Shown: positions 1 to 64,000 of the stretch, one piece after another
Layout of the letters: the number at the start of each line of letters is the position of its first letter
How positions within the stretch are numbered: the first letter of the stretch is position 1
Source: Escherichia coli
Lineage (GTDB): Bacteria > Pseudomonadota > Gammaproteobacteria > Enterobacterales > Enterobacteriaceae
NCBI RefSeq assembly: GCF_048403405.1
Contig: NZ_CP183129.1
Direction: 5' to 3' (one strand)
DNA length: 64,000 nt
Program-made: the position numbers and the translations under genes
The notes under the pieces: model-generated
Databases searched by the model: none
What the model was told of the DNA's origin: nothing
What the model saw: only the letters and a program-made list of their open reading frames with translations

Positions 1-595
1 GGCACTGGTTGCAGTGGCGTGCCATACGCTGGCCGATTTTGTCGGCTTCCTGATTCTTGGCGGGTTGTCGATCATTGCCGCTATCACCTACACCGTGGGC
101 AATCGTCCTTATGGTTATATCGGTCTGGGTGATATTTCCGTACTGGTTTTCTTTGGCTGGTTGAGCGTCATGGGGAGCTGGTATTTACAGGCTCATACAT
201 TGATTCCGGCACTGATCCTTCCGGCGACCGCATGCGGCCTGTTGGCAACGGCAGTACTGAACATTAATAACCTGCGTGATATCAATAGCGACCGCGAAAA
301 TGGCAAAAACACGCTGGTGGTGCGCTTAGGTGAAGTGAACGCGCGTCGTTATCATGCCTGCCTGCTGATGGGCTCTCTGGTGTGCCTGGCGCTGTTTAAT
401 CTCTTTTCGCTGCATAGCCTGTGGGGCTGGCTGTTCCTGCTGGCGGCACCATTACTGGTGAAGCAAGCCCGTTATGTGATGCGGGAAATGGACCCGGTGG
501 CGATGCGACCGATGCTGGAACGCACTGTCAAGGGAGCGTTACTGACTAACCTGCTGTTTGTTTTAGGGATATTCCTAAGCCAGTGGGCAGCATAA
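1..595 (+). CDS. menA: 1,4-dihydroxy-2-naphthoate octaprenyltransferase MenA, 3' portion (the gene begins upstream of the window)
   Basis: Polytopic membrane ORF ending ...GIFLSQWAA, matching the MenA C-terminus. Position upstream of rraA fits the K-12 order. Confidence 0.85.
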   Translation, partial: ALVAVACHTLADFVGFLILGGLSIIAAITYTVGNRPYGYIGLGDISVLVFFGWLSVMGSWYLQAHTLIPALILPATACGLLATAVLNINNLRDINSDRENGKNTLVVRLGEVNARRYHACLLMGSLVCLALFNLFSLHSLWGWLFLLAAPLLVKQARYVMREMDPVAMRPMLERTVKGALLTNLLFVLGIFLSQWAA

Positions 596-687
596 CTGAC
601 AAATATCAATTAACAATTGATGATTTTGCCAACAGCCTACATAGCGCGATATACTGAAAATTCTCGCAGCAACTGAATGTTAAGCCT

Positions 688-1173
688 ATGAAATACGATA
701 CTTCCGAGCTTTGTGACATCTATCAAGAAGATGTTAACGTCGTGGAACCGCTGTTCTCCAACTTTGGCGGACGGGCGTCGTTTGGCGGACAAATAATCAC
801 GGTAAAATGTTTCGAGGACAACGGGTTGCTGTACGATCTGCTCGAACAGAATGGCCGTGGTCGTGTTCTTGTCGTCGATGGCGGTGGTTCTGTTCGTCGC
901 GCACTGGTCGATGCTGAACTGGCGCGTCTGGCAGTACAAAATGAATGGGAAGGTCTGGTCATTTACGGCGCGGTGCGTCAGGTAGATGACCTGGAAGAGT
1001 TGGATATCGGCATCCAGGCGATGGCGGCAATTCCGGTTGGTGCCGCTGGCGAAGGCATTGGCGAAAGCGATGTCCGCGTCAATTTTGGCGGTGTCACCTT
1101 CTTCTCCGGCGACCATCTTTATGCCGACAATACCGGGATTATTCTTTCTGAAGATCCGTTGGATATTGAATGA
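688..1173 (+). CDS. rraA: RNase E regulator RraA
   Basis: 161-aa [18 protein letters not shown]..., full-length match to RraA. Confidence 0.95.
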
Positions 1174-1176
1174 TAG

Positions 1177-1204
1177 AAAAGGCACCGCAAGGTGCCTTTT
1201 TTCT
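1177..1204. terminator. rho-independent hairpin aaaaggcacc-gcaa-ggtgcctttttt between convergent rraA and zapB
   Basis: Perfect 9-bp stem with a T-run on the + strand and an A-run (T-run on the - strand) on the other side. Likely bidirectional. Confidence 0.7.
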
Positions 1205-1257
1205 GCGTTACCTGTTGGCCTACACAGTAAAGAAATTACGCGAAAGATGAAGCGTAA

Positions 1258-1551
<294 letters not shown>

Positions 1552-1559
1552 TTACCGGT

Positions 1560-1927
1560 GACGCCTTAATAAATACGAGCGCACTTTAGTTAGCTCCGAT
1601 TGTATGAAGCCGCGCCATCGCTGTCCAGCGGCACGCCTTGCAGATTACGGTTTGCCACACTTTTCATCCTTCTCCTGGAGACATAATCCACACCAATCGA
1701 AAATGTTAATAAATTTGTTGCGTGAATGATCTAACAAACATGCATCATGTACAATCAGATGGAATAAATGGCGCGATAACGCTCATTTTATGACGAAGCA
1801 CACACATTTTAAGTTCGATATTTCTCGTTTTTGCTCGTTAACGATAAGTTTACAGCATGCCTACAAGCATCGTGGAGGTCCGTGACTTTCACGCATACAA
1901 CAAACATTAACTCTTCAGGATCCGATT
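1560..1927 (+). promoter_or_regulatory. glpFKX promoter/operator region (GlpR/CRP-controlled in K-12)
   Basis: A 370-bp AT-rich non-coding leader upstream of glpF. The regulation is established knowledge, not seen directly. I did not map individual operators. Confidence 0.4.
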
Positions 1928-4304
<2,377 letters not shown>

Positions 4305-4311
4305 TGTAAAT

Positions 4312-4340
4312 GCCGGATGAAGCGTTTATGCCGCATCCGG
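4312..4340. repeat. REP-like palindrome (ccggatg...catccgg) after glpK
   Basis: Inverted repeat gccggatgaagcgtttatgccgcatccggt. Confidence 0.5.
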
Positions 4341-4438
4341 TAGTCCTGAATCGTGCGGGGGCAACCCCGCACACATCAATAATCCCGCCCTTCCCCTGTG
4401 CTACACTTCGCGCCATTCCTTACTGCTTAGAGTTTGCT

Positions 4439-5449
4439 ATGAGACGAGAACTTGCCATCGAATTTTCCCGCGTCACCGAATCTGCGGCGCTGGCTGGCTA
4501 CAAATGGTTAGGACGCGGCGATAAAAACACCGCGGACGGCGCAGCGGTAAACGCCATGCGTATTATGCTCAACCAGGTCAACATTGACGGCACCATCGTT
4601 ATTGGTGAAGGTGAAATCGACGAAGCACCGATGCTCTACATTGGTGAAAAAGTCGGTACTGGTCGCGGCGACGCGGTAGATATTGCTGTTGATCCGATTG
4701 AAGGCACGCGCATGACGGCGATGGGCCAGGCTAACGCGCTGGCGGTGCTGGCAGTAGGCGATAAAGGCTGTTTCCTCAACGCGCCAGATATGTATATGGA
4801 GAAGCTGATCGTCGGACCGGGAGCCAAAGGCACCATTGATCTGAACCTGCCGCTGGCGGATAACCTGCGCAATGTAGCGGCGGCGCTCGGCAAACCGTTG
4901 AGCGAACTGACGGTAACGATTCTGGCTAAACCACGCCACGATGCCGTTATCGCTGAAATGCAGCAACTCGGCGTACGCGTATTTGCTATTCCGGATGGCG
5001 ACGTTGCGGCCTCAATTCTCACCTGTATGCCAGACAGCGAAGTTGACGTGCTGTACGGTATTGGTGGCGCGCCGGAAGGCGTGGTTTCTGCGGCGGTGAT
5101 CCGCGCATTAGATGGTGACATGAACGGTCGTCTGCTGGCGCGTCATGACGTCAAAGGCGACAACGAAGAGAATCGTCGCATTGGCGAGCAGGAGCTGGCA
5201 CGCTGCAAAGCAATGGGCATCGAAGCCGGTAAAGTATTACGTCTGGGCGATATGGCACGCAGCGATAACGTCATCTTTTCTGCCACCGGTATTACCAAAG
5301 GCGATCTGCTGGAAGGCATTAGCCGCAAAGGCAATATCGCGACTACCGAAACGCTGCTGATCCGCGGCAAGTCACGCACCATTCGCCGCATTCAGTCCAT
5401 CCACTATCTGGATCGCAAAGACCCGGAAATGCAGGTGCACATTCTCTGA
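4439..5449 (+). CDS. glpX: fructose-1,6-bisphosphatase class II GlpX
   Basis: The ORF contains MRRELAIEFSRVTESAALAGYKWLGRGDKN...; the 336-aa GlpX starts at ATG 4439. Confidence 0.95.
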   Translation: MRRELAIEFSRVTESAALAGYKWLGRGDKNTADGAAVNAMRIMLNQVNIDGTIVIGEGEIDEAPMLYIGEKVGTGRGDAVDIAVDPIEGTRMTAMGQANALAVLAVGDKGCFLNAPDMYMEKLIVGPGAKGTIDLNLPLADNLRNVAAALGKPLSELTVTILAKPRHDAVIAEMQQLGVRVFAIPDGDVAASILTCMPDSEVDVLYGIGGAPEGVVSAAVIRALDGDMNGRLLARHDVKGDNEENRRIGEQELARCKAMGIEAGKVLRLGDMARSDNVIFSATGITKGDLLEGISRKGNIATTETLLIRGKSRTIRRIQSIHYLDRKDPEMQVHIL

Positions 5450-5470
5450 GTGATTTGATCGATTGAGCCT

Positions 5471-5499
5471 TCCAGTCCTTCGGGACTGGAATTTTTTTG
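5471..5499 (+). terminator. glpFKX terminator hairpin tccagtcc-ttcg-ggactgga followed by a T-run
   Basis: Perfect 8-bp stem plus TTTTTTT immediately after the glpX stop. Confidence 0.75.
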
Positions 5500-5545
5500 T
5501 TCGGAGAACGAAGATAAGGCAAGTCAATCAAAACAGGAGAAAAAC

Positions 5546-6292
5546 ATGGCTGATTGGGTAACAGGCAAAGTCACTAAAGTGCAGAACTGGACCGACGCCC
5601 TGTTTAGTCTCACCGTTCACGCCCCCGTGCTTCCGTTTACCGCCGGGCAATTCACCAAGCTTGGCCTTGAAATTGACGGCGAACGCGTCCAGCGCGCCTA
5701 CTCCTATGTTAACTCGCCCGATAATCCGGATCTGGAGTTTTACCTGGTCACCGTCCCCGATGGCAAATTAAGCCCGCGACTGGCGGCACTGAAACCGGGC
5801 GATGAAGTGCAGGTGGTTAGCGAAGCCGCTGGCTTCTTTGTTCTGGATGAAGTACCAGATTGCGAAACGCTATGGATGCTGGCAACCGGTACAGCGATTG
5901 GCCCTTATTTATCGATTCTGCAACTGGGCAAAGATTTAGATCGCTTCAAAAATCTGGTCCTGGTTCACGCCGCACGTTATGCCGCCGACTTAAGCTATTT
6001 GCCACTGATGCAAGAACTGGAAAAACGCTACGAAGGCAAACTGCGCATTCAGACGGTGGTCAGTCGGGAAACGTCGGCGGGATCGCTCACCGGGCGGATA
6101 CCGGCGTTAATTGAAAGTGGTGAACTGGAAAGCGCGGTTGGCCTGCCGATGAATAAAGAAACCAGCCATGTGATGCTGTGCGGCAATCCACAGATGGTGC
6201 GCGATACGCAACAGTTACTGAAAGAGACCCGGCAGATGACGAAACATTTACGTCGCCGACCGGGCCATATGACAGCGGAGCATTACTGGTAA
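5546..6292 (+). CDS. fpr: ferredoxin/flavodoxin-NADP+ reductase Fpr
   Basis: 248-aa ORF MADWVTGKVTKVQNWTDALFSL..., full-length match to Fpr. Confidence 0.95.
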   Translation: MADWVTGKVTKVQNWTDALFSLTVHAPVLPFTAGQFTKLGLEIDGERVQRAYSYVNSPDNPDLEFYLVTVPDGKLSPRLAALKPGDEVQVVSEAAGFFVLDEVPDCETLWMLATGTAIGPYLSILQLGKDLDRFKNLVLVHAARYAADLSYLPLMQELEKRYEGKLRIQTVVSRETSAGSLTGRIPALIESGELESAVGLPMNKETSHVMLCGNPQMVRDTQQLLKETRQMTKHLRRRPGHMTAEHYW

Positions 6293-6296
6293 GCGG

Positions 6297-6725
6297 TTAC
6301 TTATCGATAAACGGCACGATGAGCAAATCCGCACTCAACTTATTGATCATCCCGCGATATGCCGGCATCAAACGGTTGATAAATGAGTGGTGATGACCAC
6401 AGACAAGGAGGTCGCACTGCTCTTTTTGCATAATTTCCAGCAGTGTTTCCGGCATTTCTCCGCGTTCAATACGCAGTTTTGTCTTCGGCCATTGAATATT
6501 TTTCGTCAGTTTATACAGCTTGTTATCCGACTTATTCTTCAACAATTGAAGAATATCTTCTGTTGCAGGGAAGTAGATACCCGGATACAACTCGCTTAAG
6601 CCATCATCAATATGAATTAACGTCAGGTGAGCGTCATTATGTCTGGCGAGCTCCAGGGCTTTATTCACCAGTAAGGCATCTTCTTCATTCCCGGAAATTG
6701 CCACGCCAATGTGTTTATAAGCCAT
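6297..6725 (-). CDS. uspD: universal stress protein UspD
   Basis: 142-aa [30 protein letters not shown]... The 3' end is convergent with fpr. Confidence 0.9.
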
Positions 6726-6751
6726 GTTTAACTCCTTCTAAAGCAACTCCA

Positions 6752-7051
6752 TCAAGCTAACGAACGCAGTGATAACTCAAAAATAATCATCTCGGCCTGG
6801 CATGAGAAGGTGAAGGCCGCATCAAGCTCAACTTGCCCTTCCAGATCCTTAATCTTATAGGCCACGCTGGCCCCTTCATCTGCAGAGGATGCAGCGGCGG
6901 CAAGCTCTTTCAGTTTGGTCATAAAGGACTCTGCTTCTTCGCGGGTGGCAAAAAAACGCGAAAACTTACTGGTACAGTTGTCGTTATCAATCACCGTACC
7001 GATATCAATCGCACATCCTTTAGTACTGCATTTATCTACGACATCTTTCAT
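6752..7051 (-). CDS. yiiS: UPF0381/DUF406 protein YiiS
   Basis: 99-aa [30 protein letters not shown]... Probably co-transcribed with uspD. Confidence 0.85.
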
Positions 7052-7262
7052 AGGGCACCTCTGTATATTCGCCTCTCTGTCGATTACGACTTAAGAATAA
7101 TGCGCCGTTAAGGGAAGAACAAACAAGTAATGATCTTATGGATTACCATTTTTTTTGATATTGCTTAAGGTGAAGAGTTCAGAAGGATTTTCCGGGCATT
7201 GTCATTTGCATCGTGGAAATAACAATCCCGGAAAAAAATAGCAGTAAGAGATATATTAAAGG

Positions 7263-7703
7263 TTAATTACTTGATTTATTGTCGGCTTTATACTTCACAT
7301 CCTGGGTATCTTTACCATATTTATTTTCGCCTTGTGTGCCAACAAACGCACCAAGATCGATAAGCATCATCACCAGAATCAACGTCGGGACAAAACGCCC
7401 TACCGCCCATTGCCAGACACCCGGTAAAATCGCCCAGTTACCCGCCAGTAGCATCCACGCCACAATCATCAGAAATGCCCATGCGCCGGAACGCCCGCGA
7501 TCATGCAAGCGCTTAACGGTTACTGCCGCTGTTGGCCAGAGCAAGCACACAAGGCAAAACGCCGCAGTCTGAATATCGAGTAAATTTTTACCCGCCAGTG
7601 AGAAAAGCACCAGCATGCCTGCGAACCACAGGCCTATCCAAATCCAGAAATCACGGCGTCCAATACGCCCTTTAAATGAGAATAACCATTGCTGTATGGT
7701 CAT
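7263..7703 (-). CDS. yiiR: DUF805 inner-membrane protein YiiR
   Basis: 146-aa ORF MTIQQWLFSFKGRIGRRDFWIW..., the DUF805 signature. Confidence 0.85.
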   Translation of the reverse strand: MTIQQWLFSFKGRIGRRDFWIWIGLWFAGMLVLFSLAGKNLLDIQTAAFCLVCLLWPTAAVTVKRLHDRGRSGAWAFLMIVAWMLLAGNWAILPGVWQWAVGRFVPTLILVMMLIDLGAFVGTQGENKYGKDTQDVKYKADNKSSN

Positions 7704-7803
7704 GTAAGTTCCTTGATGGTTGTCTTTTCCAGGATTCTACCCTTTTGACAAGGGCGACAGATATCGTTTTAATCGGAGCCAGTCATAACAAAAGGTACTG
7801 TCA

Positions 7804-8403
7804 ATGAAGCCAGGGTGTACGCTGTTTTTTCTCTTATGTTCTGCATTAACCGTTACAACAACGGCGCATGCACAAACACCAGATACGGCAACGACCGCGC
7901 CTTATCTGCTGGCTGGAGCCCCTACTTTCGATCTCTCCATCAGCCAGTTTCGAGAAGACTTTAACAGCCAGAATCCCAGCCTGCCACTGAACGAATTTCG
8001 TGCCATCGACAGCAGTCCCGACAAAGCCAATCTCACTCGTGCTGCAAGTAAAATTAATGAGAACTTGTATGCTTCTACAGCGCTGGAGCGCGGTACCTTA
8101 AAAATCAAAAGCATTCAAATGACCTGGCTACCCATCCAGGGGCCAGAGCAAAAAGCCGCGAAAGCGAAAGCTCAGGAATACATGGCAGCGGTGATCCGCA
8201 CACTCACCCCATTAATGACCAAAACACAAAGCCAGAAAAAACTGCAGTCGCTACTAACGGCGGGGAAAAACAAACGTTATTACACCGAGACCGAAGGTGC
8301 ACTGCGTTATGTTGTCGCGGACAACGGCGAAAAGGGGCTGACCTTCGCTGTTGAACCGATTAAGCTGGCGCTATCTGAATCGCTTGAAGGTTTGAATAAA
8401 TGA
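7804..8403 (+). CDS. yiiQ: DUF1454 periplasmic protein YiiQ
   Basis: 199-aa ORF with signal peptide MKPGCTLFFLLCSALTVTTTAHA. Confidence 0.85.
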   Translation: MKPGCTLFFLLCSALTVTTTAHAQTPDTATTAPYLLAGAPTFDLSISQFREDFNSQNPSLPLNEFRAIDSSPDKANLTRAASKINENLYASTALERGTLKIKSIQMTWLPIQGPEQKAAKAKAQEYMAAVIRTLTPLMTKTQSQKKLQSLLTAGKNKRYYTETEGALRYVVADNGEKGLTFAVEPIKLALSESLEGLNK

Positions 8404-8510
8404 CAAAAAGCAAAGCCTTTGTGCCGATGAATCTCTATACTGTTTCACAGACCTGCTGCCCTGCGGGGCGGCCATCTTCCTTTATTCGCTTATAAGCGTG
8501 GAGAATTAAA

Positions 8511-9278
8511 ATGCGACATCCTTTAGTGATGGGTAACTGGAAACTGAACGGCAGCCGCCACATGGTTCACGAGCTGGTTTCTAACCTGCGTAAAGAGCTG
8601 GCAGGTGTTGCTGGCTGTGCGGTTGCAATCGCACCACCGGAAATGTACATCGATATGGCGAAGCGTGAAGCTGAAGGCAGCCACATCATGCTGGGTGCGC
8701 AAAACGTGGACCTGAACCTGTCCGGCGCATTCACCGGTGAAACCTCTGCTGCTATGCTGAAAGACATCGGCGCACAGTACATCATCATCGGCCACTCTGA
8801 ACGTCGTACTTACCACAAAGAGTCTGACGAACTGATCGCGAAAAAATTCGCGGTGCTGAAAGAGCAGGGTCTGACTCCGGTTCTGTGCATCGGTGAAACC
8901 GAAGCTGAAAACGAAGCGGGCAAAACTGAAGAAGTTTGTGCACGTCAGATCGACGCGGTACTGAAAACTCAGGGTGCTGCAGCATTCGAAGGTGCGGTAA
9001 TCGCTTACGAACCAGTATGGGCAATCGGTACTGGCAAATCTGCAACTCCGGCGCAGGCACAGGTTGTTCACAAATTCATCCGTGACCACATCGCTAAAGT
9101 TGACGCTAACATCGCTGAACAAGTGATCATCCAGTACGGCGGCTCTGTAAACGCGTCTAACGCTGCAGAACTGTTTGCTCAGCCAGACATCGACGGCGCG
9201 CTGGTTGGCGGTGCTTCTCTGAAAGCTGACGCTTTCGCAGTGATCGTTAAAGCTGCAGAAGCGGCTAAACAGGCTTAA
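8511..9278 (+). CDS. tpiA: triosephosphate isomerase
   Basis: 255-aa [26 protein letters not shown]...[20 protein letters not shown], full-length TpiA. Confidence 0.97.
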
Positions 9279-9288
9279 GTCTGACAGG

Positions 9289-9320
9289 TGCCGGATTTCA
9301 TATCCGGCACTTACTTTCCT
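9289..9320. terminator. hairpin gtgccggat-ttcat-atccggcac between convergent tpiA and cdh
   Basis: Perfect 9-bp stem directly after the tpiA stop. Confidence 0.65.
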
Positions 9321-9332
9321 TAACTCCTCGCC

Positions 9333-10088
9333 TTAACGCAAAATCTCACACTGATGATCCTGAATTTCCTCGGCTGAAGCACGGTTAAGCGTCAGTAGAT
9401 TTCGTTGTGTCGCCAGCAATACAAATGAGTTATCACTCTGCCGTACCATCGCCAGCCCGTAGCTTCCCATATGTTCCCGCGCCTCAGGTACTTCTTCTGC
9501 CAGCATCATAAATGGACTGCGTTGTACCAGTTCGCTTTCCGTTACCCGACGCGCCAGGTATTCATGCCCGCGCAAACCACCTGGCAGTGGCAACCAGCGG
9601 CTGCTGATGTTCGCCAGATTGTTATCCAGCTGTTCGCGCACATCAGGACGAATACAAGAGATATGAATATGAAAATGGTTTTGCGTACGCCCGGTGCGGG
9701 AGTTGATCGCCAAAGAAACCGCGCGATCGGGAACCGGCTGGCCGTATTTTTTGCTCATAAAATCACGCGCCTGCCAGGCCAACCAAAAGAAGTTCGGCGT
9801 TGAAGGATCGGTCAACAAAGGACTTTCAGTACCGTTAATACGATACGTTGGCATCAACAGATATTGCAGTGGGCCATTAAGATCTTTTAAAACCACGTAT
9901 CCGGCATTGGGTTTGACTTCCGCACATGGCGAAGGATTTTGATTTTGCTGTTGATTGGGCAAACATTCCTCAAGGACAATCTTACGTAATGTATCCGACT
10001 CTTCACCGGTTAATTTCCAGTAACCAATACCGGCAGCCACAACGGCGATAACTATCATCACCAAAAAAAGAAGACCCGCTTTTTTCAT
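9333..10088 (-). CDS. cdh: CDP-diacylglycerol pyrophosphatase Cdh
   Basis: The ORF contains [25 protein letters not shown]...; the 251-aa Cdh starts at the internal ATG at 10088. The ORF finder runs further upstream. Confidence 0.9.
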
Positions 10089-10139
10089 CTTTTTTTCCCT
10101 GTACCTCAAAGAGATGCAAGGGTAACGCAAAATCGTGAC

Positions 10140-10176
10140 AAATAAAAAACCCGGTCGCGAGAAACCACCGGGTTTG
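10140..10176 (-). terminator. sbp terminator (cccggtgg...ccgggtttttt on the - strand)
   Basis: Hairpin aaaaaacccggtcgcgagaaaccaccgggttt on the + strand. Read on the - strand it is a stem followed by a T-run. Confidence 0.6.
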
Positions 10177-10194
10177 ATAATTATCCTGGGGAAA

Positions 10195-11184
10195 TCAGCG
10201 TTTGCTGATCTGATCGAACGTACCGCCGTTAGCAAAATGCTCTTTTTGCGCTTTCGTCCAGCCGCCGAACTCTTCATCAATGGTGAATAACTTCAATTTT
10301 GGAAACGCATTTTCGTACTTTTTCGCTACCTCAGCGTCGCGCGGACGGTAGTAGTTTTTCGCGGCAATTTCCTGACCTTCTGGCGAGTAGAGATATTTCA
10401 GATAGGCTTCCGCCACCTCTTTGGTGCCTTTTTTCTCGACCACTTTATCGACCACCGACACGGTTGGCTCTGCGAGGATAGACTCACTCGGCGTAACGAT
10501 TTCGAATTTATCTTTCCCCAGTTCATTCGCTGCCAGCAGAGCTTCGTTTTCCCAGGCGATCAGTACATCGCCAATTCCGCGCTCGACAAAAGTGTTAGTG
10601 GAGCCGCGCGCGCCAGAATCCAGAACTTCGACGTTTTTATACAGTGCCCGAACAAAATCCTGTGCTTTTGCCTGATCGTTGTTGTTGTGATGCAGCGCGT
10701 AGCCCCAGGCTGCCAGGTAGTTCCAGCGCGCGCCACCAGAGCTTTTCGGATTAGGCGTGATCACCGAAACACCCGGTTTAATCAGATCGTTCCAGTCATG
10801 GATCTGCTTCGGATTGCCCTTACGCACCAGGAAAACAATGGTGGAAGTGTACGGTGCGGAGTTATCCGGCAGACGTTTGATCCACTCTTTATCAATCCGC
10901 CCGCGTTCCGCAATCGCGTCCACGTCATAGGCCAGAGCCAGAGTGACAACATCAGCTTCAATACCATTGATTACCGACGTCGCTTGTTTGCCTGAACCAC
11001 CGTGTGACTGACGAATCACCACGTTATCGCCAGTTTGCTGTTTCCAGTGGGCGCTGAATGCCTTGTTGTACTGTTCGTACAATTCGCGCGTTGGATCATA
11101 TGAAACGTTAAGAAGCTGAATATCCTTTGCCATAACGCTGGTTGCCGCCAGCAAAAATGTTAACCCTACGCCCCACTTGTTCAT
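10195..11184 (-). CDS. sbp: sulfate/thiosulfate ABC transporter periplasmic binding protein Sbp
   Basis: 329-aa ORF with signal peptide [19 protein letters not shown], full-length match. Confidence 0.95.
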
Positions 11185-11329
11185 CGCCCGACTCTCTTAT
11201 GTTGTGTTGTGATGAGCAAAGCGTGCCAGAAGGTTAACCAAACATTAAAGAATAAAAAAAGATTGGCTATAACTTGCGGGTATATGTTGAGGGATTAAAA
11301 AGGCGGAAGAAATCCGCCTCATATTGCTG

Positions 11330-11450
11330 ACAAAGTGCGCTTTATCGATGCCGGATGCGGCGCGAACGCCTTATCAGGCCTACAAAAGTTTGCAAATTCA
11401 ATAAATTGCAGAATTCACGTAGGCCTGATAAGCGAAGCGCATCAGGCATT
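11330..11450. repeat. REP/BIME cluster between sbp and pfkA
   Basis: Repeated gccggatgcggcg...cgccttatcaggcctac and gtaggcctgataagcgaagcgcatcaggca palindromic units. Confidence 0.7.
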
Positions 11451-11503
11451 TTTGCTTCTGTCATCGGTTTCAGGCTAAAGGAATCTGCCTTTTTCCGAAA
11501 TCA

Positions 11504-12466
11504 TTAATACAGTTTTTTCGCGCAGTCCAGCCAGTCGCCTTTGAACGGACGCTTCATGTTTTCGATAGCGTCGATGATGTCGTGGTGAACCAGCTGTTCG
11601 TTCTGGATACCTACGCAACGACCGCCGTAACCTGCCAGCAGCAGATCGATAGCGTAAGCGCCCATACGGGAAGCCAGAATACGGTCGTAAGGCACCGGAG
11701 AACCACCGCGCTGGATGTGGCCCAGCACAGTTGCGCGGGTTTCACGACCGGTTTCTTTCTCGATGAAATGCGCCAGTTCGTCAACATCACACATATGTTC
11801 GGTAATCGCCACGATCGCGTGTTTTTTACCTTTCGCGATACCCGCTTTGATTTCGTTTACCAGGTCTTCACGGCTGAATTCAACTTCCGGAACTACAACG
11901 AATTCACAGCCACCGGCAATGGCCGCAGCCAGGGTCAGATCGCCACAATAACGACCCATCACTTCCACCACGGAAATACGCTGGTGAGAAGAAGAGGTAT
12001 CACGCAGACGGTCGATCGCTTCTACAACGGTGCTCAGCGCAGTGAAGAAACCGATAGTGTAGTCAGTGCCTTTGATGTCGTTGTCGATAGTGCCAGGCAG
12101 ACCGATGCACGGGAAGCCCATTTCGGTCAGACGCATTGCACCCATGTAGGAACCGTCACCGCCGATAACCACCAGCGCGTCGATACCACGTTTTTTCAGG
12201 TTTTCGATAGCCACGGCGCGGATGTTCTCGTCGCGGAATTCCGGGAAACGCGCAGAACCGAGGAACGTACCACCACGGTTGATCATGTCAGACACGCTGT
12301 AACGGTCTAGCTGTACCATACGGTCTTCATACAGACCCAGATAGCCGTCATAAATGCCCATTACTTCCAGACCTTCTGTCAGCGCAGAACGAACAACCCC
12401 GCGAATTGCGGCGTTCATGCCTGGCGCATCACCGCCGCTTGTCAACACACCGATTTTCTTAATCAT
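11504..12466 (-). CDS. pfkA: 6-phosphofructokinase I
   Basis: The ORF contains [25 protein letters not shown]...; the 320-aa PfkA starts at the ATG at 12466. Confidence 0.97.
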
Positions 12467-12646
12467 GACTACCTCTGAACTTTGGAATGCAAAATGAAAT
12501 CTGTTGCCGGAAGTCTTCTTGCACATCGAAGTGATCCAACGAATGTGCAAATAGTATAACAATCACTTCCTGCTGAATTGATTCAGGTCAGGCCAAATGG
12601 CGGTATTTTATACACAAAATGCGGGTCTGGCTCTCTTTTATACTGA

Positions 12647-13549
12647 TTATGAAAGCATAGACCGTTTACCCTCCCTGGGTACGACGGAACAGGGGTCCTG
12701 ATGGATAATCACATCCGATCCCGGAAAACGCCGTAAAATAGCCTGCTCTACCTGATCCGCCACCATATGTGCCTGAACCAAAGGCAGAGAGTCTTCCATT
12801 TCCAAATGAATCTGAATAAAGCGGGTCGGCCCTGACTGCCGCGTGCGAAGATCGTGAGCGCCGCTAACACCCGGCCAGGAAGTCACGATATCAATAATTT
12901 CTTGCCGTTCTTCATCAGGCAATGCGCGATCCAGTAATGACTGTACCGCCTCATATCCCATGCGTAACGCGCTATATAAAATATAGATGCCGATTCCCAA
13001 TGCAAACAGAGCATCGGCGCGATGCCAGCCATACCAGGACAACCCCAGCGCCAGCAGAATTGCGCCGTTCATCATAACATCAGACTGGTAATGTAGCATA
13101 TCAGCCCGCACCGCCTGGCTTTGCGTCCGGCGCACCACCCACCGCTGAAACGAGACAAGGATAATCGTACAAATTAGCGCCACAATTGTCACGATAACCC
13201 CGACGCCTGGATCTGTCATCGGTGTTGGAGATACCAGATGTTGAATACCCGTCAAAAAGAGGAATAGTGCCGAACCGGAGATAAACATACTTTGCGCCAG
13301 CGCCGCGAGGGACTCAGCTTTACCGTGACCAAACGAGTGATTATCGTCGGCAGGTTGCAGGGAATATCGCACCACCAGTAAATTCGTCAACGACGCGCCG
13401 ATATCCACCAGCGAATCCACCAGCGCGGCGAGAATACTCACCGACCCGGTATACCACCATGCAAAAATTTTAATCAGCAATAGCAGCGAAGCCATCGCCG
13501 TCGCAGCAATCGCCGCCCGACTGACCAGCCGTCCATAAGATTGATTCAT
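12647..13549 (-). CDS. fieF: cation-diffusion-facilitator Fe/Zn efflux protein FieF (YiiP)
   Basis: The ORF contains [35 protein letters not shown]...; the 300-aa protein starts at 13549. Confidence 0.95.
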
Positions 13550-13630
13550 AAATACTCCCGCTATCAACTGACGCTAGTATAACGGAAGCAAATCATCTGC
13601 AATGCATTAAGCAGCAGGCAAATTGAGGAT

Positions 13631-13658
13631 AAAAAAAACCCCCACATCATGTGGGGGA
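13631..13658 (-). terminator. cpxP terminator (cccccacat-cat-gtggggg plus T-run on the - strand)
   Basis: Perfect 8-bp stem flanked by an A8 run on the + strand (T8 on the - strand), just downstream of the cpxP stop. Confidence 0.7.
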
Positions 13659-13697
13659 AGACAGGGATGGTGTCTATGGCAAGGAAAACAGGGTTTA

Positions 13698-14198
13698 CTA
13701 CTGGGAACGTGAGTTGCTACTACTCAATAGCTTCAACGATGAACTTTTTTGCCATTGCGTCACGTCGCGCAACTGCTCCATTCGTTGTTGATGTTTCTCG
13801 TTTAAAACCGCTTGCTGCTCCGGCGTTAACAGGCGATACATTTGGTTGCGGACTTTTGCCATCTCAACCTGACGAGCAATTTGCTCATTCGCCATTTTTT
13901 CTGCCTGCGCGCGCACAGCGTTTTCATCAAAATTTTCTGCGGTGACAAGGCGATGCATTGTCTCCAGTTCGCTAACATTAACAGGAGGCTGTTCGTGCCG
14001 GGCCTGTTGCATAAGATCTCGCATCTGCTGACGCTGATGTTCGGTTAAACTTATGCCGTCGAACATATGGCTCTGCGTACTGCGCTGCGTAAGTTCTTCA
14101 CCCGGATGCCAGTTATCGCCTGAACCGACTTCAGCAGCGTGGCTTAATGAACTGACTGCCAGCGTTGAGGCCATGACGGCAGCGGTAACTATGCGCAT
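13698..14198 (-). CDS. cpxP: periplasmic adaptor/inhibitor of the Cpx response CpxP
   Basis: The ORF contains [24 protein letters not shown]... and the LTxxQ motifs. The 166-aa protein starts at 14198. Confidence 0.95.
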
Positions 14199-14277
14199 CA
14201 TTTGCTCCCAAAATCTTTCTGTCGCGATTCAACGATAGAGAGTTTACGATTCAGGCTGCAAACATGCGTCAGGGGGT

Positions 14278-14292
14278 GTAAAACAACGTAAA
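14278..14292. promoter_or_regulatory. CpxR~P binding site GTAAA-N5-GTAAA in the divergent cpxP/cpxRA promoter region
   Basis: gtaaaacaacgtaaa exactly matches the CpxR consensus GTAAA(N5)GTAAA. A reverse half-site (tttac) lies at 14243-14247. Confidence 0.75.
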
Positions 14293-14347
14293 GTCATGGA
14301 TTAGCGACGTCTGATGACGTAATTTCTGCCTCGGAGGTATTTAAACA

Positions 14348-15046
14348 ATGAATAAAATCCTGTTAGTTGATGATGACCGAGAGCTGACTTCCCTATTAAA
14401 GGAGCTGCTCGAGATGGAAGGCTTCAACGTGATTGTTGCCCACGATGGGGAACAGGCGCTTGATCTTCTGGACGACAGCATTGATTTACTTTTGCTTGAT
14501 GTAATGATGCCGAAGAAAAATGGTATCGACACATTAAAAGCACTTCGCCAGACACACCAGACGCCTGTCATTATGTTGACGGCGCGCGGCAGTGAACTTG
14601 ATCGCGTTCTCGGCCTTGAGCTGGGCGCAGATGACTATCTCCCGAAACCGTTTAATGATCGTGAGCTGGTGGCACGTATTCGCGCGATCCTGCGCCGTTC
14701 GCACTGGAGCGAGCAACAGCAAAACAACGACAACGGTTCACCGACACTGGAAGTTGATGCCTTAGTGCTGAATCCAGGCCGTCAGGAAGCCAGCTTCGAC
14801 GGGCAAACGCTGGAGTTAACCGGCACTGAGTTTACCCTGCTCTATTTGCTGGCACAGCATCTGGGTCAGGTAGTTTCCCGTGAACATTTAAGCCAGGAAG
14901 TGCTGGGCAAACGCCTGACGCCTTTCGACCGCGCTATTGATATGCACATTTCCAACCTGCGTCGTAAACTGCCGGATCGTAAAGATGGTCACCCGTGGTT
15001 TAAAACCTTGCGTGGTCGCGGCTATCTGATGGTTTCTGCTTCATGA
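14348..15046 (+). CDS. cpxR: envelope-stress response regulator CpxR
   Basis: 232-aa ORF MNKILLVDDDRELTSLLKELLEMEGF..., OmpR-family. Confidence 0.97.
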   Translation: MNKILLVDDDRELTSLLKELLEMEGFNVIVAHDGEQALDLLDDSIDLLLLDVMMPKKNGIDTLKALRQTHQTPVIMLTARGSELDRVLGLELGADDYLPKPFNDRELVARIRAILRRSHWSEQQQNNDNGSPTLEVDALVLNPGRQEASFDGQTLELTGTEFTLLYLLAQHLGQVVSREHLSQEVLGKRLTPFDRAIDMHISNLRRKLPDRKDGHPWFKTLRGRGYLMVSAS

Positions 15047-16416
15047 TAGGCAGCTTAACCGCGCGCATCTTCGCCATCTTCTGGCTGACGCTGGCGCTGG
15101 TGTTGATGTTGGTTTTGATGTTACCCAAGCTCGATTCACGCCAGATGACCGAGCTTCTGGATAGCGAACAGCGTCAGGGTCTGATGATTGAGCAGCATGT
15201 CGAAGCGGAGCTGGCGAACGATCCGCCCAATGATTTAATGTGGTGGCGGCGTCTGTTCCGGGCGATTGATAAGTGGGCACCGCCAGGACAGCGTTTGTTA
15301 TTGGTGACCACCGAAGGCCGCGTGATCGGCGCTGAACGCAGCGAAATGCAGATCATTCGTAACTTTATTGGTCAGGCCGATAACGCCGATCATCCGCAGA
15401 AGAAAAAGTATGGACGCGTGGAACTGGTCGGTCCGTTCTCCGTGCGTGATGGCGAAGATAATTACCAACTTTATCTGATTCGTCCGGCCAGCAGTTCTCA
15501 ATCCGATTTCATTAACTTACTGTTTGACCGCCCGCTATTACTGCTGATTGTCACCATGTTGGTCAGTACGCCGCTGCTGTTGTGGTTGGCCTGGAGTCTG
15601 GCAAAACCGGCGCGTAAGCTGAAAAACGCGGCCGATGAAGTTGCCCAGGGAAACTTACGTCAGCACCCGGAACTGGAAGCGGGGCCACAGGAATTCCTTG
15701 CCGCAGGTGCCAGTTTTAACCAGATGGTCACCGCGCTGGAGCGCATGATGACCTCTCAGCAGCGTCTACTTTCTGATATCTCTCACGAACTGCGCACCCC
15801 GCTGACGCGTCTGCAACTGGGTACGGCGTTACTGCGCCGTCGTAGCGGTGAAAGCAAGGAACTGGAGCGTATTGAAACCGAAGCGCAACGTCTGGACAGC
15901 ATGATCAACGATCTGTTGGTGATGTCACGTAATCAGCAGAAAAATGCGCTGGTTAGCGAGACCATCAAAGCCAACCAGTTGTGGAGTGAAGTGCTGGATA
16001 ACGCGGCGTTCGAAGCCGAGCAGATGGGCAAGTCGTTGACGGTTAACTTCCCGCCTGGGCCGTGGCCGCTGTACGGCAATCCGAACGCCCTGGAAAGTGC
16101 GCTGGAAAACATTGTTCGTAATGCTCTGCGTTATTCCCATACGAAGATTGAAGTGGGCTTTGCGGTAGATAAAGACGGTATCACCATTACGGTGGACGAC
16201 GATGGTCCTGGCGTTAGCCCGGAAGATCGCGAACAGATTTTCCGTCCGTTCTATCGGACCGATGAAGCACGCGATCGTGAATCTGGCGGTACAGGTTTGG
16301 GGCTGGCGATTGTTGAAACCGCCATTCAGCAGCATCGTGGCTGGGTTAAAGCGGAAGACAGCCCGCTGGGCGGTTTACGGCTGGTGATTTGGTTGCCGCT
16401 GTATAAGCGGAGTTAA
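15043..16416 (+). CDS. cpxA: envelope-stress sensor histidine kinase CpxA
   Basis: 457-aa ORF with the H-box SHELRTPLTRL. The start overlaps the cpxR stop by 4 bp. Confidence 0.97.
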   Translation: MIGSLTARIFAIFWLTLALVLMLVLMLPKLDSRQMTELLDSEQRQGLMIEQHVEAELANDPPNDLMWWRRLFRAIDKWAPPGQRLLLVTTEGRVIGAERSEMQIIRNFIGQADNADHPQKKKYGRVELVGPFSVRDGEDNYQLYLIRPASSSQSDFINLLFDRPLLLLIVTMLVSTPLLLWLAWSLAKPARKLKNAADEVAQGNLRQHPELEAGPQEFLAAGASFNQMVTALERMMTSQQRLLSDISHELRTPLTRLQLGTALLRRRSGESKELERIETEAQRLDSMINDLLVMSRNQQKNALVSETIKANQLWSEVLDNAAFEAEQMGKSLTVNFPPGPWPLYGNPNALESALENIVRNALRYSHTKIEVGFAVDKDGITITVDDDGPGVSPEDREQIFRPFYRTDEARDRESGGTGLGLAIVETAIQQHRGWVKAEDSPLGGLRLVIWLPLYKRS

Positions 16417-16439
16417 ACTCGGCGCAGAGCCGTCCCCTT

Positions 16440-16640
16440 CGGGGTGAAGACAACAGGTCAGCACTGTGCGAACTGATACCCTCACCCCGGCCCTCTCCCT
16501 GAAAGGGCGAGGGGGAAAAACGTAGCCCTGTTCAGCAACGGAGCTGAGCACCGCTCCGGACAGTCCCCTCGCCCCTCTGGGGAGAGGGTTAGGGTGAGGG
16601 GAAAAATTCAGCACAATGCAAACGGCACTGCTCTCACCGG
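16440..16640. repeat. large imperfect GC-rich palindromic intergenic repeat (boxC-like) between cpxA and yiiM
   Basis: Three pairs of nested inverted motifs are arranged symmetrically about position ~16540. The pairs are ccctcacccc/gggtgaggg, ccctctccc/ggggagaggg and gggcgagggg/cccctcgccc. Confidence 0.6.
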
Positions 16641-16671
16641 AAACCATGCCAGATTTCGTATTAAGGCAGAC

Positions 16672-17346
16672 TTATTTTCCCCACAACCGGCGGGAAAAAT
16701 CTTCGATCTTGCCGCTCAGTCGGCGCTTTTGCATCGTCCGCGTCCAGCTTTTCGATAACCCGGCGGCGGAGAGTAAACGGTGATACTGCTCGTCATCAAA
16801 CGGCATATGCCATGCGATGGCGGCAGCCTCCTGCACGGTCACATCACTGACACGGGAAACCAACTCCAGCGGCGCATCAGCAGATACCAACCCTGGCGCA
16901 ATCACGCTATACAACCACCCCACTTTACCCGTGTTTTGCATCAACTGCGCTATATCGCTGATATCAAAATGGTAATTGAGTTTATAGCAAGGTGAGCGTG
17001 GCTGGCTGACCTGAATTAATGCCTCTCCCCAGCGGAAAATATCGCCAATATAAACATTACTTTCCGTCAGACCGTCGGTTGAGAGATTTTCGCCAAACGC
17101 AGGCGCAACAAACAACTCCGCCTGTTCCGGAAATTCCCGCGCCCAGTAGAGATAGTGCTCACGAGGATAATGACACAGCGCTCTGTCTGGCCCGCCGTGA
17201 ACCTTTTTCTCCGCCTGCTCGTCACCTTCCAGCCCCAGCTCCGTCAGCATCAACTCACCATCAACCTGGATTTTAGCAATTGCGCTGGGTTTGCCTTCGG
17301 GATAAGCCTGAATCTTGCCTGTGTATACATCAACCGGATATCGCAT
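16672..17346 (-). CDS. yiiM: MOSC-domain protein YiiM (6-N-hydroxylaminopurine resistance)
   Basis: The ORF contains MRYPVDVYTGKIQAYPEGKPSAIAK...; the 224-aa YiiM starts at the internal ATG at 17346. Confidence 0.85.
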   Translation of the reverse strand: MRYPVDVYTGKIQAYPEGKPSAIAKIQVDGELMLTELGLEGDEQAEKKVHGGPDRALCHYPREHYLYWAREFPEQAELFVAPAFGENLSTDGLTESNVYIGDIFRWGEALIQVSQPRSPCYKLNYHFDISDIAQLMQNTGKVGWLYSVIAPGLVSADAPLELVSRVSDVTVQEAAAIAWHMPFDDEQYHRLLSAAGLSKSWTRTMQKRRLSGKIEDFSRRLWGK

Positions 17347-17494
17347 CTGTTCCCTCTCCACGAGAAATTTCCCCATTAGACCATATTTATTTTATGTCAG
17401 GCGTGCTGTTTTCGCGGTAAGTATCCAGGCAGGAACTCAATAGCAAACCGGACGAACGTTAGTTCATCCGGCTGTGGGGATTAAGGAAGCAGGT

Positions 17495-18478
17495 TTATTT
17501 CACCGTACCTAAAATTTCGATTTTCGCTGCTCTGGCTTTGACTTTACGTGACCAGATAGAGGTAAGAATTGGCACCAGAATCGAAGTCACAATGACCGCC
17601 GTCGCGACCAGCGAAGTTGCTGCCGGAGCCATCGGTTTAAACGCAGGCACCATTTCTGCAATCAGCACAGGTGTCGCTACCGCGGCCCCTGCGGAACTGG
17701 AAGCGGCAATTCCGGCAGTGCCATCGCCACCGCCAATCAATTTATCGGCGATAATCAACGGAATACCGGTCACGATAATTACTGCCACACCCAACAGGAT
17801 CCCCAGCAAACCTGTCTGGGCAATTACAGTCAAATCAATGGTATTGCCCAGCGCGAAGGCAAAGAATGGAATCAGCGTCTGCACCGCTTTGCTGAAAAAT
17901 TCTCGTAATTCAGGGTCAAGGTTCCCAAGGGCAAAGCCCACCAGGAACGGTAATACTGCGCCGACGAAAACATGCGGTTCAAACGAGGCAATCCCGGCAG
18001 TGCCCAGAATAATCATCGTCATGAGCGGCCCGGACTCCAATGACATCAACACAAATGCCCCAGCTTCTTCTTTTGTGCCGTACTGCTGCATGATGGAAGC
18101 GTAAAGTCCGCCGTTGGTCATATCCATCGCCGCCACCAGCGCCAGCGTTGAAAGTCCGGCAAAGAATCCAACTTCAACACCATGTTCCGGAATAATGCGC
18201 GAGGCAATTGCCGCAACCACCCACGCGACGGCAATTTTTGTTACCACCAGCGTACCGGATTTACGCAATACCGTTCCCGTCGCGCTTAATTGTATTGACG
18301 CCCCCATGCAAAAAAACCACACCGCCAGAATGGGCACCGTACCGGTAATCATCCCGTTGGTGAATGATCCAAAATATTTCCCCGCCTCCGGCGAGAAGGT
18401 GTGGCACAGTGCGCCAAGGAATAGCGGGACGAGCATCATCCCCCCGGGATTTTCTCAATCGAGCGTTTTATCTGCATT
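17495..18478 (-). CDS. kdgT: 2-keto-3-deoxygluconate permease KdgT, with an apparent -1 frameshift at codon 13 in a G-run (intact as 314 aa only from the ATG at 18439)
   Basis: The frame starting at the ATG at 18476-18478 gives [13 protein letters not shown], then stops. The [23 protein letters not shown]... remainder follows in the +1 frame. Together these reconstitute the 327-aa KdgT N-terminus. The shift lies in cccgggggg (18425-18440). Confidence 0.8.
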
Positions 18479-18596
18479 TCCATCACCTGTCGGCATATTT
18501 TTAAGGGCTGATGCGTAATTCCTCAATGGAGCATCAGTGTTGATGGAAACGAAGATAGACATTCATTTAATCAATAAAAGTGATCAAAACCACATC

Positions 18597-18617
18597 AATT
18601 GAAACACTGTTTTATTT
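18597..18617. promoter_or_regulatory. KdgR-type operator (aattgaaacactgttttattt) in the kdgT promoter
   Basis: Near-palindromic AATTGAAAC-ACT-GTTTTATTT resembles the KdgR consensus. It lies 120-140 bp upstream of the kdgT start. Confidence 0.55.
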
Positions 18618-18664
18618 TTATCGGATCATTGTTTTTATTTTGAAATTGATCACAAATAAATATC

Positions 18665-19365
18665 CTCCGGCATAGCCGGAGGTTTTTCAAATGCGCCTAT
18701 AAGGCTCTCTTACCAGCCGCGCCCTAACAGGCGCACACGATCTGACATTTGCATCCAACTTCGTTACTTACGGCCCGTAAACGGGCTGCCCGGATAGGGA
18801 ATCGATAACTGCTCTCCCATTTTATCCTCTTCAAGCTGGTGCTTTATGTAATCCTGTATCTTCGCCGTGTTCTTACCCACCGTATCGACGTAGTACCCTC
18901 TGCACCAGAACTCCCTGTTCCTGTATTTGAATTTCAAATCACCAAACTGCTCGTAAAGCATCAGACTGCTTTTCCCTTTCAGATATCCCATAAAGCCGGA
19001 TACGCTCATTTTGGGCGGGATCTCCACAAGCATATGGATATGATCTGCACAGCATTCAGCTTCCAGAATCCGTACACTTTTCCACTCACACAGCTTTCTC
19101 AAAATACTGCCTATTGCTCTACGCTTCTCTCTGTAGAACACCTGTCTTCGGTATTTTGGCGCAAAAACTATGTGATATTTACAGTTCCATCGGGTGTGCG
19201 CTAAGCTCTTTTCGTTCCCCATTGGGACCCCCTTTTGATTTCTTGTTTGACACTTGCAGTTGCCAGACCGCAAGGTGTTTTAACAAATCAAAAGGGGTTT
19301 TAATAACTGGCTTAAAGCTGAAAGCTTTCCGGAACCCCCAGCCTAGCTGGGGGTTTTCTGTGCAC
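18665..19365 (-). mobile_element. IS200-family insertion sequence (IS200/IS605 family, single tnpA). Boundaries are approximate.
   Basis: About 700 bp of extra DNA between kdgT and sodA relative to K-12. It carries a Y1 HuH transposase gene and the characteristic perfect hairpin cccccagc-cta-gctggggg (19335-19353) at the tnpA-proximal end. There are no terminal inverted repeats, as expected for IS200. Confidence 0.7.
18764..19222 (-). CDS. tnpA: IS200-type transposase TnpA (Y1 HuH tyrosine transposase)
   Basis: MGNEKSLAHTRWNCKYHIVFAPKYRRQVFY...HIHMLVEIPPK...: the HuH motif (HIHML) and catalytic region are typical of IS200 TnpA, about 152 aa. The ORF finder extends 17 codons upstream. Confidence 0.85.
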   Translation of the reverse strand: MGNEKSLAHTRWNCKYHIVFAPKYRRQVFYREKRRAIGSILRKLCEWKSVRILEAECCADHIHMLVEIPPKMSVSGFMGYLKGKSSLMLYEQFGDLKFKYRNREFWCRGYYVDTVGKNTAKIQDYIKHQLEEDKMGEQLSIPYPGSPFTGRK

Positions 19366-19396
19366 AACAAAAAAACCACCGCCGTTGGCGATGGTT
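19366..19396 (-). terminator. sodA rho-independent terminator
   Basis: On the - strand: accatcgcc-aac-ggcggtggt followed by T7-9, 55 bp downstream of the sodA stop. The IS200 copy is inserted immediately beyond it. Confidence 0.7.
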
Positions 19397-19451
19397 CATT
19401 TTTTAAGCTGATATGCGGCGTAAACGCCTCATTGCAGCAGGCGGCAAATGA

Positions 19452-20072
19452 TTATTTTTTCGCCGCGAAACGTGCCGCTGCTTCGTCCCAGTTCACCACG
19501 TTCCAGAACTCTTTGATGTAGTCAGGACGGCGGTTCTGGAATTTCAGGTAGTAAGCATGTTCCCACACATCCAGGCCCAGAATCGGGAAGCCGGAAGCGC
19601 CAGAAATAGCTTCACCCATCAGCGGGGAGTCCTGGTTAGCAGTAGAAACCACCGCCAGTTTATCGCCTTTCAGCACCAGCCATGCCCAGCCGGAACCAAA
19701 GCGGGAAGCTGCCGCTTTTTCAAATTCTGCTTTGAAGTTATCAACGGAGCCGAAGTCACGTTCGATAGCCGCTTTCAGGTCACCCTGCAGGGTGGTGCCT
19801 TTTTTCAGACCTTTCCAGAACAGGCTGTGGTTAGCGTGACCGCCAGCGTTGTTGCGCAGTACGGTTTTCTTGTCTGCTGGCAGCTGGTCCAGTTTGGTGA
19901 TCAGCTCTTCAACCGGCAGGTTGGCAAATTCTGGCAGGCTTTCCAGCGCCGCGTTGGCGTTGTTGACGTAGGTCTGATGGTGTTTGGTGTGGTGGATTTC
20001 CATGGTCTGCTTATCGAAGTGCGGTTCCAGGGCATCGTAAGCATACGGCAGGGATGGCAGGGTATAACTCAT
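19452..20072 (-). CDS. sodA: Mn superoxide dismutase
   Basis: The ORF contains [38 protein letters not shown]...; the 206-aa SodA starts at 20072. Confidence 0.97.
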
Positions 20073-20144
20073 ATTCATCTCCAGTGTTGTCGGGCGGCCG
20101 ATTGTTAATGCCGCGTAAGCAGTTGGTTCATTATAGTTAATTAA

Positions 20145-20168
20145 ATGATATTGAAAATGATTATCAAT
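20145..20168. promoter_or_regulatory. Fur box in the sodA promoter
   Basis: aatgatattgaaaatgattatcaat matches the Fur consensus GATAATGATAATCATTATC well, about 75 bp upstream of the sodA start. The region is divergent with rhaT. Confidence 0.65.
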
Positions 20169-20356
20169 GCCGTACTTTTCGTAAGGGTATGGTTTTGCAG
20201 GAAAATGCCCGAGATGTGAAGCAAATCACCCACTTAATGCCGTGATTGCCAGTAAATCGACAACGGCGGCAACAGGCGAAAGGTTAATCGACAGCACGAT
20301 TTTTACACTCATCTCGTCGGAGATGTGACGCGACGAAAAATGATGAGGATAAGAAG

Positions 20357-21391
20357 ATGAGTAACGCGATTACGATGGGGATATTTTGGCATTTGATCGG
20401 CGCGGCCAGTGCAGCCTGTTTTTACGCTCCGTTCAAAAAAGTAAAAAAATGGTCATGGGAAACCATGTGGTCAGTTGGTGGGATTGTTTCGTGGATTATT
20501 CTGCCGTGGGCCATCAGCGCCCTGTTACTACCGAATTTCTGGGCGTATTACAGCTCGTTTAGTCTCTCTACGCTGCTGCCTGTTTTTCTGTTCGGCGCAA
20601 TGTGGGGGATTGGTAATATCAACTACGGCCTGACCATGCGTTATCTCGGCATGTCGATGGGGATTGGTATCGCCATTGGTATCACGTTGATTGTTGGTAC
20701 GCTGATGACGCCAATTATCAACGGCAATTTCGATGTGTTGATCAATACCGAAGGTGGACGCATGACATTGCTCGGCGTTCTGGTGGCGCTGATTGGTGTA
20801 GGGATTGTGACTCGCGCCGGGCAGTTGAAAGAGCGCAAGATGGGCATTAAAGCCGAAGAGTTCAACCTGAAAAAAGGGCTGGTGCTGGCGGTGATGTGCG
20901 GCATTTTCTCTGCCGGAATGTCCTTTGCGATGAACGCCGCAAAACCGATGCATGAAGCCGCTGCCGCACTGGGCGTCGATCCACTGTATGTCGCTCTGCC
21001 AAGCTATGTTGTCATCATGGGCGGCGGCGCGATCATTAACCTCGGTTTCTGCTTCATTCGTCTGGCAAAAGTGAAGGATTTGTCGCTAAAAGCCGACTTC
21101 TCGCTGGCAAAACCGCTGATCATTCACAATGTGTTACTCTCAGCACTGGGCGGGTTGATGTGGTATCTGCAATTCTTTTTCTATGCCTGGGGCCACGCGC
21201 GTATTCCGGCGCAGTATGACTACATCAGCTGGATGCTGCATATGAGCTTCTATGTATTGTGCGGCGGTATCGTCGGGCTGGTGCTCAAAGAGTGGAACAA
21301 TGCAGGTCGCCGTCCGGTAACGGTGTTGAGCCTCGGTTGTGTAGTGATTATTGTCGCCGCCAACATCGTCGGCATGGGCATGGCGAATTAA
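20357..21391 (+). CDS. rhaT: L-rhamnose-proton symporter RhaT
   Basis: 344-aa, 10-[31 protein letters not shown]..., full-length match. Confidence 0.95.
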
Positions 21392-22326
21392 TCTTTCTGC
21401 GAATTGAGATGACGCCACTGGCTGGGCGTCATCCCGGTTTCCCGGGTAAACACCACCGAAAAATAGTTACTATCTTCAAAGCCACATTCGGTTGAAATAT
21501 CACTGATTAACAGGCGGCTATGCTGGAGAAGATATTGCGCATGACACACTCTGACCTGCCGCAGATATTGATTGATGGTCATGCCAGTCTGCTGGCGAAA
21601 TTGCTGACGCAAAACGCGCTCACTGCACGATGCCTCATCACAAAATTTATCCAGCGCAAAGGGACTTTTCAGGCTGGCCGCCAGCCGGGTAATCAGCTTA
21701 TCCAGCAACGTTTCGCTGGATGTTGGCGGCAACGAATCGCTGGTGTAACGATGGCGATTCAGCAACATCACCAACTGCCCGAACAGCAACTCTGCCATTT
21801 CGTTAGCAAACGGCACATGCTGACTACTTTCATGCTCAAGTTGACCGATAACCTGCCGCGCCTGCGCCATCCCCACGCTACCTAAGCGCCAGTGTGGCTG
21901 CCCTGCGCTGGCACTAAATCCCGGAATCGCCCCCTGCCAGTCAAGATTCAGCTTCAGCCGCTCCGGGCAATAAATAATATTCTGCAAAACCAGATCGTTA
22001 ACGGAAGCGTAGGAGTGTTTATCGTCAGCATGAATGTAAAAGAGATCGCCACGGGTAATGCGATAAGGGCGATCGTTGAGTACATGCAGACCATTACCGC
22101 GCCAGACAATCACCAGCTCACAAAAATCATGTGTATGTTCGGCAAAGACATCTTGCGGATAACGGTCAGCCACAGCGACTGCCTGCTGGTCGCTGGCAAA
22201 AAAATCATCTTTGAGAAGTTTTAACTGATGCGCCACCGTGGCTACCTCGGCCAGAGAACGAAGTTGATTATTCGCAATATGGCGTACAAATACGTTGAGA
22301 AGATTCGCGTTATTGCAGAAAACCAT
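21388..22326 (-). CDS. rhaR: AraC-family rhamnose regulator RhaR
   Basis: The ORF contains ...[44 protein letters not shown]... plus a C-terminal AraC HTH. Here the longer M(V/A)FCNNANLL start is used (312 aa). The shorter annotated starts lie within this ORF. Confidence 0.85.
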
Positions 22327-23146
22327 CCCGTCCCTGACGAATATCACGCGGTGACCAGTTAAACTCTCGGCGAAAAAGCGTCGAAAAGTGGTTACTGTCG
22401 CTGAATCCGCAGCGATAGGCGATGTCAGTAACGCTGGCCTCGCTGTGGCGTAGCAGATGTCGGGCTTTCATCAGTCGCAGGCGGTTCAGGTAACGCTGAG
22501 GCGTCAGTCCCGTTTTCTGCTTAAGCTGCCGATGTAGCGTACGCAGCGAAAGAGAAAATTGATCCGCCACGGCATCCCAATTTACCTCATCGGCAAAATG
22601 GTCCTCCAGCCAGGCCAGAAGCAAGTTGAGACGTGACGCGCTGTTTTCCAGGTTCTCCTGCAAACTGCTTTTACGCAGCAAGAGCAGTAATTGCATAAAT
22701 AAGATCTCGCGACTGGCGGTCGAGGGTAAATCATTTTCCTCTTCCTGCTGTTCCATCTGTGCAACCAGCTGTCGCACCTGCTGCAACACGCTGTGGTTAA
22801 CGCGCCAGTGAGACGGATACTGCCCATCCAGCTCTTGTGGCAGCAACTGATTCAGCCCGGCGAGAAACTGAAATCGATCCGGCGAGCGATACAGCACATT
22901 GGTCAGACACAGATTATCGGTATGTTCATACAGATGCCGATCATGATCGCGTACGAAACAGACCGTGCCACCGGTGATGGTATAGGGCTGCCCATTAAAC
23001 ACATGAATACCCGTGCCATGTTCGACAATCACAATTTCATGAAAATCATGATGATGTTCAGGAAAATCCGCCTGCGGGAGCCGGGGTTCTATCGCCACGG
23101 ACGCGTTACCAGACGGAAAAAAATCCACACTATGTAATACGGTCAT
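22310..23146 (-). CDS. rhaS: AraC-family rhamnose regulator RhaS
   Basis: 278-aa [44 protein letters not shown]... It overlaps the rhaR start. Confidence 0.95.
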
Positions 23147-26159
<3,013 letters not shown>

Positions 26160-26330
26160 ACACTGCCTGATGCGGCGCAAGCGCCTTATCCGGCCTACGG
26201 GTCGGCAATAGTTGTAGGCCTGATAAGACGCGACAGCGTCGCATCAGGCATTGATTGCCGGATGCGGCACGAGTGCCTTATCCGGCCTACAGATCGTATA
26301 TCCGGCAACAGGCACGGACGTCCAATTAAC
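26160..26330. repeat. BIME/REP cluster between rhaA and rhaD
   Basis: At least three REP units: gcctgatgcggcgcaagcgccttatccggcctac, gtaggcctgataagacgcgacagcgtcgcatcaggc and gccggatgcggcacgagtgccttatccggcctac. Confidence 0.8.
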
Positions 26331-26343
26331 AGGAACACAGAAC

Positions 26344-27168
26344 ATGCAAAACATTACCCAGTCCTGGTTTGTCCAGGGAATGATCAAAGCCACCACCGAC
26401 GCCTGGCTGAAAGGCTGGGACGAGCGCAATGGTGGTAACCTGACGCTGCGCCTGGATGACGCCGATATCGCGCCTTATCACGGCAACTTTCATGCACAAC
26501 CGCGCTATATCCCGCTCAGCCAGCCCATGCCTTTACTGGCAAATACACCGTTTATTGTCACCGGCTCCGGCAAATTCTTCCGCAACGTCCAGCTTGATCC
26601 TGCGGCTAACTTAGGCGTCGTAAAAGTCGACAGCGACGGCGCGGGCTACCACATTCTCTGGGGGCTAACTCACGAAGCCGTTCCAACCTCTGAACTTCCG
26701 GCGCACTTCCTCTCTCATTGCGAACGCATTAAAGCCACCAACGGTAAAGATCGGGTGATCATGCACTGCCATGCCACCAACCTGATCGCCCTTACCTACG
26801 TACTGGAAAACGACACCGCGGTCTTCACTCGCCAACTGTGGGAAGGCAGCACCGAATGTCTGGTAGTGTTCCCGGATGGCGTCGGCATTTTGCCGTGGAT
26901 GGTGCCCGGCACCGACGAAATCGGCCAGGCGACCGCACAGGAAATGCAAAAACATTCGCTGGTGTTGTGGCCCTTCCACGGCGTCTTCGGCAGCGGTCCG
27001 ACACTGGATGAAACATTCGGTTTAATCGACACCGCAGAAAAATCAGCACAAGTATTAGTGAAGGCTTATTCGATGGGCGGCATGAAACAGACCATCAGCC
27101 GTGAAGAGCTGATAGCGCTCGGCCAGCGTTTCGGCGTTACACCACTCGCCAGTGCGCTGGCGCTGTAA
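26344..27168 (+). CDS. rhaD: rhamnulose-1-phosphate aldolase
   Basis: The ORF contains [33 protein letters not shown]...; the 274-aa RhaD starts at ATG 26344. The ORF finder starts inside the REP cluster. Confidence 0.95.
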
Positions 27169-27177
27169 GGAGCAAAC

Positions 27178-27492
27178 ATGATCCGCAAAGCCTTTGTCAT
27201 GCAGGTTAACCCCGACGCCCACGAAGAGTATCAGCGTCGGCATAATCCAATCTGGCCGGAACTGGAAGCAGTGTTGAAATCTCACGGTGCGCATAACTAC
27301 GCCATTTACCTCGACAAAGCGCGTAATCTGCTATTTGCCACAGTAGAGATTGAATCTGAAGAACGGTGGAATGCGGTAGCCAGTACTGATGTTTGCCAAC
27401 GTTGGTGGAAATATATGACCGACGTTATGCCAGCTAACCCGGATAACAGCCCAGTCAGTAGCGAGCTGCAAGACGTGTTTTACCTGCCTTAA
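27178..27492 (+). CDS. rhaM: L-rhamnose mutarotase RhaM (YiiL)
   Basis: 104-aa [48 protein letters not shown]... Confidence 0.9.
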
Positions 27493-27532
27493 TGAGTTGC
27501 GGTGCCGGAAAATATCCAGCACCGCGCCTTCA

Positions 27533-28927
27533 TCAGAAGAAGTATTTAAAGCGAACGCGTGCCCCGTAACGGTCATCAGTATCATCACCGTGTTTTTTAT
27601 CACCGTCGCTATCCAGAATGGAGTAATACGTCCCGAGGTAAATATTAAAGTTCTCCATATCCATCACATTAGCGAACTGATAAGACGCATGAATGGTATG
27701 AATGGTGTACGTCCCTTCATCATCAATCCAGCAGTCGTTATCACAAACTACACCGCTGAATTCATCAATCTTATTGTGCGCGTAGATATAACCGAGCTCG
27801 AAACGTTTCCACAGCGCGTTAATCCCGGCAGTGAAATCTTTCTCATTATTAGCATCTAAATAGGCGGTATTAAGATTAACCACGACGCCATTTTCCGGAT
27901 CCGTTTTCAGGCCATTCCAGGTCATGCTCATACCATAGCCGGTACGATCGGACTGATCGACAAAATTACCCTTGCTATCGGTATAACCATAAGCATTATT
28001 TACCACGTTCGCTTCCATCGCTGCGGAAACGGTGAATTCTTCTGTCGGCGACCAGGCAATTACCGGACGCAGATAAGCAACATTTTTCTGCTGCTCCATA
28101 TCGCGTCCATGATAATTACCGTCATTATATAAAGATGTTCCGTCTTCAAGTAACGTGTTTAATTCAAAATACCAGTTATCGAGTTGTTTGCTGACGAGGA
28201 AATTACCGCCAGCGTTAGAGCGCCCGCGGCCCTCTTTCATCATATAGATATAACCGCTGCCATCGTCATAAAGATCGTTCGCAGTATTACCGGAATGTTC
28301 AACAAAGGTATCCTGATTCAGCGGGAACATATCATAGGCTTCGAAACGACCGACTTTGACCTTCCAGTCATTCTCTTTCCCAAAGAAGAATACCGCGTCA
28401 TCAATATTCACTGAACCGTGCATATCCCCCAGCGGTTGTGCGGAGAACCCGGCGAAATAACCATTATCCAGTTTTCGCATACCATCAAAACCTAACAGAA
28501 TACGACCATTGAGATTCCACTGTTCATTAGTGGGATCGCTATTCACATCAGCGTTGGTCATTGCCAGCAGGCCATGATTACTTTCTGCATCCATATTAAA
28601 TTCTACGTCGCCGTAGATTTTTAAATCGCCATAACCTGAGAGCAAAAGATTAGGTGAGGTGGAATTTTTCTTTGCAGATTCCGCCGTTGCCTGTCCATTT
28701 ACCGGCGTATTGCCCTGGGCAGCCTTAATTTCGCGGATCTCAGCGGCTTGTTGTGTCTGCAGCTGTTTAACCTGGCTCTCTGCTTTTGCTGCCCGCATTT
28801 CTGCCGCTTCCAGGCGTTCTTCCAGCAATGCCATGCGTTGTTCCAGCGTTAAATGCTGTGTTTTTGCCATTCCGGTACTACATGCCAATAATAAACCGAT
28901 GGCTAAAGATAATGTCGATTTTTTCAT
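27533..28927 (-). CDS. carbohydrate-selective outer-membrane porin (OprB/ScrY-like) with an N-terminal periplasmic coiled-coil. An accessory gene absent from K-12 at this position.
   Basis: 464 aa. Signal peptide MKKSTLSLAIGLLLACSTGMA. A roughly 50-residue heptad coiled coil (LEQRMALLEERLEAAEMRAAKAESQVKQLQTQQAAEIREIKAAQ). An aromatic/Gly-rich beta-barrel body ending in the C-terminal ...RFKYFF. Convergent with rhaM and divergent from frvA. Confidence 0.75.
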   Translation of the reverse strand: MKKSTLSLAIGLLLACSTGMAKTQHLTLEQRMALLEERLEAAEMRAAKAESQVKQLQTQQAAEIREIKAAQGNTPVNGQATAESAKKNSTSPNLLLSGYGDLKIYGDVEFNMDAESNHGLLAMTNADVNSDPTNEQWNLNGRILLGFDGMRKLDNGYFAGFSAQPLGDMHGSVNIDDAVFFFGKENDWKVKVGRFEAYDMFPLNQDTFVEHSGNTANDLYDDGSGYIYMMKEGRGRSNAGGNFLVSKQLDNWYFELNTLLEDGTSLYNDGNYHGRDMEQQKNVAYLRPVIAWSPTEEFTVSAAMEANVVNNAYGYTDSKGNFVDQSDRTGYGMSMTWNGLKTDPENGVVVNLNTAYLDANNEKDFTAGINALWKRFELGYIYAHNKIDEFSGVVCDNDCWIDDEGTYTIHTIHASYQFANVMDMENFNIYLGTYYSILDSDGDKKHGDDTDDRYGARVRFKYFF

Positions 28928-29403
28928 TATTTACGTTCCCTGAAATAAAAGAGACCCTACGCTTTCCAAAAGGAATACGTATATAGAGAAATATAAGGTG
29001 TGCACTTTCGAATTTTTAATCCAACTTCAGCAGGCCGATGGATAGTATCCCGCTGCATAATATGAGTAAATCCGCTGATTTCCTGGAACGTGAGGAATAT
29101 AACAATAGTGCCGTTTTTAACCAAATATCGTAAAAAATATTAGATATAATTCACGCTGACTCATAAGCCACAAATATAAATAACCTTGCTGCAAAACATG
29201 TGCGGCAGTTAAACATTCACAACATCATTAAATAATGATTTTTTATTCACTGCATTTATTTTTCCCATCAATATGTGCCTTACACCGCAAAATTTATCCT
29301 TCACTCTGCCTTATATTGTCACGACTTCACGACATATCCGCGCTCATCACAAAACCGCCCCGCCGTTACAATTAACTATAATATTTTTTCATGGAGTCCA
29401 ATA

Positions 29404-29850
29404 ATGGCAGCACTTACTGCAAGCTGTATTGACCTGAATATTCAGGGCAATGGCGCTTATTCCGTTCTGAAGCAGTTGGCGACAATGGCGTTACAAAACG
29501 GTTTTATCACCGACTCACACCAGTTCCTGCAAACCCTGCTGCTGCGCGAAAAAATGCACTCCACCGGTTTTGGTTCCGGCATCGCCGTGCCGCACGGTAA
29601 AAGCGCCTGCGTTAAACAACCGTTCGTGTTATTCGCCCGCAAAGCGCAGGCCATTGACTGGAAAGCCAGCGACGGCGAAGACGTCAATTGCTGGATCTGC
29701 CTCGGCGTGCCGCAAAGTGGCGAAGAGGATCAGGTCAAAATCATCGGCACACTGTGTCGCAAAATTATCCACCAGGATTTTATCAACCAACTGCGACAGG
29801 GCGACGCCGACCAGGTGCTTGCTTTGTTAAATCAAACCCTCAGCTCATAA
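29404..29850 (+). CDS. frvA: PTS fructose-like IIA component FrvA
   Basis: The ORF contains MAALTASCIDLNIQGNGAYSVLKQLATMALQNGFITD...HSTGFGSGIAVPHGKS; 148 aa from ATG 29404. Confidence 0.9.
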   Translation: MAALTASCIDLNIQGNGAYSVLKQLATMALQNGFITDSHQFLQTLLLREKMHSTGFGSGIAVPHGKSACVKQPFVLFARKAQAIDWKASDGEDVNCWICLGVPQSGEEDQVKIIGTLCRKIIHQDFINQLRQGDADQVLALLNQTLSS

Positions 29851-29860
29851 GGAAGTGGCG

Positions 29861-31312
29861 ATGGAGTCATCCTTACGTATTGTCGCGATCACCAACTGCC
29901 CCGCCGGGATCGCTCACACCTACATGGTGGCGGAAGCCCTGGAACAGAAAGCCCGTTCTCTCGGTCATACCATTAAAGTTGAAACTCAAGGATCAAGCGG
30001 CGTCGAAAACCGCTTATCCAGCGAAGAGATTGCCGCTGCCGATTACGTGATTTTCGCCACCGGGCGTGGCCTGAGCGGTGACGATCGCGCGCGATTTGCC
30101 GGGAAAATGGTTTATGAGATTGCCATCTCCCAGGCGCTGAAAAATATCGACCAGATTTTCAGTGAATTACCGACAAACTCACAACTTTTTGCCGCAGATA
30201 GCGGCGTGAAGCTCGGCAAACAGGAAGTGCAAAGTGGCAGCGTAATGAGCCATCTGATGGCGGGTGTCTCTGCGGCGCTGCCGTTTGTCATCGGTGGCGG
30301 TATCCTGGTGGCGCTTGCCAACATGCTGGTGCAGTTCGGTTTGCCGTATACCGATATGTCGAAAGGCGCGCCGTCGTTTACCTGGGTGGTTGAATCCATC
30401 GGTTATCTCGGCTTCACCTTTATGATCCCCATCATGGGCGCTTATATTGCCTCGTCGATTGCCGATAAACCCGCTTTCGCTCCGGCGTTTCTGGTTTGCT
30501 ATCTGGCGAATGACAAAGCCCTGCTCGGCACCCAGTCTGGCGCGGGCTTCCTCGGCGCGGTGGTGCTGGGGCTGGCGATTGGCTATTTCGTCTTCTGGTT
30601 CCGTAAAGTGCGCCTTGGCAAAGCATTACAACCGCTGCTCGGTTCCATGCTGATCCCGTTCGTCACTCTGCTGGTTTTCGGCGTACTGACTTACTACGTT
30701 ATCGGACCGGTGATGTCCGACCTCATGGGCGGGTTGCTGCACTTCCTGAACACCATTCCTCCGTCAATGAAGTTTGCGGCAGCGTTTTTGGTCGGTGCGA
30801 TGCTGGCGTTCGATATGGGCGGCCCTATCAATAAAACCGCCTGGTTCTTCTGCTTCTCACTGCTGGAAAAACACATTTACGACTGGTACGCCATCGTCGG
30901 CGTTGTCGCGCTGATGCCGCCTGTCGCGGCGGGTCTTGCGACGTTCATTGCGCCCAAACTGTTTACCCGACAGGAAAAAGAGGCTGCCAGTAGTGCCATT
31001 GTGGTCGGTGCCACAGTCGCAACCGAACCGGCTATTCCTTACGCTCTGGCAGCTCCGTTGCCGATGATTACCGCCAATACGCTGGCGGGCGGTATTACCG
31101 GCGTGCTGGTGATCGCTTTCGGAATCAAACGTCTGGCGCCAGGTTTGGGTATCTTTGACCCGCTGATCGGCCTGATGTCGCCGGTGGGTTCGTTTTATCT
31201 GGTGCTGGCGATTGGCCTCGCGCTGAACATTTCATTCATTATCGTCCTGAAAGGATTATGGTTACGCCGCAAAGCGAAAGCCGCGCAACAGGAGCTTGTC
31301 CATGAACATTGA
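29861..31312 (+). CDS. frvB: PTS fructose-like IIBC component FrvB
   Basis: An N-terminal IIB domain (CPAGIAHTYM) is followed by a polytopic IIC domain. 483 aa from MESSLRIVAIT. Confidence 0.9.
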   Translation: MESSLRIVAITNCPAGIAHTYMVAEALEQKARSLGHTIKVETQGSSGVENRLSSEEIAAADYVIFATGRGLSGDDRARFAGKMVYEIAISQALKNIDQIFSELPTNSQLFAADSGVKLGKQEVQSGSVMSHLMAGVSAALPFVIGGGILVALANMLVQFGLPYTDMSKGAPSFTWVVESIGYLGFTFMIPIMGAYIASSIADKPAFAPAFLVCYLANDKALLGTQSGAGFLGAVVLGLAIGYFVFWFRKVRLGKALQPLLGSMLIPFVTLLVFGVLTYYVIGPVMSDLMGGLLHFLNTIPPSMKFAAAFLVGAMLAFDMGGPINKTAWFFCFSLLEKHIYDWYAIVGVVALMPPVAAGLATFIAPKLFTRQEKEAASSAIVVGATVATEPAIPYALAAPLPMITANTLAGGITGVLVIAFGIKRLAPGLGIFDPLIGLMSPVGSFYLVLAIGLALNISFIIVLKGLWLRRKAKAAQQELVHEH

Positions 31313-32372
31313 GTTACTGCAACAGTTGTGCGAAGCCAGCGCCGTCAGCGGCGATGAACAGGAAGTTCGCGACATCCTGATAAACACGCTGGAACCTTGC
31401 GTTAATGAAATCACCTTTGATGGTCTGGGTAGCTTTGTTGCCCGTAAGGGGAATAAAGGTCCAAAAGTTGCCGTTGTCGGGCATATGGATGAAGTCGGCT
31501 TTATGGTCACCCACATCGACGAGAGCGGTTTTTTGCGTTTCACCACCATTGGTGGCTGGTGGAATCAGTCGATGCTCAACCACCGGGTAACCATACGCAC
31601 ACACAAGGGAGTGAAAATCCCTGGTGTGATTGGTTCCGTCGCGCCTCATGCGTTAACCGAAAAGCAAAAGCAACAGCCGCTTTCATTTGATGAGATGTTC
31701 ATTGATATTGGCGCGTACAGTCGCGAAGAGGTGGAAAAACGCGGCGTGGAAATTGGCAATTTTATTAGCCCGGAAGCCAATTTTGCCTGCTGGGGCGAAG
31801 ATAAAGTGGTCGGCAAGGCTCTGGATAATCGCATCGGCTGCGCGATGATGGCTGAGCTACTACAGACAGTAAATAACCCCGAAATTACGCTGTACGGCGT
31901 CGGCAGCGTGGAAGAAGAAGTTGGGCTACGCGGGGCACAAACCTCGGCTGAACACACTAAACCGGATGTGGTGATCGTGCTGGATACCGCTGTCGCAGGT
32001 GATGTTCCGGGCATTGATAACATAAAATACCCTCTGAAACTGGGCAACGGGCCGGGGCTGATGCTGTTTGACAAGCGCTACTTCCCCAACCAGAAACTGG
32101 TAGCAGCGTTAAAAAGCTGTGCCACGCAGAATGATTTACCGCTGCAATTTTCCACTATGAAAACCGGTGCGACGGATGGCGGGCGCTACAACGTGATGGG
32201 CGGCGGGCGTCCGGTTGTCGCGCTGTGCTTGCCAACTCGTTATCTGCACGCCAACAGCGGCATGATTTCAACAACCGATTACGATGCTCTGCTCACGTTG
32301 ATACGGGATTTTCTGACCACCTTAACCGCAGAGAAAGTCAACGCGTTTAGCCAGTTCCGTCAGGTGGATTAA
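31302..32372 (+). CDS. frvX: M42-family aminopeptidase/cellulase-like FrvX
   Basis: MNIELLQQLCEASAVSGDEQEVRDIL..., 356 aa, M42 peptidase family. Overlaps the frvB stop. Confidence 0.9.
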   Translation: MNIELLQQLCEASAVSGDEQEVRDILINTLEPCVNEITFDGLGSFVARKGNKGPKVAVVGHMDEVGFMVTHIDESGFLRFTTIGGWWNQSMLNHRVTIRTHKGVKIPGVIGSVAPHALTEKQKQQPLSFDEMFIDIGAYSREEVEKRGVEIGNFISPEANFACWGEDKVVGKALDNRIGCAMMAELLQTVNNPEITLYGVGSVEEEVGLRGAQTSAEHTKPDVVIVLDTAVAGDVPGIDNIKYPLKLGNGPGLMLFDKRYFPNQKLVAALKSCATQNDLPLQFSTMKTGATDGGRYNVMGGGRPVVALCLPTRYLHANSGMISTTDYDALLTLIRDFLTTLTAEKVNAFSQFRQVD

Positions 32373-34120
32373 TGCTAAACGAACGCCAGTTAAAGATTGT
32401 CGATCTGCTGGAGCAACAGCCGCGCACGCCTGGCGAGCTGGCGCATCAGACTGGCGTTTCTGGCAGGACCATCCTGCGTGATATTGACTATCTCAACTTC
32501 ACCCTTAACGGCAAAGCCCGCATTTTCGCCAGTGGCAGTGCGGGCTATCAGCTGGAAATCTTCGAGCGCCGCAGCTTTTTTCAGTTGCTGCAAAAGCACG
32601 ATAACGACGATCGGCTGCTGGCGCTGTTATTACTGAATACCTTTACTCCCCGTGCGCAACTCGCCTCGGCGCTTAATTTGCCAGAAACGTGGGTAGCAGA
32701 GCGCCTGCCCCGCCTGAAACAGCGTTATGAACGTACTTGCTGCCTGGCCAGTCGCCCCGGTTTGGGCCATTTCATTGATGAGACAGAAGAGAAACGCGTT
32801 ATATTGCTGGCGAACTTGCTGCGCAAAGATCCGTTTTTAATTCCGCTGGCGGGCGTAACACGAGACAACCTTCAGCATTTATCCACGGCCTGCGACAACC
32901 AACACCGCTGGCCGCTCATGCAGGGTGATTATCTCTCCAGCCTGATTCTGGCGATTTACGCCCTGCGTAATCAACTGACCGATGAGTGGCCGCAATATCC
33001 CGGTGACGAGATAAAACAAATCGTTGAATATAGCGGCCTGTTTCTTGGTGATAACGCTGTAAGAACGTTGACGGGGTTGATAGAAAAACAGCATCAACAG
33101 GCGCAGGTTATTTGTGTCGATAATGTGCTGGCATTGCTGCAAAGGGTGCCGGGCATTGCGTCATTGAATATTATTGATACGCAACTGGTTGAGAATATTA
33201 CCGGGCATTTATTACGTTGCCTTGCCGCGCCGGTGTGGATTGGTGAGCACCGCCAAAGCAGCATGAATAACCTGAAAGCCGCCTGGCCTGCGGCCTTTGA
33301 TATGAGTCTGCACTTTATTACGCTACTGCGTGAACAACTCGATATTCCCCTTTTCGACAGCGATCTGATCGGTTTGTATTTTGCCTGTGCGCTGGAACGG
33401 CATCAAAACGAACGCCAGCCGATCATTTTGCTCTCGGACCAGAACGCGATTGCCACTATTAATCAGCTCGCTATTGAGCGCGACGTCCTGAATTGTCGGG
33501 TGATTATTGCCCGCAGCGTAAGCGAACTGGTTGCCATTCGCGAAGAGATTGAGCCGTTATTGATCATTAATAACAGCCATCATTTACTGGATGATGCAGT
33601 CAATAATTGCATCATCGTAAAAAATATCATTACGGCTGCCGGTATCGAACAAATAAAACATTTTCTGGCGACGGCATTTATTCGCCAGCAACCGGAGCGT
33701 TTTTTCTCTGCCCCCGGAAGTTTTCATTATTCGAATGTACGCGGTGAAAGCTGGCAACATATTACCCGGCAAATTTGTGCGCAATTAGTGGCACAACACC
33801 ATATTACCGCCGATGAAGCGCAACGGATCATCGCCCGCGAAGGCGAAGGTGAAAACCTGATTGTTAATCGCCTCGCCATCCCACATTGCTGGAGCGAACA
33901 GGAGCGACGTTTTCGTGGATTTTTTATTACCCTCGCCCAACCAGTTGAGGTGAATAACGAAGTCATTAACCATGTCTTGATCGCCTGTGCCGCCGCCGAT
34001 GCGCGTCATGAGCTAAAAATATTTAGCTATCTGGCAAGCGTATTGTGTCAGCATCCGGCAGAGGTTATTGCCGGGTTAACAGGATATGAGGCATTTATGG
34101 AGTTACTTCACAAGGGGTGA
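32372..34120 (+). CDS. frvR: frv operon regulator FrvR (HTH, PRD-like and EIIA-like domains)
   Basis: 582-aa ORF MLNERQLKIVDLLEQQPRTPGELAHQTGVSGRTILRDIDYLN... Confidence 0.9.
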   Translation: MLNERQLKIVDLLEQQPRTPGELAHQTGVSGRTILRDIDYLNFTLNGKARIFASGSAGYQLEIFERRSFFQLLQKHDNDDRLLALLLLNTFTPRAQLASALNLPETWVAERLPRLKQRYERTCCLASRPGLGHFIDETEEKRVILLANLLRKDPFLIPLAGVTRDNLQHLSTACDNQHRWPLMQGDYLSSLILAIYALRNQLTDEWPQYPGDEIKQIVEYSGLFLGDNAVRTLTGLIEKQHQQAQVICVDNVLALLQRVPGIASLNIIDTQLVENITGHLLRCLAAPVWIGEHRQSSMNNLKAAWPAAFDMSLHFITLLREQLDIPLFDSDLIGLYFACALERHQNERQPIILLSDQNAIATINQLAIERDVLNCRVIIARSVSELVAIREEIEPLLIINNSHHLLDDAVNNCIIVKNIITAAGIEQIKHFLATAFIRQQPERFFSAPGSFHYSNVRGESWQHITRQICAQLVAQHHITADEAQRIIAREGEGENLIVNRLAIPHCWSEQERRFRGFFITLAQPVEVNNEVINHVLIACAAADARHELKIFSYLASVLCQHPAEVIAGLTGYEAFMELLHKG

Positions 34121-34123
34121 ACT

Positions 34124-34148
34124 GTGTCGGATGCGCCGCATCCGACAC
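34124..34148. terminator. hairpin gtgtcggatgcg-c-cgcatccgacac between convergent frvR and yiiG
   Basis: Perfect 12-bp stem, REP-like, directly after the frvR stop. Confidence 0.6.
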
Positions 34149-34194
34149 TGCATTTATCACCAAAATCAAAAATGTTTAACGCAGGCTGTTATAG

Positions 34195-34827
34195 TCATCG
34201 ACCATTTCGTTGTACTCGCATAATGCTCTCGGGAAATGAGTCGTCGACCATCCAGCTTGTGTTTGCATCCTGAAGTTGCTCTTTATCCCAGTCAGAGTAC
34301 GGAACTTTATCTCTGACGCGGCGAACATATTTTTTAGCCTCGAGTTGATACTGGTCTGCCGAATTAATGAACGAGAAATTCATACCGCCTTTATCCGCTT
34401 CTTTGGCCTGCGTCACCAGCGTTTTCAGTTCAGAGACTTTCTTCATTGCCGCATCAACATCAAACTTCTCTTGCGAAATCAGGTTATTAATTTGTTTCGC
34501 TGAAATCATGACTGCCAGAGAGTAGTAGTGGAATGTTTTCCCTTCTCTTTGTTCAATATTTTTCAGTTCCGCAAGCTGGCGCTTATCGTTAATTTCCTGA
34601 ATCGCCGCATGATAAGATTCTGCTACAGGTTCAAAGGCTTCAAGATTTTTTAAGAATGTCTGGTGCAGCGTTTTCCCTTTCGCAAACGCATCGTCTTTAT
34701 AATTTTCCTGGGTGTAATATTTATCCATTTCGTTAATGGTATTACCCAACGCCACGGCAGCATAAATATAACTTACCGCCACGCCATCAATAGGTTGCAG
34801 CGCAGGCGTTAACGCCACTACACGCAT
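34195..34827 (-). CDS. yiiG: DUF3829-family protein YiiG. Only about 210 codons are available here and there is no signal peptide or lipobox, so this is probably a 5'-truncated remnant.
   Basis: ORF MRVVALTPALQPIDGVAVSYIYAAVALGNTINEMDKYYTQ... through ...RVQRNGR. The first in-frame ATGs lie inside the T-run of the fdhD terminator, 50 bp after the fdhD stop. Confidence 0.6.
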   Translation of the reverse strand: MRVVALTPALQPIDGVAVSYIYAAVALGNTINEMDKYYTQENYKDDAFAKGKTLHQTFLKNLEAFEPVAESYHAAIQEINDKRQLAELKNIEQREGKTFHYYSLAVMISAKQINNLISQEKFDVDAAMKKVSELKTLVTQAKEADKGGMNFSFINSADQYQLEAKKYVRRVRDKVPYSDWDKEQLQDANTSWMVDDSFPESIMRVQRNGR

Positions 34828-34861
34828 TTTGTTTATAAATAAAATAATAAAATTCACGAAA

Positions 34862-34906
34862 TGAATAAGTCCTGCAATTTAATATATATCGCAGGACTTA
34901 TTTTAA
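34862..34906 (-). terminator. fdhD terminator hairpin (aataagtcctgc...gcaggacttatt) plus AT-rich tail
   Basis: Perfect 12-bp inverted repeat immediately downstream of the fdhD stop. Read on the - strand it is followed by a T-rich stretch. Confidence 0.6.
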
Positions 34907-35740
34907 TTAATTGCTCAAACGCTGCGGATGGGTATAAACCGTTGCCCGACCCGGTTTACAAAAGCCCACCAGCGTCAAATTACAGCGTTCAGCCACTTCT
35001 ACAGCAAGCGTGGTCGCGGCAGACACCGCAAACAAAATCTCTACGCCGCACATCGCCGACTTTTGCACCATTTCATAACTGGCACGACTGGAAACCAGCA
35101 CCGCACCTTGCTGCCAGCTTTCCCCTTCTTGCGCCCGGCGGCCCAGCAGTTTATCCAGCGCCACATGGCGACCCACGTCTTCATGCCCGCCGACCAGTTC
35201 GCCAGATGGCAACATCCAGGCGGCGGCGTGAGTACAACCGGTCAGTTGCCCCACTGGCTGAAAATCATTGAGATGACGTAATGCATCATCCAGTTTGTTG
35301 AGATCAAACGTCTGGGTGAACGGTAGCGGCTGCACCGGTTTTCCGATGTCATTAAGTTGCTCCACGCCGCATACGCCACAGCCCGTACGTCCCGCCAGCG
35401 CCCGGCGGCGCTCCTTCAACCCCATAAAGCGGCGGCTGGAAAGCTCAATTTGTACTTCAAGACCATTACAGGAAGGAACGACATCCATGCCGAAGATATC
35501 GCGCGGACTTTCGATAATCCCCTCGGAAAGCGAAAAACCGAGCGCAAAGTACTCAAGGTCTTTGGGCGACGCCATCATCACCACATGCGAAATGCCGTTG
35601 TAGACCAGCGCAACGGGAACTTCTTCCGCGACCTCATCTAACCGTGGGTGTTGTAAATCATCACGCCGCCATAACTCAATTTGACGAACACCTGTGACAT
35701 TTGTCACATTTTCGATTTCTTTTTGCTGTGTTTTTTTCAC
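34907..35740 (-). CDS. fdhD: formate dehydrogenase sulfurtransferase/accessory protein FdhD
   Basis: 277-aa [40 protein letters not shown]... Confidence 0.95.
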
Positions 35741-35933
35741 TTTCTCTTAACCAGATAAGAACACACACACCAACATTATGGTATTCTGTTACAAACCCTT
35801 CCTGGATGGAGGGAAATTGAGCCAATTCTGGACCTTTGCGGCCCCTTCCGCAAAGAAAAATAACTCCCACTCCCTGCACACGCAGCAAGCGAATGTAAAT
35901 GGGACGTGACAATGTCGAAACAAGGAGCAATCC

Positions 35934-47108: not shown

Positions 47109-47701
47109 AACACCTTCGCGAAATAGCCCGGGATGGTGGTTTTATCTTTCACCAGAATGCTGGTAATGCCTAGCTGATTAGCTCCTTCTATATTATCGGC
47201 GTTATCGTCGAAAAAGACCGTATCGCTGGGTGAAAAACCTTCCGCCTGCAAAACATGCTGGTAAATTCGTGCTTCAGGTTTGCGCATCCCCAGATCTTGC
47301 GACAGATAGATATGGTCAGCAGCATCACGAATTTCCGGGTATTCTTCCGGCCAGAAGGTGGTATGCAGGCGGTTGGTATTGGAAAGCACCACCACGCGAT
47401 GCCCCTGCTCACGCAGTTTATGCATGATGGCGATCACTTCCGGGCGCAGCGCAACAAACACCGCCTGCCAGCCGTGAGAGAACTGCTCATAGCTTAGCGG
47501 TAGAGCCATCTCATGACACAGCGCCTCTGCGAACGCTTCGTCGCTAATTTCCCCACGCTCATGCTGATGAAACGCCTCGCCCATGTGGAAACTCTTCTTA
47601 AGCGTAGCCAGTGGAACACGCGTTAAATCGCTCCAGGCTCCCAGCACACGGTTAAAGTCGATATCGACAATCACATTACCTAAATCAAAGATATAGAGCA
47701 T
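47102..47701 (-). CDS. yihX: HAD-family alpha-D-glucose-1-phosphate phosphatase YihX
   Basis: The ORF contains [16 protein letters not shown]... (DxD HAD motif). 199 aa from the ATG at 47701. Confidence 0.9.
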
Positions 47702-47799
47702 TTTTGCCTCCTTTCGCGCCACAAGAAATTAACTGTAGCGGGAAAGGATAGGTTTGGCTATGTGGTCAGGTATGAAGCAAGGTCAACGGTCACAAAATT

Positions 47800-48585
47800 C
47801 TACGCGTCTTCCTGGGGAAGGATGATTTCAATTTGGCTGTCTTGTAAGCGTGATTTTAGCGCAGCGGGCGGCAGCTCGTCGGTAAAGAGCGCGGTAACCT
47901 GTGCCACGTTACCAATTTCAACCGCCGCCGAAGCATGATACTTAGTGTGATCGGCGACCAGCAGGATATTTCTCGCGTGCGCCATCATCGTTTTCACCAC
48001 GTTAGCTTCGTTAACATCAAACTCCATCAACGCGCCATCGCTCTCAATCGCCCCAACGCTTGTTACCAGATAATCAGCACGAAAATCAGCCACAAAGGAC
48101 GCCGCTGAAGGGCCAATGATCCCGCTATTATGAGAGCGCAACGTACCGCCGGGCACCATCACTTCAAAGCGCGGGTTGTGGTAAAGAATATGCGCCACAC
48201 GCAGGCTGTTGGTGATTATCCGCAAATGATTGTGGTTAAGTAACGCCCGGGCAACATGCTCAACGGTCGTACCAATGGTGATAAATATTGTTGAACCATC
48301 AGGAATATAATCTGCCACCGCTTCGGCAATCGCTTTTTTTTCTTCGGTTTGCGAAACCTCACGCTGCTCGAACGCCGTATTAACGACGCTGGAAGCCCGA
48401 CCCGCGCCACCGTGATGGCGCGTAATCAGTCCTTGCTCGCTTAATTTACGAATATCCCGGCGGACCGTCTGCGTGGAGACATCCAGCAGATTTGCCAGCT
48501 CATCAATATTCATATACCCACGCTCGGCGATCAGCATGAGGAGTTGGTCGTGCCGCGGGTTACCGGTTAGTTCGGTAAGGCTCAT
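47800..48585 (-). CDS. yihW: DeoR-family repressor of the sulfoquinovose operon CsqR (YihW)
   Basis: The ORF contains MSLTELTGNPRHDQLLMLIAERGYMNIDELANLLDVSTQTVRRDIRKL...; 261 aa from the ATG at 48585. Confidence 0.9.
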   Translation of the reverse strand: MSLTELTGNPRHDQLLMLIAERGYMNIDELANLLDVSTQTVRRDIRKLSEQGLITRHHGGAGRASSVVNTAFEQREVSQTEEKKAIAEAVADYIPDGSTIFITIGTTVEHVARALLNHNHLRIITNSLRVAHILYHNPRFEVMVPGGTLRSHNSGIIGPSAASFVADFRADYLVTSVGAIESDGALMEFDVNEANVVKTMMAHARNILLVADHTKYHASAAVEIGNVAQVTALFTDELPPAALKSRLQDSQIEIILPQEDA

Positions 48586-48618
48586 GAAAATTCCTCGAAA
48601 AACCATCACCCGGGCATT

Positions 48619-49515
48619 TTATACAAAAAGTGACAAAAAAGATCGGGTTTGATCACAGTCAGGGATCCCGGCTCGTCCACCGGGACGCGTGCATTTTAAC
48701 GCCGCCACACCGCTGGCGAAGCGAACTGACTCCGCTAAATTCCCACCGGTTGCCAATGCCACCGCCAGCGCACCGTGAAAAACATCGCCCGCACCGGTGG
48801 TATCTACCACATCAACTTTGAAAGCCGGTTGATGTTGACGCCCGCCATTTTCCAGCCAGTCGCAGCCGGCACTCCCCTGGGTCACATAGACATGACCATT
48901 TGTGAGCGTTTGTGCCTGTTTTAGCGCACTGGCCATCTCTTTCACGCCCGTTAAGCGCGCCAGACCCGGTTCTGAAAAGGCCGCGTGATCGCTTAATGCC
49001 ACCAGCTCGCTGATATCCTGCGGCGTAATGTCCCCGTCCAGAACGGTCATCACGCCCGCCTGCCGGGCCAGGGTAAAGGCTTTTTTAGCGCCGTCGTGCC
49101 AGCGCACATCTGCCAGCACAACGTCCCACTGAGAGAAATCAATTTTCTCCAACCACTCTGCGTCAGGCAGCAGATCCGGGCTGGGGTAGTTAATGATTAT
49201 CCGCTCGCCTTTGGCATCCACCATGATGGCGGATTGCGAAGATTTCGCCTGGTTATACCGTTTGGTGTAACGGGTGTTAACGCCCCAGGATTCCAGCTCT
49301 GCCAGCAGGCTGTTGCCCGTGTCGTCATCACCGACGCGACCAATAAAATCGACCTGCGCCCCCAGCCTTGCCGCCGCAACCGCTGCCGTCGCCGCTGGCC
49401 CGCCACCAACTTCCGTATAATTTCTCGCCACGTATTTACCGCTCTCCGTCGGTAATCCTTCCACGTAATAAATACGATCCATCACGGTAATACCTACACA
49501 AGCAACACGAATCAT
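48619..49515 (-). CDS. yihV: 6-deoxy-6-sulfofructose kinase (PfkB family) YihV
   Basis: MIRVACVGITVMDRIYYVEGLPTESGKYV...DTTGAGDVFHGA, the ribokinase-family signature. Confidence 0.9.
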   Translation of the reverse strand: MIRVACVGITVMDRIYYVEGLPTESGKYVARNYTEVGGGPAATAAVAAARLGAQVDFIGRVGDDDTGNSLLAELESWGVNTRYTKRYNQAKSSQSAIMVDAKGERIIINYPSPDLLPDAEWLEKIDFSQWDVVLADVRWHDGAKKAFTLARQAGVMTVLDGDITPQDISELVALSDHAAFSEPGLARLTGVKEMASALKQAQTLTNGHVYVTQGSAGCDWLENGGRQHQPAFKVDVVDTTGAGDVFHGALAVALATGGNLAESVRFASGVAALKCTRPGGRAGIPDCDQTRSFLSLFV

Positions 49516-49682
49516 GGTCATTCCTTAAGCATTTTGGGATGCGTTCATTTTAATTTCACCAATTGTTTAAAAAGTGACGGCTGTCAATTTTTTGACGATA
49601 AATTACAAATACGATCAAAAACAGACAAGCAAAGCATGTCATAAATGACAAAAAGTGACATCACTGTATTCAGGAGAGGGTT

Positions 49683-50579
49683 ATGGCAGCAATCGCGTTT
49701 ATCGGTTTAGGACAAATGGGTTCGCCAATGGCGAGCAATTTATTGCAGCAAGGGCATCAACTTCGCGTCTTTGATGTGAACGCCGAAGCTGTGCGGCATC
49801 TGGTAGACAAAGGTGCGACTCCCGCCGCCAACCCGGCGCAGGCCGCTAAAGATGCCGAATTTATCATTACCATGTTGCCGAATGGCGATCTGGTGCGCAG
49901 CGTGTTGTTCGGTGAAAACGGCGTTTGCGAAAGCTTATCTACCGATGCGCTGGTCATCGATATGTCGACCATCCACCCGCTGCAAACCGATAAATTGATT
50001 GCCGATATGCAAGCCAAAGGCTTCAGCATGATGGATGTTCCGGTAGGCCGTACTTCTGCAAATGCCATTACCGGTACTCTGTTACTGCTGGCTGGCGGCA
50101 CCGCTGAACAAGTTGAACGCGCCACACCGATCCTGATGGCGATGGGCAGTGAGTTGATCAACGCGGGCGGTCCGGGCATGGGGATCCGCGTTAAGCTCAT
50201 CAACAACTACATGAGCATCGCGCTCAATGCGCTTTCGGCAGAAGCCGCTGTTTTGTGCGAAGCCCTGAATCTTCCCTTCGATGTTGCCGTCAAGGTGATG
50301 AGCGGCACCGCCGCCGGTAAAGGCCACTTCACCACTTCCTGGCCAAACAAAGTCCTCAGCGGGGATCTTTCTCCCGCCTTCATGATCGATCTTGCCCATA
50401 AGGATCTTGGTATCGCCCTTGATGTCGCCAACCAGCTGCATGTGCCAATGCCGCTGGGGGCCGCCTCACGGGAGGTTTATAGCCAGGCGCGCGCAGCGGG
50501 TCGTGGTCGCCAGGACTGGTCCGCCATTCTGGAACAAGTCCGTGTCAGTGCCGGGATGACTGCCAAAGTAAAAATGTAA
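49683..50579 (+). CDS. yihU: 3-sulfolactaldehyde reductase (HIBADH family) YihU
   Basis: 298-aa [34 protein letters not shown]..., NAD-binding GxGxxG. Confidence 0.9.
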
Positions 50580-50602
50580 CGACTGGATAAAGGAATAAAT
50601 GA

Positions 50603-51481
50603 ATGAATAAGTACACCATCAACGACATTACACGCGCATCGGGCGGTTTTGCCATGCTGGCGGTCGATCAACGCGAAGCCATGCGCATGATGTTTGCCGC
50701 GGCTGGGGCACCCGCTCCAGTAGCCGATAGCGTTTTAACTGATTTCAAAGTTAACGCTGCAAAGGCCCTCTCGCCTTATGCCTCGGCGATTCTGGTGGAT
50801 CAGCAATTCTGTTACCGCCAGGTGGTTGAGCAAAACGCGATTGCCAAAAGTTGCGCCATGATTGTCGCCGCCGATGAGTTCATTCCTGGCAACGGTATTC
50901 CGGTAGATAGCGTGGTCATTGACCGCAAAATCAATCCGCTACAAATCAAACAAGACGGTGGCAAAGCCTTAAAACTGCTGGTGCTGTGGCGTAGTGATGA
51001 AGATGCGCAGCAACGTCTGGATATGGTGAAAGAGTTTAACGAACTGTGCCACTCACACGGCCTGGTAAGCATTATTGAGCCAGTCGTCCGCCCACCACGT
51101 CGTGGCGATAAATTCGATCGCGAACAAGCGATCATCGATGCTGCCAAAGAGCTGGGCGACAGTGGCGCTGACCTCTACAAAGTTGAAATGCCGCTTTACG
51201 GTAAAGGTCCGCAACAAGAGCTTCTCAGTGCTTCACAACGTCTGAATGACCATATCAATATGCCGTGGGTGATCCTCTCATCCGGTGTCGACGAAAAACT
51301 GTTCCCGCGTGCCGTACGCGTGGCAATGACAGCGGGTGCATCGGGCTTCCTGGCTGGTCGTGCCGTCTGGGCATCGGTTGTCGGTTTACCAGACAACGAG
51401 CTGATGCTGCGTGACGTTTGCGCACCGAAATTACAACAACTTGGCGATATCGTCGACGAAATGATGGCTAAACGCCGTTAA
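50603..51481 (+). CDS. yihT: 6-deoxy-6-sulfofructose-1-phosphate aldolase YihT
   Basis: 292-aa [34 protein letters not shown]..., class I aldolase (LacD-like). Confidence 0.9.
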
Positions 51482-51496
51482 GATGGGGATACAAAA

Positions 51497-52738
51497 ATGA
51501 AATGGTTTAACACCTTAAGTCACAACCGTTGGCTGGAACAGGAAACCGATCGCATCTTTGATTTTGGTAAAAATTCCGTAGTACCGACCGGATTTGGCTG
51601 GTTAGGCAATAAAGGGCAAATCAAAGAAGAGATGGGCACCCATCTGTGGATCACAGCCCGTATGCTGCACGTTTATTCTGTTGCTGCGGCGATGGGTCGA
51701 CCTGGCGCTTACTCGTTGGTTGATCACGGTATCAAAGCGATGAACGGCGCGCTGCGCGATAAAAAATATGGCGGTTGGTATGCCTGCGTGAATGACGAGG
51801 GCGTAGTGGATGCCTCCAAACAGGGCTATCAACACTTCTTTGCTCTGCTGGGTGCTGCCAGCGCCGTCACTACCGGTCATCCGGAAGCGCGCAAGCTGCT
51901 CGATTACACCATTGAAATTATCGAGAAATACTTCTGGAGCGAAGAAGAGCAGATGTGCCTGGAGTCCTGGGACGAAGCCTTCAGCAAAACCGAAGAGTAC
52001 CGCGGCGGCAATGCCAATATGCACGCAGTGGAAGCTTTCTTAATTGTTTATGACGTCACGCATGACAAAAAATGGCTGGATCGCGCCATTCGCGTGGCTT
52101 CCGTGATTATCCACGATGTCGCCAGAAATAATCATTATCGCGTTAACGAGCACTTCGATACCCAGTGGAATCCGCTGCCGGATTACAACAAAGATAACCC
52201 GGCGCACCGCTTCCGCGCGTTCGGAGGTACTCCGGGCCACTGGATCGAATGGGGCCGTTTAATGCTGCACATCCACGCTGCCCTGGAAGCCCGCTGCGAA
52301 CAGCCGCCTGCCTGGCTGCTAGAAGATGCCAAAGGTCTGTTTAACGCCACCGTGCGCGATGCCTGGGCACCCGATGGCGCGGACGGGATTGTTTATACCG
52401 TTGACTGGGAAGGAAAACCGGTGGTCCGCGAACGTGTACGTTGGCCTATCGTCGAAGCGATGGGTACGGCTTACGCGCTCTACACCGTCACCGGCGATCG
52501 CCAGTACGAAACCTGGTATCAGACATGGTGGGACTACTGCATTAAGTACCTGATGGACTATGAAAATGGTTCATGGTGGCAGGAGCTGGACGCGGATAAT
52601 AAAGTCACCACCAAAGTCTGGGACGGTAAACAGGATATTTATCACCTGCTGCATTGCCTGGTGATCCCGCGTATCCCGTTAGCCCCTGGTCTGGCTCCGG
52701 CTGTTGCCGCAGGCCTGCTGGACGTTAACGCGAAATAA
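51497..52738 (+). CDS. yihS: sulfoquinovose isomerase (AGE/N-acyl-glucosamine epimerase fold) YihS
   Basis: 413-aa [30 protein letters not shown]... Confidence 0.9.
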
Positions 52739-52796
52739 CTGAGCTGAAATAACGGCATATCAGGCTACATGCCGGGTATGTCGTTATTCAATATAG

Positions 52797-53708
52797 GTGC
52801 CTCGTATGCAAATCACCAACATGCATTGCAGTGGACAAACCGTTTCACTTGCCGCGGGGGATTATCACGCGACTATCGTGACGGTTGGTGCTGGTCTGGC
52901 TGAATTAACTTTTCAGGGTTGTCATTTAGTCATCCCACACAAACCCGAAGAGATGCCGCTGGCGCATCTGGGTAAAGTGCTTATTCCGTGGCCGAACCGG
53001 ATCGCCAACGGCTGTTATCGCTATCAGGGGCAGGACTATCAGTTACCCATTAATGAACATAGTTCAAAAGCCGCTATTCACGGGCTGCTTGCCTGGCGTG
53101 ACTGGCAAATTAGCGAATTAACCGCCACCAGCGTTACCCTGACAGCTTTTCTGCCGCCCAGTTACGGCTATCCGTTTATGCTGGCTTCACAAGTTGTTTA
53201 TTCGCTCAATGCACGCACGGGTCTTTCCGTTGAGATCGCAAGCCAGAATATTGGTACTGTGACCGCACCTTATGGTGTGGGTATTCATCCTTATTTAACC
53301 TGCAACTTAACATCTGTTGATGACTATCTTTTCCAGCTTCCGGCAGAACAGGTTTATGCCGTCGATGAGCACGCAAATCCGACAACGCTTCACCACGTTG
53401 ATGAGTTGGATTTAAATTTCACGCAGGCGAAAAAAATAGCCGCGACAAAAATCGACCACACCTTTAAAACCGCTAATGATCTGTGGGAAATGACCATTAC
53501 CCATCCACAGCATTTGCTTTCGGTGAGCCTCTGTTCCGATCAACCCTGGGTGCAGGTTTATAGCGGTGAAAAATTACAGCGTCAGGGACTGGCAGTTGAA
53601 CCTATGAGTTGCCCGCCTGATGCGTTTAATTCCGGCACCGATTTAATATTACTGCAACCCGGAAAAACACACCGCCTGTTTTTTAATATTTACGGACAGA
53701 GAAAATAA
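52797..53708 (+). CDS. yihR: aldose-1-epimerase-like sulfoquinovose mutarotase YihR
   Basis: 303-aa ORF, galactose-mutarotase-like. The start codon is uncertain. Confidence 0.8.
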   Translation: MPRMQITNMHCSGQTVSLAAGDYHATIVTVGAGLAELTFQGCHLVIPHKPEEMPLAHLGKVLIPWPNRIANGCYRYQGQDYQLPINEHSSKAAIHGLLAWRDWQISELTATSVTLTAFLPPSYGYPFMLASQVVYSLNARTGLSVEIASQNIGTVTAPYGVGIHPYLTCNLTSVDDYLFQLPAEQVYAVDEHANPTTLHHVDELDLNFTQAKKIAATKIDHTFKTANDLWEMTITHPQHLLSVSLCSDQPWVQVYSGEKLQRQGLAVEPMSCPPDAFNSGTDLILLQPGKTHRLFFNIYGQRK

Positions 53709-53912
53709 CTTGTATTGATTAGCAGTCAAAATCATTGAAGAACATTTCACTCGCTAAAGGCAACGTTATGTATCATCAATTTATTAAGTTAAAAACAGCT
53801 CAGCTTCTTTAAAGTTTATATATATCAGTTTTATGAGAATCATTTTACATAAGCCTGTAATAACAATAACAGGAAGGAAACAACCTCGTTCTCAACTCTA
53901 TGGAGATTATTT

Positions 53913-55949
53913 ATGGATACGCCACGCCCACAGTTATTAGATTTTCAATTTCATCAGAATAACGACAGTCTTACCCTACGTTTTCAGGGCCGTCTTATTT
54001 TAACCCATAGTAAAGATAATCCTTGTTTATGGATTGGTTCAGGTATTGCGGATATCGATATGTTCCGCGGCAATTTCAGCATTAAAGATAAATTGCAGGA
54101 GAAGATTGCGCTCACCGACGCTACCGTCAGCCAGTCACCGGATGGCTGGTTAATCCATTTCAGCCGTGGTTCTGACATTAGCGCCACGCTGCGTATCTCT
54201 GCCGACGAACAGGGCCGTTTATTGCTGGAACTACAAAACGACAACCTTAACCACAACCGTATCTGGCTGCGCCTTGCCGCTCAACCAGAGGACCATATCT
54301 ACGGCTGCGGTGAACAATTCTCCTACTTTGATCTGCGCGGCAAACCGTTCCCGCTATGGACCAGTGAACAAGGCGTTGGTCGCAACAAGCAAACCTATGT
54401 CACCTGGCAGGCCGACTGCAAAGAGAACGCGGGCGGCGACTATTACTGGACTTTCTTCCCACAGCCTACGTTTGTCAGCACGCAGAAGTATTACTGCCAT
54501 GTTGATAACAGTTGCTACATGAACTTCGACTTTAGCGCCCCGGAATACCATGAACTGGCGCTGTGGGAAGACAAAGCAACGCTGCGTTTTGAATGTGCTG
54601 ATACATACATCTCCCTGCTGGAAAAATTAACTGCCCTGCTGGGACGCCAGCCAGAACTGCCCGACTGGATTTATGACGGGGTAACGCTCGGCATTCAGGG
54701 CGGGACGGAAGTGTGTCAGAAGAAACTGGACACCATGCGTAACGCGGGTGTGAAGGTTAACGGCATCTGGGCGCAGGACTGGTCCGGGATCCGTATGACC
54801 TCTTTTGGCAAACGCGTAATGTGGAACTGGAAGTGGAACAGCGAAAACTATCCGCAACTGGACTCACGTATTAAGCAGTGGAACAAAGAGGGCGTGCAGT
54901 TCCTGGCCTATATCAACCCGTATGTAGCCAGCGATAAAGATCTCTGCGAAGAGGCGGCAAAGCGCGGTTATCTGGCAAAAGATGCCTCTGGCGGCGACTA
55001 TCTGGTGGAGTTTGGCGAGTTCTATGGCGGCGTTGTCGATCTCACCAATCCAGAAGCCTACGCCTGGTTCAAGGAAGTGATCAAAAAGAACATGATTGAA
55101 CTTGGCTGCGGCGGCTGGATGGCTGACTTCGGCGAGTATCTGCCCACCGACACGTACCTGCATAACGGCGTCAGCGCGGAGATTATGCATAACGCCTGGC
55201 CTGCGCTGTGGGCGAAATGTAACTACGAAGCCCTTGAAGAAACGGGCAAGCTCGGCGAGATCCTTTTCTTTATGCGCGCCGGTTCTACCGGTAGCCAGAA
55301 ATACTCCACCATGATGTGGGCGGGTGACCAGAACGTCGACTGGAGTCTGGACGATGGCCTGGCGTCGGTTGTCCCGGCGGCGCTGTCGCTGGCAATGACC
55401 GGACATGGCCTGCATCACAGCGACATTGGCGGTTACACAACCCTGTTTGAGATGAAGCGCAGCAAAGAGCTGCTACTGCGCTGGTGTGATTTCAGCGCCT
55501 TCACGCCGATGATGCGCACCCACGAAGGCAACCGTCCGGGCGACAACTGGCAGTTTGACGGCGACGCGGAAACTATCGCCCATTTTGCCCGTATGACCAC
55601 CGTCTTCACCACCCTGAAACCTTACCTGAAAGAGGCCGTCGCGCTGAATGCGAAGTCCGGTCTGCCGGTCATGCGCCCGCTGTTCCTGCATTACGAAGAC
55701 GATGCGCACACTTACACCCTGAAATATCAGTACCTGTTAGGTCGCGACATTCTGGTCGCTCCGGTGCATGAAGAAGGCCGTAGCGACTGGACGCTCTATC
55801 TGCCGGAGGATAACTGGGTCCATGCCTGGACGGGTGAAGCATTCCGGGGCGGGGAAGTGACCGTTAATGCGCCCATCGGCAAGCCGCCGGTCTTTTATCG
55901 CGCCGATAGCGAATGGGCGGCACTGTTCGCGTCGTTAAAAAGCATCTAA
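53913..55949 (+). CDS. yihQ: sulfoquinovosidase (GH31) YihQ
   Basis: 678-aa ORF MDTPRPQLLDFQFHQNNDSLTLRF..., GH31 signature region ...GWMADFGEY... Confidence 0.9.
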   Translation: MDTPRPQLLDFQFHQNNDSLTLRFQGRLILTHSKDNPCLWIGSGIADIDMFRGNFSIKDKLQEKIALTDATVSQSPDGWLIHFSRGSDISATLRISADEQGRLLLELQNDNLNHNRIWLRLAAQPEDHIYGCGEQFSYFDLRGKPFPLWTSEQGVGRNKQTYVTWQADCKENAGGDYYWTFFPQPTFVSTQKYYCHVDNSCYMNFDFSAPEYHELALWEDKATLRFECADTYISLLEKLTALLGRQPELPDWIYDGVTLGIQGGTEVCQKKLDTMRNAGVKVNGIWAQDWSGIRMTSFGKRVMWNWKWNSENYPQLDSRIKQWNKEGVQFLAYINPYVASDKDLCEEAAKRGYLAKDASGGDYLVEFGEFYGGVVDLTNPEAYAWFKEVIKKNMIELGCGGWMADFGEYLPTDTYLHNGVSAEIMHNAWPALWAKCNYEALEETGKLGEILFFMRAGSTGSQKYSTMMWAGDQNVDWSLDDGLASVVPAALSLAMTGHGLHHSDIGGYTTLFEMKRSKELLLRWCDFSAFTPMMRTHEGNRPGDNWQFDGDAETIAHFARMTTVFTTLKPYLKEAVALNAKSGLPVMRPLFLHYEDDAHTYTLKYQYLLGRDILVAPVHEEGRSDWTLYLPEDNWVHAWTGEAFRGGEVTVNAPIGKPPVFYRADSEWAALFASLKSI

Positions 55950-55994
55950 TCACATCCGCCCGTGGGGAAACTCATGGGCAAAGGGAGAACATCG

Positions 55995-57380
55995 ATGAGT
56001 CACATCACAACGGAAGATCCAGCAACTTTACGCCTGCCCTTTAAAGAGAAACTCTCTTACGGTATCGGCGATCTGGCCTCTAACATCCTGCTGGATATTG
56101 GTACGCTTTATCTTTTGAAGTTTTATACCGACGTTCTGGGGCTGCCCGGCACCTATGGCGGCATTATCTTTTTGATCTCGAAATTCTTTACCGCCTTTAC
56201 CGATATGGGAACCGGCATCATGTTGGATTCCCGACGCAAGATCGGTCCAAAAGGTAAATTCCGTCCTTTTATTCTGTATGCGTCATTCCCGGTTACCTTA
56301 CTGGCGATCGCCAACTTTATCGGTACGCCGTTCGATGTCACCGGTAAAACGGTGATGGCAACTATCCTGTTTATGCTTTATGGACTGTTTTTCAGCATGA
56401 TGAACTGTTCCTACGGCGCAATGGTGCCTGCCATCACCAAAAACCCCAACGAGCGCGCCTCACTGGCGGCATGGCGTCAGGGCGGCGCTACGCTGGGCCT
56501 GCTGCTGTGTACGGTGGGATTCGTACCAGTGATGAATCTTATCGAGGGGAATCAGAAACTTGGCTATATCTTCGCCGCCACGCTGTTTTCACTGTTCGGC
56601 CTGCTGTTTATGTGGATCTGCTACTCGGGCGTGAAAGAGCGTTATGTCGAAACCCAACCTGCTAATCCGGCGCAAAAGCCTGGCCTGTTGCAATCTTTCC
56701 GCGCAATTGCCGGTAACCGCCCGCTGTTCATTCTGTGTATTGCTAACCTCTGCACCTTAGGGGCGTTTAACGTCAAGCTCGCCATTCAGGTTTATTACAC
56801 CCAGTACGTGCTTAACGATCCCATCCTGTTGTCATATATGGGATTTTTCAGCATGGGCTGTATTTTCATCGGCGTGTTCCTGATGCCCGGCGCAGTCAGA
56901 CGTTTTGGTAAGAAGAAGGTCTATATCGGCGGCCTGCTGATTTGGGTGCTTGGCGATCTGCTCAACTATTTCTTTGGCGGCGGTTCGGTCAGCTTCGTGG
57001 CGTTCTCCTGCCTGGCATTCTTCGGCTCAGCGTTTGTTAACAGCCTGAACTGGGCGCTGGTTTCCGACACCGTGGAATATGGCGAATGGCGCACCGGCGT
57101 GCGTTCGGAAGGGACGGTCTACACCGGTTTCACCTTCTTTCGCAAAGTTTCTCAGGCGCTGGCTGGTTTCTTCCCCGGCTGGATGCTGACGCAAATCGGC
57201 TATGTGCCGAACGTCGCACAGGCTGACCACACTATTGAAGGGTTGCGCCAGCTGATCTTCATCTACCCAAGCGCACTGGCAGTAGTCACCATTGTGGCGA
57301 TGGGTTGCTTCTACAGTCTGAACGAGAAGATGTACGTCCGCATTGTTGAAGAGATAGAAGCCCGTAAACGCACGGCGTAA
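55995..57380 (+). CDS. yihP: GPH-family sulfoquinovose/glycoside symporter YihP
   Basis: MSHITTEDPATLRLPFKEKLSYGIGDLASNILLD..., with an SD (agggag) 6 nt upstream of ATG 55995. The ORF finder starts at 55962. Confidence 0.85.
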   Translation: MSHITTEDPATLRLPFKEKLSYGIGDLASNILLDIGTLYLLKFYTDVLGLPGTYGGIIFLISKFFTAFTDMGTGIMLDSRRKIGPKGKFRPFILYASFPVTLLAIANFIGTPFDVTGKTVMATILFMLYGLFFSMMNCSYGAMVPAITKNPNERASLAAWRQGGATLGLLLCTVGFVPVMNLIEGNQKLGYIFAATLFSLFGLLFMWICYSGVKERYVETQPANPAQKPGLLQSFRAIAGNRPLFILCIANLCTLGAFNVKLAIQVYYTQYVLNDPILLSYMGFFSMGCIFIGVFLMPGAVRRFGKKKVYIGGLLIWVLGDLLNYFFGGGSVSFVAFSCLAFFGSAFVNSLNWALVSDTVEYGEWRTGVRSEGTVYTGFTFFRKVSQALAGFFPGWMLTQIGYVPNVAQADHTIEGLRQLIFIYPSALAVVTIVAMGCFYSLNEKMYVRIVEEIEARKRTA

Positions 57381-57422
57381 TTATAATAAACAACGCCCTG
57401 CGGGGCGTTATAAGGAGTGATT

Positions 57423-58826
57423 ATGTCTGACCATAATCCACTGACATTAAGACTGAATCTGCGGGAAAAAATCGCCTATGGTATGGGCGACGTCGGTTCG
57501 AATTTAATGCTCTGCATCGGTACTCTGTATCTCCTCAAATTTTATACCGATGAATTAGGGATGCCTGCTTACTATGGCGGGATTATCTTTCTGGTGGCGA
57601 AGTTTTTTACCGCGTTTACCGATATGCTCACCGGATTTTTACTCGATTCGCGGAAAAATATTGGGCCTAAAGGAAAGTTCAGGCCGTTTATTTTATACGC
57701 AGCGGTTCCGGCGGCGTTAATTGCAACGCTCCAGTTTATCGCCACCACTTTTAGTTTGCCGGTTAAAACGACGATTGCCACCGCACTGTTTATGATGTTT
57801 GGGCTTTCATACAGTCTGATGAACTGCTCGTATGGCGCGATGATCCCGGCCATTACCAAAAACCCGAATGAGCGCGCGCAGCTCGCGGCTTACCGCCAGG
57901 GTGGTGCAACCATAGGGCTATTGATTTGTACCGTGGCGTTTATTCCGTTGCAGTCGCTTTTTTCTGACTCCACCGTCGGTTATGCCTGCGCGGCACTGAT
58001 GTTCTCCATTGGTGGCTTTATTTTTATGATGCTGTGCTACAGAGGCGTCAAAGAGCATTATGTGGACACAGCGCCAACCGGACATAAAGCCAATATTCTC
58101 AAATCTTTTTGCGCAATATTTCGAAATCCGCCATTGCTGGTTTTATGCATTGCTAACCTGTGTACTCTGGCGGCATTTAATATCAAACTGGCGATTCAGG
58201 TCTATTACACCCAGTATGTGCTGAATGATATTAATTTATTATCGTGGATGGGATTTTTCAGTATGGGATGTATCCTCGTCGGCGTATTACTGGTGCCATT
58301 AACTGTAAAATGTTTTGGTAAAAAACAGGTTTATTTAGCTGGCATGGTGCTATGGGCGGTTGGTGATATCCTGAATTATTTCTGGGGAAGTAACTCTTTC
58401 ACTTTCGTCATGTTCTCTTGTGTCGCCTTTTTTGGCACGGCCTTTGTGAACAGCCTGAACTGGGCACTGGTGCCAGATACCGTAGATTACGGTGAATGGA
58501 AAACCGGTATTCGTGCCGAAGGTTCTGTTTATACCGGTTATACCTTCTTTCGTAAAATTTCTGCCGCACTTGCTGGCTTCTTGCCAGGCATTATGCTGAC
58601 GCAAATCGGTTATGTTCCCAACATCGCGCAAAGTGATGCGACATTACAGGGTTTGCGTCAGCTCATTTTTATCTGGCCTTGTGCACTGGCAATTATTGCT
58701 GCATTGACGATGGGATTCTTTTACACACTCAATGAAAAACGGTTTGCATTGATTATTGAGGAAATCAACCAACGCAAAAATAAAGAGATGGCGACAGAAG
58801 AAAAAACGGCTTCCGTAACGTTATAA
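57423..58826 (+). CDS. yihO: GPH-family sulfoquinovose importer YihO, a tandem paralogue of YihP
   Basis: MSDHNPLTLRLNLREKIAYGMGDVGSNLMLCIGTLYLLKFYTDELG..., about 50% identical to the neighbouring YihP along its length. Confidence 0.9.
   Translation: MSDHNPLTLRLNLREKIAYGMGDVGSNLMLCIGTLYLLKFYTDELGMPAYYGGIIFLVAKFFTAFTDMLTGFLLDSRKNIGPKGKFRPFILYAAVPAALIATLQFIATTFSLPVKTTIATALFMMFGLSYSLMNCSYGAMIPAITKNPNERAQLAAYRQGGATIGLLICTVAFIPLQSLFSDSTVGYACAALMFSIGGFIFMMLCYRGVKEHYVDTAPTGHKANILKSFCAIFRNPPLLVLCIANLCTLAAFNIKLAIQVYYTQYVLNDINLLSWMGFFSMGCILVGVLLVPLTVKCFGKKQVYLAGMVLWAVGDILNYFWGSNSFTFVMFSCVAFFGTAFVNSLNWALVPDTVDYGEWKTGIRAEGSVYTGYTFFRKISAALAGFLPGIMLTQIGYVPNIAQSDATLQGLRQLIFIWPCALAIIAALTMGFFYTLNEKRFALIIEEINQRKNKEMATEEKTASVTL

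Positions 58827-64000: not shown

Follow-up and report, generated by a model that had tools for sequence, protein, structure and literature searches.

An inverted BoxC (PIT/TMECO) doublet between cpxA and yiiM of Escherichia coli

The GC-rich palindrome that lies between the convergent genes cpxA and yiiM in the analysed stretch of DNA (64,000 nucleotides of Escherichia coli contig NZ_CP183129.1, assembly GCF_048403405.1; here called the window) is, with near certainty, an inverted doublet of the BoxC (PIT/TMECO) repeat. It is a non-coding, structure-prone intergenic repeat and neither a gene nor a regulatory device specific for cpxRA. Very probably it is best described as a tail-to-tail doublet of one type B and one type A motif within a decayed alternating array, that is, as a generic repeat that does not imply a BoxC-specific function. 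The family, its A and B types, the inverted pairs, the triplex chemistry and the association with variable loci are already published. Added here are allele frequencies, the near-reciprocal REP and BoxC states of two gaps, a conserved s1 linker with array remnants, and an invertible doublet in Enterobacter.

Results

Location and anatomy of the element

The BoxC doublet is intergenic, located between the stop codons of cpxA and yiiM, which are convergently oriented. The gene names are those given by PGAP in E. coli TUM14771, a genome with 100% identity to the window at positions 16100-17000. The core of the element covers 16478-16603, with related sequence on both sides to about 16433 and 16645; the interval 16440-16640, to which the original prediction had assigned it, is adequate. 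The features of the region are as follows.

15043..16416, plus strand: cpxA, upstream convergent gene (open reading frame and PGAP annotation of the identical region in TUM14771)
16375..16647, minus strand: open reading frame of 90 aa from the mechanical list of reading frames; overlaps the cpxA 3' end and consists of repeat sequence
16433..16452, plus strand: probable type-A BoxC remnant (GTCCCCT joined to TCGGGGTGAAGAC, about 20 nt lost internally), from local alignment
16453..16477, plus strand: spacer s1 of the head-to-head linker family, consensus about GAACAGGYCAGCACTGGTGCGAAnAtTtA; homologous to the 28-29-nt K-12 linkers at gcvP-ygfF, alx-sstT and fepB-entC
16478..16513, minus strand: BoxC/TMECO motif type B with one mismatch (CCCTCGCCCTTTCAGGGAGAGGGCCGGGGTGAGGGT), from regex and pattern matches; equals K-12 TMECO no. 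10 in Table 1 of PMC4666352
16514..16565, plus strand: spacer s2, the 52-nt tail-to-tail linker, from folding and pair comparison; has its own short hairpin at about 16539-16558
16566..16601, plus strand: BoxC/TMECO motif type A with one mismatch (CCCTCGCCCCTCTGGGGAGAGGGTTAGGGTGAGGGG), from pattern matches; equals K-12 TMECO nos. 9, 16, 19 and 22
16602..16645, plus strand: s1-like sequence and possible B-motif stub (CTCTCACCGG), weakly supported
16672..17346, minus strand: yiiM, downstream convergent gene (open reading frame and PGAP annotation of the identical region in TUM14771)

A nested inverted repeat had been predicted in this gap, and all six arms were found as listed. The left half contains ccctcacccc (16480-16489), ccctctccc (16492-16500) and gggcgagggg (16505-16514), the right half cccctcgccc (16565-16574), ggggagaggg (16579-16588) and gggtgaggg (16592-16600). 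Between the halves, each of the three arm pairs is fully complementary, whereas the local hairpin of each half has one mismatch. The arms belong to two 36-nt motifs in inverted orientation with 52 nt between them (16478-16601; ACCCTCACCCCGGCCCTCTCCCTGAAAGGGCGAGGGG, the spacer, then the type A motif). Patterns combining the arms matched at two sites only in the 64 kb, against an expectation of 0.00 (100 dinucleotide shuffles). None of the 100 dinucleotide-preserving shuffles contained such a site. A chance origin of the element was excluded.

Assignment to the BoxC family

The BoxC repeat of E. coli was later described anew as the PIT (potential intrastrand triplex) element; Holder et al. 2015 (PMC4666352), who cite earlier studies from the 1990s and from Maher and colleagues, use the name TMECO. 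The consensus is 5'-CCCTCNCCC N3-6 GGGNGAGGG N3 GGGNGAGGG[G/T/C]-3', and the second loop distinguishes type A (TTA) from type B (CCG). Strain MG1655 has 23 TMECO copies, all of them intergenic, which include five close inverted pairs of one A and one B each (PMC4666352). Both motifs of the window fit this consensus and are letter-identical to catalogued K-12 copies. The second loop is CCG in the left motif (type B) and TTA in the right one (type A), which corresponds to the published inverted A+B pair. Membership in the BoxC family, at first suggested only as a resemblance, was thus confirmed by the consensus and by the identity of both motifs to K-12 copies. No observation spoke for the RSA class, which had been named alongside BoxC.

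Megablast of the element returned 21,932 places in 5157 genomes, with a median of 5 per genome, a search that undercounts short copies. Every match inspected in E. coli was located at a BoxC locus. The sequence is therefore multi-copy, and the alternative of a unique, single-copy sequence was not borne out. REP/BIME identity, i.e. a palindrome of the GCCGGATG...CATCCGGC or GCCTGATG... class, was considered and rejected; the cpxA-yiiM gap of the window does not contain a REP. An Rfam scan of 13000-20000 (E<=1) gave nothing credible over the element. The best overlap, Antizyme_FSE at 16553-16606, is chance-level (21 bits versus a gathering threshold of 40, E 0.75).

Further features were seen in the surroundings. 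A sub-threshold Rfam Hrs1 match (13631-13703, plus strand; 44.5 bits versus a gathering threshold of 56.4, E 2.7e-6) maps between fieF and cpxP, in the orientation opposite to that of cpxP. Between kdgT and sodA an open reading frame for an IS200-type transposase (18764-19273, minus strand; Pfam Y1_Tnp, E 5e-38) and a full-length Rfam STnc490 match (19232-19355, minus strand; 146 bits) were detected. The IS200 at 18764-19355 is a strain-specific insertion, because the otherwise identical TUM14771 has only a 260-bp gap at this position.

Remnants of an alternating array

The junctions between motifs were compared in oriented pairs from K-12 (gcvP-ygfF, alx-sstT, fepB-entC, hrpB-mrcB and lldD-trmL), from rhaA-rhaD of other strains and from Enterobacter loci. 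At the head-to-head junction an A motif is followed by an inverted B motif with the third arms facing each other, connected by the s1 linker (GAACAGGCCGGCACTGGCGCGAATATTTA and relatives). This linker measures 28-29 nt and is conserved in three of the four K-12 head-to-head pairs; the fourth, hrpB-mrcB, has a linker of 18 nt. At the tail-to-tail junction an inverted B is followed by an A. The s2 spacer between them varies from 10 to 65 nt across the oriented pairs, and its ends are kept: one reads GAAAA, the other is a short stretch rich in C/G that closes with TC.

On the left side of the window doublet, the K-12 gcvP-ygfF A-s1-B unit aligns over the third arm (GGGTGAGGGG versus GGGTGAAGAC), the spacer and the B motif. 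This alignment scored 101 at a shuffle mean of 14.9, and 0 of 2000 shuffles were as good. The GTCCCCT match of the left remnant on its own was not significant (265 of 2000 shuffles as good); the remnant (16433..16452) now gives a small CCCC-TTCG-GGGG hairpin. On the right side, local alignment to s1 and B scored 18 at a shuffle mean of 12.1 (33 of 2000 shuffles as good), and the same GAAnA..GCAC start also follows the type-A motifs at rhaA-rhaD and gcvP-ygfF. These alignments suggest that the cpxA-yiiM gap represents a decayed alternating array of the form A'-s1-B-s2-A-s1'-B' (16433-16645).

Folding, triplex and G-quadruplex potential

Folding of the element as RNA yielded one long hairpin of -125.9 kcal/mol for the plus strand and -134.8 kcal/mol for the minus strand, each with a z value of -7.2. 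As DNA, the stretch 16470-16612 folded with -42.2 kcal/mol (z -6.2). The proposed capacity to form a long hairpin was hence supported for RNA of both strands (z about -7) and for DNA.

In vitro, CD and NMR showed a stable purine-motif triplex for type A and type B oligonucleotides, whether or not they carried the mismatch (PMC4666352). When the complementary strand is present the duplex dominates over the triplex, and in vivo DMS footprinting detected no triplex (PMC4666352). According to earlier functional studies, as far as they are recounted in PMC4666352, the motif is a block to DNA polymerase in vitro. Variation between strains is significantly higher at TMECO loci than in control gaps, and inverted pairs can collapse to simple hairpins, the link between TMECO and instability in the literature being a correlation (PMC4666352).

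In each BoxC motif the G-rich strand reads as a canonical G-quadruplex motif as well (e.g. GGGGAGAGGGTTAGGGTGAGGGG), located at 16579-16601 on the plus strand and at 16479-16499 on the minus strand. One such motif would be carried by each of the convergent transcripts. On the basis of NMR, Holder et al. argue for a triplex and against a G-quadruplex in the DNA oligonucleotide (PMC4666352).

Signals for transcription

It had been proposed that the element serves cpxRA as a terminator or as an mRNA stabiliser. A promoter scan of 16300-16800 revealed no promoter-like site. The terminator scan of the same interval gave none attached to the BoxC stems; no canonical U-tract follows these stems, which run into A-runs or mixed sequence. 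The terminator-like sites in this interval were two overlapping weak ones on the minus strand (16613-16639) and one at 16710 inside yiiM. As summarised in PMC4666352, functional tests of PIT motifs showed neither terminator nor promoter activity.

Allele distribution in E. coli

The BoxC allele was present at cpxA-yiiM in 160 of 5426 complete E. coli genomes (~3%), with 99.6-100% identity among the matches listed. Judged by their strain names, many of these carriers may belong to ST38/phylogroup D. The gap of 5108 genomes (94%), K-12-like and O157 strains included, is 105 bp long and contains a pair of inverted REPs. Other alleles, e.g. a three-REP form, were found in about 158 genomes. Because 94% of E. 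coli have the REP pair at this site, the BoxC element does not count among the conserved parts of cpxRA. From one allele to another essentially the entire gap is exchanged, between a left junction ~9 nt past the cpxA stop codon and a right junction at the yiiM stop codon.

The 52-nt spacer and the 126-bp core occur at two E. coli loci only (5426 genomes), and the sole paralogue is located in the rhaA-rhaD gap. This second doublet was found in about 783 genomes. Its identity to the window copy was 87-94% with a 65-bp spacer query and ~92% over the 126-bp core in the aligned copies. Only five genomes carry the doublet at both sites. The rhaA-rhaD gap of the window (26160-26344), 9.7 kb away from the element, contains three REPs; that of BoxC strains contains one REP and the doublet. 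The REP and BoxC states are thus near-reciprocal between the two gaps. All differences between the paralogues (6-10) fall outside the 54 arm nucleotides, so that the 9-nt arms are intact and the loops and the spacer drift. This sparing of the arms matches the published finding that loops vary more than stems.

Matches to the BoxC motif were also found in 137 of 72,556 plasmid records, several of which are megabase-sized and chromosome-like. The 70-kb E. coli plasmid pMTY18781-3 (NZ_AP023208.1) carries a genuine plasmid copy, a tail-to-tail doublet with a different spacer at 1500-1620, between a glycosyltransferase gene and flgN. Phage matches were limited to three, two of them in UNVERIFIED records of Campylobacter phages (A18a and A11a). 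The A18a record (MG065686.1, 150-280) contains a doublet with a 59-nt spacer identical to that of K-12 lldD-trmL. BoxC in the Campylobacter phage records is probably E. coli DNA in the record and not a feature of the phage.

The cpxA-yiiM gap in other Enterobacteriaceae

Representatives of 80 Enterobacteriaceae species were surveyed, and yiiM adjoins cpxA in 68 of them. Here the gap contained REPs in 24 species, BoxC in 13 and other GC-rich sequence, mostly a single hairpin, in 29. A GC-rich palindrome is therefore nearly always present in the gap, be it a plain terminator-like hairpin, REPs or BoxC. The single-hairpin form (28-45 nt, often flanked by an A-run and a T-run) was seen in Kosakonia, Trabulsiella, Leclercia and Phytobacter, and the gap of Kosakonia is a textbook arrangement of A-run, hairpin and T-run (TAAAACGCCCTCTCATCGCAGAGGGCGTTTTT). 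The stems in Kosakonia, Trabulsiella and Leclercia are of the CCCTCTC/GAGAGGG type and resemble the first two BoxC arms. One to several REPs occupy the gap in Escherichia, Salmonella, Citrobacter and some Enterobacter. All 13 representatives with BoxC singles or doublets bear the label Enterobacter.

With a length of 93 bp, the Enterobacter doublet takes up practically the entire gap; it begins 2-3 nt past the cpxA stop codon in most species and 11 nt past it in one. Between species, 88-93 of the 93 positions are identical after correction for orientation, compared to 75-86% of the third codon positions of cpxA. Both orientations of the doublet were observed between the same flanks. The copies of E. 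pasteurii and E. mori (2877-2969, L060 / L074) match at 93/93 positions as reverse complements and at 60/93 in direct comparison, and the two orientations are most simply accounted for by in-place inversion. Position-by-position comparison of four Enterobacter copies revealed four substitutions, three in the spacer and one in an outer arm. A metagenome scan for the doublet gave two contigs only, both of them from the cpxA-yiiM locus. The Enterobacter doublet is locus-specific and not a spreading multi-copy unit. Judged from these alignments, its conservation argues for constraint or for homogenisation of the arms and would be unlike a purely neutral passenger.

Discussion

Proposed explanation

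We lean slightly towards a picture in which the doublet is a passenger that also provides a generic hairpin. At the DNA level it may extrude as a hairpin or cruciform, or form a transient intrastrand triplex when the DNA is single-stranded. Such structures would promote slippage, deletion, inversion and recombination, and instability driven by structure could explain the flips between REP and BoxC alleles at the cpxA-yiiM and rhaA-rhaD gaps. With two convergent genes and no canonical terminator ahead of the element, transcription reading through from cpxRA or from yiiM would in either case place the doublet at the 3' end of the RNA, where it would fold into a long hairpin. REP hairpins are barriers that protect the 3' end of mRNAs from exonucleases. 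By analogy, the long 3' hairpin of the doublet would probably be a generic barrier to 3'-exonucleases. The barrier may be a by-product of filling a slot in which a GC-rich palindrome is tolerated or required.

Alternative explanations

A generic role as 3'-end hairpin is still conceivable for the doublet, because every relative has some GC-rich palindrome in the gap. The stronger claim, that the doublet is a selected, orientation-independent 3'-end element for cpxRA and yiiM (bidirectional terminator, roadblock or mRNA stabiliser) which is interchangeable with REP pairs and the plain terminator, is possible, yet we hold it to be the less probable reading. It agrees with the nearly constant palindrome in the gap, which includes the terminator form of Kosakonia, and with the very stable hairpins on both strands. 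The Enterobacter doublet, much more conserved than synonymous sites in either orientation, points in the same direction, but conservation of the arms could equally reflect homogenisation among many genomic copies, and the spacer drifts. Moreover, the BoxC stems of the window lack a following U-tract, the published PIT tests, as relayed in PMC4666352, yielded no terminator or promoter activity, and only 3% of E. coli have the BoxC allele at all. An extended version of this idea regards BoxC doublets as a selected orientation-independent module in an ancestral bidirectional-terminator slot, where they would compete with REP/BIME, the 9-nt arms being held invariant across genera by a putative trans-acting factor (a binding protein or a mobilising enzyme). 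It is hinted at by the 95-100% conservation of the Enterobacter doublet versus 75-86% at synonymous sites, by its two orientations and by the near-reciprocal REP and BoxC gaps 9.7 kb apart; we nevertheless consider it unlikely.

Rather than a passenger, the doublet might be a REPIN- or MITE-like mobile unit that has the type A and type B motifs as its two ends and is moved by a transposase in trans. The homology of 92% identity between cpxA-yiiM and rhaA-rhaD does begin and end at the outer arms (126 bp), the rule that A pairs with B holds, and pairing between the motifs is perfect versus one mismatch in each single motif. The two orientations at one Enterobacter site would also fit, but are explained more simply by in-place inversion. 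Mobility is made very unlikely by the presence of the doublet at two loci only in 5426 E. coli genomes, with copies that differ by 6-13%, and by the restriction of the Enterobacter doublet to cpxA-yiiM in the metagenome scan. The alleles are whole-gap replacements with neither a clean insertion nor a target-site duplication. No transposase is known to be associated with BoxC; plasmids rarely carry the motif, and phages practically never do. That the element encodes a small RNA gene or a protein of 90 aa is scarcely credible. Its stable structure and the open frame at 16375-16647 would allow this, but no Rfam family covers the element (Antizyme_FSE being the only overlap, E 0.75), 16300-16800 contains no promoter-like site, and the frame, which overlaps the cpxA 3' end, is missing from 97% of E. 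coli. A Pfam scan of the frame (16375-16647, minus strand) gave no family at E<=1, and PGAP did not call it in TUM14771, a genome with the identical region. The frame is most likely spurious, in agreement with the original prediction. The passenger with a generic hairpin stays our preferred description of the doublet.

Implications

For annotation, BoxC/TMECO inverted pair is the appropriate label of the region, and the 90-aa frame should stay uncalled. The cpxA-yiiM gap is to be regarded as a polymorphic repeat slot and not as conserved regulatory sequence of cpxRA; the gain is small, though real. For the study of BoxC these additions are modestly interesting, and they leave the classification unchanged. 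The locus is a clean natural case in which REP, BoxC and a plain terminator hairpin are swapped within one gap between convergent genes. It could serve as an isogenic test bed for BoxC function, a question that concerns the whole family and is not particular to this copy.

Comparison with known systems

The element shares with the BoxC/TMECO repeats of K-12 the strictly intergenic position, the multi-copy nature, the strain-variable locus and arms that are more conserved than the loops. It differs from the K-12 set in its location, since cpxA-yiiM is not among the 23 K-12 sites, and in the further unit remnants at the locus, which suggest an alternating array. The tail-to-tail arrangement with a long linker is the rarer form; it is found in K-12 at lldD-trmL only, whereas four of the five K-12 pairs are head-to-head.

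A bidirectional intrinsic terminator would occupy the same position, and relatives have a single hairpin with A/T-run flanks there; the BoxC stems of the window are, in contrast, without adjacent U-tracts. Two inverted units that form one long hairpin are also known from REPINs and MITEs, but the doublet of the window has neither their multi-copy spread nor a target-site duplication. REP/BIME elements differ from BoxC in their unrelated sequence, and the third purine arm of BoxC adds triplex and G-quadruplex potential. REPs have a dedicated transposase (RAYT), and none is known for BoxC. Common to REP/BIME and BoxC are GC-rich imperfect palindromes, alternating orientation, characteristic linkers and the shared slot, and the organisation of the array in the cpxA-yiiM gap resembles the arrangement of REPs in BIMEs.

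Follow-up and report, generated by a model that had tools for sequence, protein, structure and literature searches.

An orphan porin gene of the RafY family beside rhaM in Escherichia coli, probably ancestral and lost in K-12

Introduction

In the stretch of Escherichia coli chromosome analysed here (64,000 nucleotides of contig NZ_CP183129.1, referred to as the window) a gene for an outer-membrane protein stands between rhaM and frvA. The locus raises the questions to which porin family this protein belongs, whether its gene was inserted or inherited, and whether it serves either of the two systems at its sides. A preliminary description had regarded it as an accessory OprB/ScrY-like glycoporin, inserted in this strain, that would admit a substrate of the frv phosphotransferase system and FrvX or of the rha system (a rhamno-oligosaccharide). 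The answer that we consider probable is a different one: the gene encodes a chromosomal sugar channel of the RafY family, an orphan of ancestral origin, which was lost in K-12 and has no functional tie to frv.

Results

The gene and its family

The open reading frame of 464 codons starts with ATG and is convergent with rhaM, whose stop codon lies at 27492 on the plus strand (spacer 40 bp), and divergent from frvA (plus strand, start near 29404; spacer 476 bp); position and orientations are as they had been described before. The protein ends in RFKYFF, the terminal residue being Phe. It is identical to RefSeq WP_000749944.1, "carbohydrate porin" in the annotation of a 100%-identical genome, the same name is carried by the gene across thousands of genomes, and the O157 homologue has been named rafY2 (PMC4809568). 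The GC content is 44.9% in the gene and 34% in the upstream DNA, against 50.4% in the whole window. The features of the locus are collected in Table 1.

Table 1. Features of the rhaM-frvA interval, in window coordinates
Feature	Coordinates	Strand	Basis
CDS, 464-aa RafY-family (Porin_8) outer-membrane porin	27533..28927	-	ORF, Pfam, annotation, RafY identity
Putative signal peptide, residues 1-21 (MKKSTLSLAIGLLLACSTGMA)	28865..28927	-	Read from sequence, family alignment, E. coli alleles
Predicted periplasmic coiled-coil helix, residues 28-70, six heptads	28718..28846	-	AF2, heptad register, Sugarporin_N
Low-complexity disordered linker, residues ~71-99	28631..28717	-	pLDDT, allele variability
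Predicted 16-strand beta-barrel, residues ~100-464	27536..28630	-	AF2 model
Convergent stop-codon spacer rhaM/porin, 40 bp with hairpin	27493..27532	.	RNA fold
Porin-specific upstream region, not in K-12, 34% GC	28928..29268	-	Breakpoints, GC, promoter scan, upstream alignment
Presence/absence segment, 1775 bp	27494..29268	.	blastn vs K-12
frvA-proximal spacer (frvA promoter side), common to K-12, outside the porin indel	29269..29403	+	blastn

The Pfam search placed the protein in PF16966 (Porin_8 / RafY glycoporin) with E=3e-154 and 513.9 bits (cut-off 25), the match covering residues 104-464 and the model in its full length (positions 1-372 of 372), and Porin_8 was matched by 48 of 48 relatives as well. 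Compared with plasmid RafY, represented by the porin that follows rafR-A-B-D on plasmid NZ_CP090323.1, 360 of 464 residues (77.6%) were identical, with zero gaps. The same Pfam search gave no OprB (PF04966) hit for the window porin, and LamB (PF02264) was hit neither by this protein at E<=1 nor by the 48 relatives at E<=0.01. The NCBIfam scan of the porin returned nothing meaningful, while searches of the PDB with the single protein and with the 48-sequence profile yielded chance hits or none, the profile finding no PDB chain at E<=10. Since Porin_8 is matched in full length and OprB and LamB are not matched, the ScrY/OprB-like identity proposed in the preliminary description was rejected; the family found is again one of porins. 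The N-terminal Sugarporin_N domain (PF11471) scored below threshold on the window porin (15.3 bits, the cut-off being 25.7; E=0.024; residues 27-54) and was matched by 17 of the 48 relatives (best E=5.9e-7).

The protein thus shows the features of the RafY family, namely the HMM match, the collinear similarity to RafY, and a predicted 16-strand barrel with a signal peptide and a C-terminal aromatic residue. Linkage to a raf (alpha-galactoside) operon is absent in E. coli and present for the positional orthologues of Klebsiella and Raoultella; this linkage marks the founding member, and the Pfam family is not defined by it. The porin is a member of an already described family and of low novelty, and its assignment mainly sets right an annotation and an earlier interpretation.

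Predicted architecture

The signal-like N-terminus, read directly from the sequence, is followed by KT with a putative cleavage site before K22; the lipobox-like motif LLAC within it is, in the family alignment, kept by the E. coli alleles only. In the AF2 model it is followed by a helix of 43 residues (pLDDT about 83-86) with a single clear heptad register, which has hydrophobic residues at 11 of 14 a/d positions, compared with at most 6 of 14 in the other registers. The segment at residues 27-54 is nearly invariant across 18 closer relatives (alignment A1), and in the family alignment E29, Q30, R31, L35, E36, R38, L39, E43 and R45 are invariant. The linker has pLDDT values below 50 at residues 71-97 and is the most variable part among the E. 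coli alleles (variable columns 69-91).

For the barrel 16 long strands were counted in the model, not the 18 that are a feature of LamB and ScrY; 16 strands are listed for the RafY family in TCDB (PMC4827864). The signal peptide, the N-terminal coiled coil and the barrel with C-terminal Phe of the preliminary description were each borne out by the sequence, the heptad register and the model. In the AlphaFold model the barrel fold was closer to porins of the OprP/OmpF type than to ScrY, LamB or OprB, and OprB stood at rank 4 in the Foldseek search (E=8.5e-12). A long and almost invariant internal loop (residues ~195-240) is, judged from the model, a candidate constriction loop that probably narrows the channel, and the assembly is probably trimeric, as in the best structural matches.

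Allelic conservation and the upstream DNA

Six E. coli lineage alleles were sampled, and all six are full-length and intact. The dN/dS ratio was 0.03-0.08 for the 14 allele pairs with any amino-acid difference, at porin dS values (0.03-0.28) comparable to those of rhaD and rhaM. Only 6 residues of the barrel vary among the six alleles, and their sole indel removes exactly one heptad and preserves the coiled-coil register.

Upstream of the porin a promoter-like site, TTAAAA-18-TATATT, lies at 29019..28990. When the region was scanned for sigma-70 promoters and terminators, sites resembling promoters were no commoner than in shuffled sequence. A block at ~29085-29135 is conserved with Citrobacter; the cross-genus upstream alignment revealed blocks shared by E. 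coli and Citrobacter only, and no operator in common with the raf-linked copies. The window yielded 25 matches in the scan for CRP sites, where chance alone would give 27; a CRP site with two mismatches upstream of the porin, at 29089-29104, is a weak lead only. No RNA family was found by the Rfam scan of 27300-29600.

Remnants of rafB, rafA, rafR, rafD, the HTH-cupin regulator and azlC were searched for by tblastn in the 476 bp upstream and in the K-12 spacer, and none appeared below E=0.5. At the E. coli locus neither a regulator nor a catabolic partner was found adjoining the porin, and rafR, rafA, rafB and rafD are all absent. Since the porin alone is left in E. coli, the gene is an orphan rafY, and because rafR is absent at the locus, control of the chromosomal porin by RafR is unlikely. 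As there is no adjacent regulator or partner, and the upstream DNA is AT-rich with no recognisable operator, the porin might be silent under most conditions.

From here it is a short step to regarding the gene as a silent relic of an ancestral chromosomal raf operon, unexpressed and useless in E. coli and being lost. The missing raf genes and regulator and a promoter signal not above chance would suit this reading, as would the loss of the gene from half of E. coli without obvious consequence and the occasional defective variants (P0002, which lacks residues 241-269, and HS30-1, which retains 77 bp only). However, a neutral relic would show frameshifts at divergences of this order, whereas the alleles remained full-length at low dN/dS, the one indel respects the heptads, the barrel hardly varies, and strains without frv keep the whole upstream region of the porin, up to window position 29386. 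A mere relic is, on this evidence, improbable.

The K-12 junction, orthologues and origin

Comparison with K-12 by blastn confirmed that this strain lacks the gene and has a short spacer, 300 bp between rhaM and frvA. The presence/absence segment is missing there, 164 bp standing in its place; the left breakpoint lies 1 nt past the rhaM stop, and from window position 29269 onward the identity to K-12 is 92%. Similarity between the 164-bp filler and the porin segment was not detected; when the filler was compared by blastn (word size 7) with the window and every retrieved locus, no match was better than E=0.1, so the filler sequence itself gives no polarity for the indel. The filler falls into two deeply separated alleles with an identity of about 87.6%.

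In four other genera the gene has a positional orthologue at the 3' end of the rha cluster, with the same convergent junction to rhaM: Citrobacter (loci L004-6, L009), Klebsiella (L007, L011), Raoultella (L010) and Scandinavium (L012). The amino-acid identity of these orthologues is 67-85% overall (85% to Citrobacter and 75% to Klebsiella), in line with the neighbouring FdhD and RhaM. The GC3 of the porin follows each host genome, and the porin genes lie 4-6 GC points under their flanks in every genus; low GC is thus a trait of the family. Since the allelic dS of up to 0.28 equals that of rhaD and rhaM, the gene was present before the sampled E. coli lineages diverged. The orthologues beside rhaM and the flank-like dS together speak against the view of an inserted, accessory gene and indicate an ancestral gene that the K-12-type allele has lost, most likely as an old presence/absence polymorphism. 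That presence is the ancestral state is the most likely polarity, as judged from the other genera; of the close protein hits considered for an Escherichia outgroup, P0002 proved to be an internal-deletion variant from E. coli and P0003 Citrobacter-like, so that neither serves. An alternative haplotype of great age is also conceivable, as is a regain of the gene by recombination.

Recent horizontal acquisition would mean that rafY from a raffinose plasmid, or a small islet, was inserted between rhaM and frvA in some lineages. Plasmid rafY does exist in E. coli, at 200 plasmid places, parts of it are 88-99% identical in DNA to the chromosomal genes, and both the low GC of the gene and its upstream DNA relative to the flanks and the patchy presence in the species would fit such a transfer. 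Against it stand junctions with no mobile-element genes, repeats or att-like features, an overall identity to plasmid RafY of only 77.6%, a 5' third of plasmid rafY more diverged from the chromosomal gene than that of the Citrobacter orthologue, and the dS, the shared chromosomal slot and the genus-wide low GC described above, which make recent acquisition quite improbable.

Relation to frv and rha

The porin was present in 2557 of 5426 complete E. coli genomes (~47%), the carriers including BL21, O157:H7, ST131 and Nissle, and the filler in 2826-2839. By haplotype, 1377 genomes have both porin and frv, ~1180 the porin only, and ~2830 frv only. The porin was kept in ~97% of the 1218 genomes without frv against 33% of the 4208 with it; this survey, of the kind called for in the preliminary description, showed no co-occurrence with frv. 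In strain GN05505, where frvABXR is deleted, the porin protein is 100% identical to that of the window (dN=0), the comparison of frv-positive and frv-negative B2 strains (ST131 and Nissle) gave a dN/dS of 0.03, and frv is not a neighbour of the Citrobacter and Klebsiella orthologues. The porin is not functionally tied to frv.

On the rha side, the spacer to rhaM contains an 11-bp G+C-rich hairpin, terminator-like but with no U-tract (dG -28.1 kcal/mol, z=-5.9 on the porin strand; -21.5, z=-3.95 on the rhaM strand); the other genera have the same architecture in different sequence. When the porin upstream region was compared with the rhaSR-rhaBAD and rhaT promoters for likeness to Rha boxes, exact matches of 11-13 nt only were found, in AT-rich DNA, the longest falling in the frvA-proximal part common to K-12. 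No rhamnosidase is present at the E. coli locus. The proposed link to rha keeps its conserved adjacency, yet the genes are convergent over a strong hairpin with no Rha-box similarity upstream. An entry route for a frv or rha substrate is highly improbable in view of these results and of the purifying selection in strains with and without frv alike, even though the porin adjoins frvA divergently, as it does also in Trabulsiella, its adjacency to rhaM is conserved across genera, and a family member in Gilliamella lies beside a GH78 alpha-rhamnosidase, a GPH permease and rhaM.

Discussion

The reading of the gene as an orphan, ancestral member of the RafY family leaves the question of what its product would do. 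The protein would be exported, lose its signal peptide and form a 16-strand beta-barrel in the outer membrane, from which the coiled coil of about 43 residues would hang into the periplasm via the flexible linker. Plasmid RafY and the gene neighbourhoods of the family lead us, by analogy, to infer a wide, weakly selective diffusion channel, through which di- to oligosaccharides (raffinose-family sugars, maltodextrins, sucrose-type glycosides) could cross the outer membrane. Plasmid RafY is cited as a wide general-diffusion channel raising the uptake of raffinose, sucrose and maltodextrin, and family members sit in raf, scr-like (PfkB-porin-EIIBC-GH32), GH32 plus permease, GH3, GH5, GH65, GH38 and GH78 clusters. 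In the searchable literature no expression or transport data on the E. coli chromosomal protein were found.

It is also conceivable, although we think it rather unlikely, that the protein serves as a "spare" porin with a large channel, expressed under certain conditions only, its presence or absence being an ancient polymorphism possibly under selection, and that the gene swaps barrel segments with plasmid rafY by recombination. If this were true, oligosaccharide scavenging or compensation of porin loss would be traded against exposure to bulky antibiotics, phages and colicins, and about half of E. coli (BL21, O157:H7, ST131 and Nissle among them) would possess an unrecognised outer-membrane route that K-12-based permeability models ignore.

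The wider interest of the orphan RafY-family gene itself is modest, and lies in an intact, selectively constrained copy in BL21, O157:H7, ST131 and Nissle 1917 that is absent from K-12. GlyP, a RafY-family porin of Klebsiella pneumoniae, substitutes when derepressed for the lost OmpK35/36 and gives general nutrient permeability (bioRxiv 10.64898/2026.03.29.715108). Since such a relative can replace major porins, the E. coli porin could matter as well: for nutrient competition in the gut, for the antibiotic permeability of porin-deficient clinical strains, and for the outer-membrane protein background in BL21 expression work.

Comparison with known systems

The best structural likenesses (OprP, Omp-Pst1, OmpT/OmpU, VhChiP and DcaP of Acinetobacter) are 16-strand trimeric porins of other Pfam families, with only 8-14% identity to the window porin. 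ScrY and LamB (PF02264) are likewise outer-membrane sugar channels, ScrY with a comparable periplasmic N-terminal coiled coil (PF11471), and OprB of Pseudomonas (PF04966) is likewise a carbohydrate-associated porin; in Serratia a RafY-family gene occupies the slot of ScrY, in the layout scrK-porin-scrA-scrB. The GlyP operon (glyR-permease-hydrolase-porin) comprises a LacI-type repressor and catabolic partners, whereas the E. coli porin has none nearby.

Plasmid RafY (rafRABD-Y of the pRSD2 type; PF16966; TCDB 1.B.15) belongs to the same family and has the same length of 464 residues and the same layout of signal peptide, coiled coil, linker and barrel. The two proteins are 88-100% identical over barrel residues ~161-440 and 38-65% identical over the N-terminal ~120 residues. 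RafY is plasmid-borne, whereas the window porin is chromosomal and is not preceded by rafR, rafA, rafB or rafD. Among the chromosomal relatives, Scandinavium and Citrobacter have, as E. coli does, a lone porin by rhaM, with an HTH/cupin regulator and azlCD upstream in Citrobacter; upstream of the E. coli gene lies frvA or the scar left by a frv deletion. The clusters of Klebsiella and Raoultella share the same fdhD...rha segment and rhaM junction but retain alpha-galactoside genes upstream, rafR-rafA-rafB standing there directly before the porin.

Location and family of the porin gene

The porin reading frame lies between rhaM and frvA, where the preliminary description had placed it. The end of rhaM, on the opposite strand, and the porin stop codon face each other across 40 bp in a convergent arrangement, and the plus-strand start of frvA makes this gene divergent from the porin, so that both orientations proposed earlier agree with the strands and coordinates found. 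Comparison with K-12 by blastn located the breakpoints at 27493/27494 (1 nt past the rhaM stop codon) and 29268/29269; thus 1775 bp in the window stand where K-12, whose rhaM-frvA spacer is 300 bp, has 164 bp of unrelated sequence (the filler), and the gene is missing from K-12 as had been claimed. The GC content is 44.9% in the porin gene, 34% upstream of it and 50.4% in the window.

Coordinates of the porin gene and its neighbours (window), of the predicted protein segments (AlphaFold2, residues) and of the neighbourhoods of other family porins
Feature	Position	Strand	Remarks
Porin ORF	28927 to 27533	minus	464 aa
rhaM	27178-27492	plus	stop 40 bp from porin stop codon
frvA	start ~29404	plus	divergent from porin
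Signal-peptide helix	residues 3-16		AlphaFold2
Single long helix	residues 28-70		AlphaFold2
Disordered linker	residues 71-97		AlphaFold2
16 long beta-strands	from residue 100 on		AlphaFold2
Long loop	residues 195-240		AlphaFold2
GH32 invertase, permease			family-porin neighbourhood
Serratia PfkB-porin-EIIBC-GH32 (L024, L025, L041, L042)	~8840-14260		scrK-scrY-scrA-scrB order
GH3, GPH permease			family-porin neighbourhood
GH5, permease			family-porin neighbourhood
GH65, HAD-family hydrolase (possibly beta-phosphoglucomutase)			family-porin neighbourhood
GH38, PTS genes			family-porin neighbourhood
Gilliamella GH78 alpha-L-rhamnosidase, GPH-type permease, then barrel-only porin (L035/L036 MAGs)	~6900-11100		family-porin neighbourhood

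Several other rearrangements were seen in the region. The rhaM junction has further variants, O111:H8 (H28) and EP91B (H23) among them: a fucO-like lactaldehyde reductase gene adjoins rhaM in some E. coli, and lies between rhaD and rhaM in Citrobacter and Klebsiella; one strain has IS1 between rhaM and frvA. In the window strain the annotation gives yiiG (~34176-34818, between fdhD and frvR) as a pseudogene with a frameshift and an N-terminal truncation. A transposase and a truncated hypothetical gene between fabY (yiiD) and yiiE (~42586-44400), seen in the 100% identical genome of TUM14771, look like the insertion of a small mobile element and have no relation to the porin.

The protein belongs to the RafY family and not to the OprB/ScrY-like family proposed earlier: in HMMER searches against Pfam the whole PF16966 model (Porin_8, 'porin-like glycoporin RafY') matched residues 104-464 with E=3e-154, and neither OprB (PF04966) nor LamB (PF02264) matched. 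Sugarporin_N (PF11471), a model of the periplasmic extension found in porins of ScrY type, scored 15.3 bits at residues 27-54, under the 25.7-bit cut-off. Among 48 family members Porin_8 was found in all, Sugarporin_N in 17 (best E=5.9e-7) and LamB or OprB in none; NCBIfam has no model covering the porin. The family is small (233 clusters at 50% identity among 1.84 billion proteins) and many members consist of the barrel alone, at 355-395 aa. A plasmid copy in E. coli stands at the end of an operon of LacI regulator, GH36 alpha-galactosidase, LacY-type permease and GH32 invertase, which is rafR-A-B-D-Y, and its product is identical to the chromosomal porin at 360 of 464 positions (77.6%) with zero gaps.

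The gene is therefore already known and annotated as a member of a described family. RefSeq names it 'carbohydrate porin', and the exact protein is public under the title 'carbohydrate porin [Escherichia coli]', with 1000 contigs or more carrying it. A rafY homologue was annotated rafY2 in strains without rafRABD in a 2016 O157:H7 paper (PMC4809568), and a 2026 GWAS paper gives rafY in 45 isolates, only 23 of which had rafABD. No published test of the chromosomal E. coli gene was found in the searchable literature.

Predicted structure and processing

No solved structure was detectable by sequence, even with the family profile at E<=10. An AlphaFold2 model built on a 48-sequence alignment (mean pLDDT 80.7) agrees with the architecture described earlier, i.e. 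signal peptide, periplasmic coiled coil and barrel. The Nissle 1917 allele (L046 2501-3874; ~window 28817-28837) is without exactly seven residues, 31-37 (RMALLEE); as this equals one coiled-coil heptad, the register is preserved. A rare E. coli allele, P0002 (L054 8001-9308), has an in-frame deletion of 29 residues (241-269), and since two predicted barrel strands are lost it is probably non-functional.

The signal peptide carries a lipobox-like L-L-A-C (residues 13-16, window 28880-28891), the Cys16 of which is common to the six E. coli alleles compared and is absent from the orthologues of other genera and from plasmid RafY. The porin may be processed either by signal peptidase I, with the cut after GMA21, or by lipidation at Cys16.

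Distribution in E. coli and relation to frv

At a coverage of at least 80% the porin gene was present in 2557 of 5426 complete E. coli genomes, BL21, O157:H7, O55:H7, ST131 and Nissle 1917 among them. The K-12-type filler was found in 2826-2839 genomes, thus each allele is found essentially where the other is missing. frvAB occurs in 4208 genomes and a contiguous rhaM-porin-frvA in 1377; approx. 1377 genomes have both porin and frv, 1180 only the porin and 2830 only frv. The porin had been tied to frv, but this synteny survey argues against a functional link, because the gene is present in about 97% of the frv-less and in 33% of the frv-positive genomes. Strain GN05505 has lost the frv operon by a deletion reaching into yiiG, and still its porin protein matches that of the window at 100% identity and the porin upstream region is kept to window position 29386. 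The deletions in frv-less GN05505 and Nissle both run from the frvA side into yiiG.

Evolutionary history

Orthologues of 67-85% identity, convergent with rhaM, occupy the same slot in Citrobacter (four loci), Klebsiella (two loci), Raoultella and Scandinavium (one locus each); in Trabulsiella frvA and the porin are divergent as in E. coli. In Klebsiella and Raoultella homologues of rafR, rafA and rafB, 65-75% identical to the plasmid proteins, precede the porin in the same orientation. The convergent spacer is short in every genus and holds a G+C-rich hairpin whose sequence differs. Between genera the identity of the porin is comparable to that of the flanking FdhD and RhaM, and its GC3 follows the host genome. 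The gene is 4-6 GC points under its flanks in every genus compared, therefore its low GC is a family trait and does not point to recent import.

The comparison within E. coli took in six alleles (window, GN05505, ST131, Nissle, O157 and BL21), all of them intact. The dS of the porin (0.03-0.28) matches that of rhaD (0.05-0.31) and rhaM, and dN/dS is 0.03-0.08 in the pairs differing in protein sequence; the porin has thus co-diverged with its core neighbours under purifying selection. Expression of the porin in the laboratory may be absent, but the intact alleles and the low dN/dS speak against a decaying relic.

The gene had been described as inserted. With the orthologous slot and the core-like dS, the most economical reading of the E. 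coli and other-genus sequences compared is instead a probable loss of an ancestral porin gene in the K-12-type haplotype. Searches of the porin segment and of the other genera gave no detectable source of the filler. The filler (L001 3494-3658 in K-12; L044 1501-1677) has two deep forms, approx. 87.6% identical with indels, one at least 99% identical to K-12 in 2137 genomes and the other in 690, and on these grounds both haplotypes look old. Among the sampled strains dS reaches 0.31 in rhaD and 0.37 in rhaM (window 26344-27492). Lower values are expected for E. coli core genes, so the locus may be unusually diverse or recombining.

Plasmid rafY (L003 8003-9397; L051 and L052 8001-9395) is mosaic relative to the chromosomal gene. 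Over nt 1-450 their identity is 51-76%, a greater divergence than that of the Citrobacter orthologue, and over nt ~720-1170 it is 88-99%, against 72-80% between E. coli and Citrobacter. The plasmid allele of P0029 type and the ST131 (B2) chromosomal allele share 96-99% identity over nt 901-1170. This pattern suggests that the plasmid and chromosomal copies recombine.

Regulation

No adjacent regulator lies beside the E. coli porin, and neither raf-gene remnants nor similarity to a Rha-box were found upstream; the proposed link to rha is thus without supporting evidence. No CRP site above chance was detected upstream, no promoter signal above shuffled sequence and no Rfam element in the porin region. 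Upstream sequence blocks are common only to E. coli and Citrobacter.

Proposed function and comparison with known porins

Outside the rhaM-syntenic group the family members lie in varied glycoside-utilisation clusters (see the table), and a few neighbourhoods have no relation to sugars. The Serratia loci carry a Porin_8 protein in the slot expected for ScrY, of the LamB family, which looks like a non-orthologous replacement. The Gilliamella locus looks like a candidate rhamnoside-uptake cluster; a rhaM homologue lies nearby (L035 494-802).

The comparisons above show to which family the porin belongs and what its evolutionary status is; its channel properties we infer from the model and by analogy. 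It would be a diffusion channel of 16 strands in the outer membrane, probably a trimer, which would pass di- to oligosaccharides and bear a periplasmic coiled coil of the ScrY type. The residual interest lies in the role of this orphan and putatively large-channel porin, which half of E. coli carry. That many sugar pathways use one channel family would suit a pore of large width and low selectivity, and such a pore has been reported for plasmid RafY. In the case of GlyP, a Klebsiella porin of the RafY family, a fitness gain in OmpK35/36-deficient cells was described when its LacI-type repressor was mutated (2026 preprint, bioRxiv 10.64898/2026.03.29.715108), and induction by lactulose has been reported for a Salmonella homologue.
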